From the human T2T-CHM13v2.0 reference genome, Homo sapiens, in assembly GCF_009914755.1 (NCBI RefSeq), contig NC_060944.1: a stretch of 64,000 bases of DNA; one strand, written 5' to 3'. The notes beneath the pieces are model-generated. The model did not search any database and was not told where the DNA came from. It saw only the letters and a list, made by a program, of their open reading frames with translations. Position 1 is the stretch's first letter, and each line of letters starts with the position of its first letter. The position numbers and the translations under genes are program-made. Positions 1-64,000 of this stretch are shown here, one piece after another.

Positions 1-29
1 TTTGCTTTCATGCCCTCTATAGAAAAAAT

Positions 30-600
30 GTCCTTACCTGTTGCCATACAAGTTGGCAATATCTATCAAAATTACAAATCCTTTTTGACCTGCTGAATCC
101 ATATTTTCTTTTCCTACAGATACACTTGCATAAACATGACTTGACATATATCCAAGATATTCATTGTTCTAGTGATTGGCAAAAGATTGATGCAGTAAAT
201 GGCTCTCAATAAAGGGCTGGCTATATAATTATAGGATATCTTCACAGTGAAATACCATTCAATTATAAAAAAGAATAGAAAATGATTCATTCATTACACT
301 GAAATGAAATAGTATTTGAAATACATTAAGTGGAAAAAGCAAGATAGAGTGGTAGATAAGATGGAAACTACCATTTGTGTAAAAAAGTAGGATAAGATAT
401 GTATACATATGTTTATACATTTGCCCACACATTTTCTCTCTCACACACATACAAATAAATTATCTCTAAAGATTACATAAGATGTCCTGATAACCAAACA
501 TTTGTTGTCAGGGTTTTCAGAGGGTAGGGTAACTAGATCCTTAGGGCCCAAGGGCAGGAGATTGACTTTCATAAGGTTTTATACTTATTTTTAATACTTT
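30..600 (+). mobile_element. Old L1 (L1M/L1ME-type) 3' fragment
   Basis: Degenerate L1 ORF2-end/3'UTR phrases (ccaagatattcattg..., aaataccatt...ataaaaaagaatag, atacattaagtggaaaaagcaag). Confidence 0.55.
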
Positions 601-1109
601 TAGAATTTTTAACCAAGTGATTTTTATCTACGAAAAAATATTTTGAAAACTTACCTCCCCTTACCGCTTCTAGTCACTGTTCGTCTCATGACCTGGTAAT
701 ATTTTCTCCATACCATATATCTCCATCTGAAATTCTTATTTTTCTGTTTACTTCTCTAACATCCTTTCTAGACTATAGACTCTTTCAGAGCAGTGACCAG
801 GTCTGTCTTGCTGGTACCTGAAGCCTTGTTGGATGAAGGAACTGGCTCCATGGGATGAGTGGTGAGGCTGTGTGGGATAGGGGTTTGTGGTATGGGCAAG
901 GGATCTCTGTAGCAAAGATGGACTCCTGCAGAGTGCATGCAAGGTTTTCAGACAATGGGGATCATAATTTCAAATCCTTGGTACCTCCAATAAATCCAGC
1001 CTTCCATCACCACCATTATCCCAGCTGAAGACTGAAAGGTGCACCAGCAGACAAATCAGCAATCTGCAAACACAACATACCAAAGAGCTTGCCACTTCAT
1101 GTGGGCACT

Positions 1110-1495
1110 CCTGGTGTTATATGTTCAAATGTGCAGCATAGTTTGTAATAGACAAAAATTGGAAACAATCCAAGTGTCCATGGTTAGGTTCATGGTTGGG
1201 GAAATGTTGAAATGCCATGTAGACATGAGGAAGAAGAGAGAGCATTATAAATGGACTTAAAAAGATGACCATAAGATATACAGTAAAGAAAGCAATTTGC
1301 AAAATAGTATGTATGATATGCTCTTGTTTTAAAAAAAGTTATGCATAAAAAATTTAAAAAGAGTGGCACATTGGTGCTGCGCTGTTAGTGGTAACAGCAT
1401 AATGGGGACCTGTGTGGAAAGGGAATGTCATCTCTTATGTTGTATATTTCTATGGGGTTGAATGTTATTAATATTCATAAATTTCTTATGCAATT
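1110..1495 (+). mobile_element. Old L1 (L1ME-type) 3' fragment
   Basis: gcagcatagtttgtaatagacaaaaattggaaacaatccaagtgtccat matches the L1 AALF.IAK.WKQ.KCP region, followed by 3'UTR-like sequence. Confidence 0.6.
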
Positions 1496-2199
1496 AGAAA
1501 GGGTAAGTGAATCCACATTGGTATATCACTCCATGTGTAAATGTCTGAGTTCCTGACATGGGAATTTCACAATAAGGACACACATAACTTACCTACAGAG
1601 CCCAGGGAACAGTAAACAATGGGAAACTGAGCTCTAGAATCTTGAAAACAAAGGTGGCAGTCAGGACTCATGAAATCTGACTCTTGGGAACTAGCAGGAT
1701 ATATTTATTTGACATTGGTTCCTCCAAAGTGAAACTATACAGGCCAGGAGATGGAGGGAGGGCTAGCATGGTTGTCAGAGTATGGGGGCCCTAATGCTCA
1801 ATTTTAATGATGTGAATTTTAATAAATTTAAAATAACAATCCAAAGACTGATATGGCTCTAGAATGGGACTGAGGAGCAATGTCCATATACCGCCTCCTA
1901 TAAACACCCGCTTTCTTTGTTATGATGTCCTGTTCTTATTTTCTTAATTTTTCCTGATGCAGCTGAGATAACAAGACAGGGTGGTCTGGGGCTGGGCCCA
2001 CAGACACCTGGATTGCAGTCTGTCCTCTCCCCTGGACTTGCCCTGGGGCGTCGGGTTATCCACAACCTTTCTCACTTCCTCAGTTTCCCATCCCCAGCAA
2101 GGGACTGCTCCCGCTTGAGCAGAGTCTCAGGATCTCATATGAGGTTGTGTGCGTCATGGGATTAGGGTTTTTCCTAGGCAAATGGTTTCTATAAAATTA

Positions 2200-2210
2200 T
2201 GTGTGTGTGT

Positions 2211-2248
<38 letters not shown>
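2200..2248. repeat. (TG)n microsatellite, interrupted
   Basis: Directly visible. Confidence 0.95.
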
Positions 2249-2251
<3 letters not shown>

Positions 2252-2427
2252 CCTAATCTCACACTCTTTTTTCTGGCATCCTATCTAGAACTTTCTATTG
2301 TGTTCCCTCTGTGTCCTCACTCCGATGGTCAGCATGCAGCACTAGGTCTGGGAGGAGGATTTAGATATCTGCTTCAAGTCCATCTGTTTGGGAATGAAAC
2401 TCTGAGAGGTTGAATGATGTGGTCTAG

Positions 2428-2590
2428 ACAGTTCTTCTCAGACTTCAGTGTGCCCAGGAACCACAGGGAGAGCTTGTTAAGGTGGAGATCCTGATTTAGT
2501 AGGTGAGGGGCAGGGTTGAGAATCTGCATTTCTAACAAGCTGCTGAGAGATGCTGATGCTGCTGGTCCACAGACTGCACTTAAAAGAACA
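2428..2590. mobile_element. MER5A-like hAT-Charlie MITE
   Basis: gagaatctgcatttctaacaagct...gatgctgatgctgctggtcc, characteristic of MER5A. Confidence 0.75.
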
Positions 2591-2761
2591 GGCATGTAGG
2601 ATAAGTGCTTCTCAGAGGCAGAGGCTGAACTGGGCCCAGTTCCCCCGACTCACATCCTGTGCTCTTTCCTACTGAAGGCATAATTATCAATTTAGTTGCT
2701 GCAAGACTGAAAACTGTCACTTACACATGAAGCTGTGTGTCAGAATTACTTTGGGAACTTG

Positions 2762-3126
<365 letters not shown>

Positions 3127-6100
3127 TAGGTGGAGGCCTGGGAATTAGTATTTTGATGACACCCTGATAATTTCGATTTATTCAGTCCATGACCCATTTT
3201 AGGAAACTACTGCCTGAGTCATTTAGGAAATATTAAATTAGATCTGATATGATCTGATTTCTAAACTTTATTTTAAATTGTTATTTTCTTCGTATATATT
3301 GATTCTTTGTATATTTCTTATTACTTTCTAAACCACTGTGAAGTTCAATGTACTGAAGAAAACTCATGTCCATAAGTGACCCTCCCATTCTAAATACACA
3401 AATACAATCATCCTGAGCCTGAGGCTGGACTGTTAGGGACCGTATATTTTAGACTTCAAAGACACTTTGAACACCTTTTCTAGAAATGCATTTACTACCA
3501 CCTGCTTTTTACCCTTTTTTTTTGTATATTTGGATTAATCAAATATCATCTTAGAGTGAATAACATCTGAAATGTGTTCCAAAAACTTATATTCCAAAGA
3601 TTTGTGAATGTTTACTCACATTACCATTTATTTATTTTTTATTTTTTTTTTTACTCTTGTGATAACCAATCACCTGTGGGATTTGCTCTTTCACCATCAA
3701 CGTTCCTGTTGTTATTTGGTTGGGGAAATCATTCAAAAGCAGCTTTCTGCTAGAAGAGTCATGTTAGCCTGGGTGGTTCATGTCAACCTGGGGACGGAGC
3801 CTGCCTTTTGGGATGTCTCTCCATCCTCTATGGCTCTCAGTATTGTTCCTCCTGAAACACCCACAACACAGATCAACTCACTGGCCTTGTCACAAGCACA
3901 GTTCAGAGACATGTCTTTCCCAAGCTCTCAGGGAAGAGCTGTACTATGTCTTAGCACCTGATCTCTAGCAACAAGAGACTCTTTCATATTTTATCAGCAA
4001 TTAATTGCAATCACTTCTGCTTTATGAGCTGACAAAGGCCTTCATCTTCATGCTTCAGTCATTGTTTCCTGATTTTTGTTGGGACTCAGGGATCACCTCC
4101 CTGCCATGGTTCACAAAGGTGCTAGCTTAGATACATTTTCCACCTTGCAACTGGGTGAGGCAGTGACTGAATCACGTGAGTCCAATTTTCACATTTAATA
4201 GGACATGAATTATTGTTGAACAATGTATCCTGCCTCTAGCCTACTGTGGGCGATTAAGAACATGCTTTGCGTGCATAATGACATCTGAGTAATGGAAAGA
4301 GAGTATGATATTTCAAAAGCATTGGCATCTAGCGGAAAATTTTGAAAGCATCAGGCCTTGGCCTGTTGTCATTTTTATTCTACCTTATTGAGGGCCCATG
4401 ATACAACAGCTGGGGGTGATGATAATGATGTATAAAGTACAAGATGGGGTACAGGGTGATGAGTGGTGGCTTCATTCTGTTTAGCTGAGGATGGCCCATT
4501 CTTTACATCTGTCAGGACACAATGATTTGGCGACCCTCAAAGTACAAATAAAAATATTGAAAGATCAGATGAAACAAGTTTGGATCGTTGAGTCATTTCA
4601 AATAACTGTCCTAAGAAAAGGGAAATGTCAATGAGTTTGAGAAACTAATTTGTTGTTTTGACAAGAGGTAGAAGCAATGATCCTAGAGTCTCAGTGTTCT
4701 CAGAGTCTAGTTGAGTATTTCATATGTTGTTCTCCACAGCTCTTACTTATTTTATATATACTCACCTTGTCTCCAAACAGACTCTATTTCCCAAAGATAA
4801 ACAACAGTCTTTATATTTTGGTTTTCTCTAGTATAGCATGGAACCCAGTTCCTAGCGCATAATAGAAACTTAACTGATTTGCTTTTGCTATTACTATGAC
4901 TATATTATTATTTATATTATTATATATTACATATATTTATTATATGTAATTATATAAAAATTATTATTATTGCCTTGCAATTAATAATAATAGTAACAGT
5001 TAGGGAGCCTAGACTCCCTAACTATATGATCCAGTTATTAGTCTGTGTGCTTTACATATTTGCCCATTTTATTCTCACCATAAACTCTGAGATGGTTGTA
5101 TTACATCTCTTCTGAGACTCTGGGAGAAATGTTAAAACTTGCAAAGGCAGAATCTGAATCCTTGTGTTTTGTATTCTTTTCACCATACCATGTGCATTGC
5201 TGCATTGTTGATAACCCTTGTTCTGGGTCTGAGATGTTTCTCCTTAAGTTAATGCGGAGCCTGACCATCCAGATCTATCTTCAGGCTCCTCTCAACTCAG
5301 TGGATAGTTGATATTATCTTGAGAAACATGTCAAGGTAGACTTAGAGTGAGCCCAAAGGGTGTGCACTCTGCTGTGATGCTCTTGAATTATTTCTGGGTT
5401 TTAGATAATTTCTCCTGGGGTTAGATTTAGTCTGAATCAATATATTGAGCTTTGGAATAGATTGCCCTTATCGTAGATCTACCTTTGTTCTTCCATGATC
5501 TTTACCATCTATACACTTGAAAAGGCCAAAAAAGTCACATTGTGTCCATATTCCAGAGCCTGTGATAAAAACCCAACAGCAGATTGAAACCCTACTCTAC
5601 TTGCCTTTCTCAAAAACAGCCCAGGTAGAAGTAGAGGGAAAGAAGCAATGGGGAAGAGGCCCAGGAGAAGAGAATCAGCTTACCCTGTAAGTTTAATCTA
5701 ATGGCGGGAATCAGTCACTGTGTGACCATATTTTATTGCTGGAAAGTTCTTGTGCTATACTAATTTTGTTAGAATTGCCTGAAGCCTAATATTTCCAACA
5801 TAGCACTCCTGGAAGCTTCTATTAACCAGTTGGAGTTGGCATATAGGATAAAAACTATCCATGATCTCTGATTTAGAGGGTTTCTTTTTAATAACATGTT
5901 TTTATTTTTTATTTGCAAAACAAAACACCAGGGCAATGTGTGCTTTCATTTTGGTGGAGGCCACGGGGCTTCCCTTAAGGCAGACACTCAGCTGTTGGGC
6001 TGGTCTCTTACCAAACCCAACTGGCAGGAGTAGAAAGCTTCCTGTCTAGTTGATTCTTCTTTCAAGCAGTGAGTGATGTAGTAGATGAAAAGAGGAGAAG

Positions 6101-6359
6101 TAGAATTAACTCTGTCCTGCTGTTATTTGGAATAAAAGCACATAGGCTTTTACTGGATTTAGATGGTCATTTGTCTTACTTGGGTAAATTGAAAATTCTA
6201 TATGCCATCTTAAAACCCTACAGCATCTTTCCTGAATTTTTCTGTAAGTGAAACTAAAGGGAACTCAAAAATCTTCAAAGGTAGTCTAGACATGCAAGAG
6301 AAACATGTTTTTGGAGGAAAACATACAACTTATATGATCTAGAATATTCCAAGATATTT

Positions 6360-6905
6360 GTGGTTGGTTTATTGCAGAAAAGTCTCAAATTTTCTATTAC
6401 TCTCTGTGTTCATGCCATTGACCATGTGACTTTGCAGCTTATTCCATCAAGAGGTGGAATCTGTTTTCCCCTCCCCCTGCCCCTTGAATCTAGGCCATCC
6501 CTGTGACTCGATTTGGCCAATAGAATGGAGTGGAAGGGATGGTGCGTTCAATCTGAGCCTAGGCCTCAAAGGCCATGATTCAATCTGAGCCTAGGCCTCA
6601 GAGGCCTCATGGCTTCTGCTTACTCTCTTCTGCCACTGCCATGTGAACGTGCATGGAATATCATTTTGTAGAATATGGAACAGAAATGAACCACCTTAGC
6701 TGAGGGCATCCTATACCAGCCAGCCCCTAGCTAATCCAGTAGTTACCTGCAGGAACATGAGTGAATCCAGCTGGAATCAGTTAAGCCTGGCATGGCTCAG
6801 CAGAACCACTTAGCTGATCCAGACACTCATCAGCAATAATACATGGTTGTTTTAAGCCACTACGTTTTAGGTTGGTTTGTTATGCAGCAAATGCTAGCTG
6901 ATACA
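6360..6905 (+). mobile_element. MaLR solo LTR (MLT1F/G/H-like)
   Basis: TG start; ccttgaatct...ggccaatagaatg; end ttttaggttggtttgttatgcagcaaatgctagctgataca. Confidence 0.8.
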
Positions 6906-7504
6906 CATTGCGATGCCAGTGATTTTTTTCATGGGTAATTTATATAGCATATGTAGAGCTATGCATAGTAAATTTGACATTTAGTAGGTATTTAATAAAC
7001 ACTGGTTCTGGTCTTCCTTCCCTTTCCCTAAAGAGATATACTTCCAGATTGGAGTTTGCAGGTTCCAGCCAGAAAATAGAATAGCAACTTGGAAGTCACG
7101 TCACAAAGGTGTCCATGAGTGAGGGATTCATAACAGTAGTAAAAATAGGAAGTCGTTTTTTTCTGAGGCTAGACGAGACACTGATGTTTCTTCCTTGCCT
7201 TCCTAAACAGCAACTCTTGGTGTTATCACTTCCTGGGAGAGAAGAAAAAAGGAGACTTCAGACATTTAAAAACTCACCCCTGAATTCTAGTCAATTAAAT
7301 GACACTGTCTCTGGTTTATATATTTTTTCTTTAACAAAATTTGTCAAAATATAGAGAGTACTGTTACGAAAATTAAGCATCTTGGGTCTGTGTGACCTTG
7401 TGGAAATCACCAACTCTTTCTGGGTCTCAGTTTCCCATCTCTCAATTTGGAAAGTTAGACTCTCCCATATGATTCCTAGCTCCAACCATCTATGACTCTT
7501 CTAG

Positions 7505-7750
7505 CAGCACTGTAGTGAAAGTAGAAACGTAAGCTCCAAAGCCCAACTGCTCACTTGGAAATGTGGCCTGATGCTTTCTATCTATATACCCTTAGACAAA
7601 TTAATTATACCCTCTGTGCCTCAGTTTCCTTATCTAAAAATGAGGCTGCCTCATGGCAAGGTTCTGAGGATTACATGCTATAATCCATGTAAATGGCTTA
7701 GAACAGTGCCTGGCACACAGAAACTGCTTAACAAGTGTTAGCTATTATTT
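7505..7750 (+). mobile_element. MIR SINE
   Basis: MIR core ctctgtgcctcagtttccttatct and 3' end gcttagaacagtgcctggcacacag...ttagctattatt. Confidence 0.85.
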
Positions 7751-8039
7751 CCTTTGGCATAGAGTCACATCTTATGCAACAGCACTTTCATGGGATTTAA
7801 ATGTTGAAAGTTCAAATGGTGAACATCAACCAAGTGGATAAAACTGCAAGATGTTTTTGAAATTCACATACACGCAAAAGAGTATTAACAACCATCCTCA
7901 AGCTCTTATATCCATAATTCAAAAGGGCTATTTTTCCTCACCTAGTTAGGTGTGGTTATCTCATATAGTAGAAATTTACCACTTTAGCTCTGAGCTTATT
8001 TTTCTTTCTCTTTTGCTGCTACTCTTTGGCTACAAGCAA

Positions 8040-8240
8040 GAGGAAGTGTAATGCAATATTAAGAAAATGGGTCCTAACTCTGGTTCTGCCACTTACTAAC
8101 TTGATTAGATTTTTAGTTACTCTGTCCCTCCATTTTCTCATATGTAATATATGGGTAATAATCAAGCCTGCCTTATAGATTATTGTATAAACACAATACA
8201 TTTAGAAAAGTGACTGGTACACAGCAGGCTTTTAATAAAA
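8040..8240 (+). mobile_element. MIR SINE, degenerate
   Basis: ctctggttctgccacttactaac...ctctgtccctccattttctcatatgtaa. Confidence 0.6.
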
Positions 8241-8354
8241 CACTATGGATTGGTATATTATTATATTCTGCTCCACTAGAATTGTTTAAAGGAAGCGTTA
8301 GGAACCCAAACATTGTCCAAAGGAATATCTTTAGGGATGAAGTAAGATGGTACG

Positions 8355-8790
8355 TATGGGAATGCGATTGCTGACCCACTCAGATCCCCTTGACCAGACT
8401 GGTGTTTCCATATCCACGTGCTATTAGCATTGGCTCTTAATGGTTTACAGCTGCCTCTTTCTTTGGAGAATTGCTCTTGGCCAGATGGGAGTTGCCTAGC
8501 CTGGAATTGCCTGGGAAGTTATGCAACTCCCTTGCCCCTGGGAGTGGCCAGCAGCCAAGGACTGACTGATGCAGGGGCACAAAAGGACCCTTTGCCTCAA
8601 AGAGAGGGAGGCAACTCTGTGGTGCAATCCATGCTCCAGTGCTCCCTGTGGGATCAGATTGAGATTAGGCTCCAGCTGAGACCACACCCTTAGTTTGCTT
8701 CTCCTTTTTTTCCTTTCTCCTTTATCAGTAAATTACTTCCAAGTGAATCCTCACTTTGGGCTCTGCTTCTAGACCCTGACTTAAGATACA
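8355..8790 (+). mobile_element. ERVL LTR16-family solo LTR
   Basis: cactcagatcccct..., gctccagtgctccctgtgggatcag, end ctgcttctagaccctgacttaagata. Confidence 0.75.
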
Positions 8791-9422
8791 AAGGAAGGAG
8801 AAATGAACCATGAACAATTCCAGAGATTTTGAGACATGGCAATTGGACTTTCTGTCAGGGTAAACATCACAGGTAGGTGTAGTTTTGATTCCATTCAAGT
8901 TTCTGTTTGGGGGAAAGGCTGGAGGGGTTCAATAGGAGTTGAGATGACAACAAGGCCTTAGACAACGTCATATATGAGCCCGCCATAGTGGGCTCTGTGC
9001 TACTGAGGTCTGTGTGTCAAATAAGCGCGTGTTATCTTAGTTTGAGCTTGTGGTAAAATACACATCCCACACATAGATTTTGATGAGCCATGTGATCATT
9101 ACAAAAATTAGTACCCACTAGACTTAGAGTCTTCCAGCACCCAAGACACCCAAGACACTCAAGACACTCTCCATACTAAATTCCATTCCATAGTCAAATC
9201 TTTTGACTATGTAGAAATCCACTTTTTTGTTATCACAATTGCCTTCCTTCCACACTCATCAAAGAAGACTGTCCCCAGGACTTTGGGGATGAATTAGGAT
9301 GATAGCTATGAAATTGTATGCTTACAAAGCACTGGCCAGGCTGGAGCAAGGAGCAGGTCGTCCATGGCGGGATTCCTATAATTTGTTCCAGAAAGAGATA
9401 CAAGATAAAATTATCTGATGGT

Positions 9423-9775
9423 GCCATAAAAAGAATAAAATCATGTTTCTCAGTAACATGGATGGAGCTGGAGGCCGTTATCTGAAGTGAAATGATTCAG
9501 AAACAGAAATTGGAAAACCACATGTTCTCACTTATAAGTGGAAGCTAAGCAATGGGTACACATGGCTGTGCAGAGTGGAATAATAGACACTGGAGACTCC
9601 AAAAGCAGGAGGGTGGTAGCGTGAGGGATGAAATGCCACCTATTGGGTACAATGCACACTATTCAGGTGATGGGTACATGAAAAGCCCAGATTTCACCAC
9701 TGTGCAATATATCCATGTAACACCACTGCACTTTCACTCCCTTAATTTATAAAAATTTAAAAAATTAAAGAAAAA
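9423..9775 (+). mobile_element. 5'-truncated L1PB-type 3' end with A-tail and degenerate TSD
   Basis: L1PB 3'UTR (aaaagcccagatttcaccactgtgcaatatatccatgtaaca); flanks aaaattatctgatggtg / aaaattactggaggtg. Confidence 0.85.
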
Positions 9776-12524
9776 TTACTGGAGGTGTAGGTTTGGGCTT
9801 GTAAGTGCGGAAGAACCAGCCACCCACTTAAATTCAAAGGCCCATTCCATCCTGATGTTTTCATGGAGGAGTGCAATACAGAATCTTCCCAGAGTGTTCT
9901 TTCTCCTAAAAAACGGGGCAGGGGGCAAGGGATCAGCTCTCATTATTCTTTCATTCTTTCCCCCTCTCTCTTTTCTTTTACTTCAATCTACATGTGACAT
10001 CTTATAAGCATTTTCCTGTATGCTCAATTTAACATACTAAAGAACACTTACTAAAATGAGTTATTATTTCTATCTGTCAAAGGATCTTATGAAATTTGTC
10101 ATTTGCTTCTCAAAACCATGCAATATTATCTATAAAATAGAACTGGGTGCAGTTTTCTTGAGCATTAACTAAAAATGATGCTATGCAATTTGTACTACTA
10201 GTTTTATATTAAAAAGGGCACAATAATGTAGAGGAGTAAATAAATAGTACATGAACTTTAAAGATAAACACGAGATTTCAGGGAAAAAAATTGCAATTAT
10301 GAGGGACTGTTATGAGTTCACCCCTCAAACCTCTGGTTTAGTATTATTAGTAAAACCATTAGCATAAGTGTTCTCTTATGCTAAAAGGATAATTTTGGTG
10401 GAAGTGTCTGAGAAACACTTCTACATATAATATCCACCAGTTCAGAAGATAACATAAGCAAGGCTTCAAAATAAATGTGCAACAGGAGGGAGGAAAAGAT
10501 GGGAAAACTTCTAGCGCCATTTTCATTCCGAGACTGAAAATGCCAATAGTATTCCAAGTTTAGGTGACTACTGCATAATTGGCTAAAACATAGCTCACCA
10601 TATTCTTTGGAACAGTGAAGAATTCACCTCAGGGAGACACAGATTTGCTATATCTCATGAGGGGGACAGGTCTGGTACATGGCCACTCAAAGCTTACTTC
10701 TAAGAAGTGATTGAGTGGACGCCCGGGAAATGAATGGTGGCTTTTAAGATTCATTGTCCAGGAAATAAGAGAGTTATGTTGTTTCATGAGTAAATTGGAG
10801 GCTGTTTAGTCCTGGGGACTTTTCAGGCTTAAGAGGGCCTGGGAGAAACCTTCCTTCTCATGATTCTAAATGACTATTAATGTTGCAGCCACTCTGCAAC
10901 TGTCAGTGTGTGACGTGAATTGGACTCAGGAATTATCGCAGGTCAGTGAGTGAGACTGCATCTCCTCATGCGAGAAAACCATGACACTTTTGTCCAGCAG
11001 AAGTGGGAGTCTTTGGGGCTGACCAATGAGTTGCAGAGATGGTGCTCCTTCAGAAAAGGCAGGTAGAGAAGTCCTGCTTTTTTTCTGGGCAGAGTGACTT
11101 TTATTCTGACATCTCAGCTTCCCAGGAGAGGGTGGTACAGCAAACTCAGGAAGGTAGTTTGGAGTCGGTTTCGAACCGTGTTATGAGCAGCCTTTTAATA
11201 AGGTGGCAAGATACAAAGCATAGAAGAGAGTTTGGAAATGAGAGACCATCTCATGGTAAAATCTAGAAGATGGTGTGAGAATATCAGGTCTGAAAAGAGA
11301 CCTTGGAAAGATTAGGAAACCAGACCCCATCGCTTGATCTGCAATTCGTTGTGTCTTCTCAGCTCATGGCTCTGCTCTTGGAGATACTGTGTTTAAGTTT
11401 TTATGCACTGGTTTTTTTTTTTTCCTTTTTAAAATAAAATCTTGGGCAGGCAGAGCCTACTCTTGCAGGGCCTGAGGCAGGATGGAGTGGGGTGCACACT
11501 GGTTCTTTTGATCATGATTTCACTTCAAGCAGTGGGGATAGATTTCATGTTTCCTTCCTGCCCTTTCCCACGAAGCATGCAATTGAGTGGGTGGCTCAGT
11601 CAGAAATGCCCAATAAATATTTGCCAATGAACATAATGGAGCAACACTGATGACAGCAAGGGGTTTGTCCCATCCCTACTGTCTCTTGGAGGTGGCACAA
11701 ATGTGGTCCTGACACCGGGCCTACGGGAGACTTTGTGGCACTCTCTGAGCCTGGAGGCCTGGCCATGATCCATCTTACATCGTTCTACCTACCTGAGTTC
11801 CCTATGCAGTTGCTGCCTTCCAGTGCTTCTCATTTCCCAGAAAAGGAATCACTGTTTCTCCTAACGAGTATGCAGACGGAGGAGGGAATTAAGGAGACAA
11901 GTGAAAACCACCCAGCAAGAGGACTTGAATAGTGTGCAGGGGAGGGTGGTGAAAAGGAGGAAAGGAAAAATGTATCAAAACAATATTATGTCAGTTCTAT
12001 AACTTTCCGCTAATCCTTATGTGGATTTGTACCAGCGTTCATGTCTTACAGTCTAAGACAAGAGCCAGACAAAAATGCTTGGACTTAATAAATCTAGGAG
12101 AGAGGTTTGTTTATCAAGGTCTAGCATTGTTTGAAAACTCAACATCTGTTGAAGACTCGTAGGCCTTTGCCCCCCACACTTTGTGCAGGTGCTTCTGGTC
12201 TTATGACACTGGTGCATGGATTTTAAAGAAACATTCAGTGAAAAAAGCTCAAGGTCATCTCTATACATTGCCAGGGCCTCTGCTCCTAACAAGGCCTCCT
12301 CATCTCTCGCTTGGATAGTTGTAGCATTTCCAAATGGGTCTCCTTACCTCCCATTATATCCACACAGCCCACTCCTCACAGCAAGTTAGTCTTTCTAAAG
12401 CCCAGAATGTGAAAACTTTCTAATACACCCCTAACTTATTAATAGGGATCTTCAAATTCTGAAATTTTTGTTAAGAAACAAAACTTGGCTACCATTCTTC
12501 CTTAGGTGGTCTTTTCTTACGTTT

Positions 12525-13275
12525 TTAAATGCAAATATTTTATAAAAGTATAACATAAGTGTAGAAAAATGTGTGTGTTGATGAATTCTTATACAATTTG
12601 CATGTGCATGAAACCAGCAGCCGGCTCATGAAACACAATACAACCAGCACCCCAAAAGCCCCTCGACGTCCCTCCTAGTCAGTATTCCCCCACGGGTAAT
12701 CCTTGTCTTGACCTCTAATCCCATGGATGAGTTTTATCTTTTTGGAACTTTGAATAGATGGAACCATGCAGCAGGAATTCTACTGCGTCAGTTAGCATGA
12801 TGTTTGTTTCATCCATATTGTGCATGTGGTTGGAGCTGATTCATGCTCATCACTGTATAATGTTTCGTTGAAGGGATATTTATTTACCCATTTTACTGTT
12901 GTTGTTTTTTTCTTTTTAGACAGGGCCTTGCTCTGTTTCTCGGGTTGAAGTATAGTGGCAAGATCAGGCCTCACTGCAGCCTCAACCTCCCAGGTTTAAG
13001 CATTCCTCTCATCTCAGCCTCCTGAGTAGCTGGGAATACAGGCATGCAACGCCCCATCCAGTCAATTTTTAAATATTTTGTAGATATGGGGTCTTACTAT
13101 GTTTCCAAGGCTGGTCTCAAACTCCTGGGCTCAAATGATCCTCCTGCCTTGGCTTCCCAAAGGGTTGGGATTACAGGCATGAGCCATGAGCCACTGCACC
13201 TGGCCCCATTCTACTCTTGATGGACATTTGGGTTGCGTCCAGCTTTTGGGAATGATAAATAGTGTGGTAATGAAA
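12525..13275 (-). mobile_element. Old L1M 3' end (antisense), interrupted by an AluJ
   Basis: Antisense L1M 3'UTR/ORF2 end that resumes after the Alu (gatggacatttgggttg). Confidence 0.7.
12902..13205 (-). mobile_element. AluJ with degenerate TSD
   Basis: Antisense AluJ; flanks ccattttactgttg (12888-12901) / ccattctactcttg (13206-13219). Confidence 0.9.
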
Positions 13276-13289
13276 AATTTTCCTAAACA

Positions 13290-13585
13290 AGGCCCCAAAG
13301 TGCCGAGTACAAAGGGAAATGTTGATAAATTGGCTATGTTAAATTAAAATCTTTTGCCTTTCAAAAGACATCGTTGAGAGAGAAAAGCCAACACATAGAA
13401 GATAATTACAGTATATGTTATCTGGAGAAAGAACTCATTTCTTGAATATAGAGAGAGCTTCTATTAATCAATAAGAAAAGTGCAAATGACTCAATAGTGA
13501 AATAGTCAGAGACTTCAATAGGTACTTTACAAAACAGCACATCCAAATGCCAATGGTCCTTAAATGCATGAAAAGTTGTGCAGGC
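13290..13585 (+). mobile_element. Old L1M ORF2 fragment (sense), inverted relative to the adjacent L1M 3' end
   Basis: ttgataaattggctatgttaaattaaaatcttt...tcaataagaaaa...catccaaatg...gcatgaaaag: the L1 KIDK..IK to HMK region. Confidence 0.65.
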
Positions 13586-14132
13586 AATATTTTTCAGCTT
13601 TACTAGTCTCTTCACTACTCCCAATTAAGCCATACTTTCCTATTTCAGTATTTTTGCACAGATTTTTGAACCTACCTGGGGTGACTTGACCTCCTTTTCC
13701 ACCTCCTTATTTTTTAAGGACCAACCAGAAAATCAGCTCCTTCCAAAGCCTTCCCCACTCCTTTAGGCAGAATTAATTGTTGCTTCTGTAGGATCCCAAA
13801 TTGTGATTTTTCTCAGAGTGAGATGTTTCATTAATCTATCTTCAGGTTCCCAGTATACAGCATTGCTCTTGGTGCATAATAGGTGATTAATACATGGCTT
13901 TCTGAATGAATGTCTAACTTTCTCCTCAAACCTCCAGATAGGATTTAAACCAATGAGGTACAGTGGTAACAAAGGCTTGCTGTGTTGAACGGGAGTTTTT
14001 ATTAGCCGATACAGAGGTTACTTCATACGGAAAAATGCTGGCCTATTTCCCAAATCATAGCTCATTTTCAATGAATAGTATCATCACAAACCTGTGAACA
14101 AAGACCTAGTACTCTATAGGTTGAAAGACATG

Positions 14133-14135
<3 letters not shown>

Positions 14136-14180
<45 letters not shown>
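14136..14180. repeat. (TA)n microsatellite (about 22 units)
   Basis: Directly visible. Confidence 0.95.
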
Positions 14181-14186
<6 letters not shown>

Positions 14187-15296
14187 TAATAAGTAGGTCT
14201 AAAAAACAGCTTTGCTATTCAGAAAGGTCGCTGTGGTGAGTGGTGGGAGCACCAGTTTAGGTCAGGAAACTTCCTTGTTGTATGATATAGGCAACATTTC
14301 TGATCAGAGCAAATTTTCTTTTGTCATCATCCTCATTTCCTGGTACCTCTTTTTCCCCCCATCCCCCCACCACTGGCTCGTGCTTGTACAGGGTTCTCAC
14401 TTCCCCAAACCCAAAGTGTTTCGTGCCTCCAACTTGCTTGTTTCCAGCCTCATATAATTTCTTCAATCCCAACCTTTTATTCTTTTACTGTTCTACCTTA
14501 GTTTAGTTTAGCCAGATGATAAGAAAAAACTTGTTTATTAAGAGAAGGACCTGTCCTTCTCTTAATACCTTTCACAGAGTGGATTCTCAAAACATATTTA
14601 TTGAATCAATGGCTTGGCAATTTCTTACCAAAGTGGGAATGGTTACCAGCTCCTTAACCTTCACATTAGCTTGACTGAATTTTCAACTTATGGGATTGTA
14701 GTTGATAAGAAAATGAGTGAAAATGTTTAGGAAAGCATATACAAAAAGAGATTCTGAGGCAGATAAAGCAACTTTTTCTTGGAATTTGACCCTGGGACCT
14801 TAGGTTGATTCTCTAAACATAGTGTTTTTCTTTATTTTACTTTGGAAATTTATTTTCTAAATCAATAATACACCCCCTTCCCTTTTCAGAGTATGAGAAT
14901 CTCCCTTTAACATTCAAACAATCTTTCATATCCAAGAGTATTAAAATTGATAAATATCAAACGATCAAGTCTTACTCTGAATTGAATGTTTTATAATAAA
15001 GTGTATTTCAGTAGCATGATACCCATATGTATTTGTTGTTATGGGTATATATTTGTATGAAACATATTATTAATATATGTTTATAGATAAAGCTTGGTGT
15101 GAAAATCAATCCATGAGTCCTTGTCAATTAATCCAAGGACTCCTGGATCACTGTTGTAAAAGCTGCACCTTTTGTCCCCAGTGGTATTAACAACACACAG
15201 TAGCAATTGTTTATAACACAGATTGAATGTTAACTGGGCACTGCCTAAAATTATCAGCGGGATGAATGCTGACTTTATGAACTGTTATTTATGGCT

Positions 15297-15725
15297 TGTC
15301 TTAGGTTGGGTTCCCTAGAAGCCTGAGACAGGGATTTGGGGAAAAGTTATTTATTGAGGGAGTGCTCTCAGAAGAAAGGGAGGGAAGGAGAGGAACAGGG
15401 CAGGAAATGAGAAGAAGCATAAAAAAGATGAGATTTTGGGTAAAGTGTAGCTTCAGCCTGATCCTGCAAGGAGCTCTGGCGTGTGAATGGCACCACCAGT
15501 TTGTTCTACCTGAGAATTGAGAGTCTGTCCTTCCTTCACAAGTCATTCGTTGACTATGGGATGGCTCAGGGGGATTGTAAACTCCTTGCAGGTGAGGTGG
15601 CTCCAGTTGCTCAATAGTAATCCTCCAGAGAATGTCGCAGGCATGAGTTCAGAGCACATGGACCACATAGCAGCTGAGGATGCACGGAACTGGTGAACAG
15701 ATCTGGAAAGGGCACTAAGAGCATG
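15297..15725 (-). mobile_element. ERVL LTR16/LTR33-like solo LTR
   Basis: tgtcttaggttgggttccctagaagc is the reverse complement of the LTR16-type 3' terminus. Confidence 0.7.
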
Positions 15726-15742
15726 TAATTGTTACATGGCTT

Positions 15743-16300
15743 TATTCATTCATTCGTCCACTTAATATATATTTGTTGAATCCCTAGTCTGTGCAAGTTC
15801 CTCAGATAGAGTGGTGAATAAGTTGAATAAGGCCTTATTTTCATAAAGCTTACAGTTTGTAGGAGAATACAGAAGTAAACCAGTAGATAACTATAGCGAC
15901 AAGGTAACTTTAGAGATTGATGATTTTCTTAGAGAAAAGATAAGCAGTTCAATAGGTTGTGGAATGACTGGGGCAAAGGGCAGGCCCAATGAAAGCACTT
16001 TTGGTTAAATGGTCAGGGATGGGGACTTGAGCAGAGATAAGGAGCAAGCCGTGCAAGGATGGGAGTGTGCAACATTTTGGCAGAGGGAATGGCCATCGTC
16101 AGAGCCCTAAGATGGGCCAAAGCTCAATGCCTCTGAAGAACAGAATGAGGTCTGGTAAGCCTGTGGTGCACTTGGGAGAGTTGTAAGAAAAGGGTGGAAA
16201 AGTGGGCATAATGCACAAAGGAGTCCAACATTGTAAGAAGTTGGGCCATCTTGTATTCCAGTTGTAGAAATGAGTTCTTGGATCTGCATTAAGATGGGAA
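15743..16300 (-). mobile_element. L2 LINE 3' fragment
   Basis: attcattcattc...atatttgttgaa...aagcttacagt: antisense L2 tail and body. Confidence 0.7.
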
Positions 16301-17803
16301 AGATAGCAATTTGTCAGACCGTGACTTAGGTTTGCCTTAACATTGTCTATTAAAAACAGGGGTTTACTAAGCAGATTAATAAAATAAACAAGGAAAAATT
16401 TAGGATTAAAGGACATCTCACTGTTTTCAAACTCCAGAAGCATAGCAGGCATTGATTTCAGACATTTTATATGGTAATTATGAGAAAAATTTCTCTTTGT
16501 TAAAACCTTCCCAAGATTTTAAAAGATATATAGCTGGACTCAACCTTCCTTTGTCCTTGGCAATGTGACAAAGCAGCATTTTTAGAAAAGAATGTAAATT
16601 GGACTTGACCTTGGTTATACACAGGGAGAGTTATCAAGGTCATTTTATTGGGATTTTGTTTGTATTGTAATTGCTATTAAAATGAATCAAGAAGTAAGTA
16701 TAGAACATCTCTTTTTCGTTCAACATTCTGCTCTGGGTACTGAGACTGCAAGTCTTAAATGCAGATCTATTTCTCCATTCTCAAGTAATGATGTGTTTTC
16801 CTTAATCTTCTCCAAGTCCACTGGAGAAGGTACTATGATTGCAAATGCTACTAGATCAACATCACGGAAAATGTTTCCTAGACTTTATTCCTGAAGAGGA
16901 TAATACTTGCAGACTATCAGCCTCCATCAAAGCTGGTGAATGAAACCCACTGAACCTGTATAAAAGAGGCCCAGGAAAACTGTGTTTTTGGTCTGATCTA
17001 TCAGATCATCATTGAAGATCAAGATCAGAGAACAGGTCTCTAAACCGAAGCAAACTTAACATCTCAAACCAGAATGAACTGGAAATATAAGCAGCATTTT
17101 TATTCTTTCTAAAAATGGATTTTTCAAATAGTTTTGATTTATCAAAGATTCACAATCATTTTGTCATATTCTTTCCCACATCAACCCCTGCCTTTACGCC
17201 CTTCTGTGAAACCCACGTTTAATTTAGGGGGAACTTAAATCCATATATTTCTGATTCATTTGCTCGATGTTCTTTGGGAAGGCCTAGTTGATGTACGAAG
17301 AGTCTTATGATAACTTTTATAAGCCTTTAAGAATTTTTCTTGGAGACAGAAAATCATCTTTTCAGGCTTAAAGTGATCCTCAAAATCAGAAAAAAACTCT
17401 GGCTTATTGGAAATGGTGCTTTGAGGGAGTCTTAAACTCAGGCATTTGTGTATGTGTGTCCCACCCCAGTTGTGAGCTGTGCAGCAGGTAGCAGATAAAT
17501 AGCCCCTGAGAGGTGGGAGAAGCACAGGAAAAGGGACACAAAAAGAACCCGAATAGTGTAAGGATTCTTGGACCTGCCATGTTTTTCCATTTCTGAAGAG
17601 CAACCAGGGAAGTTCCACAACCTATAAAGTCAGATTCAATCTATGAAGCATATCTAAAGCCAAATGATTGTCAATCAACTTTGTATAGCATCTCTGAGCA
17701 AGTCAGAGAATGCTAGGACAGCTTTCAGATTTGTAAATAGCATAAGGCTTCATTTGTAAGTGCACTTCACTGTTGCTCAGCACTGTTCAGTGACCAGTCT
17801 TCA

Positions 17804-19615
17804 TTTTTTTTTCTTATTACACTTTAAGGGCTGGGTTACATGTGCAGAACATGCAGTTTTGTTGCATAGGTATACACGTGCCATGGTAGTTTGCTGCACC
17901 CATCAACCCATCACCTATATTAGGTATTTCTCCTAATGTTATCCCTCTCCTTGACCCGCACCCTTACAGGCCCTGGGTGTGATGTTCCCTTCCTTGTGTC
18001 CATGTGTTCTCATTGTTCAACACCCACTTATGAGTGAGAACATGGGGTGTTTAGTTTTCTGATCTTGTGATAGTTTGCTGAGAATGATGGTTTCCAGCTT
18101 CACCCATGTCCCTGTAAAGGACATGAACTCATTCTTTTTTATGGCTGCATAGTATTCCATGGTGTATATATGCCACATTTTCTTAATCCAGTCTATCACT
18201 GATGCACATTTGGGTTGGTTCCAAGTCTTTGCTATTGTGAATAGTGCTGCAATAAACATACGTGTGCATGTGTCTTTTTAGTAGAATGATTTATAATCCT
18301 TTGGATACATGCCTAATAATGGGATTGCTGGGTCAAATGGTATTTCTAGTTCTAGATCCTTGAGGAATCACCACACTGTCTTCCACAATGGTTGAGCTAA
18401 TTTACAGTCCCACCAACAGTGTAAAAGCGTTCCTATTTTTCCACAAAGTCTCCAGCATTTGTTGTTTCCTGACTTTTTAATGATCACCATTCTAACTGGT
18501 GTGAGATGGTATCTCATTGTGGTTTTAATTTGCATTTCTCTAATGACCAGTATGATGACGATTTTATCATATGTCTGTTGGCTGCATAAATGTCTTCTTT
18601 TGAGAAGTGTCTGTTCATATCCTTTGCCCATTTTTTGATGAGGTCATTTGCTTTTTTCTTGTAAATTTGTTTAAATTCTTTGTAGATTCTGGATATTAGC
18701 CTTTTGCCAGATGGATAGCTTGCAAAAATTTTCTCCCATTCTATAGGTTGCCTGTTCACTCTGATGATAGTTTCTTTTGCTGTGCAGAAGCTCTTTAGTT
18801 TAATTAGATCCCATTTGTCAATTTTGGCTCCTGTTGCCATTGCTTTTGATGTTTTAGACATGAAGTCTTTGCCCATGCCTATGTCCTGAATGGTATTGCC
18901 CAGATTTACTTCTAGAATTTTTATGGTCCTAGGTCTTATGTTTAAGTCTTTAGTCCATCTTGAGTTGATTTTTGTATAAGGTGTAAGGAAGGGGTCCAGT
19001 TTCAGTTTTCTGCATATGGCTAGCCAGTTTTTCCAACACTATTTATTAAATAGGGAATCCTTTCCCCATTGCTTGTGTCTGTCAGGTTTGTCAAAGATCA
19101 GATGGTGGTAGATGTGTGGTGTTATTTCTGAGGCCTCTATTCTGTTCCATTGGTCTATATATCTGTTTTGGTACCAGTACCATGCTGTTTTGGTTACTGA
19201 GGCCTTGTAGTATAGTTTGAAGTCAGGTAGTGTGATGCCTCCAGCTTTGTTCTTCTTGCCCATTATTGTCTTGGCTATGTGGCTCTTTTTTGGTTCCATA
19301 TGAAGTTTAAAGTAGTTTTTTCCAATTCTGTGAAGAAAGTTAGTGGTAGCTTGATGCGGATAGCATTGAATGTATAAATTACTTTGGGCATTAAGGCCAT
19401 TTTGACGATATTGGTTCTTCTTATCCATGAGCGTGGAATGTTTTTCCATTTGTTTATGTCCTGTCTTATTTCCTTGAGCAGTGGTTTGTAGTTCTCCTTG
19501 AAGAGGTCCTTCACATCCCTTGTAAGTTGTATTCCTAGGTATTTTATTCTCTTCATAGCAATTGTGAATAAGAGTTCACTCATGATTTGGCTCTCTGCTT
19601 GTCTGTTTTTGGTGT

Positions 19616-19616
<1 letters not shown>
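17804..19616 (-). mobile_element. 5'-truncated L1PA7/L1PA8-like element (3' ~1.8 kb), 3' partner of the FAT1 chimera
   Basis: Antisense L1 3'UTR and short T-tail at 17804; ORF-track fragments 18017-19583 are frameshifted L1 ORF2p C-terminal peptides ([40 protein letters not shown]). Confidence 0.95.
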
Positions 19617-20451
<835 letters not shown>

Positions 20452-21036
20452 TAAAGATGAAAAATTGTTGATTACAGAGTTAAACAAGTTCTACTAAGAA
20501 TATGAAGACTGTGGGCTCGTTAGGGACACATGAACAATCGCTGGACAGTGTGTGCAAAAGTATAAGAATAATTTTCTTTGTCCCATTTATTTCAGCTGTG
20601 CTATGACCTTTTTTAAGCAGGCTTTGAGGGCACCTGATGTCTCTGGGAAAAGAATGATATATAAACCACTCATTTAAGCCAAGTACTTGGCAATGCATGC
20701 ACGCTCATCAGAAATGGGTCATTTTATTGCTAAGAGCTTGGACTCTTCCTGGCTCGAGTGTCATTTTTCTACTAAGGCCAGAAATGTGCTCCACTATCAT
20801 CATCCCAAGTTTGGCCAATTTTTCCAAAGCCAGTGTTTATACAATCCTCCTAAAAAGTTTTCTAGCCTCACCAGGCTGCAGTGGGGTGACTTGGAAAGCA
20901 GGGATGTGATGAACCTTCATCTCAATGAATGCCACTACTATCTATGTAGGTTTTCAAAGAAAAAAAAACCCAGAACAACACTTGATTCTTTTCTTTTTAT
21001 GCTTTCCAAATGCAACCTATCAGCAAGTTCAAGAAG

Positions 21037-21198
21037 TCTTCCTTCTCAACTGTGGTCATCAAATCAGCAATATTAGCATCACCTGAAAATTTGTTAGAAA
21101 TTCAGAATCTCAGGCCCCGTCCCTGACTTGCAGAATTACAATCTGCTCTTCAGCAAGCTTCCCAGTGATTCTTGTGCACATTAAACTTGGAGAAGCCC
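21037..21198. mobile_element. MER5A-like MITE
   Basis: gcatcacctgaaaatttgttagaaattcagaatctcaggccc...cacattaaacttggagaagc. Confidence 0.75.
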
Positions 21199-21628
21199 CT
21201 CCATGAAATACCTCTTTATTCACTGCCATCTCTTGCCTGGTTTATTGCAATTCTTTCCTCCCTTCTGCTCTTGTCCTCCTTTAGCCTATTTTCAATTCAG
21301 TTACCAGAGTGGTCTTCAAAAAAAAAAAAAAGAAAGAAAAAGAAAAAATTACTGAAATCAATTTACACTGCTCTTTAAAACCCAAAGCTCTGCACTGCAC
21401 ATGAATATCTGAACTTGCCATCACTTAAGAGTCCCATATGAAGTGGCTCATCTTCCCAACCCCTCTCAACCATTCTTCCTGGTCTGTTCTTTAGCCAAGC
21501 TGGTCTTTATCTATTTCAGCCTGCACGAGCTTTCTCTTTGTTTGGTGTTCTTTGGCAGGACTTCTCATGGCTTTTGGTCATCAGATTTATTACAAATGTC
21601 ACCTACCTAGAGAATTCTTCTTGGCTAC

Positions 21629-22333
21629 CATCTTAGTTGGTTTGTGCTGTTATAACAAAATACCTGAAACCAGGTAATTTACAAAGAACCAAAATGTATT
21701 TCTGCACAATTCTGGAGGCTGGGAAGTCCAAGATCAAGGCACTGACATGTTTGGTGTCTGGTGAGGGCTGCTCTCTGCTTCCAAGACAGTACCTTGTTGC
21801 TGCATCCTCCAGAGTGGAGGAATGCTGTGTCCTCACATGGCGGAAGGGCAGAAAGGCAAATGGGAGGGGCCTAAGTGAGTTTCCACCAGCCATTTAGTAT
21901 GGCATTAATTCATCCATGAAGGTAGAGCTCTCATTACTTAATCACTTCCCCAAAGGCTCCATCTTCTTTTTTTTTGAGATGGAATCTCACTCTGTTGCCC
22001 AGGCTGGAATGCAGTGGCCTGATCTCTGCTCACTACAACATTCACCTCCTGGGTTCAAGTGATTCTTTTGCCTCAGCATCCAAGTAGCTGGGATTACAGG
22101 CATGAGCCACCATGCCCAGCTAATTTTTGTATTTTTAGTAGAGATGGTGTTTCACCATGTTTTCCAGGCTGGTCTCGAACTCCTGACCTCAGGTCATCTG
22201 TCTGCCTCAGCCTCCCAAAGTGCTGGGATTACAGGCGTGAGCCACCATGCCCAACTGGCTCCATCTCTTATTACCACTACAGTGGGGATTAAGTTTCAAC
22301 ACATGAGCTTGGAAGGACATATAGACCACAGCA
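21629..22333 (-). mobile_element. MaLR MST-type solo LTR with 5-bp TSD GCTAC
   Basis: ttctggaggctgggaagtccaagatcaagg; gctac at 21624-21628 and 22334-22338. Confidence 0.85.
21965..22256 (-). mobile_element. AluS inserted in the MST LTR
   Basis: Antisense Alu; exact TSD ggctccatct at 21955-21964 and 22257-22266. Confidence 0.95.
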
Positions 22334-23067
22334 GCTACCAAATTTAAATATACCTCCAATTAAACCATACATACCATATCATTCTCTTTTACTTTTTATT
22401 GCTTTCTGAATTATCTATAACTATCTTGCTTATTTGTTAATGGATTAATGATTGTTATCCAGAATGGATACTCTCAGAAACTTTTCCCATTTTATTTCCA
22501 GCTATATTATCAACACCTAAAATGGTACCTGGAATAGAAAAGGTACTTGGTATATATATTTGTTGAATAAATTAGTGAATAAATTCATATCTATATGATC
22601 TGAACAAAAACCAGTGTCTTGCCATTTATGTTCCTTCCTCTTTCTTTTCCTTTTTTTTTTTTTTTTTTTGGCAAATATTTGTTAGGCACTTAACCTATGC
22701 CAGGTATAAGGATAACCAGGGGAGGGGAAATAGATCTTGACACTGTCCATGTGGAGTATACCAGGATGTAGCAGAGAATAATAACTAAAATCACAGCAAT
22801 GCTGTCTCATAGAGTATATAAACGTTTTCCTAAGTTAGTTCAGGGGACCACCATGAGCTGTGGGGCTACAGGATGAATACATGCTAAACAGCAGAGGAAA
22901 GGGAAGAGAGTAGATGGGGAGAGCATTTCATTTTGTGCAGAAATAATAATGAATCCAAAGGCAACATGGCATATTGAAGAGACAGAAAGAGGGACCCAGA
23001 GAATAACTGGAGAACCGTATGTAGTGGGGCTGGCAGGCAGGTAGCCAGAGCAGTAGAACCTTCTGTG

Positions 23068-23201
23068 TAGGGCAACTATAAGTCCTGCTTTGCCTGGGGG
23101 ATTTCTGGTCTACCTGTGTGATCTGCTGTAATTATTAGTAGCACCCTCTTTTATTGTCAGAAAGTGTTCTGATTTGGATTAGGAACTATGTGGTCACTCT
23201 T
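23068..23201 (-). mobile_element. MER94-like hAT-Blackjack MITE
   Basis: tagggcaactat...ctgtaattattagtagcaccctctttt...tatgtggtcactct resembles antisense MER94. Confidence 0.6.
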
Positions 23202-23249
23202 ATGGGCCATATCATAGGCATTTATATTCAAAGACTCACCATAAAGTCT

Positions 23250-23520
23250 TGTGGTTAAGAATGATGACTCTGGACCCAGATTTTCTGGAGTCAAGTAAGT
23301 GGTTTACTATTATTTGCATTATGCATCCTTAGGCAAATTGCTAAACTTCTCAGCCTTGGCTTCTTCATTGTAAAATGGGGATTCAATAATTATAGTATTT
23401 AACTCATGTAATTTTAATAAAGATTAAATGAGTTAACACATGTTAATCTTGTAGCATAGTGTCTGGTATACATAGTAGGTAGGTACTCACCAAGTGTTAG
23501 CTATATTATTGTTATTATTA
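23250..23520 (+). mobile_element. MIR SINE
   Basis: gtggttaagaat...ttaggcaaattgctaaacttctc...gtaaaatgggg...agtgttagctatattatt. Confidence 0.8.
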
Positions 23521-23544
23521 ATATTTTAAAAATTGGCTTATTAA

Positions 23545-23695
23545 TTTTTAGAGACGGGGGTCTCTCTATGTTGCCCAGGCTGGAGTACAGTGGCTATTCA
23601 TAGGTGTGATTATAAAGCACTGCATCCTTAAATTCCTGGACTCAGGTGATCCTCCTATTTCAGCCTCCCCAGTAGCTGATACCATGATGCTCAGC
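23545..23695 (-). mobile_element. FAM (fossil Alu monomer)
   Basis: Monomer carrying the FAM-diagnostic cagtggctattcataggtgtgat segment. Confidence 0.75.
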
Positions 23696-25789
23696 TTTAA
23701 ATTTTAGTGTATGAATAATAATGGGAGGCTGTGACAGATATTAGAAGGTGTTGACATCATCAGAATTGTGTTTTTCAAAGGTCATTTAGACTTTCATGTG
23801 AAATAATATTTCAGGGAAAGCAAGGAGAAAATGCCTATAGAGTTCTCCATAAAATGACTAGTACATAATAAGTCTTCAATAAATAGACAAAATAAGTGAT
23901 CATCATGATCTTAATTATCAGCATCTTGTAGTACAAATAGAAGTGTTCAGAAGTAATATAGTTCGTAAATATTTTCTATTACTTTCCATTTGGTAGTATT
24001 TGGGGACAAAGCAGCTATTTGGAATTTGAGAGTCAACTCAGAGACTATTGTCTTAGAATCAGTAGAAGTTCAAAGATCAGAGTTGGAGGGACCACCCAAT
24101 TGACTCTTGTAAGTCAAGCTTTTTGCTCTCCCAAAAGGAATCCATAGGATTACAGACCCTCACTTGGAGTCCTTGGATTGCACAAAGTGTTTCTATATGA
24201 ATGTTTGATTTGGTATGCAATAATTTCCAGGGCAAAATTACTCAGCAACAGCAAGAAGGGTTGGAAGGCTTCAGCAAATTCCTCCCGGTGGGCCTTGACT
24301 TGAACTTTTCGGGTCTGGACTATTTCTTCCACAGCTCCCTGACACTCCTGTTACCCCAAGGGTGAGAGGAAGCGATGTGAGTGAAAAGGGGCCCCTTTCT
24401 CCTGAGGTTAGTGCGGGAGACACCTCATAGTCACTTGTCACTTTGCAATTCCCCTCTCCCAGGAGTGTGGAGAAGGATTACAGAAACCTGGCAGATAATT
24501 AACATTGCCAGTGTGAATGGAAGGGATTTGTCACACAATGACTTGAGCACCATAACTTTCTCACTAAACCTGGGGAAAAGGTAAGGATTTATGGGAAAAT
24601 CCCATTTAAGAATAGTTAAGGAACAGGGGGCATTATGGTAAATTGTTAACTATTCAGTTAACCAGGACTCATCCTGTTACCGTATCTGGTTTTCCCAGGC
24701 TAAAGGCTTAGAATATACTGAGGTGATTTTAGAAAACTAAGTTTTCTGACCTTTCCCAAGGCCTTTATAAACCTATGGGAATCATTTTAATGATTAGAGT
24801 CCATGGGGGGAAATTTAGCTTTTTGAATTCTTGGTGGATTGGCTTTTGGATAAAAGAGGATCCAACATATTGCATTAGATATCAGTGGTGAAAATCACAT
24901 GGAATATTAGCAGGCAGGACCTGAGAAAAGAACATAACCACGTGTAGATGGGAGGCAATCTTTTAATTTCCAATGCATGACTAAAATATCCTACCTTTTT
25001 GCCATTTCCAGAGCACTGAAAACTCAAAGTTCTCTTATTTTTTCAGGTTTCTAAGGATTGAAAAAGAGATTTATTCAAAGCCATGCTGATTGTCATGAAG
25101 GTACCTTAAGGTGGTGTGTTATAAGACTGGTTTATGTAGAAGGACAGGAAATGAGAAAAGTGGTACTTGGAACTGACACTCCAAGTAGGGGAGGCAGGGA
25201 CGGATGCACCGTCTAACATCCAACAACATATACAAATGCTAGTGAAGATAATGTCAATATTAAGTCCTACTATGTGTCACCATCTCATCGAGTTCTTCAT
25301 AACAACATTATAGGAAAGTCATGTCATTCTTAATTTCATAGACAAAAACCTAAAGATGAGAGAATTTAAGTACCAGGCCAGACTGTGAAGGAACTTGAGT
25401 CCAAGCTAAGCACTTTATGACTCTCCTTTATGTTGGCCAATTTTGTTAACGTCAGTGGAATGCAATGTATTCTGAGCTTTTGGGAGAGTGATATCAAGCT
25501 TTAGGTGCTGGCCTCATAGGCTTTTTTTGTGGTAGAAATAAAAATTAATATAAAAGCATTTTGTAGGGAGGTATAATCTAATTTATAAATAGATAAAACC
25601 AGTATTTAAAGAATGTGATGTGTGAGGGAAAAGAGAAACCCCTACCTCAAAATATCTCTCTCATTGCTCAGCATAAGTATGTGAAGTTCCTTATTTGAAG
25701 ATGCATTTCTTGGAGCCCAAGAGTATTTTAGAATTTTCTGTAATCTTGTTTCTTTTCTTCTCTCCTTCGCTCTGTCTTTTTGTTTCTTC

Positions 25790-26260
25790 ATTTCTCAAAC
25801 ACTTATTGAGCGTCTGCTGAGTACGTGATATATTGCTTCAGGTAGAGGATACGAAAAGGAAAAGCATGTCCTTCCTAGAAGACACGTAGAGTCTGATGAG
25901 GAGACAATAGGGTCAGACAGTCATTGTGATAAAACCCAACGAGGGGAGGGAGCATGGAGCAAAAGAGCCTTGAAGGAGGCTGAGACCTTCAGAAAAGTTT
26001 GTGTAGAGGAGGTAGTAATCTAGCAGAGGTCTGAAGGATGGATAAAATAGGGGATGGACATTCTGGACAATGGGGAAACCTATCTCAAAGGCCTTGTGGC
26101 GTGAAATGATACTGTGTGAGACTGAAGAATGCTGAGCTTTTCAGTATTTTTAGGACATGAATTGGAATGGGAAGAATTGATAGGTGCAGGATTTTTGTGG
26201 GTCAATAGAGGGCCATATTATTTTAACAAAGGAGTTTAGGTTTTATCCTGCAGCTGATGA
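25790..26260 (-). mobile_element. L2 fragment
   Basis: caaacacttattgagcgtctgct...ttgaagga...ggagtttaggttttatcctg. Confidence 0.6.
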
Positions 26261-26289
26261 GTAACTCTAGTGATCTATATTATTTTAGC

Positions 26290-26690
26290 TGAAAGTAATT
26301 GCAAAGTCATTTATTGGCACCTAGGAAGTCCAGGGTTGTGTCTGACTTAAATGATAGCTATATCGAGTTGCTTCTAAACTTAACAGTGATTCTTCTGGAT
26401 CAGCTTCATTCTTAGGCAAATATCACAACTAAAATTCTAGGCTTATATCTGGCAATCTCTACAAAAAAAAAAAAAGTAACATTTTTTGTAACATCTCTGC
26501 ATAAAAATCCCAGGGAGAATTCTCATTGACTCCGCTTGGATCATGTTCCTTCATCTGAACCAATCACTGAAGCCAAAGGAATGTCAACTTTGATTGACAG
26601 GTCATACGGTCATCCCTGGAACTGGTGAAGTGAGCTCCACTTAAATTCCATGGGCATTTCCCCAAGGAGATACTGGATAGCTGTGTTGGA
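26290..26690 (-). mobile_element. Old MaLR LTR (MLT1K/L-like)
   Basis: ctcattgactccgcttggatcatgt...ctgaaccaatcactg...gccaaaggaatg. Confidence 0.55.
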
Positions 26691-27050
26691 AGCTTAGTCA
26701 ATTACTCCCAGGTCCTGACACCCTCCCTGCAGTAGAAATTACAAGAGAATAAATATTCTTTTTGTAATAATTTTGATATGGAAATTGGGCACTGAACTGT
26801 GAAACTTTGAGGAGATCATAAATATGTCTACGAGAAGAAACTTAGGAAAATTTTGATGAAAGATGTGACATGATTGATTTGGTACTGCAAAGCTTGTTAT
26901 GTCTTTAAAAATACATCATTTTGCCCTGATACAAAGAACAAGTTTTTGCCAATACAAAAAAATTCAACAAACCATGACTTCTCAAATATTGAGCAAAATT
27001 GATTGTCTTGGAAGATGTTCCATGTTTCTACAATGGGTACACCTACCTAT

Positions 27051-27384
27051 TATAGCAGATGGCATAGGTGCTCTACCCAGATCCCCTCCACTGGGCTGGT
27101 GCACTCATCCCTTGGCTAGTGCAAGTGCTGTCTACTGAAGGCTATCAGCAGCTCCCTCCTCCAAGAAGGTTGACCAGCTGCATGGTACCATTCACTCTCT
27201 GGAGCTCCCTGTGGATGAGGCCGAGGCTAGACTTCTGAAAGCATGCCTTTGCCTGATCTTTTCTCCTGCTCCAGCTTGCTCCCCTTGCTTCATTGCAAGT
27301 TACTTCCTTGAGCTCTTCCTCCGTGTATCTTTTGCACAAGAATCCCCATCTGAGGTTGTGCTTCCAGGGAACCGACCCAATACA
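27051..27384 (+). mobile_element. ERVL LTR16-family LTR
   Basis: cccagatcccct...gagctccctgtggatgaggccgaggctagac...gcttccagggaaccgacccaataca. Confidence 0.75.
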
Positions 27385-30300
27385 CCCACCTATACATTTC
27401 TGTGTAGCTCAAGGGCAATGAGCCATTCTTGCCTAAAATATTTAAAGGAGAACAGTGAGTGCCAATTCTTTTCTAGGAATGGAAGCTGAAAGAAAGAATA
27501 GAAGGAAGAAGATGTCCTCTATACTACCTCATTCCTCTGCTGTAGGCCAGGCCTGCCTGTTTTCTCTGAAGTTCTAAGTGCCTGTGTGAAATTCTGTTGC
27601 TTGTTCTTTGCTGAACAAATATCTATTGCAATGCCACATTTTGGAATTTTCTTGGGAAAGCCAAGGCCTTTGATTTGTAGCTTTTATAATCCATGTTACC
27701 CCACCCTCCTGGAGCCTTGGGATATAGACAAGGAGGAGAACATAGCACTACTCTAACCTCACAGTATTCTCCTTAAACTAAAAAACAAAAAACAAAAATA
27801 AACCCCCAAACTCCGAAGAAACAGACAGTCTTAATACGATGCATGTGGTTATATTTTAGCTCAAATTGAAATCAGCTATGCAGATCCCAAAGATATTCAG
27901 ATTCTACTTCTTTTTGTTTCTAAATGTGTTTCTATTATATTACAGAGATAATTGAATGGAATAATTTGCCTGGTTCTACAAGCAATTTGGATTCTTGTAA
28001 TAGTTGCCTTTTGATTTTCCATAAATGACATATTTTAAATCACAGAATAGCTGCATGGGTTATTACAGAAAGTAGCAAATGGTAAACAGTAAGACTTGCT
28101 GTTTTCCTAAAAGCTCATGAGTTAGGAACATGCTTACTTTCAGTCACTTCATTTGCTTGGAGTCCTCTGATTTAGCTTCAGAGTTCTACTTCCATTTCCC
28201 TAAATGAAGAAACTTCGTTTAGAGAAAATTCATTGAGGACAGGGTGTTGGTTCTACATCTAACCCATGTTTGGGAGTCTCAGTAAAGTTTCATGGGGCAG
28301 TGTCCAGTTTCCCTATCAACATAATGACTGAAAAGAATATTTATTCTGTTTTAATTTCCACTGTAGGGAGGGTGTCAGGAGCAAGGAGTTATTGGCTAAG
28401 CTTCTAACACAGCTAGGTCTACGATGGGCATGATTGTAAGTTCAAAGAACCTGAAAAGACCTGCATCTTAACCAGGTACCAGGCTGATTGTTAAGAAGGG
28501 TGTGGAGCATGGGAGAAATTCCTTGGGTCTTACATAACAATGAGATCTATATATCAGCAAGTCTGCTAATAAAGGCTTCACTTTATTTCTGGGCTCCACC
28601 TAACTTTGTCCATCTGCCATTTGTGGTTACACCCTCAAGCAATTTTCCTAATGCCCCACTCCCTGTGGTACCACATTTTTTTCTTTTGACAATAATTTTT
28701 TCTTATTGACACTTTATTTTTCTCTACCCAACCCAAGGCTAGAATTTTATGGTAATTCCCATCTGAGGCCGCCATATTCTGACATGGCCTTAGCACTCTT
28801 TCTCTTAGATAATGTCTTTCTATTGCCTAACATTTCCCCCTTCTTCATTCCATAATATTTATCTTGCCAGGTGAGCTTTTAGGGAGCACAAAAGAGAACT
28901 GAACCAAATGTTTGGTTATTTCCCTTTGACAGGTAGCCTGAAGGCTACTAGATACTTTTCCAGAACGATGTTCTTAAGAGTTTGATTCTGCAATGTTTGC
29001 TTGATTTGGCATGGGTGTTCCAGTTGTCCTTCTTAGATAAATGGGAGGAAATACAATAATGTCAGAGAATGTCAGGCAAATGATGTGATTTTATTACAAT
29101 AGCCTAAGAATGATTTTAAAGCTTTTGGAAGACAAATTACAGAGAGAAAAACTTTGCAATAAAAAATGCAGCTTAGCAAAGTAGAATCATCCTCCAAATA
29201 TTGTCATGACAAGTCTAAAATTAAAAATAGCAGAAAATAAAGTAATCGCATAGTAGAAAATATAGTAATCGCATCTGACAACAAAATAATTTAACAAAAC
29301 TTACCTGGACATGACATAAGAAGAGAGAAGTCAGGTATAGTTTAGGTAAAGATAAAAATGGTCATAGAATTGGACACATGTATACAGATAAATTTGTGTA
29401 TTTAATAGATCTGATCATATTTGATAGATTATGTACATATCAGAAGTTGAAACTTTTCATCAGTCTCCTTCACACAGCTTTGCACACTTTGCTTTCATTC
29501 TGTTGTGTTGCCCTGGGAATTCATCGTAACTTGAAAAAAGTGGTGTCTTTATTCTTGTTTTTCCATGGCAATGCCAGCCAAAGAAGCATTTTCAGTTCCC
29601 TGCTCCATACTCATTCATGCAATGAGTTATTTTCACATTTTAGAGGTGCCTGATTTCTTAGGATTTCTTCATACCTTAAGGTTCTGTTTGTCATTGAAAT
29701 GGGACAGGCTGTGCTGACATTGAAAAGCTGGTGAGTTCATCCTAAGATAATGAAGTCATCGTTGACCCCTCTCATGGACATCTTTGTGAGCTCATACTGA
29801 GTTCTAAGTCCAACTTAAACAAATTGTGACATATCATCTAGGAATATGATTGTGGAATTACATGACCACAGATACTCCCAAGGTACTGAACACATTATTG
29901 AGTGGTGTTAGAGGACTGAGCCAAGGAAACATTCTGGAAACTTAAGTAGAGAGAGGCTGAGAGAGAGAGAGATGGAGAGAGAGATGTGGTTCAGATATCC
30001 CTAGAAAATGGAGGAGACTCTGAGCAGTAGAAAAAGCTGCCGAAATGCATTGCCATGGACCTGACCTTTGATGGTAACTTATTTAGCAAAAGCAGAATTG
30101 TTTTTTTGTTTCCATATTTCATTTCCCTCCCCTTGAAGATAGAAACATGCCCATTTGGCTGGAAAGATGTCCATATTACATCCTAAATCATTTCCTTTGT
30201 AAGGAATATTTTTGCAAAAAATCCTTATAGTAATTCCCGGGTATAGAACAATAAATGTTTTACTATAATTGCCTTCAGAGTTTCATAGTGTTTTCTTCCT

Positions 30301-30520
30301 CTCTCTCACCTTCAAAATTAAATTCGTAATGCCCTCTTCATGTGCTTCACATATATTTCTGTAAAATCATTAAATTCAAGGGCCTGAAAATAAACAATCT
30401 TTAACTGGCATCTTAAGATGCTCAATACAAAATGTAAATACAGCCATTTGAATTTTTTCAAACGTCTTTTTGGGAAGGAAAAACTAACATATTTGATATC
30501 AAGTTTACAAGAACTACTAT

Positions 30521-30530
30521 TTCTCTTTTT

Positions 30531-30590
<60 letters not shown>

Positions 30591-30625
30591 TTCTTTCTTT
30601 CTTTTTCTTTCTTTCTTTCTTTTTT
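30521..30625. repeat. (TTTC)n microsatellite derived from the Alu A-tail
   Basis: Directly visible and contiguous with the Alu 3' end. Confidence 0.95.
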
Positions 30626-30893
30626 GAGACGGAGTTTCACACTTGTTGCCCAGGCTGGAGTGCAGTGGCGATCTCGGCTCACTGCAACCTCCGCCTCTTG
30701 GGTTCAAGGGATTCTCCTGCCTCAGCCTCCTGAATAGTTGGGATTACAGGCGCTCACCACCACACCTGGCTAATTTTTGTATTTTTAGTAGAGACAGGGT
30801 TTGAGCATGTTGGGCAGGCTGGACTCAAACACCTGACCTTAGGTGATCTGCCAGCCTCGGCCTCCCAAAGTGCTGGGATTACAGCGCCCAGCC
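30626..30893 (-). mobile_element. AluS (Sq/Sp-like) with a small deletion near its 5' end
   Basis: gagtttcacacttgttgcccagg; TSD (c)tatttct at 30517-30524 and 30893-30900. Confidence 0.9.
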
Positions 30894-31728
30894 TATTTCT
30901 GACTTAAAATATTATTTTTGCTTTTTTCCTTGGTAGAATAGTCTGACCAGTTTATGCCTATTATAATTTTTGAAGAATATTTAAGGAATAAGGCACTAAA
31001 GTGAATAATATGAGGTTGATGATGATTAAGCTTAGAGAAGATGTCTGCTCCTGCTGCTAAGATGCTTGCTGTATCTGAAGATCTGGAAGTAATAATGGCT
31101 TTGTCATATTAAATTAGATATCCCTGTTCTTAGGGACAAAGTGCACACAATAGAAACCTGATATAGCCTTACTTGCCCTTGCCCTTGTACCTGTCCTTTG
31201 TCTGTTACCTTGTCCTCAATGCTGGAAATCTAAAGAGGAGAGTACACTTTAGTGGAAAGACTATTTGAAGATATCATTTGGGTTTATGATGAGTTTATTG
31301 GATAAGTTAGGGTCACATAGTAAAAATCTTACTTTCACCCAGAAGCTGGCATTTATGGAGCAAGTTGCTAAAAAGTTCTTTAATTGGCTGAGGAATTAAT
31401 GTATTTGCTACTAAGATCTATGGGAAATATTTTTCCAAGTGTACATAGAATGATGTAAACTTTAAATATTTGCATTGATTATTTCTATTGCAGACGAAAA
31501 AATAGCAGCAACAGCAGCAGTGACAGGAGCAACAGTAGGACGGTGACCATAAAATTCATTTGCACAAACTGGGATATTTTTGAAAATGAAAGCAGGTGCT
31601 ACATGACGAAGGGCAGGGCAGCCAGTTTAAACCAGAACATTTGATAACCATAAGAGTAGTAATAGTAGAAGTGTAGTGATAATGCATAATTCCATAATCC
31701 AATTGGTCCAGTCCAATAAGGATATAGT

Positions 31729-31799
31729 CACACACACACACACATGCACACGCACACACACACGCATACGCATACGTGTGCACACACACACATACACAC
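31729..31799. repeat. Compound (CA)n/(CG/TG) purine-pyrimidine tract
   Basis: Directly visible. Confidence 0.9.
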
Positions 31800-31809
31800 T
31801 CCAGTGTCT

Positions 31810-32790
31810 AAAAGATATGCCGTTATTTACAACAGCCAAGACATGGAATCCACCTAAGTGTCCATCAACAGATGAATGGATAAAGAAAATATGATATTTA
31901 AAATAATATTCCATTGTGTGTATATATAGTGCTCAGTCTTTTAAAAAGGAGATTTGTCATTTGTCACAACATGGATGAACCTGGAGGACATTATGCTAAG
32001 GTAAATAAATCAGGCACAGAAAGACAAATGCTTTATAATCTCACTTATATAATCGTCCCTCGGTATCCATGGAAGATTGGTTCCAGAATTTCCTGCAGAT
32101 ACCAAAATCCATGGATGCTCAAGTCCCTTATATAAAGATGGTGTAGTATTTGCATATAACCTATACATCCTCTTGTATAACTTAAGTAATCCCTAGATTT
32201 ATTATAATACTTAAGAGAATGTAAATGTTACATAAGTAGTTGTTTTACTGTATTGTTCAGGGAATAATACAAGATAAAAAAGTCTGAACATAGTCAGTAC
32301 AGATACAACCATCCTTTTTTCCAAATATTTTCAATCTGTGGTTGGTTGAATCCATGGATGGGGAACTCAGGGGTACAGAGGACTGACTGTATATGTAATA
32401 GAAAACAGTTGAAGTCATAGAAGCAGAGAGTCGAATGGTGGTTTCCAGTGGGGATAAGATGGAGGGGAATCGAGAGTTGTTGATTGAAAGGTACAAAATT
32501 TGAATTGTGCAGAATGAATGAGTTTTGGGGCTCTAATGTACAGCATGGTGACTATGGTAAACAATGGAACATTGTGTACTTGAAATTTACTAAGAGAGTA
32601 GATCTTGACTGTTCCCACCACACACACAAACAAAGGTAACTATGTGAAGTGATGGATGTGTTAATTAGCTTGCTTGTGGTAATCATTTCACAATGCATAC
32701 ATATATCAAAACATCATGTCATACATTGTACATATATATAATTTTTATTTGTCAACTGAACCTCAATAAAGCTGAAAAAAACAAAAAATT
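31810..32790 (+). mobile_element. L1MA-type 3' end interrupted by MER2
   Basis: acagccaagacatggaatccacctaagtgtccatcaacagatgaatggataaag ... ggtaactatgtgaagtgatgg ... ctcaataaagctgaaaaaa. Confidence 0.85.
32050..32389. mobile_element. MER2 (TcMar-Tigger MITE) inserted at a TA
   Basis: tcgtccctcggtatccatgg...ggttgaatccatggatg...gaggactgactg; TA on both flanks. Confidence 0.9.
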
Positions 32791-34809
32791 GGAAATAATA
32801 CAGTTCTTTACTTACATTTCTTGAATTCCATGAAGAATAAAAAAAAATACTATGAGAACATAACTACAAATCTCCTTTTTCCTTTCAACCAACTTCAACA
32901 AATTTCCTCACATACCAGACCAGCTCCTTTCTCCTCAGGACCTCTTAAAGTTCCTAAATCTGCCTTGGCCTGTACGCTTCTTTTTGGTTTTTTTTCCTCT
33001 GCTTTGTTTATGTTTATTCTGCAATACATAAGCCCCAAAGATCTAGTCTGGTTAGTCCAGACCCTTCTGGGGAAACCAGAGGAGAAGAAGAAACTAAGCT
33101 GGCAAAGTGTAATCCTCTTAGCTGGCAGGTAGTGGGCAAATCTGCTACTAGTCATCTATTAATAGCCTTGGTCCCATGCCAGTAGCTTATATTAATAGAG
33201 AATCTTCTATATGCCTGGTGCTGTGATAAAATTAAAATCCTCCCCTAAATCAATTACCATTGAAATGGATGCTCTTGATAGCTCCGTTTTGCAGGGGAGA
33301 AGGCTGAGGCTTGCTTGCTAAGGTAGGAGAGTTGCTCCAGGGATGGAGCCAGGACATAAACTTGGCAGTCTGTTAAGGAGCTGATGCTCTTAGATAGCAT
33401 GTTCACAGCAAAACTTTGACCTGTTGTTAGTGGGATTGCTTAATGATAATAAAAACCCTTACTCTAAATGCTCTATAATAAAACATGCCCAGCTTTAAGT
33501 ACGTGGTAATCCTAGCAAATGTTCTTTCTGACTTTGAAAATCATTCTGGTGTGAATGGGGTATCTAGAAGAGATCTTTCTGATAAAAGAGTTTAATATGA
33601 AAATAAATGCATATGAATTCAGGTTCTTTGGAATACTTACACAAAAGTGAACAGAACACACAGTGAGAATGGGCTATTTTTCCTTCAGTTGGAAGGGGCT
33701 GTCATTGGCTGAGTTTAGCTGCTTTTGCCAGAAAGACATCAACCATTTTTAATGTTCTGACTATTTTTTATGACTGCCTGAAGGATATCAGATGAGCTGT
33801 CTGTTGTAAATCAATAATAATTTGCTCTAGAGTAATGAGGAACTAAAACTGTTTCTAATAAATCTCCAAATACTTAGCATACTTTAAAAACCAATTGTTT
33901 CATGAGAATTAGATTTCTTCTCTGTCCTTAAGAAAGAGCTGAGGGTGGAGGGAGGCAGAAACACTAGCCAAACATTTTGGAACAGAGAAATGTGAAAACA
34001 GTGAATGAAGGCATATGAATTCCAAGGCTTTGTTTTGTAATCTCAGCTGTTCAGAGGCACGCTCTGTGGTGCAAATTGGTACAACTTACAGCAAGTCAGA
34101 TGCCACTGTGCAGTTTCTTTAGAAAAGCTCATTGGCTACAAACTGATCATAGCCTTCAGTATCAACTAAGTAACTAGAATATATTGAAAATAGCTGAATT
34201 CTAGTTAAATCATAGCCTCTGCCTCCTGGCAGTGCTCTGTAATGACTGGGTAACTGGAGCATGTCTTGGAATGTGGAGGGATGGGTCCCACTGTCTGTCT
34301 AGTCTTTTTTTTTGGTATTTAGAATGCATCATGGGAAAAGAAAAATGTAAGCTCAATCCATCCATTAATTTGATACTGTTATAAGTATATTTTTCCTGGG
34401 GACTTTCTTATGAAATTGGAAGGGGAAAAGAAATCCACTGGGGAGGGGAGAAAGAGAGAAATATTTTTTTCCCTAACTGTGTCTGCATGATTCTGAGGAT
34501 ATGCCAAAATCTTAAGAGTAATCTAGTGGTTAATAAACTGCTGTAGTTGCTATTCATCAGACAAAGGAAAGCAAATGATTGCTTGTAGAATCCCTGCCCC
34601 CAAATCTCAGGCTTATTTTGTGGAAGGAATGAAAATAGTAAAGAATACTGTGGCGGGACAATGGTGTCCTCTGAGCCGGGTTTCCTGTCTCTAACAGAGC
34701 TTTCCCTTTAGCGAGTTTCAGTGAATGTAAGAATTTCAGTTTCTGGGTATTCTAATGCAAAAAGCTTAATTTCAATAATACAATTCTGTATAATAAAATC
34801 AGCTAAGAG

Positions 34810-35200
34810 TCTGTGGGAAAGATCTGACCCTATTTTTGCTCTTACTTCATCCTTGGGTTTATATTACTAGACCATATTTCTCTGATAGCTTGATGTGGTC
34901 ATGTGCCTGAGGTCTGTGCAATGCAAGGTGTGCAAAAGTGATGGGTGGTACTTCCAGGACTGGCTTATAAAGCCCTCTCATGTGCCATCTCCTTTCCCAT
35001 CTGACTGAATGATGAGGGTCCCTAAGACCTAAGAGAGGACAGACTCACAATCGGAAGGTGCCCAAGACCCTGGATGATCACATGGAAGCCTACCCCACCA
35101 GAAAAGTCCATTACTGGCCAGTGACAGGCATGGTAATTAAAGCATTATCATGTCAAGTCCCTGAGATTTAGGGATTGCTTTTCATAGCAGCTAGCCTTAC
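34810..35200 (+). mobile_element. Old MaLR LTR (MLT1I/J-like)
   Basis: gtggtcatgtgcctgagg...cttccaggactggc...gagatttagggattgcttttcatagcagc. Confidence 0.6.
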
Positions 35201-35369
35201 TTTATTAATACTGGATTGGTTTATGTCATGACTAGGGTGATGGCCTTGTTTGATGATAATGATCCTGTTCTCTATGTGAGGTTGTCTAGATTCTGGTCCT
35301 GGCCTCTGCCTGTTAGTTTTTCAGCAGCAAAATGTAGAGTTTGCACCAAAGCCTTTAAGATTAGTTAGA

Positions 35370-36230
35370 GTTTAGAGGTTTTTTTGGTTGACAGAAACTC
35401 TGACAAACTTAAGCCAAAGGAATTTGTCATGAGGACACAGGTGGCTCATGGTATGAAAAATGCTGTTAGAGAACCAGGCTCAGAGAGGGCAAGAATTAGG
35501 GAAGATCCAGGAATCCAGGAAGCAAGAGGTACTTAAAAATCTTGTCGCGGGCTGCCTCTGAGATTTATCATAAGTATTTTCTATTCTTGCCTTTTGGTTA
35601 AATTTTGCTATGTAAAAAAACTTTGTGGCTTAATACCACTACCTTTTAATAGCTCATGGTTTTGTAGGTCGAAAATTTGGGCTGGACTTAGCTGAAGTTT
35701 TCTACAGATCTGGGCCAGATCAAGCCAGGTTCACTCATGCATCTGCCATCCCCTGCCAGGTCAGTGAAGGCTGGTCCATCTAAGACGGCCCAAATGGATG
35801 GTTTGTTTTTGCTCCACGTGGTCTCTCAACTTCCATCAGGTGAGCAAGGACTTGTTCACACAGCAAGTGAGCAGGGATCCAAGAGGGGTGTAGAAGTGTG
35901 CAAGGTCTCATGAGGCCCATGCTCAGAACCTTCACAATGTCACTTCTGCTATATTCTATTGGCGAAAGCAAGTTACAAGGCCAGCCCAGATTTAAAGAGT
36001 GGGAACCCCACCTCTTGATGAGAGGAGCTGCCAGATTCATGTTGCAAAGTGGAATAGATGTGGGGCAGTGGTGGAGAAGAATGGTGGCCATTTTTGCAAT
36101 TCATTAAACCTTGCTTGGATCATAGGTTTACTCCTTGAGTAGGGGCGGGCTGGCCAATTTCATACTCCTCCTAAGAGTGAGCTGAATGTGGGAGAAGTTA
36201 GTTCCCATAAGGAAATTAGAATGAAGCGCG
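35370..36230 (-). mobile_element. Nested MaLR LTRs (an MLT1F/G-like copy at about 35610-36105 inside an older MLT1K-like copy)
   Basis: atagctcatggttttgtaggtc...cacttctgctatattctattggc...tcttgatgagaggagctgc...ggccatttttgcaat. Confidence 0.6.
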
Positions 36231-37465
36231 AGATGTTCTGAGTAAGGTAGGTAGATCTGATTTTGAAACCCACCATCATTATCTAGATGTGAGACCTGAG
36301 CAAAACACAGAAACTCTTAGGACTACTTTGTCATCTGCATGACGGGTTAAGTAATATTTACTGACAAAGTCGTGATAATTAGAGATTATAAAAGGAAGGG
36401 ACATGTACCATGTTTATATATAAGTGGCATCCACTAACTTCTCAAGTTTTCACCTCGAATTGACACAAGGAAATGAAGGGAGATGTGTCTATTCTAAACA
36501 GTTTTTCCTTTTGGTTCTTTTGAAAATAAGGCATGATAACTTTGACACTAAGGCTCAACCTACTTTTGCTTTCACAGCATTTAGAAGTGTTATTCACTAA
36601 GATCTGTCTTTACCATTCTCAGGAATTGGGTTTGCTCCAGGGCTGTTTCAGTGGCCACATTGTATCCATAAGCTTTATCCTTCCTTATTGGTTATGTGGC
36701 AGGGCTGTCATTCTGATTGACTGGAGCCCATGCTGCAATGATTGTTAAATATTGTGAATATCCCCACGACTGTATCTAAGAAACACCCCACAACCTTAAC
36801 AAATTTTGTTTTCTTCTTCTGGGAAGTACTGTGGCTTTGTGGAACCTGAGGTAGCATTTGTTTCTGAAAGTGTTTGACAAATGTGTGTTGAATGAACATT
36901 TGAGAGTGAATGAATAGGTAAATGAATGATTTGGTGTAATGTCTTAGTTTCCTGGTGACAGTTTAAAAAAAAAAAAAGAAATGTCTTGATTAAGTGCAGA
37001 CAATAATCTATCTTGGAAAGCTGCTAGAAGAGATATTTCAGGGATAGAATTGCAGATGTAAACTATAACAAAACTGCCTGTTTGCTTTATTTCTCTTTCT
37101 TCAGCCTGTTTATCTTTTCAGTCTCAACTAGCTCTTGAAATAAATAATACTGGGGTTTGCCATCTGGGGTGGAAAGCTGAATTTTATTAATTTGTTCTAA
37201 AACTAGCTGTTTTGAGCTTTGGGGATTACATGCAGGGAGTGTATCTCCTTGTCTTTAAAATTAAGATTTGGTGTACAGGTCAATGGTAGCTTTGCCAGTG
37301 GAATCCCAAAGTGCATTAGGAATATAGGTGGGGATTAAAGCAGCATAACTGAGATCCTATGCTCAGGACCACCATGGCCCCCACCCACACCCCTGCCATC
37401 ACACCCAGCACCCCCTTGCTTTTTGAGTGTTAAAAATGATTTTTTCGCCCTCTCTGCTGTATTTT

Positions 37466-37483
37466 TCCACACTAGAGGGCTCT
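37466..37483 (+). promoter_or_regulatory. Candidate CTCF motif
   Basis: CACTAGAGGGC(TC) at 37470-37480 matches the CTCF core; motif match only. Confidence 0.4.
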
Positions 37484-38875
37484 GGGTAATTTTAGCCAGT
37501 TTGTCCAGTTTGTGCTGTGTCCTCCGCTATCCACTTGGAATCTAAAAGATCACAGGAAGAGGACAGAGAATGACTAGCAAAGCCCTCGTGAAGCAACTGA
37601 GTTTTCATCAGGACATAGCAGATGCTGTGTGCAAAAAAGATCCCATTTGGAATGCCTGGATGATAGATACACTTTTTGATTTTCAGGCAGAAACCTCTAA
37701 GGCATTAATTGGGAAGGGGTACAAAGGTAGAGTGACCATATCAACTGTATGTACTAGTTTGTCTGGGACATTCAGCTCTACATCTTTTGTCCTGTTTTCT
37801 ATCCAGGTTAGCATTTGTCCAAGATATTTCCCCTTAAGTGAAAAATTATTATCGGTATTTGTGTTAAAATAACCTGGGATAGACTTGGAAGACCTCTGCA
37901 TTGTGCTTTCACTTCTTCCATGACCTTGCCTAAAAGTGAGTGAGACGCACATGAAATAAACAGAGTTTTCATTTCAACAAGTGGTCAAATCTGAAAAGAA
38001 ACAGAGATGATCCATTTTTCTCTTCCTAACTCTTTCCAGATGCATCAAAATCAACATATCCCTTTCAAGGGAAGCATGCATTGTGTAGTCAGGCAGAAGT
38101 AGCTACTGTTGGGTAACTTTTTCTGGATATAGTGGTGGGAGAGGAGCTCAAGGCTCTGTCCCTATTGGACATTCAGTTTCCAACCAGTTATGCCATGGTT
38201 CTCCTGAGGCTGACTGTATGATGCTCGCAAGGCATGCTTCAAAGAGATTAGTTAAGGTGGCTCCATTAATGGGTTGAATGGTTTTTTTCTCACCTAGTTC
38301 ATGGAATTTAAGTAAAGGTTTTAGAAGTTCACTCTGACAAAGAAAAACTATATTTTTGTAAATGAGCTTCTTGCTCAAAATCAGTTGGGAATATTTAAAT
38401 CAAAGTATTCAATGGACTAAGTGTCAAGAAGTCAGCAGTTGAAACTCTTAGGGACCTGCAATTGTTGACAACAAAGCTTGCAGGCAGGAAGATATTCAAA
38501 TTTATTTCTACACAATATACATATTAAACAGTGAAAGCTCAAATGGCGTGTACAATTTCCATTTGAAAGTCTATAATTATGCTATGGAAAAACTCACCTT
38601 GTGGTAAGAAACTATTGATAGACCTCCTGTTTTTAACAGAATAAAGTTGCATTGCATATACTGAAATAAAATAAAATTGAGAAGGTCTGTGATTCTGTTA
38701 CATTTATGTTTAGCGAAACATTCAAAAGTATCATAAAGTTTTTTTTGATAAGTTTTGCTTGTAAAATATTTGCCTAATACAAGCACTCTGAGGACAGGCA
38801 AAAAGTCAGTACATATACAGTACATATTTTAGGGCTGAAACAACATTTTTATATTTTAGTAAAGAATAATAGCAT

Positions 38876-39196
38876 TGCTATGGATTGAGTTGTGTGTTCC
38901 CCAGATTTATATTTTGAAGCTCTACCCCACAGTGTCACTGTATTTAGAGATAGAACTTTTCGGAGGTAATAAAAGTTAAATGAGGTCATAAGAGTGGAGC
39001 TCTGACCCAAAGGAAGGGAGCTTTCTCTTCCTCTCTCCCTTTGGACACAGCAAGAAGTGGCTGTCTATAAACCAGAAAGAGAGCCTTCATGAGAAACTGA
39101 ATCCACTAGCACCTTGATCTTGGACTTCTCAGTCTCTAGAATTATAAGAAATAATACCCAATCTGTGGTGTTTTGTTATATAAGCTTGAACTGACT
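38876..39196 (+). mobile_element. MaLR MLT1A-like LTR
   Basis: tgctatggattgagttgtgt...ttaaatgaggtcataag...caccttgatcttggacttc. Confidence 0.8.
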
Positions 39197-39231
39197 TGTA
39201 CAATATTCATTTAGCAAAACTTACTGTGAGC

Positions 39232-39532
39232 TTGGTAGGTATCACAGCCAATGTCAAGGGATATTTTTTCTTTAAAACAATAGAGAAATTCACATACTTT
39301 AATCATGCGATTTTGAAAAGATCTCAGGTATTTTATAAAAATAAGAAAAATAATAAGATAATATTGAAGACATATTACCAGGTTGGTAGGTATCACAGCC
39401 AATGTCAAGGGATATTTTTTCTTTAAAACAATAGAGAAATTCACATACTTTAATCATGTGATTTTGAAAAGATCTCAGGCATTTTATAAAAATAAGAAAA
39501 ATAATAATATTGAAGACATATTAAAATACCAG
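39232..39532. repeat. Two-copy direct tandem duplication, 150-bp unit
   Basis: Copies at 39232-39381 and 39383-39532 differ by two substitutions and two 5-bp indels. Confidence 0.95.
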
Positions 39533-39999
39533 TAATATGGTATGAGTCCCATGTGGCTAAAAAAACCCCAATTAATATATATAAATATATACCAAGAAAA
39601 ACTGTTTTGCTTACGTTATTTTTAATGTTCATATAATAAACATTGTATTTAAAATAATTTTAATATATATGGATATATTCTATGTTGATTAAAAAATATT
39701 ATTTTTCAAAAATAGTTTTGACTAGAACTATTTTATAGTTCCACCAACAAATTAAAATCAATAATTAATTTTTAAAATTTCAAAATATCATTTAGATTTA
39801 TTACCACTCTTAACCACTTTGTTTCTCTCTTAAAATTGTTCTAGGTTGGACCATATATTATGGGAGCACCTTTTGCAAGGATGAAATACTCAGTCTGGGT
39901 AAGGCATTTTCATTGAAGCTTGTAGCTGTTTGTTTAGTTATTTAAATCAGGTTGATGGATGTAAAGTGAGCTCCTTCTACTCACCTGAAGCAGAAACAG

Positions 40000-40370
40000 T
40001 GCTAGGTGATACTCAGATCTCTGGGCACCCAAGAAGACTCCAAATCTCAGCATCTCTTGAAATAGGTGGCAATGTGTAACAGCATTCTAGCCAATGTAAC
40101 ATATTTTACGTCCAGGACTGGCCCCTAAAACATTTTGCATGATCCTTCAACATTCTTTTTTCCTTTCCTACTAGATGGATGGGAATAATTCAGCTGGGGA
40201 TTTGGAGGCCCTAAAGGGCAGTGTAGCCAATGGACAGGTGATCCCAGGTACCTGCATGAGTGGAGGCAGGCCCTTCCTGCAGACCTGCACTGAACTATAA
40301 CATGGGCAGTAAGTAACTATACTTTGTGTTAAGCCACTATGATGTGGGGCTGTTTGTTACAACTGCAAAG
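40000..40370 (+). mobile_element. Old MaLR LTR (MLT1J-like)
   Basis: ttctagccaatg...tccaggactggcccc...tgtgttaagccact...gggctgtttgttacaactgca. Confidence 0.6.
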
Positions 40371-40639
40371 ATTGCTGTCCTTGATTAATGCACCATGCAA
40401 TGTTCTCCCAGGCTTAGTTTCTCTGCTTGATTGCTCTCTTCATGTTCAACTCTTATATGAGTTGGTGACACTTTGGTTGAAACATTTCCAAGGACTGAAG
40501 AATACGTTTATTATCAAACCAACTGATTATGAAAATAATCTGTATTTTTAAGGTATGTGAAGGAGTAGGTATACATTTGTGCTTTGGGCCAATTTTATAT
40601 CTTTAAAATAAAAATACATTAAATAAGCAGGTAATATTA

Positions 40640-40900
40640 ATAATTAATAATACCATATAATGATCTGTAAAGCATATATTGATATGTAAAACACTGTGCT
40701 AAGTACACATATATAAGCACAACTCTTATAGCAATGCTTTGAGGTAAATGCTTTATTAACTCCATTTTACAGATGAGGACACTGAGGCTTAAAGAGCTTA
40801 AATAACTTACTAAAAGTTACATATGTGGAAATAGTGGAATGGAGCTTGGAGTCAAAGCATACTAGGCTCTAAAACTTGGGCTCTCAATCACTTTATTAAC
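40640..40900 (-). mobile_element. MIR SINE
   Basis: ccattttacagatgaggacactgaggct (antisense MIR core). Confidence 0.85.
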
Positions 40901-43011
40901 CATAATAGAGACATTAATTCTCAGTCCTTAGACCTCTTAAGTCTCACCATGATTCATGATGATAATTATCAGTGATGATTGACATTTCTGTATACTCACT
41001 ACTGCTCTGTGCTCTGTGCTGTATGTGAGATAGCTTATTAAAAGTCTTCACAATCATCATATGAGACAGGCATATTACTGTCTGTTATATGTATACCTAG
41101 TGTATCTAGTAGTTACAGTAAGCACTCCATAAATATAAATCAATCTTCAGCTTACAGAAGAGAAAGCTGCAATTTAGAGACTAAATTACTGACTATAGCA
41201 CCTGTGGGAATGTTCTTTTAAAAAAAGTGACTTGGGTGTCATGAGTCTTTCCATTTCAGTTTTTACAGATTGCATCCCTTCTCTTCTAAAGAAAAAAAAT
41301 TAAAAAGGGGGAAAGCAGTGTGACTTCTCTAGGTTAAAGCGACCCCTAAGTTAAAGAGGAATGAAGAAATTTACATTTCATAAGCTTAGAGTTCCCATTG
41401 AGAGTTCCGTCTCTCCACTTCCCACCTCCAACACATATACACACACACCTTTGTATTACTTTAATACTTTTGTGAATCAACAGAGAACCCAATTTTGCTA
41501 AAATCAAGGTGGCACAATTTAGCTTCCTGAGACTGGTCATAGTCAGCCTTCACATTAACTTTGAGCAGGGAGGGAAAAAGCAGCAGACACGAGGACTGAG
41601 AGGCTCTAGCTACATAGTCTGGCTCAGGCTTCTCTACCGTGAAAAATGATGGGAAAAAGAAAAAGAAAAAGAAGCAGAAAAACAAAACCCGAGACAGAAG
41701 GTAGGAGGAGACACTGGGGCAGCTCCAGCTTTCAGCAAGCCGGCTCTGTTCCACTTCCTTTTGATTGTCCAGGAAAGCTAAGAAAAGTAAAAACAAGGCT
41801 GTGACTCCGTGGAAGCAGCCCTGTGGAAACGTTATGTTAAACAATTGGCCTGTGGGTCAATTGTGAAGGGCGTTAATGTGCGAGACCCCGATAAAGAGAT
41901 TTGCACGAATGGCCACAAAGCATTTCATATTTAAATATGGATCCAAGTTTCTTCTGCACAACAGTATAAATATAACTAAGGTGGGGTGGAGAAGGAGATT
42001 TGGAAATCAGCCGATTTGAAGGAAGCCAACACAAACACTCCAACAAATGCAGCATTTCGCACAGCCTTTGTGCTCATTGCTTGTTGTTGGCATGAACTCA
42101 TAAAAACAGAAAAAGGCCATGAAGGGTAGTGGTTGAGATATTGCATGCCCTGGTGGTAATGAAATACACTGTTTATCTGAAAACAACCTTCATGTCAGTG
42201 TGCTTTGCATTTCCTGAAGGTGATAGTCTATTTTATTTTGTTTCTTGATGGTAGTAAAAGTCTAGAAAAACGTACAATTTTTCAGAAGGGCCTTAATTTA
42301 TTTTCTGTGGTTATCTCATTGTGAGATAAGTAAGAAGAGCGTAAGTCCCCAATCTTGAAAACTTTTTTTAAACTAGTTGTTTAATATAAGAATATATTTT
42401 AGCCTCTTTAGCAAATTCATACTGCACGAAAGGATATTCTATAATAGACTAAGCAGGCCATATAAAATTAGTAAAGTTGGATGTGGTGCCTGAAAATATT
42501 TGGCAGAATTCCCTGGAAAGCCACATGTGAACATTTTTAATATATATTATGAGGCAGAAAAGAATAATTATCTTCAATTGAAGTTCCCAGTGAAAGAAAT
42601 GTATTTGTACAGTCCTTTCAAAGAAAACCCTCAGTATTGACAAATTGTGTTTGGGATGGTGGCTTCTCTGCTGTGGCTTGTGGCTTGCTTCTCATAGAAA
42701 AAGCAGACATTACTCTGCTATTTCATGTGACTTCTACCTTGAGCAAGGTGTTTTTGCCAAGGGCTTTGGAACATTGGCTGAGAAATCTCCAGAACAAATA
42801 CTTTTGAACCCTATGGGTGTGATACTGTGGAGAGGGCAGGGCATCAAAACTACCTTGAGTGACTATTTCTCAACTTTATTTCTAACCTGGGCTCTTGGTT
42901 TGGGATAAATTGCACATCTCCTTTCTTTACTTCCTTCTCTGGAGAGGGTCACTTTTCACTCAGGGCACCCATATGTGTCTAAAACATTGCATTTTTGAGG
43001 CCAGCCTGTGT

Positions 43012-43460
43012 TTTAGTGTGGGTTGCCACAAACACAGATCCTGATAATAATTTGGTGTAAGAAGATTATTTGGGAGTGGATCCCAGGAAGCATATTGAAG
43101 GAGTGGGAAAAGTGAGAGAGCAAATAGAGAAAGCCAATAAGGGGTTGCAAAGAAACGATTGACTCCTTAAGGCTCAGTCCTGGTGGACCCCTCTGGGCCA
43201 CTGTGCAAAACACAACTGAAAATTATCCATTGTGGGATAGAGCAGCTCAGGCACTTAGCCACCAACTCTGGTCCCTTTTGTGTAGAGGGCTGCTCCTGAG
43301 TTGTTAACCTTCTAGCTGAGACTTTTCAGCCTGCCTTAGGTTGATAGAGCATCCTCCCATAACCTAAGACGAGCCTTGGACAGACTGAGACAGAGAGAAA
43401 TGGTCAATCTGAACAGGAACTCCTTGCAGGCTCTCTTGGCCACGTGAATTTTGGTAGGAA
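43012..43460 (-). mobile_element. ERVL LTR33-like LTR
   Basis: ttatttgggagtggatcccaggaagca...gaaagccaataagggg. Confidence 0.65.
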
Positions 43461-43654
43461 CCTGGGAGCATCAGATATAACCACCATCTCTGACCGTTAA
43501 GGCAGCCTCCTGGCCAAGGCCAAAGCCCTTATTTTTGATAAGCGCCCAATATTTTTTCACTTTTTTCCTTTCCTTCATGTAACTCTTCCCAGTGTTTTGG
43601 AATAACTAGGTAACTATAGCCTTTAATTTCCTTAATTTCTAAGAGAAGTAATAA

Positions 43655-43860
43655 TTATAGAATTTATCATTTATTGAGTGCTCACCCTATGTCAAATGCA
43701 TTGACTTATTTAATTCTTACAACAACCCTATGATATAGGCATTCTTATCCAGGTTTTGCCAACAAGAAAACAGGCTCAGAGAGGTTACATTTCCCAAAGG
43801 ACAGGGTCAGGATTTGAACCCAGGTTCATCTCAATTCAAAGTCCAAGATTTAACTATGAA
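43655..43860 (-). mobile_element. MIR SINE
   Basis: catttattgagtgctc...acaacaaccctatg...ggctcagagaggtta...ggatttgaacccagg. Confidence 0.85.
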
Positions 43861-43941
43861 AACTCAACATTGCCACCACCAAATTGGGATAAGCTGTATT
43901 TCCAGCTATATACAGGATATTCTGGGTGGGTATAATGACTG

Positions 43942-44296
43942 ATATGGTAGCCAGCCTCCAAGATGGTCTTTCCTGGTCCTAATCTCCTGATACTCTAACC
44001 ATTGTACAATCCTCTCTTACAGTACAGGGCTGGCCTGAGTGATCAATAGAATACTGTAGACGCAACAACATGTGGCTTCTGAGGAAGCATTGTAGCCTCT
44101 TGGTTTGTTCATGCTGTGGAAGCCAGCTGCCATGTCAAGAGGATGCTCAAGCAGCCATGTGGAAAGGCCCGTATGGTAAGGATCTAAGGACTCCTGCCGG
44201 CCCCAGCACTAACCTGCCAACAATGCAGCAAGTTACCTGGAAGTAAATTCTCTAGCTCCCAGCCAAATCTTTAGATGACTGTATTTCCAGGTAACA
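43942..44296 (+). mobile_element. MaLR MLT1E/F-like LTR, 3' part missing
   Basis: ggtagccagcctccaagatgg...gaagccagctgccatgt...gcagccatgtggaaaggccc. Confidence 0.7.
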
Positions 44297-45189
44297 TCTA
44301 CAAAACATTGCTGAGAGAAATTAAGAAAGATCTGAACAAATGGTAATATATACCACGTTTATGGTTTTGGAAGACTCAATAATGTAAAATATCTATTAAA
44401 TATCCCCCAAATTGTTCTAATTTAATCAGAATACCAGCAGGCTCTTCACTAGAAATTTAAAAACTAAGATTTGGATGGAAAAGCAAAAGACCTAGAATAG
44501 CCAAAAGAATCTTGACAAGGAACAAAATTGCAGGACTTTCCCTATTGATTTGAAAATTTATTCTGAAGTTACAATAAGTGACATTGTAGTATTGTTGTAA
44601 AGGCAGGCATGCCAATCAATTGAATGGAATAGAGAGTCTAGAAATGGGCCCATGTGTATACAGTCAATTGATTTTTGACAAAGTGACTACATAATTTAGG
44701 GGAAAAAGAATAGATTTTACAACAAATCCTTCTGGAACAACTGAATATCTTCATAGAAAAAAATGGACATTAAACCTCATCTCATGACACATATAACAAC
44801 TAACTCAAATTGGATTCTAGACCTAAACATAAAAGCTAAAAATGTAAAACTAAACATATAAGCTAAAAATATAAAACTTCTGCAAGGAGCTATAGGAGAA
44901 AGTCTTCACAACATTGGGATGGGCAAAGATTTCTTAGACATAACTCAAAAGCACTAATTTTAAAAGAAAAAAATGATTACTGTATGTGATCAAAACTAAA
45001 ACCTCTGCTTTTCAAAATATGTTATTAAGAAAATGCCTCATAATTCTCTTAAGAGAAAATATTTGCAATAATATGTCTGATGAAGAACTTTTATCAAAAT
45101 ATATAAATAACCCTTAAATTCAATAATAAAATGACAGACAACCCAATACAAAAATAGACACTTCAAAAAAGAGATTATAGGAGTGGTTA

Positions 45190-45595
45190 ATGGTATGGAC
45201 TAAATATCTATGTCCTTCAAAAATTTATATGTTGAAGCCCTAACCCTCAGTGTGACTGTATTTGGAGATGGAGCTCTTAGGAGGTAATTAGGATTAGGCA
45301 AGGTCATGAGGGTAGGGCCTTGGTTTGATGGGACAAACCCTTATAACAGGAGGCACTAGAGAACGCTTCTCTCTCCTCTGTCTCTCTCTCTCTCTCTGTC
45401 TTTCTCTACTATGTGAAGACACAGCAAGAGAGTGGCCAACTGCAAGCCAGGAAGAAACCTTCAGCAGATCCCAACCATGCTAGTACCCTGATCCAGACAT
45501 TCAGCCTTCAGAACTGTAAAAAGTAGAATAAAATTCTGTTGTTTAAGCCATCCAGCCTATGGTATTTTGTTATGGCAGCCCAAGCTGAGTGATTT
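45190..45595 (+). mobile_element. MaLR MLT1A-like LTR inside the L1M
   Basis: tggtatggactaaat...gttgaagccctaacc...gtttaagccatccagcctatggtattttgttatggcagccc. Confidence 0.85.
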
Positions 45596-45923
45596 AGCCA
45601 GTAAGCCCATGAAAAGATGGTCAATGTTGTTAGTCATGAAGGAAACGCAAATTAAAAACATAATGAGGTATCAATATATATACATACATCAGAACAGTAA
45701 ATTTTTAAAAATTGAAAATACCAAGTTTCAACATGGATCTGGAGCAACTGGATATCTCATATATTGTTGATATGAGTGTAAAATTGTGCAGCTCTTTAGG
45801 AAAACAGTTTAAGAGTTTATTATAAATTTAAATTATCCATTTAACCCATGATCCAGCAATTCTTCTCTTGGATATTTCCCCAAGATAAATTAAAACTTAA
45901 GTTCACAGAAAAGATTTGTATAC

Positions 45924-46625
<702 letters not shown>

Positions 46626-47640
46626 AAACAATTTGTTTACATTTATGGTGGCTTTATTTGTAATAGTCAAGCACTGAAAACAAACTAAAATAATGGATAC
46701 AGAAATTTCCTCTGGATGAGGGAATACAACTCAGAAATCAAAAAAAGGAACTTCTGATACGTGCGGTAATACAGATGGATCAGTCAGGCATTATACGAGG
46801 GAAGGAAACCATACAGAAAATAGTATGTGCTGCACACTCCATTTAATTGAAATTCCAGTATATGCAAAATTAATCTACAGTGATGGAAGTCAGATCTGTT
46901 TTTTCCTGGAGCCAAGAGCCGGCTGAACACAAAGGAAAATGAGATAACTTTCTGGAATGATGGAAATATTTTGTATCTTGATTGAGGTAGGCTGTTACAC
47001 AGGTGTGCATATTTATCAAAAATGCAAAATGTGCATTTTATTATATGTAATTTGCACTCCAGTTAGGTGTATGAAAAACCAACAATGAGAATGATTGGAT
47101 CATGGATGTTTGTTATAGTATCCCAGTATTTTTCTGTATTTTTAAAAGAATAATTTTTCCTTAAAAGGTGCCTGCCTGGAGTTTACTGACAGGTTTATCT
47201 CTTACCCTCATATTTCACCCTCCTTTTTTGTTGCTTTAGAAAATAATCAACTTGAATTTGGATGTATGAGTGAAAGAGCGACTTTAAAAAAAATCATTTG
47301 GAGCCCATTCATTTTTGGTTACATAGTGATTTTTGGCTTGCAGAGTTCATAGATTTATATTGTTGTAGGCTGTCTCAGAAGTTTTTCCAAAATGCATCTA
47401 AGAGTGCAGGATATTTGTGTGTGGGTGAAGCTTGGGATTTTTTTTTTTTTTTTTATCTTTCTCCTTGAGAAAAGGTTTTTGAAATGTCTAATTAAGTCCT
47501 GGAATGAATTCTTGCTAAGCCAAGCCCATGGGAAAACATGGCTGGGACTGGCAGTTTCCTCATCCAGCCACAACTCCAGGACCCAGGTTTTCCTTCTTCA
47601 AAGATAAAACAGTAGCCCTTCTTCCTTCTGCATTCACCAC

Positions 47641-47968
47641 TTTTTTTTGGTTTTCTTTTTGAGATGGAGTTTCACTCTTGTTGCACAGGCTAGAGAGTGC
47701 GATGGTGCAATCTTGGCTCACTGCAACCTCCGCCTCCCGGGTTCAAGAGATTCTCCTGTCTCAGCCTCCTGAGTAGCTGGGATTACAGGTGCCCACTACC
47801 ATGCCTGGCTAATTTTTTTTTTGTATTTTTAGTAGAGACGGGGTTTCACCATGTTGACCAGGCTGGCCAGGCTGGTCTAGAACTCCTGAATTCAGGTAAC
47901 TCAGGAGATCCACCTGTCTCAGCCTCCCAAAGTGCTGGGATTACAGGTGTGAGCCACCACACCCGGCC
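47641..47968 (-). mobile_element. AluS (Sp/Sq-like) with two small internal duplications
   Basis: Antisense Alu; ccaggctggccaggctgg and ttcaggtaactcagg; degenerate TSD tcaccactttt / tcatcactctt. Confidence 0.9.
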
Positions 47969-48314
47969 TCATCACTCTTAAACTCCCAGTTGAACTACTT
48001 TTTGTTTCTTGATATAAAAGTCCTTAACACCTAGTGAGAAGATCAAACCTTTGTGGGTCAAATCTTCAATGAAAGTCAGAAAACCTTAATCATCTCATTC
48101 ATTTTATGGTACCTGGAAGTAGAAATTGTTCCTTCTAGACAGGAACGTTGCCTGTCTTGTTCATTGTGGTATCCCTATCACCTAGAACCACGTTTAATAA
48201 ACATACATTTTACTGATGAAGAAATAGATGCCCAGAGAGATTTAAATGAATAGCCTAAAATCATACAGCCCATGACCCAATAATTCTACTTCTGAATATA
48301 TATACAACATAATT

Positions 48315-48835
48315 AAGAATAGGGTCTCAGGGAGATATTTGTACACTCATGTTCATAGCAGCATTATTCACGACAGCCGAAATGTGGAAGCAACCTAAAT
48401 GCCCATCAATAGATGAATAGATTGACAAAATATAGTGTATGAAAACAATGGAATATTACGCAGCCTTAAAAAGGAAGAAAATTCTGACATATGCTACAAC
48501 ACAGATAAAACTTGAGGACATGATGCTAAGTGAAATAAGCCAGTCACAAAAGGTCAAATACTACATGATTCTCCTTATATGAGAAACCTATAGTAGTCAA
48601 ACTCATGGAGACAGAAAATAGAATAGTGGTTGCCAGGGACTGGAGAGAGGAAAAATAGGGGGTTGTTTAATGGATATAGAGTTTTAATTTTGTAGATAAA
48701 AAGAGTTCTAGAGATGGAAGGTGGTGATGGTTGCACAAAAATGTGAGTGTAATTAATACCACTGAACTATACGGTTAAAAATAGTTAAGATGGTAAATTT
48801 TGGGTTACGTGTATTTTGCTGCAATTTTAAAAAGT
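48315..48835 (+). mobile_element. L1MB-type 3' end
   Basis: catgttcatagcagcattattcac...gtggtgatggttgcac...ggttaaaaatagttaagatggtaaatttt. Confidence 0.85.
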
Positions 48836-48869
48836 CGCACAGCTAACGCATGACAAGAGTGATGGAACC

Positions 48870-49208
48870 TGATGTGGTCTGAATGTTTGTGTCCCTCCAA
48901 AATTAAATGTTGAAACCAATCACCAATGTGATAGTATTTGGAGGTGGGGCTTTTCGGAAGTGGTTAGGTCATGAGGGCAGAGCCCTCATGAATGGGATTA
49001 ATGCCCTCTTTGTCCCTTCCACTGTGTGAGGACACAGCAAGAAAGCACCATCTATGAGTCAGAAAGTGGGCCCTCACCAGGCACGAAATCTGCTGACGCC
49101 TTGATCTTGGGCTTCCCAGTCTTCAGAAGTCTGAGCAACACATCTCTGTTGTTTATAAGCTACCCAGTTTATGTTATTTCCTCGCAGTGGCCTAAACAGA
49201 CCAAGACA
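48870..49208 (+). mobile_element. MaLR MST/MLT1A-like LTR
   Basis: tgatgtggtctgaatgtttgtgtccc...gccctcatgaatgggatta...cagaccaagaca. Confidence 0.85.
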
Positions 49209-49431
49209 GAACCCAAACCCATGTCTTCTGGATTTCAAGATCAAAATTATATTTTTTACAGCCATGTACAATTTTGGATACTGTGAGGCAGGTTTCTCCC
49301 TAGCTTACTTGTTATAGAGGAAGATCATGAATTTGATTACTTAATACTATGACTTCAGAGATTTAGGGATAGCTCTGCCACTCATGAAAAGAAGCTTCTT
49401 AATTTGCTTGATGTTGCCTGATGTTTCACTA

Positions 49432-49610
49432 AGTTAGTGATTCTCATTCTTGGCAGCACATTGGAATCACCAGAGAAGATTTAAGAAATACTGATGCCTA
49501 GGTTCTGCCTCTCCCAACCCCAGGCATTCTGATGTAATCTAACTGGGGTGTGAACTGGGCATTGGGATTCTTAAAAGCCCCATGCCCAAATGCAGCCAAG
49601 AATGGCTTCT
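49432..49610. mobile_element. MER5B-like MITE
   Basis: cttggcagcacattggaatcacc...aaatactgatgcctagg...aatgcagccaag. Confidence 0.6.
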
Positions 49611-50201
49611 CTATTAGGAGGCAGATGTCTGGATTCCTTACAGAACAGGGTACCTCTGTGCAACAGAACTCTAAACGTTTCTCAGATCACAAGCACTAAG
49701 CCAAATTGTGGTCATAGGCAACTTATGCTCAGCTCCAGAGGAAAGTTTACCAGCTCCTTTCCCAAACTTTCGAGAGGGAGGAGGAGTTAACATAAAATGT
49801 GTTAACATAACGTGTCTTTAAAGTAAGAACCTGAAGTTTGGCTGCTGGGATTGGAATTCTGACTGCATCACCTGCTATCCATGTGACTTCAGCCTAATTG
49901 CTTAACCTCTCTGAATCCCCAAATGGACATGATATGGTTTCTTGCCCACAGAATTACTTGAGAAACAGATAATTCCTCTAAAGCACAATATCTAACAGAG
50001 GCTGAAAACTTAGTTTTACTACTTATTATAAAGAACTCATATTCTTGATGTCTGGTATTATTTTTTTCCACTATTTCATGATGAGACAAATTTCTCTTAC
50101 ATGATATTTAGGTCTATTCTGCATGGCATGTGCTGCCCTGTGTTTCTGAAGATCAAGGGGAGAGGAGGGAAAAATGCAGGGAGAGAGATTGGTAAAGGGA
50201 G

Positions 50202-50203
<2 letters not shown>

Positions 50204-50237
<34 letters not shown>
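50204..50237. repeat. (TG)n microsatellite
   Basis: Directly visible. Confidence 0.95.
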
Positions 50238-50240
<3 letters not shown>

Positions 50241-51453
50241 AAAATGGAGAAAATAGAGCAAGAGAGAATGGTCAGATTACCAAAGGCATTTACTAAAAGA
50301 TGGCAACTGGAGAAAATTTTGTGACCTCTGAACTTGATACCAGACGGAAATGGAAGCTTCAAGAAGAGACCAGGAAGCGAAGATCTGAAGCATCCTTAGA
50401 AGGGAGAGGGCTGCCATCCAGGGATGGAAAGAACCTTGGCAAAAGAGGTGGAGAGAAGAAGAAAGAATGAGCCTTGGAATCAACCAGGAGGAAAGAAAAT
50501 TCAGAGAAACACCGTGAAGGCCAACACTTCAAAGATTTATGTTTTTATGCTGCTACATGAAAAGTTAAACTTGGAAGAAAAGAATGTTCTGAATCATTTC
50601 TGCAAAGGAAAAAGCCATCTTGGAACTGTACATAGGAGCTAAAGCAAATGGAGGCTGTGTGATGATGAATCCAAATTCACCACATCTTCTTCCAGACTTG
50701 AGGGCTGCCTGGGCCCCTGTGCCTACCACTCCCCGCAACCCATGCTAATGTCATACCCTTTGCAGTGGGGAGGAAAGACTGCCTTGACCCAGTTGCAGAG
50801 AGCTCAGAGGAGGGAGGCACCTGCCCAAGGGAATGAGCTCAGATCCTCTGATAATGGTGCAGCTGGAGGCCTGGCGGAGGTCCATGAGGGTCACCATCAA
50901 GGGCTTTTGTCGTGCTGAAGGGTGTGTTGTCCAAGCACCTCGGGTGGGTGCTGAGAATATTCATAACTCATTCCCGATTGTGTTCATTCCATTTGCTGAC
51001 TAATTATTTTGAGACTTAGTCAGAGGGAAGGGTTTTGGCTGTTCCCTTCTGTGCACAAAACATGAGCCTCCACTCTCACTAGCTGGGAGAGTCAGCCCTT
51101 TTCTCCATCATCAGGCAGGTTTACAAATCTCTGCTGTAAGACTGGCCACCCCTCTGTCCAACCTTCCACTCCCTCAAAGTTCCTTGGTGCCCTTGCTAGA
51201 ATAGGCCTGAGTGCACAGTGTGCAGAGATCTCTAGGGATTCTTCCATCCTCTTCTCTCCCTTCTCAGCATGGCACCCCATACAGGGGTAAGAAAGGGAGT
51301 TCGGGCTCCTTCAGTTTCCATCCTATCCAACAACTTGGTGGCTCCCAATTAGATTAGCTCAGAGAAAAGAAAACCTCCAAGGAGTTCCCACAAGCCAAGG
51401 GCTGGGCCCCGTCCCTGGTGCCACTGGGTCACCTAGCCTGCACTTTTTTTGAG

Positions 51454-51470
51454 TGTGTGTGTGTGTGTGT
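51454..51470. repeat. Short (TG)n
   Basis: Directly visible. Confidence 0.85.
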
Positions 51471-51944
51471 TTAATATGACAGTTCAGGCTTGAAAACCAG
51501 TACGTTTGGAAATATAAACTAGATGAAAACAAGCTATAATGAAAGTGAAAAAAAAAGATATCAGTTTACTGTTGATTGAAAATCAGGACCAGATGAGATT
51601 GGGAGGCTCCGGGCATTTAATTTGCTAGAGGAGGTCACTTCTTGGAGAAAACCAGGCCCAGGCTACATTGGCTTCCCATCAGCAATATTGTGTTTGTTTA
51701 TTTGTGCCCTTCCCTGGTTTGTGGAGGGAAATAATGAGCCAGCTGGTTTTCAGTTCTTTCTGCCTTTCTATATCATGGAGTGTTTCATTTCATTTCATTC
51801 TGTTTGGAAAGGTGGGTGGATAGGAAAGAACATCAGCATGACTAGTAACCCAAGAGTCCAGTTTGTTTCCTAAAAAGCATGGGATGCTCGAGAGGGAAAG
51901 AGAGGTGTCAGGAAGCAGGAAGGATGCTCAAGCATCAGTCAAGC

Positions 51945-52175
51945 GAATTAACAAATCCATTACCTCAGGTTGCCTTTTTCTTTTTGTGGTAACAACATAA
52001 AATCTACTATAAAATCTACCCCTTTAGCAAGTTTTCAGTGTATAATACAATATTATTAACTATAGTCCTCAAGGACAAAGAAATTTTGGTATGTATATGC
52101 AATGGAATATTATTAGACCTTAAGAAAGAATATCCTGCCATTTGCAACAATATGGATGAAGCTGGTGGACATTAT
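51945..52175. mobile_element. Two abutting L1MA-type fragments in opposite orientation
   Basis: Antisense 3'UTR piece (about 51945-52070) joined to a sense ORF2-end piece (about 52072-52175). Confidence 0.6.
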
Positions 52176-54664
52176 TTATATGTTCTTTTTAGCATCAGCA
52201 CAAAAACACTATCACATAACACAATTAATATTAATTCTTTAGCATCATCGAATATGCAGTTGGTGTTCAGTTTTCCTTGATTGTCTCAAAAATGTCTTTT
52301 ACAGTTGGCTTTCCAATCAGAATCCAAATAAAGTCCATATATCTTTAATTTTCTATAAAGACATTTAATATTTTTATTACTTAATTTGTTTATTGTTTTG
52401 TTAATTAGTTTGTTAATCATCTGTATGCACCCTTTAAAGCCCCATGAAAATGGAAGTTACCTGAGTGCTACCCAGTCTCTGTCAATTTCGTACATCAGAG
52501 TCTCCCAGCACCTGGTGTAGCACTCAGGTGCTAGATCCTCGGTAAGTATCTACTGAAAGAATAAATAATGAATGAAAGGACAAATATGTTTGTATATCAC
52601 TTGTGTATATTTAAAACCTCCCTTTTGGGCCCCATAATGCATAGGACTCCTGACTTGATTCTTTTCTTCTTGCTCAAGAAAAATGAAAAAAATGTGAAAA
52701 CTGAGCTAAAAGTTATGAAATTATCTTGAAGTAGTCCTCAGAAAACTATGCTAACTAGTAACATGTTCTAACAAGACTGAGTGATAAATATACAAAGACA
52801 ACCTTTTTTTTGTTAGGTGAATTAAAAAAGGTTGAATCAGCTTTATTTAGAGTAATTTATGAAGTAAAAGCAGACTAAAAATGTGTTTACTTTTAAAATC
52901 TCTAATTCTATCAGCACCTATCAAAAGAATTTCAGGTTCTTTTGAGCAGGACTTCAATTTAATTCATATAAAATTATGTAACGGGAATGTTTTTATCCAT
53001 TGTCACAAATATTACAGGAGTTATAATTCAATCTTTTAATGAATTACTACTTTGAAATAGCAGGTAGCTGAAAAGACAATCTGTAGGGATATGAGGAAGT
53101 GTCCATGAAATTTCAAGGTTACATATCCTACTATCATTCCAGAAATAGTATGCTTGCAGTTTATTTTTTGTAAATTCAAGAAAATCTTACAAAATTCTTA
53201 TGAGACTGAGTGATTCAAAACCTCTTTCCTTTCAGGCTCATGCAAAATTCTCACAGGTGATCTAAAAATGCAAATTTTGATTCATGGGACAAGTAGAATC
53301 CTTCAGATCTTGTAGTTGGCTTGAGTGCTAGCATATGGCCTATAGTATTAAGGCGAAATGGAGAAAAAAGCGTGAAAAGACAAAAGACAATTTATGCGAG
53401 CCTCAGGACGAAACTTGGAAAAAAACTCAGTTTCTACCTTCTTAATTCAAACAGCCATTAAAAGACTAATGACTACATAATATAGCATTAAAATATCCAT
53501 GCACAAACACACACATTTTTCATTATTTTACCCACATTATGCATGTGACCTCTGTACATAAAATATAAAAGAATGTCAGAAATAGCAAAGTTGCCAAGGT
53601 TACACAGAGACTGCTATTTTAGATGATCTAAAAAATTTTAATGATCGCACACATAGATCTGAGAGATGCAGAGGCACACAGCTGTAGCCTTAGAACCCAG
53701 CTTTATTTACCATCTGTCTGTTAGCACCATGAATCTTGGCTGAGAGCTGCTCTGCAGATCTGAGAATTCTGTCTTCTTTTCCAAGCACTCTGGGCTGAGT
53801 TTTTCAGGGGATTAATGGAACCTAGAAGTAATGTTTCCCTGCTCCCAAACTTGGGGCAAAACAAGGGCAGGTTATTAACTTCAAGGCAGGTTATTAACTT
53901 AGTTATGGGCTCTTCATATGCTTTTGCTTGTAACTGTGTGGCAGACTAGACATTTAGTCACTTACCTTCTGTAAGGGAAGTCACTTAATGTAGATGCTCA
54001 AGGAATCCCACGTCCAAATACGGTCATTGCTGAATTTGATGGGAGAAAAAAAGGACTGTATTTTTGCTGGCTAATGCGGCATTTCTGGATGTTCATTAAG
54101 CTGTTAAAAAATGTGAAATGATGACTCACTGTGAAGCCTTCCCAACCCCCTTCCCTGCTCCAATTTGCCTGCGGCTTGAAGGAATGTATACTGACTTGAG
54201 TTAAAGAAGAAACTTGTGGTTTCCATTATAGTCTGTAAACATCGATTGCTGAAAGCCTCAAGTGTGCTATCATCTCCTGCCACACACATGCTTTATATAC
54301 AGTTCATCTTGGAAAACAGATTGGGAGAGCACCGTGTTTACAACTCCAGAGTAACCCAACTAATGGGGGGCTGGTCTGCCTGGGGGTCTCGAGACCATCA
54401 CTGTTAACAGTGGAGGTCCCCTCTGATGTCTTTTAAGCCAAAGTATCAAGAGAGAAGCCAAAGACAAGCCTCATTAAAGAAAGATCTTCCTGGTACCCAC
54501 AGTGGTTCTTTGCTGCTTTATCATCAGCAAAAGAGACATAAAAAAATCTTTGCTTCTCTTTTAGGTTGTATCCTTAGGCCTTATTCTTGATGTCATTGAA
54601 AAGTTGGTTTATCTATTATTTCCAAGGCCACTGGCAATGCTATCATTTTTGATTAATGATTAGT

Positions 54665-54786
54665 TTATGGCTAAGTAGTATTCCATGGTTAGGTGATGGT
54701 TATATTGAAAGCCCAGATTTCAGCACTATGTAATATAGCCATGTAACAAAATTGCATTTGTACCCCCTAAATCTATTTTTAAAAAG
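54665..54786 (+). mobile_element. Very short L1PB-type 3' end with an inverted 5' piece
   Basis: aggtgatgg...aaagcccagatttcagcact...tacccc plus A-tail, preceded by antisense L1 tttatggctaagtagtattccatggt. Confidence 0.7.
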
Positions 54787-56856
54787 TTTAATTTAATTAT
54801 GCAGGAGTGGCAGCAGAATGCAAACCATCCAGGGAATTATTCTGGTAGTGCCTGATGGATTTAAATAATACCAAGAGAAAGACTGCAGAGGGTATCCTGA
54901 GATTTGCATGACATCCTGACCAGGGTTGATAAGAAGAGCTAAATGGATAAGTTTCTTCTGGAAGGAGATATCATGGATGTGGTATGGGTAGAAAAAGTAC
55001 AAGATGCAGCATCAGAGGATTCGAATGTGCCTTCTGGCTTTGACATTCAGTGGCTTTGTGACCTAGGGCACTGCTTCTTAGACATTAACATGGGTACATA
55101 TCACCTGGGGGGTTTGTTAAATGCAGATTCTGATTCAGTAGGTGTGGGTGGGGCCTAAGGCTGCCCACCCTGGTCATCTTGCACCTGGCTGTGAGAAATA
55201 GAGAACCTGGCAAGGCTCCTAACCCACGTAAGTCTCAGTTTCTTCTTTAATAACACGGGGTTTAGAATGATGCCAACCTTCCAGGGTTATTGGGACTCAT
55301 GGCACTGGTAAGAGTTCCTGGCACAGGCACTGGCATGGAGAAGACAAGTATTGGATATTGGCTTTGGGATCCCAGAATCTTAGTGATTAGTGATGGAAAA
55401 CATCTGAGGAAGGACCTAGTTTTAACCCCTCATTTCACAGGTGAAGAAAGCAAGGTGTGTGTATGGGCTCAGTAAGACATGACAACTGTGCCTGCTCTTT
55501 GAGTCTAAATAGAGGTCCAGTGGACAGAGGTGTCTGGTTTGTATTTATGGTGGGTGTGACTTGAGTCTCTGGCAACATCTGACCTATGATTTGATATAAA
55601 ATGAATCATTGTTGCAAATGTTTCACTTCCCTGCTCTTTCTCCACCCCCCTTTATTTATTTATTTATTTTAATAAACGAAGGCAGTCCTATGACAGGCCA
55701 TGCTAATATCTTTTATTCCAAACAGAATGGGCTAGGAGTCAGTGATTTCATGCATATGGAGCTAAAAGTGTTTGCTTTTCCCTGATGTCTCCCTTCCCAC
55801 CCCTCCTGACTCTGAGCTTTCACAATCCTTTCCTCAGCTCTTAAGAATGCTAGGCAGGCTAGCTGTCATCCTCAATCAAATAACATGATCAGTAAACACT
55901 ATAAAATTATACCTTTCTGCTTTGCAGTAGTGGAGAAGGTACTAATGATGCAATGAAAGCTAATTAAAAACTCATAAATCTCACAGTCTTTTGAGTTTGG
56001 TGAGTGGCTAAGAAGAAAGGGTTGATTCCACAGCCTGCTTACTAAGAACTCAATGGTCCTTATTAGGAAGTAGCTCTCACTGTCTGCTTCTCTTTACTGA
56101 GACTTGTACAGTTGTTGAAAGAACTGCCACATGGCTCAGCTTTGAAGAGGGCCATGCTTACTAGGTTTCCCAGTTTTTAGTCTTGTATTTGCTATAACTC
56201 ACTGTCAGCTGTCAGAGCCAGTTGTCTATGAGTATGATGCTAATGATGTTGGAGGCTTCACCCCAGACATGTGTGTAGGACTCCATACAAAAAGACAGTT
56301 TATTCTCTGACCTAAGACCGCACAGCTCATGATGGCCTAATTTCCTTGAACATAAGGAGGTCCAGGAGAGAGAGCAGATGGCTGGCTTGATGGACCCTGA
56401 AACCTCTGCTGGGCAGAAAGAAGACCCATGTGCTGGGAAACATGGGTCAGTTACCTCATCATAGTTTATAAAGGGTAGCCCACAGCAGTAGATGAAGGGA
56501 AATAGGGAGATGGTGTGTTCTTCAAGGGATGGCAGAGGGAGATATATGGGTTTAGGGCAAGCCATAGGATTGAATAATAGAGATGGCTGGGGATAATGGG
56601 ACCCCAAACCTGAATATGAATAGTAGTATCTTCACTTCCTGGTTATTGTTTCAGGAGGGCAATTACTAACTTTACCTGGTCTGAAGTCCTACCTGACCAA
56701 TATATAGATCTTAAGGCACCATCTGAGGACTTCTAGACTCTGAGGGTCCTAAGCATATGACTGCTGGTGAGTGATAAAAATGTAGGAAGTCAGTAAGTCT
56801 GACTGTAGAGGCCCCATTGCTTTGTAGAAACAATGATTAGCAACCAGCAGAGTGGA

Positions 56857-57485
56857 TGTGGAAGATTGCAAAAATGGCCCGAATTATTCACCCTTCCTGT
56901 TTGTTCTCCCATCTCTTGAATCTGAGCTGGCCTTATGAGTTGCTTTGGCCAAAAGTCTAGTGAAAGTGATAGTGTGACATGTCTAAGCCAAGGATACAAG
57001 AAGCCTTGAACACTTCCACTTGTTCTCTGGGACTCCTGTGACCATCATGTAAACTTCCTGCAGGAAGATGAATCATGGAGAATAGCCATCCCAGTTAAGT
57101 CCATCATAGACTACTCAGGCCCCAGTAGGTCTATCCTGCAATGGGGCAGATATGTGAGCAAGTCCCGTGAAGATCAGTTTAGCCCATCCAAGAGCAGAGG
57201 AACTCATATATTTGTGAACTAAATAAATTCTTGGTTTTTCTTTCAACATTTCTTAATGAGAAATTTCAAACATACAGAAAAATTAAAAGAATTGTAGAGT
57301 GAACAACCATATACCTAATATTTTACTGTTTATTTTTTTAAATCACATATCCATCCATCCACCACCATCCTTCCTTTCATCTATCAATCCATTTCCTTTT
57401 TTCATGGTGATTATTGTTTTAAGCTACTAAATTTGGGGATGATTTGTTATACAAGAATTATTTTTGGTAGTAGGTAACTGATACC
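56857..57485 (+). mobile_element. MaLR MLT1G/H-like LTR interrupted by an L1MC-like fragment (about 57240-57400)
   Basis: attgcaaaaatggcc...cttgaatctgagctggcc...ttgctttggccaa; end ggtaactgatac. Confidence 0.65.
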
Positions 57486-58035
57486 AATGACATAATATAA
57501 AAGAAAGCTTATTTTGGGAAATAAGTGAAGATTCCAAGAATGAAGTGGCTGATTTGGGCTTCTTTGCATAACAGTGTTTTCTTACTAAAGGGTACTGATG
57601 AGATCTACTTTTCTGGGAGGAAGAATTTTGACCAGAAGTTGTGAAATGGCTCAGGGTTTATCTGCAAGCAGAGGACCCTTACCAGACTATATTACTTCCC
57701 TGTGCTTTGTGACTCCCCAGCAGGTAGGAATGCTCATGACTTTTTGACTGGAAGAGTAGATACTTAGAAAGCAGCTGTCCATGGGGATGAGGGGGAGGAA
57801 TGTCCCTTACGTATGCATTCACTTCCATGGCTTCTAAGTGCTTCACACAGGTATATGCTCATTTTTACATCAGTCTCATGAGGAAAATGTCTTATAGATT
57901 TGGAAATCAGATCTCAGAGAGGTTTTTCATCTGCCCAATGTCAGTTTAAGGTCGATCTAAGACTCAAACCCAGGCTTGTACATTTTACATTCCAATGCTC
58001 TTTCCATACTAAACTCTCCTTTTTCGTTGTCATAC

Positions 58036-58082
58036 AAAAAAAAAAAAAAAAGAAGAAGAAGAAGAAGAAGAAGAAGAAGAAG
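58036..58082 (+). repeat. A16 followed by (GAA)10
   Basis: Directly visible. Confidence 0.95.
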
Positions 58083-58399
58083 CATGGCAAGTGAAATTCG
58101 GAATAAGAAAGATGAAAAAAGAGAAAAGAGGCATTGGGGATACATGCCAAGTGATCGATTTATTCTAAACTTGTTCCTGTCAAGAAATATTTATCTCAGC
58201 TATTTCCAAATGTCTGGCACTGTGCTGGGTTTGTTGACTGGCATGAGTTGTGGAAACCAGCTTTGTCCTGAGAAACTTGCTGTCGAAGTTGATGTGAAAA
58301 GACACAGGGCAAATGACTCTGGTATTGGCATCTCAGACTCCCAGCTCACCTCTGATTTCAGCCCACATGAGGGGGACAGTTCCATGAACTAAAGGCTCA

Positions 58400-58830
58400 A
58401 CTCCAGCTGTCAGCTTCTCATTTCAAGGGTATGCTGAGTGGCTTTCTCTTTTCTGTCCCAGGGCTTTCTGCCAAGCCATGGCAACTTGAGCTCATTTGGC
58501 TTTTAAGTGCCACTCAGAAGACCTGTGGAATCAATACCCTAGGAGGTGATGCTCAACCAGTGAGGGATGAGATCTGGTGAGTAGATACTCCGGCGGCCTA
58601 CCTTTTACTCTGACAATTCTGGGAGGTATTTGCCTGCTTCTTAGTGTATCTCATAGAACTGAGCCTTGGTGTCTACAGCAGCAACCTTGATAATGCATTC
58701 TTGTGTTAGCTTTTCCTCCCTCCCTATCTCATTCTCTCTGTTCTCTGTCTCCTGATTCCAAGGCCTTTTCCCCAAAAAGCCAACTAAGTTCACATCTTGT
58801 TTCAGGTTCTGCTTTCCCACAGCTAAGACA
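58400..58830 (+). mobile_element. ERVL LTR33-like LTR
   Basis: gctcaaccagtgagggatg...gacaattctgggagg...ttagcttttcctccctccct...gctaagaca. Confidence 0.65.
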
Positions 58831-60698
58831 GAAAAAACAAAACATATTCTTACAAATAAAATCATGAATAATATGGTAATACAATATTATGAGACAGTAG
58901 GACATGAAGGACAGATACATATGTATACACACCATATATAACAGCTAATACAGGGATTTAAGAAACAAGAAAACGCTAAAAACACTGGGGTCGCTGGAGT
59001 CAAGCCTTTAAGTGAGAATATGATTTCAATACATTGTTAAACGGAATTCTGGGCATGGGAATCTGTGGGAGGGAATTTTTCTGGGATTCTTACAAACCTC
59101 TGTTTTTTTATGCTTTACTAAATGTCAGCCATTAACAGTGCTGAAGTATCTAGTGGAAACTTTAATCACCAAGTGCCCACCATGAAATAATGACTCGCTG
59201 ACTGCCAATGCTATGTGAAACCCAAGTTGTTTTCATTTTTTTCTATCTTTGATTGTGACACAATTTTATTAGGGTTGACCCCTTATATTTTAGAAATGAT
59301 CATATAGCTCCATTCCACGGTAGGATATTTAGGAGCACATTCAATGCCAAAATTACTAAATTATATAGAGTCCTAGGGACAAGTGGGTTGGGAAAGCCAG
59401 GGCTGGGTTGTGATCGAACTTGTCGCTCAAAGAGAAGTGCAAATGCCATGTGGCTTTTAAATTAAAACCAGATGGCAAACAGTATTTGGTAGGTCTTGGT
59501 TCTTCCCCAGTTGTCTAATGCTCAGAAGTCTGAAGATAAGTGGAGATATTTTTGCCACAGTGAAATTCTGGCATTTGTAGCCACTTGCCTTGATTTCCAT
59601 CATGAAAGGCTCGTTTTGAAGCATGACTCACAGAGGAGGCCGTGAGGAAAAGCTCCAATGAGAGGGTGGTCCCCTTGGGTCAGCGATTAGGCTAGAGAAA
59701 GGGCAGGGTGGGGCGATTTGGGCTGCAGCTTCCTATATAGTGCTGGATATTGTTTTAAGCAGACAGCCTTATTTTGTAGGACTAATTTCTCTCTTGCTCT
59801 TCATCAGCCCAGTGCTTGAAAGGCAAGGGAGTCACAGAGGAAAAGAAAGAGGAAATTCATAAGGGAAAGAAAATATCTGCATATCACAGAAAGCATAAAC
59901 AAAATGTAAAACTTTAATAATAGGCACCCATAGGCAGATGAAAGCAGATGAAGTGAAATCTCCTCCACCACCTCCCAAGTTACCACATCTGCACAACTAT
60001 CTGTTGAAAACACTTTAAAAGCTCCAAACATTAACTATTTTGTTGTTTTCAAAGTTTATAACCTTTTCCCCTTTTGCTCAGCTGTGTTCTAATGACTTTT
60101 TTTTTTCTGTTAAAGAGCATTGGTTTATGAGAACAGGATGTTTGTATTAAATATTAAATCCTCAAGGCTTCCTTCAGCTGAAGGTCCCAGCTTGGCTTCA
60201 GTTTTGATTGAAATAGACAAACCTATGTTCCTACAGAACTACAGAGAGTACAAAGAGTTTGTCAAATCTTGATAGTGGAACCCGGCATTGGGCCAAGAAC
60301 AGGATAATTGGTTAAAGTCTGCATAGTTCTTTGAAGATGCAAAGTACTGTGTAATTCTAAGTCATATTGAAAGTTGAGCCAGCCCTTGAGGGCCTGATTC
60401 TAGGGGACAGCAGACTATACACCTCCCCGATGGTCTTTTGAGGAGCAAAGTTATTGTCTCGTGTAGATGAACTGGACTCTTCATGGGAGCCATCTGGGTT
60501 CTAGAAATTGGCCTCCAGCTCTGGGGTATCTAATCTTACTCCTTCTTGGAGACTTAATTACAGGCTCAGTGTCATCTTTGGCTTTCAGGGCTCTGCAATG
60601 TCCTGGAAGGTATCCTATAGTTCACATGAAAACATTCTGGGTGTAAGAGGTAGAACTCTGAGAAAACAGTCAAATATTATATATCTTAGGATTTCCAA

Positions 60699-63600
60699 CT
60701 AGTCTCTGATAAAACAGACTTCAAACCAACAAAGATAAAAAAAAAAAAAGACAAAGAAGGGCATTACATAATGGTAAAGGGATCAATGCAACAAGAAGAG
60801 CTAACTATCCTAAATGTATATGCACCCAATACAGGAGCACTCAGATTCATAAAGCAAGTTCTTAGAGATGTACAAAGAGACTTAGACTCTCACACAATAA
60901 GAGTGGTATACTTTAACACACCACTGTCAGTATTAGACAGATCAATGCGACAGATAATTAATAAGGATATTCAGGACTTGAACTCAGCTCTGGACCAAGT
61001 GGACCTAGTAGACATCTACAGAACTGTCCACTCCAAATCAACAGAATATACATTCTTCTCAATACCACATCACACTTACTATAAAATTGACCACATAATC
61101 CAAAGTAAAACACTCCTCAGCAAATGCAAAGGAGCAGAAATTATAACAAACACTCTCTTAGACCACAGTGCCATCAAATTAGAATTCAGGATTAAGAAAC
61201 TCACTCAAAACTGCACAACTACATGAAAACTGAACAGCCTGCTCCTGAATGACTAGTGAGTAAATAACAAAACTAAGGCAGAAATAAGTAAGTTCTTTGA
61301 AACCCGTGAGAACAAAGATACAACGTACCAGAATCTCTGGGACACAGGTAAAGCAGTATTCAGAGGGAAATTTATGGCACTAAATGCCCACATGAGAAAG
61401 TGGGAAAGATCTGAAACCAACACCCTAAGATCACAATGAAAAGAACTAGAGAAGCAAGACCAAACAAATTCAAAAGCAAGCAGAAGACATGAAATAACTA
61501 ATATCAGAGCAGAACTGAAGGAGATAGAGACACGAAAAACCCTTCAAAAATCAATAAGTCCAGGAGCTGGCTTTTTTGAAAAGATTAACAAAATAGATAG
61601 ACTGCTAGCCAGACTAATAAAGAAGAAAAGAGAGAAGAATCAAATAGACACAATAAAAAATGATAAAGGGGATATCACCACTGATTCCACAGAAATACAA
61701 ACTACCATCGGAGAATAGTATAAACACCTGTATGCAAATAAACTAGAAGACCTAGAAGAAATGAATACATTCCGGGATACATACACCCTCCAAAGACTAA
61801 ACCAGGAAGAATTCGAATCCCTGAATAGACCAATAGCAAGTTCTGAAATTGAGGCAGTAATTAATAGCCTACCAACCAAAAAAAAAGCCCAGGACCAGAC
61901 AGCTTCACAGCCAAATTCTACCAAAGGTACAAAAAGGAGCTGGTTCCATTCCTTCTGAAACTATTCCAAACAATAGAAAAAGAGAGAATCCTCCCTAACT
62001 CATTTTATGAGGCCAGCATCATCCTGATACCAAAACCTGGCAAAGACACAACACAAAAAGAAAATTTCTTTTTCCAATATTCCTGATGAACATCTATGTG
62101 AAAATCCTCAATAAAATACTCGCAAACCGAATCCAGCAGAACATCAAAAAGCTTATCCACCATGATCAAGTTAGGTTCATCCCTGAAACCCAAGGCTAGT
62201 TCAATATACATAAATCAAGAAACATAATCCATTACATAAGCAGAACCAATGACAAAAACCACATGGTTATCTCAGCAGATGCAGAAAAGGCCTTCGATAA
62301 AATTCAACATCCACTCATGCTAAAAACACTCAATAAACTAGGTATTGATGGAACATATCTCAAAATAATTAGAGCTACTTATGACAAACCCACAGCCATT
62401 ATCGTATGGAATAGGCAAAAACTGGAAGCATTCCCTTTGAAAACCGGCACAAGACAAGGATGCCCTCTCTCACCACTCCTAAGTCCTGGCCAGGGCAATC
62501 AGGCAAGAGAAAGAAATAAAGAGTATTCAAATAGGAAGAGAGGAAGTCAAATTGTCTCTTTTTGCAGATGACATGATTGTATATTTAGAAAACCCTATCA
62601 TGTCAGCCCAAAAGCTCCTTAAGTCGATAAGCAGCTTAAGCAAAGTGTTAGGATACAAAATCAATGTGCAAAAATCACAAGCCTTCCTATACACCAATAA
62701 TAGACAAACAGAGAGCCAAATCATGAGTGAAGTCCCATTCACAATTGCTACAAAGAGAATAAAATACCTAGGAATACAACTCACAAGAGATGTGAAGGAC
62801 CTATTTAAGGAGAACTACAAACCACTGCTCGAGGAAATAAGAGAGGACACAAACAAATGGAAAAACATTTCATGCTCATGGATAGGAAGAATCAATATCA
62901 TGAAAATGGTCATACTGCCCAAAGTAACTTATAGATTCAATGCAATTCCCATCAAGCTACCATTGACTTTCTTCACAGAATTAGAAAAACGACTTTAAAT
63001 TTCATATGGAATCAAAAAAGAGCCCGTGTATCCAAGACAATCCTAAGCAAAAAGAACAAAGCTGGAGGCATCACTCTACCTGACTTCAAATTATACTACA
63101 AGGCTACAGTAACCAAAACAGCATAGTACTGGTACCAAAATAGATATATAGACCAATGGAACGGAACAGAAGCCTCAGAAATAACACCACACATCTACGC
63201 CCATCTGATCTTTGATGAATCTGACAGACACAAGCAATGGAGGAAGGATTCCCTATTTAATAAATGGTGTTGGGAAAACTGGCTAGCCATATGCAGAAAA
63301 CTGAAACTGGACCCCTTCCTTATACCTTATACAAAAATTAACTCAAGATAAATTAAAGACTTAAACATAAGACCCAAAACCATAAAAACCCTAGAAGAAA
63401 GCCTAGGCAATACCATAAAGGACATAGGCATGAGCAAAGCCTTCATGACTATAACACCAAAAGCAATTGCAACAAAAGCCAGAATTGACAAATGGGATCT
63501 AATTAAACTAAAGAGCTTCTACACAGCAAAAGAAACTATCATCAGAGTGAACAGACAACCTACAGAATGGGAGAAAGCTTTTGCAATCTATCCATCTGAC

Positions 63601-64000
63601 AAGGGGCTAATATCCAGAATCTACAAGGAATTTAAACAAATTTACAAGAAAAAAAAAAAGCAACCCCATCAAAAAGTGGGTGAAGGATATGAACAGACAC
63701 TTCTCAAAAGAAGACATTTATGTGGCCAACAACATATGAAAAAAGCTCATCATCACTGGTTCTTAGAGAAATGTAAATTTCTCTATCACAATGAGATACC
63801 ATCTCATGCCACTTAGAATGGTGATCATTAAAAAGTCAGGAAACAGATGCTGGAGAGGAGGTGGAGAAATAGGAACACTTTTACACTGTTGGTGGGATTG
63901 TAAATCAGTTCAACCATTGTGGAAGAGAGTGTGGCAATTCCTCAAGGATCCAGAACTAGAAATACCATTTGACCCAGCAATCCCATTACTGGGTATATAT
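60699..64000 (+). mobile_element. 5'-truncated L1PA7/L1PA8-like element, defective ORF2 (partial EN, RT, C-terminus), running off the window end
   Basis: ORF fragments NVYAPN, FNTPLS..D, KIDH, DHSAI (EN), [17 protein letters not shown] and FADD (RT, 62561-62572); multiple stops and frameshifts. Confidence 0.95.

What the first reader, a model, noticed from the sequence alone, without database searches (positions are those of the whole stretch)
19600..19630. Seamless FAT1-to-L1 junction: a mid-CDS fragment with no poly(A) of its own
The minus strand reads ...GAA AGT GTA AAA GAG AAT T|TACACCAAAAACAGACAAGCAGAGAGCC. The L1 part aligns with the other L1 in this window (62686-62730, ttcctaTACACCaataatagacaaacagagagcc). 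The junction is therefore at about 19616 with at most ~1 nt of overlap, no A-tract and no TSD. An ordinary processed pseudogene starts from the mRNA 3' poly(A). This one comes from the middle of the cadherin ectodomain, so it most likely entered as a passenger on L1 cDNA by RT template switching or RNA ligation. This holds under either model for the Alu. The FAT1 frame is out of frame with L1 ORF2 and stops at 19576.
Basis: partly seen in the sequence, partly recalled or inferred. Interest (0 to 1): 0.75.

Follow-up and report, generated by a model that had tools for sequence, protein, structure and literature searches.

The report
FAT1 exon fragment fused to L1
A 508-base piece from the middle of the FAT1 cadherin gene sits on chromosome 20 joined directly to the front of a truncated L1 retrotransposon, with an Alu in front of it. 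This is a clean example of a known but uncommon way in which the L1 copying enzyme picks up a stray RNA.

Summary
On the minus strand, FAT1 homology runs 20123 to 19616: 508 nt, 468/508 identical, no gaps, to one large FAT1 exon on chr4. L1 homology starts at 19616, at ORF2p codon 743, so the two share one T. There is no A-tract and no duplication at the junction, and no FAT1 sequence anywhere else in the window.

The order on the minus strand is:
- full-length Alu with a 19-nt A-tail
- one extra G
- the FAT1 fragment
- 5'-truncated L1 with a short A-tail

The 9-bp direct repeat AAAATGAAG brackets the whole 2,615-bp block. Non-CpG divergence is similar for all three parts, about 4-5%.

Best reading: the FAT1 RNA fragment was joined to L1 by ORF2p template switching, or less likely by RNA ligation, and inserted by target-primed reverse transcription. 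Splice sites are absent at both breakpoints.

One genome cannot settle the role of the Alu. It may be a third part of the same event (a tripartite chimera). Or it may have been there first, with the FAT1-L1 insertion landing in its A-tail.

The kind is known (Buzdin-type chimeric retrocopies). I found no printed description of this locus as one. Interest is modest.

The parts
20423..20431 (-). 5' copy of the direct repeat AAAATGAAG (target-site duplication). It lies immediately upstream of the Alu 5' end. It could extend to 11 nt (AGAAAATGAAG) with one mismatch.
   Evidence: this is the longest exact match between the 39 nt ending at the Alu start and the 3' boundary, 20431-20423 = 17807-17799; 94 of 127,982 window 9-mers (7e-4, the two true copies included) match any non-homopolymer 9-mer of the 27-nt 3' boundary string.
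20144..20422 (-). Full-length dimeric Alu body. It looks like AluS, but that rests only on recalled diagnostic bases and no tool tested it.
   Evidence: two Metazoa_SRP matches below the gathering score (44.2 and 43.3 bits against 70) on the minus strand, at 20422-20306 and 20287-20142. The first starts at model position 1; 20 of 49 BLAST HSPs to other Alus cover it end to end.
20125..20143 (-). Alu A-tail, A11 T A7 (19 nt)
   Evidence: read directly.
20124..20124 (-). A single G between the Alu A-tail and FAT1. The FAT1 parent has C at this position. It is either a non-templated nucleotide or a mutated tail A.
   Evidence: parent ...CCACCC|AGGTTC against window ...AAAAAAAG|AGGTTC..
19616..20123 (-). 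FAT1 fragment (FAT1P1): 508 nt, sense orientation, entirely from inside one large cadherin-repeat exon. It has no poly(A) and no intron junction.
   Evidence: 468/508 identical with 0 gaps. Of the 40 differences, 13 are at CpG sites, 20 are synonymous and 20 nonsynonymous, and one creates a stop.
19616..19616 (-). The junction base T, shared by the FAT1 parent (...AATTT) and by L1 (TACACC). This is a 1-nt overlap.
17814..19615 (-). 5'-truncated L1: ORF2 from codon 743 to the end (with stops and frameshifts), then about 200 nt of 3' UTR ending ...TAATAA.
   Evidence: residues 3-115 of the 19275-19625 translation align to ORF2p 742-854 (PDB 8sxt, 8uw3), E 2e-58; the 18017-18277 translation aligns to ORF2p 1190-1274; 24,943 first-look candidates in the genome, best copies 92% identical; the 8 nearest copies end ...A(T/A)AA.
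17808..17813 (-). Short L1 A-tail, G then A5. It runs on into the four As of the 3' repeat copy.
   Evidence: by the same crude measure the tail is 10 nt here. In 20 similar L1 copies the median is 11.5 and the range 0-33.
17799..17807 (-). 3' copy of the direct repeat AAAATGAAG

Best explanation
FAT1P1 is not an ordinary processed pseudogene. It is the 5' part of an L1-made chimeric retrocopy.

Inferred sequence of events. L1 ORF2p nicked the target at ...CTTTAG/AAAATGAAG... and primed on the poly(A) of an L1 RNA. It copied that RNA back to ORF2 codon 743. The growing cDNA was then continued on a FAT1 RNA at ...GAGAATT(T), and 508 nt of FAT1 exon were copied. This is a template switch.

A less likely alternative is that the two RNA pieces were ligated before reverse transcription.

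The cDNA then either jumped a second time, onto the A-tail of an Alu RNA, and copied it to its 5' end. That would be one event with three parts, and the AAAATGAAG duplication would be its own. Or it was joined to an Alu A-tail already present at the site.

What is shown: the anatomy, the breakpoints, the bracketing duplication, the absence of FAT1 elsewhere, the absence of splice signals, and the similar ages of the parts. What is inferred: the RNA intermediate, the switch itself, and the order of events.

The fragment is non-coding debris. It has a stop, and it is out of frame with ORF2.
For: 1. All three parts lie on one strand in sense order and abut without filler, apart from one G.

2. 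FAT1 homology ends and L1 homology begins at the same base, 19616.

3. The L1 part is collinear from ORF2p residue 743 to 1274/1275, then 3' UTR and A-tail. The block therefore ends as a TPRT product should.

4. The exact 9-bp repeat AAAATGAAG abuts the Alu 5' end and the L1 A-tail. The chance of such a match is below about 1e-3.

5. No FAT1 sequence lies outside 19616-20123 in the window. The fragment has only one other place in the genome, the parent (2 of 2 scored candidates).

6. The ages agree on non-CpG divergence.
- L1 terminal branch against its 8 nearest copies: 4.0%, or 4.5% over all sites.
- Alu: 3.8-4.7%.
- FAT1 against its parent: 27/471 = 5.7%. This sums two lineages. The 20:20 synonymous:nonsynonymous split, against 25% synonymous expected at random, shows that part of it accrued in the constrained parent gene.

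7. There are no splice signals. The parent has GG, not GT, after the breakpoint. L1 has TA, not AG, before it.

8. ORF2p performs non-templated addition and template jumping in vitro (PMC10830420, passages read). Nine de novo insertions made of two RNAs were seen in L1-expressing clones (PMC11702581, passages). 113 Alu/L1 and 17 mRNA/L1 chimeras are catalogued in hg38 (bioRxiv 10.1101/2025.02.02.635956, sections 23 and 24).
Against: - The fragment comes from a single exon, so no removed intron proves an RNA intermediate.
- The duplication is short. Four of its 9 bases are As that merge with the tail. If the Alu came first, the duplication belongs to the Alu and the FAT1-L1 insertion has no visible duplication of its own.
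- The nick site reads TTTT/CT, or TTCT/AA if the repeat is 11 nt. Neither is the textbook TTTT/AA.
- A 1-nt overlap is what chance gives and says nothing about mechanism.
- Raw FAT1 divergence (7.9%) exceeds that of the L1 (4.5%). My reconciliation through CpG sites and parent-lineage change is rough.
- No outgroup genome could be examined, so arrival of the parts together is not shown.
Confidence: 0.85

Rival explanations
1. Tripartite single event. One TPRT reaction with two consecutive template switches, L1 RNA to FAT1 RNA to the A-tail of an Alu RNA. The AAAATGAAG duplication belongs to the whole 2,615-bp block. This is a variant of the best explanation, not an alternative to it.
For: - The duplication abuts the Alu 5' end and the L1 tail, and the Alu has no duplication of its own: AAAATGAAG upstream against GAGGTTCAT after its tail.
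- Non-CpG ages of the Alu (3.8-4.7%) and the L1 (4.0%) cannot be told apart.
- The A-run after the L1 is 10 nt, which is typical of 20 similar L1 copies (median 11.5). The Alu-first model has to fit an L1 tail, a second all-A duplication and leftover Alu tail into those 10 nt.
- The extra G fits non-templated addition at a jump.
- Tripartite chimeras with duplications are known in mouse and Magnaporthe (PMC2104539, section 8).
Against: - Prior odds are poor. Alu/L1 chimeras are rare (113 catalogued).
- A-rich stretches of existing Alus are preferred, sense-biased targets for L1-driven insertion (PMC2836564, passages).
- Every feature seen here also fits the Alu-first model.
- A Pol III Alu transcript should carry 3' flank and a U-run beyond its A-tail. 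None is present, so the jump would have had to land inside the tail.
Confidence: 0.45
2. Alu first. An Alu inserted with AAAATGAAG as its own duplication. Later a bipartite FAT1-L1 chimeric cDNA inserted in sense into that Alu's A-tail. That split the tail and left a second duplication made only of As, which cannot be seen.
For: - The layout is the one expected for a tail insertion: same orientation, A-run on both sides.
- The T interruption followed by A7 gives a good nick site (TTTT/A) on the opposite strand.
- PMC4476161 (conclusion passage) names this as the alternative explanation of tripartite structures.
- PMC2836564 reports sense-biased insertion of L1 and Alu into Alu and L1.
Against: - With the usual 15-16 bp nick spacing (PMC2836564) and at most 9 As available, a third TGAAG copy should lie between the Alu tail and FAT1. 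Only TAAAAAAAG is there. The model therefore needs a short spacing, or a once-long A-run that shrank on both sides.
- The right-hand A-run is only 10 nt.
- The Alu is not measurably older than the L1, though the Alu estimate has a standard error of about 1.4%.
Confidence: 0.4
3. RNA ligation before reverse transcription, for example RtcB-type joining of cleaved RNA ends as proposed for U6/L1. The FAT1-L1 RNA, or an Alu-FAT1-L1 RNA, existed as one molecule and was copied without any switch.
For: - The junction is seamless and the parts are in the same orientation.
- If FAT1 ends ...AAUU and L1 starts UACACC, both cut sites follow a UN dinucleotide (UU^U in FAT1, UA^U in L1). That is the recalled preference of RNase L-type cleavage, which leaves ligatable ends.
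- Ligation is given as an accepted alternative in 10.1101/2025.02.02.635956 and in PMC11702581.
Against: - UN dinucleotides are common, so the fit is weak.
- The FAT1 5' end follows CC, not UN.
- The extra G at 20124 is not explained by ligation unless it is a later A-to-G change.
- The evidence cited for ligation concerns U6 (passages). I saw no such evidence for internal mRNA fragments.
Confidence: 0.2
4. Joining at the DNA level. A FAT1 DNA or free cDNA fragment was captured during double-strand-break repair next to an L1, or an Alu-L1 pair, that was already there. This would be a templated-insertion type of event.
For: A single-exon origin means nothing in the fragment itself demands an RNA intermediate. 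The junctions have 0-1 nt of overlap and one filler base, as end joining also gives.
Against: - The break would have to fall exactly between an Alu A-tail and the 5' end of a truncated L1.
- The insert would have to land in the same orientation as both.
- Its age would have to match theirs.
- That is three coincidences with no supporting feature.
Confidence: 0.05
5. L1 and Alu inserted into a longer, older FAT1 processed pseudogene.
For: None found.
Against: - No FAT1 homology lies on the far side of the L1 or the Alu.
- The parent sequences that should flank the fragment (...TTCCACCC upstream, GGAAATTAAC... downstream) are absent.
- Neither element has its own duplication inside FAT1 sequence.
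Confidence: 0.01
6. Cis- or trans-splicing of a FAT1 exon to L1 RNA, as proposed for 5'-exon/L1 chimeras.
For: This mechanism is proposed for 6 of 17 mRNA/L1 chimeras that end at splice donors (10.1101/2025.02.02.635956, section 24).
Against: The FAT1 breakpoint is mid-exon, about 0.97 kb from the end of the open frame, with no GT after it. The L1 breakpoint has no AG before it. The L1 is deeply truncated, not near full length.
Confidence: 0.01

Closest known systems
Buzdin-type chimeric retrogenes/retrocopies: a 5' part from one RNA fused to a 3' L1, Alu or pseudogene part, by L1 RT template switching. Buzdin 2002/2003 are recalled and were not held. I read them as summarised in PMC2104539 and PMC4476161.
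   Same: Different transcripts are fused directly in the same orientation. The 3' part is a 5'-truncated L1 with an A-tail. A short direct repeat brackets the block. The site is A-rich.
   Different: The middle or 5' partner here is an internal 508-nt piece of a long mRNA, with neither natural end. It is not a full-length small RNA such as U6.
Tripartite chimeric retroelements: WEIRD/Mg-SINE/MGL in Magnaporthe and B2/U6/L1 in mouse (PMC2104539)
   Same: Three RNA-derived parts in sense order ending in a LINE. The 5'-most part is full length. A direct repeat brackets all three.
   Different: PMC2104539 says the two human tripartite elements known in 2007 had no recognisable direct repeats. This one has a 9-bp repeat. 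It cannot be separated from insertion into an Alu A-tail, an ambiguity that PMC4476161 also names.
Alu/L1 chimeric insertions, 113 in hg38 (Law & Burns, bioRxiv 10.1101/2025.02.02.635956)
   Same: A full-length, sense-oriented Alu lies 5' of a truncated L1. A duplication brackets both. The Alu and L1 ages are similar.
   Different: Here 508 nt of FAT1 exon lie between the Alu and the L1.
mRNA/L1 '5' transduction' chimeras, 17 in hg38 (same preprint, section 24)
   Same: Genic RNA in sense orientation is fused 5' of L1 within one duplication.
   Different: In those cases the gene part starts at the first exon(s), often ends at a splice donor, and joins a near full-length L1. Here the gene part is mid-exon at both ends, has no splice signals, and joins an L1 truncated at ORF2 codon 743.
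Ordinary processed pseudogene
   Same: It derives from a protein-coding gene, is disabled, and was made by the L1 machinery.
   Different: It has no poly(A) of its own, does not start from the mRNA 3' end, and covers 508 nt of a single exon.

Membership tests
L1-mediated chimeric retrocopy (template-switch type) | Parts from unrelated transcripts fused directly, in the same orientation | tested here: met
   FAT1 20123-19616 and L1 from 19616 lie on one strand with a 1-nt overlap. The Alu tail, one G and FAT1 follow one another directly.
L1-mediated chimeric retrocopy (template-switch type) | The 3' part runs to the natural 3' end of L1 and carries an A-tail | tested here: met
   ORF2p 743-1274 is collinear, the 3' UTR ends TAATAA, and G plus A9 follow. 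The tail is short but typical for copies of this age.
L1-mediated chimeric retrocopy (template-switch type) | A target-site duplication brackets the whole chimera | tested here: inconclusive
   AAAATGAAG brackets Alu+FAT1+L1. If the Alu came first, this repeat is the Alu's and the FAT1-L1 duplication would consist only of As and be invisible.
L1-mediated chimeric retrocopy (template-switch type) | L1 endonuclease target motif (TTTT/AA on the nicked strand; consensus as quoted in PMC2836564) | tested here: inconclusive
   The site reads TTTT/CT for a 9-bp repeat, or TTCT/AA for an 11-bp repeat with one mismatch. It is near the consensus but not the consensus.
L1-mediated chimeric retrocopy (template-switch type) | The parts arrived together in phylogeny | not testable with these tools
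   No other primate genome was available. Only divergence-based ages could be compared, and they agree within error.
Tripartite chimeric retroelement (double template switch) | All three parts delivered in one event, with none pre-existing | tested here: inconclusive
   One bracketing repeat, no Alu-only repeat and concordant ages speak for it. Insertion into the A-tail of a pre-existing Alu predicts the same layout.
Ordinary processed pseudogene | Copy begins at the mRNA 3' end and has its own poly(A) | tested here: not met
   The fragment ends mid-exon at ...GAGAATTT and abuts L1 ORF2 sequence. There is no A-tract.
Ordinary processed pseudogene | Introns removed | not testable with these tools
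   The whole fragment lies inside one 4,119-nt open exon.
L1 5' transduction / spliced exon-L1 chimera | Full-length or near full-length L1, with the gene part starting at a transcript start or ending at a splice donor | tested here: not met
   The L1 starts at ORF2 codon 743. The FAT1 part is internal to an exon at both ends, with no GT and no AG at the breakpoints.

The most novel reading that the evidence does not exclude
This is a human tripartite chimera, full-length Alu / internal mRNA fragment / truncated L1, made in a single germline TPRT event by two consecutive ORF2p template jumps. It still carries its target-site duplication, which PMC2104539 reported as lacking in the two human tripartite elements known in 2007. 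The middle part would show that a broken piece of a long mRNA, with neither cap nor poly(A), can serve first as acceptor and then as donor template.
Probability: 0.45. Interest if true: 0.4.

Novelty: new member of a known kind. Interest (0 to 1): 0.3.

Why it matters
The locus corrects how FAT1P1 should be read. It is not a decayed processed pseudogene but a passenger fragment on an L1 insertion. That also explains why it is only 508 nt long and comes from the middle of the cadherin ectodomain.

Its breakpoints are mapped to the base. One junction has a 1-nt overlap and the other has one extra G. It therefore adds a data point on how ORF2p joins unrelated RNAs.

If primate alignments show that the three parts arrived together, it would be a well-preserved human example of a double template jump. 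It has no coding potential, and nothing seen here suggests a function. In print it serves only as a 'nearby gene' label in GWAS tables (PMC9110509).

Tried and rejected
**Models rejected**
- **Alu inserted last, at the 5' edge of a FAT1-L1 chimera.** Re-use of the same nick site would leave a third AAAATGAAG copy after the Alu tail. The 9 nt there are TAAAAAAAG: 6 of 9 match, but 5 of the matches are tail As.
- **Longer FAT1 pseudogene interrupted by L1 and Alu.** Rejected.
- **Splicing.** Rejected.
- **L1 5' transduction.** Rejected, because the L1 is truncated at codon 743.

**Searches that gave nothing useful**
- Pfam gave no family for 4 of 4 L1-frame translations at E<=0.01. The L1 identity therefore rests on PDB ORF2p matches and on genomic copies.
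- Tandem Repeats Finder found nothing in 17000-21500.

**Attempts to choose between Alu-first and a single event**
- Tail-length comparison favours a single event only weakly. My rough estimate of the likelihood ratio is about 2.
- The age comparison cannot resolve it. The Alu estimate rests on 10 differences in 214 sites.

**Literature and supplements**
- 'FAT1P1' is held by 5 papers. I read passages of 2. One match is a primer name and one is a GWAS label. For the other 3 I saw only the search listing.
- Buzdin 2003 (PMC169886) and Buzdin 2004 (PMC11138840) are not held.
- Gogvadze 2005, which describes the two human tripartite elements, was not looked up, so I cannot say whether this locus is one of them.
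Additional file 2 of PMC2104539 and Supplementary Tables 3 and 4 of the Law & Burns preprint, which might list this locus, were not seen.

**Not assigned by any tool**
- L1 and Alu subfamily names. No repeat library was available. 'AluS-like' and 'roughly L1PA5-7, about 25-35 Myr' rest on recalled consensus features and rates.
Full report
**Observation**

Read on the minus strand, the window shows ...GAAAGTGTAAAAGAGAATTT|ACACCAAAAACAGACAAGCAGAGAGCC.... A search of the window's own assembly with 19601-20123 returned two places: the window itself and G000:C4:189965358-189965865 on the minus strand, at 92% over query positions 1-508. BLASTN against that locus gives 468/508 identities with no gaps, covering window 20123 down to 19616.

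The parent gene continues ...GAGAATTT|GGAAATTAAC downstream and reads ...TTCCACCC|AGGTTC upstream. The window has ACACC... and ...AAAAAAAG at those two places.

The sequence from 19616 downward aligns to the other L1 of the window (62690-64000, 88.8% over 1,317 columns), beginning exactly at 19616. The T at 19616 is therefore common to both sources. Read through the junction, the FAT1 frame stops at 19578-19576 and is one base out of step with ORF2. The FAT1 frame already carries a Tyr-to-stop change inside the fragment.

**The parts**

*FAT1 fragment.* The parent stretch lies at codons 883-1051 of a 1,373-codon (4,119-nt) open frame. A 991-aa stretch around it has nine Pfam cadherin matches (E 5e-134). 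The fragment is therefore internal to one large cadherin-repeat exon at both ends.

*L1.* Translations of the L1 part match solved LINE-1 ORF2p structures. Residues 3-115 of the first open stretch align to ORF2p 742-854 (E 2e-58), which puts the breakpoint at codon 743. The last open stretch aligns to 1190-1274. About 200 nt of 3' UTR follow, ending TAATAA like the eight nearest genomic copies, and then G plus nine As.

*Alu.* Upstream of FAT1 lie one G, a 19-nt A-tail (A11 T A7) and a dimeric Alu. The Alu's two halves give sub-threshold Metazoa_SRP matches on the minus strand, and the left one starts at model position 1 at 20422. The Alu is therefore full length.

**Bracketing repeat**

The nine bases AAAATGAAG occur immediately 5' of the Alu (20431-20423) and immediately after the L1 A-run (17807-17799). 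This is the longest exact match between the two boundaries. Of 127,982 9-mer positions in the window, 94 (7e-4, the two true copies included) match any non-homopolymer 9-mer of the 27-nt 3' boundary string. Neither the Alu alone nor the L1 alone has a repeat of its own.

BLASTN of the whole window against 160 kb of chr4 around the parent exon gave 435 HSPs. This region contains the 1,373-codon exon and also a 1,098-codon open frame further upstream. Between 15000 and 23000 the only non-repeat HSP is the 508-nt one. Stretches 15000-17800 and 20500-21600 have none. The other single-copy HSPs in the window are 70-80% identical repeat matches outside FAT1 exons. FAT1 sequence does not continue beyond the L1 or the Alu.

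**Ages**

*FAT1.* There are 40 differences, 29 transitions and 11 transversions, and 13 are at CpG sites. Non-CpG divergence is 27/471 = 5.7%. The differences split 20 synonymous to 20 nonsynonymous, where random mutation would give about 25% synonymous. Part of the divergence therefore accrued in the constrained parent gene. A rough partition assigns about 4.6% to the pseudogene lineage; this figure is my inference.

*L1.* Against its eight nearest full-length-matching copies, which are 91-92% identical to it, a three-point estimate gives a terminal branch of 4.5% over all sites and 4.0% at non-CpG sites. Private differences number 74 of 1,716.

*Alu.* Against 20 full-length Alus from the window and the chr4 region, the non-CpG terminal branch is 3.8-4.3%, and it differs from the majority base at 10 of 214 non-CpG sites.

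The three parts cannot be told apart in age. The Alu estimate is imprecise.

**Mechanism**

Several features fit a product of L1 target-primed reverse transcription in which the cDNA was continued on a FAT1 RNA after leaving the L1 RNA at ORF2 codon 743:
- all parts are in the same orientation;
- the 3' end is an L1 3' end with an A-tail;
- a repeat brackets the block;
- there is no FAT1 sequence elsewhere in the window;
- the fragment has no poly(A) of its own.

ORF2p adds non-templated bases and jumps templates in vitro (PMC10830420, passages). Nine de novo insertions built from two RNAs were recovered from L1-expressing cell clones, with microhomology or untemplated bases at the junctions (PMC11702581, passages).

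Splicing is excluded because there is no GT after the FAT1 breakpoint and no AG before the L1 breakpoint. RNA ligation before reverse transcription cannot be excluded. If the shared T is given to L1, both cut sites follow a UN dinucleotide, which fits a recalled RNase L-type preference. That fit is weak, and ligation does not explain the extra G at 20124.

**The Alu**

Two readings remain.

(a) One event with two jumps. The second jump would land on the A-tail of an Alu RNA, which was then copied to its 5' end. The AAAATGAAG repeat would belong to the whole 2,615-bp block.

(b) The Alu came first, with AAAATGAAG as its own duplication. The FAT1-L1 chimera later inserted in sense into its A-tail, leaving a second duplication made only of As.

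PMC4476161 names exactly this ambiguity for tripartite structures. PMC2836564 documents sense-biased insertion of L1 and Alu into Alu and L1.

In favour of (a):
- The A-run after the L1 is only 10 nt, typical of 20 similar L1 copies (median 11.5, range 0-33). Reading (b) must fit an L1 tail, a second duplication and leftover Alu tail into those 10 nt.
- With the usual 15-16 bp nick spacing, reading (b) predicts a third TGAAG copy that is not there.

In favour of (b):
- Prior frequency. Insertions into tails should be far commoner than Alu/L1 chimeras, of which 113 are catalogued.

I put (a) at about 0.45 and (b) at about 0.40. A third order, with the Alu last, is rejected because no third repeat copy follows the Alu tail.

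**Comparison with what is known**

The kind is known. Chimeric retrogenes made by L1 template switching are summarised in PMC2104539 and PMC4476161; the original Buzdin papers were not held. Alu/L1 and mRNA/L1 chimeras are catalogued in bioRxiv 10.1101/2025.02.02.635956 (sections 20, 23, 24, 30, 31).

This case differs from the mRNA/L1 chimeras described there. In 15 of those 17 the gene part maps to the beginning of the transcript, and six end exactly at a splice donor. Most join near full-length L1s. Here the gene part is mid-exon at both ends and joins a deeply truncated L1.

PMC2104539 (abstract, background, section 8) states that the two human tripartite elements known in 2007 had no recognisable direct repeats. 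This locus has one.

I found no printed description of FAT1P1 as a chimera. 'FAT1P1' is held by 5 papers. I read the passages in two: one match is a primer name and one is a GWAS 'nearby gene' label with the remark 'we know limitedly'.

**Verdict**

The locus is a new member of a known kind, of modest interest. Primate alignments would settle whether it is a true double-jump product.

Noticed in passing
window 19601-19615: The RefSeq FAT1P1 span (19601-20123) runs 15 nt past the true end of FAT1 homology (19616) into L1 ORF2 sequence. The parent gene and the window disagree at most of these positions.
   Followed up: yes
window 20238-20289 (-) and 20311-20373 (+): Sub-threshold Rfam matches lie inside the Alu: mir-1268 (54.5 bits against a gathering score of 83) and mir-1285 (26.8 against 56). 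My guess is that they reflect Alu-related sequence in those Rfam families, not a microRNA gene.
   Followed up: no
window 62690-64000 (+): A second L1 on the opposite strand runs off the window end. It is 88.8% identical to the chimera's L1 over ORF2 from codon 743 onward. Its sequence upstream of that point (CAAGCCTTCCTA) shows what the chimera's L1 lost.
   Followed up: partly
window 17799-20431 within 9376-24994: The whole Alu-FAT1-L1 block lies in sense orientation inside an intron of the lncRNA LOC101929413. This follows from the annotation supplied with the finding, which places exons at 9326-9375 and 24995-25050 on the minus strand. No overlap with any exon was seen.
   Followed up: no
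L027, L039 (3' ends of genomic L1 copies on C23 and C1): Two of 20 L1 copies of similar age have tails turned into (TAA)n microsatellites of 26-33 nt. Four of 20 have no A-run at all after TAATAA by my crude measure.
   Followed up: no
G000:C4:189964391-189968509 (FAT1 parent exon): Differences between FAT1P1 and its parent are half synonymous (20 of 40), against 25% expected at random. A sizeable share of the 7.9% divergence therefore arose in the functional gene at silent sites. The pseudogene could serve as a rough outgroup for FAT1 silent-site change.
   Followed up: partly
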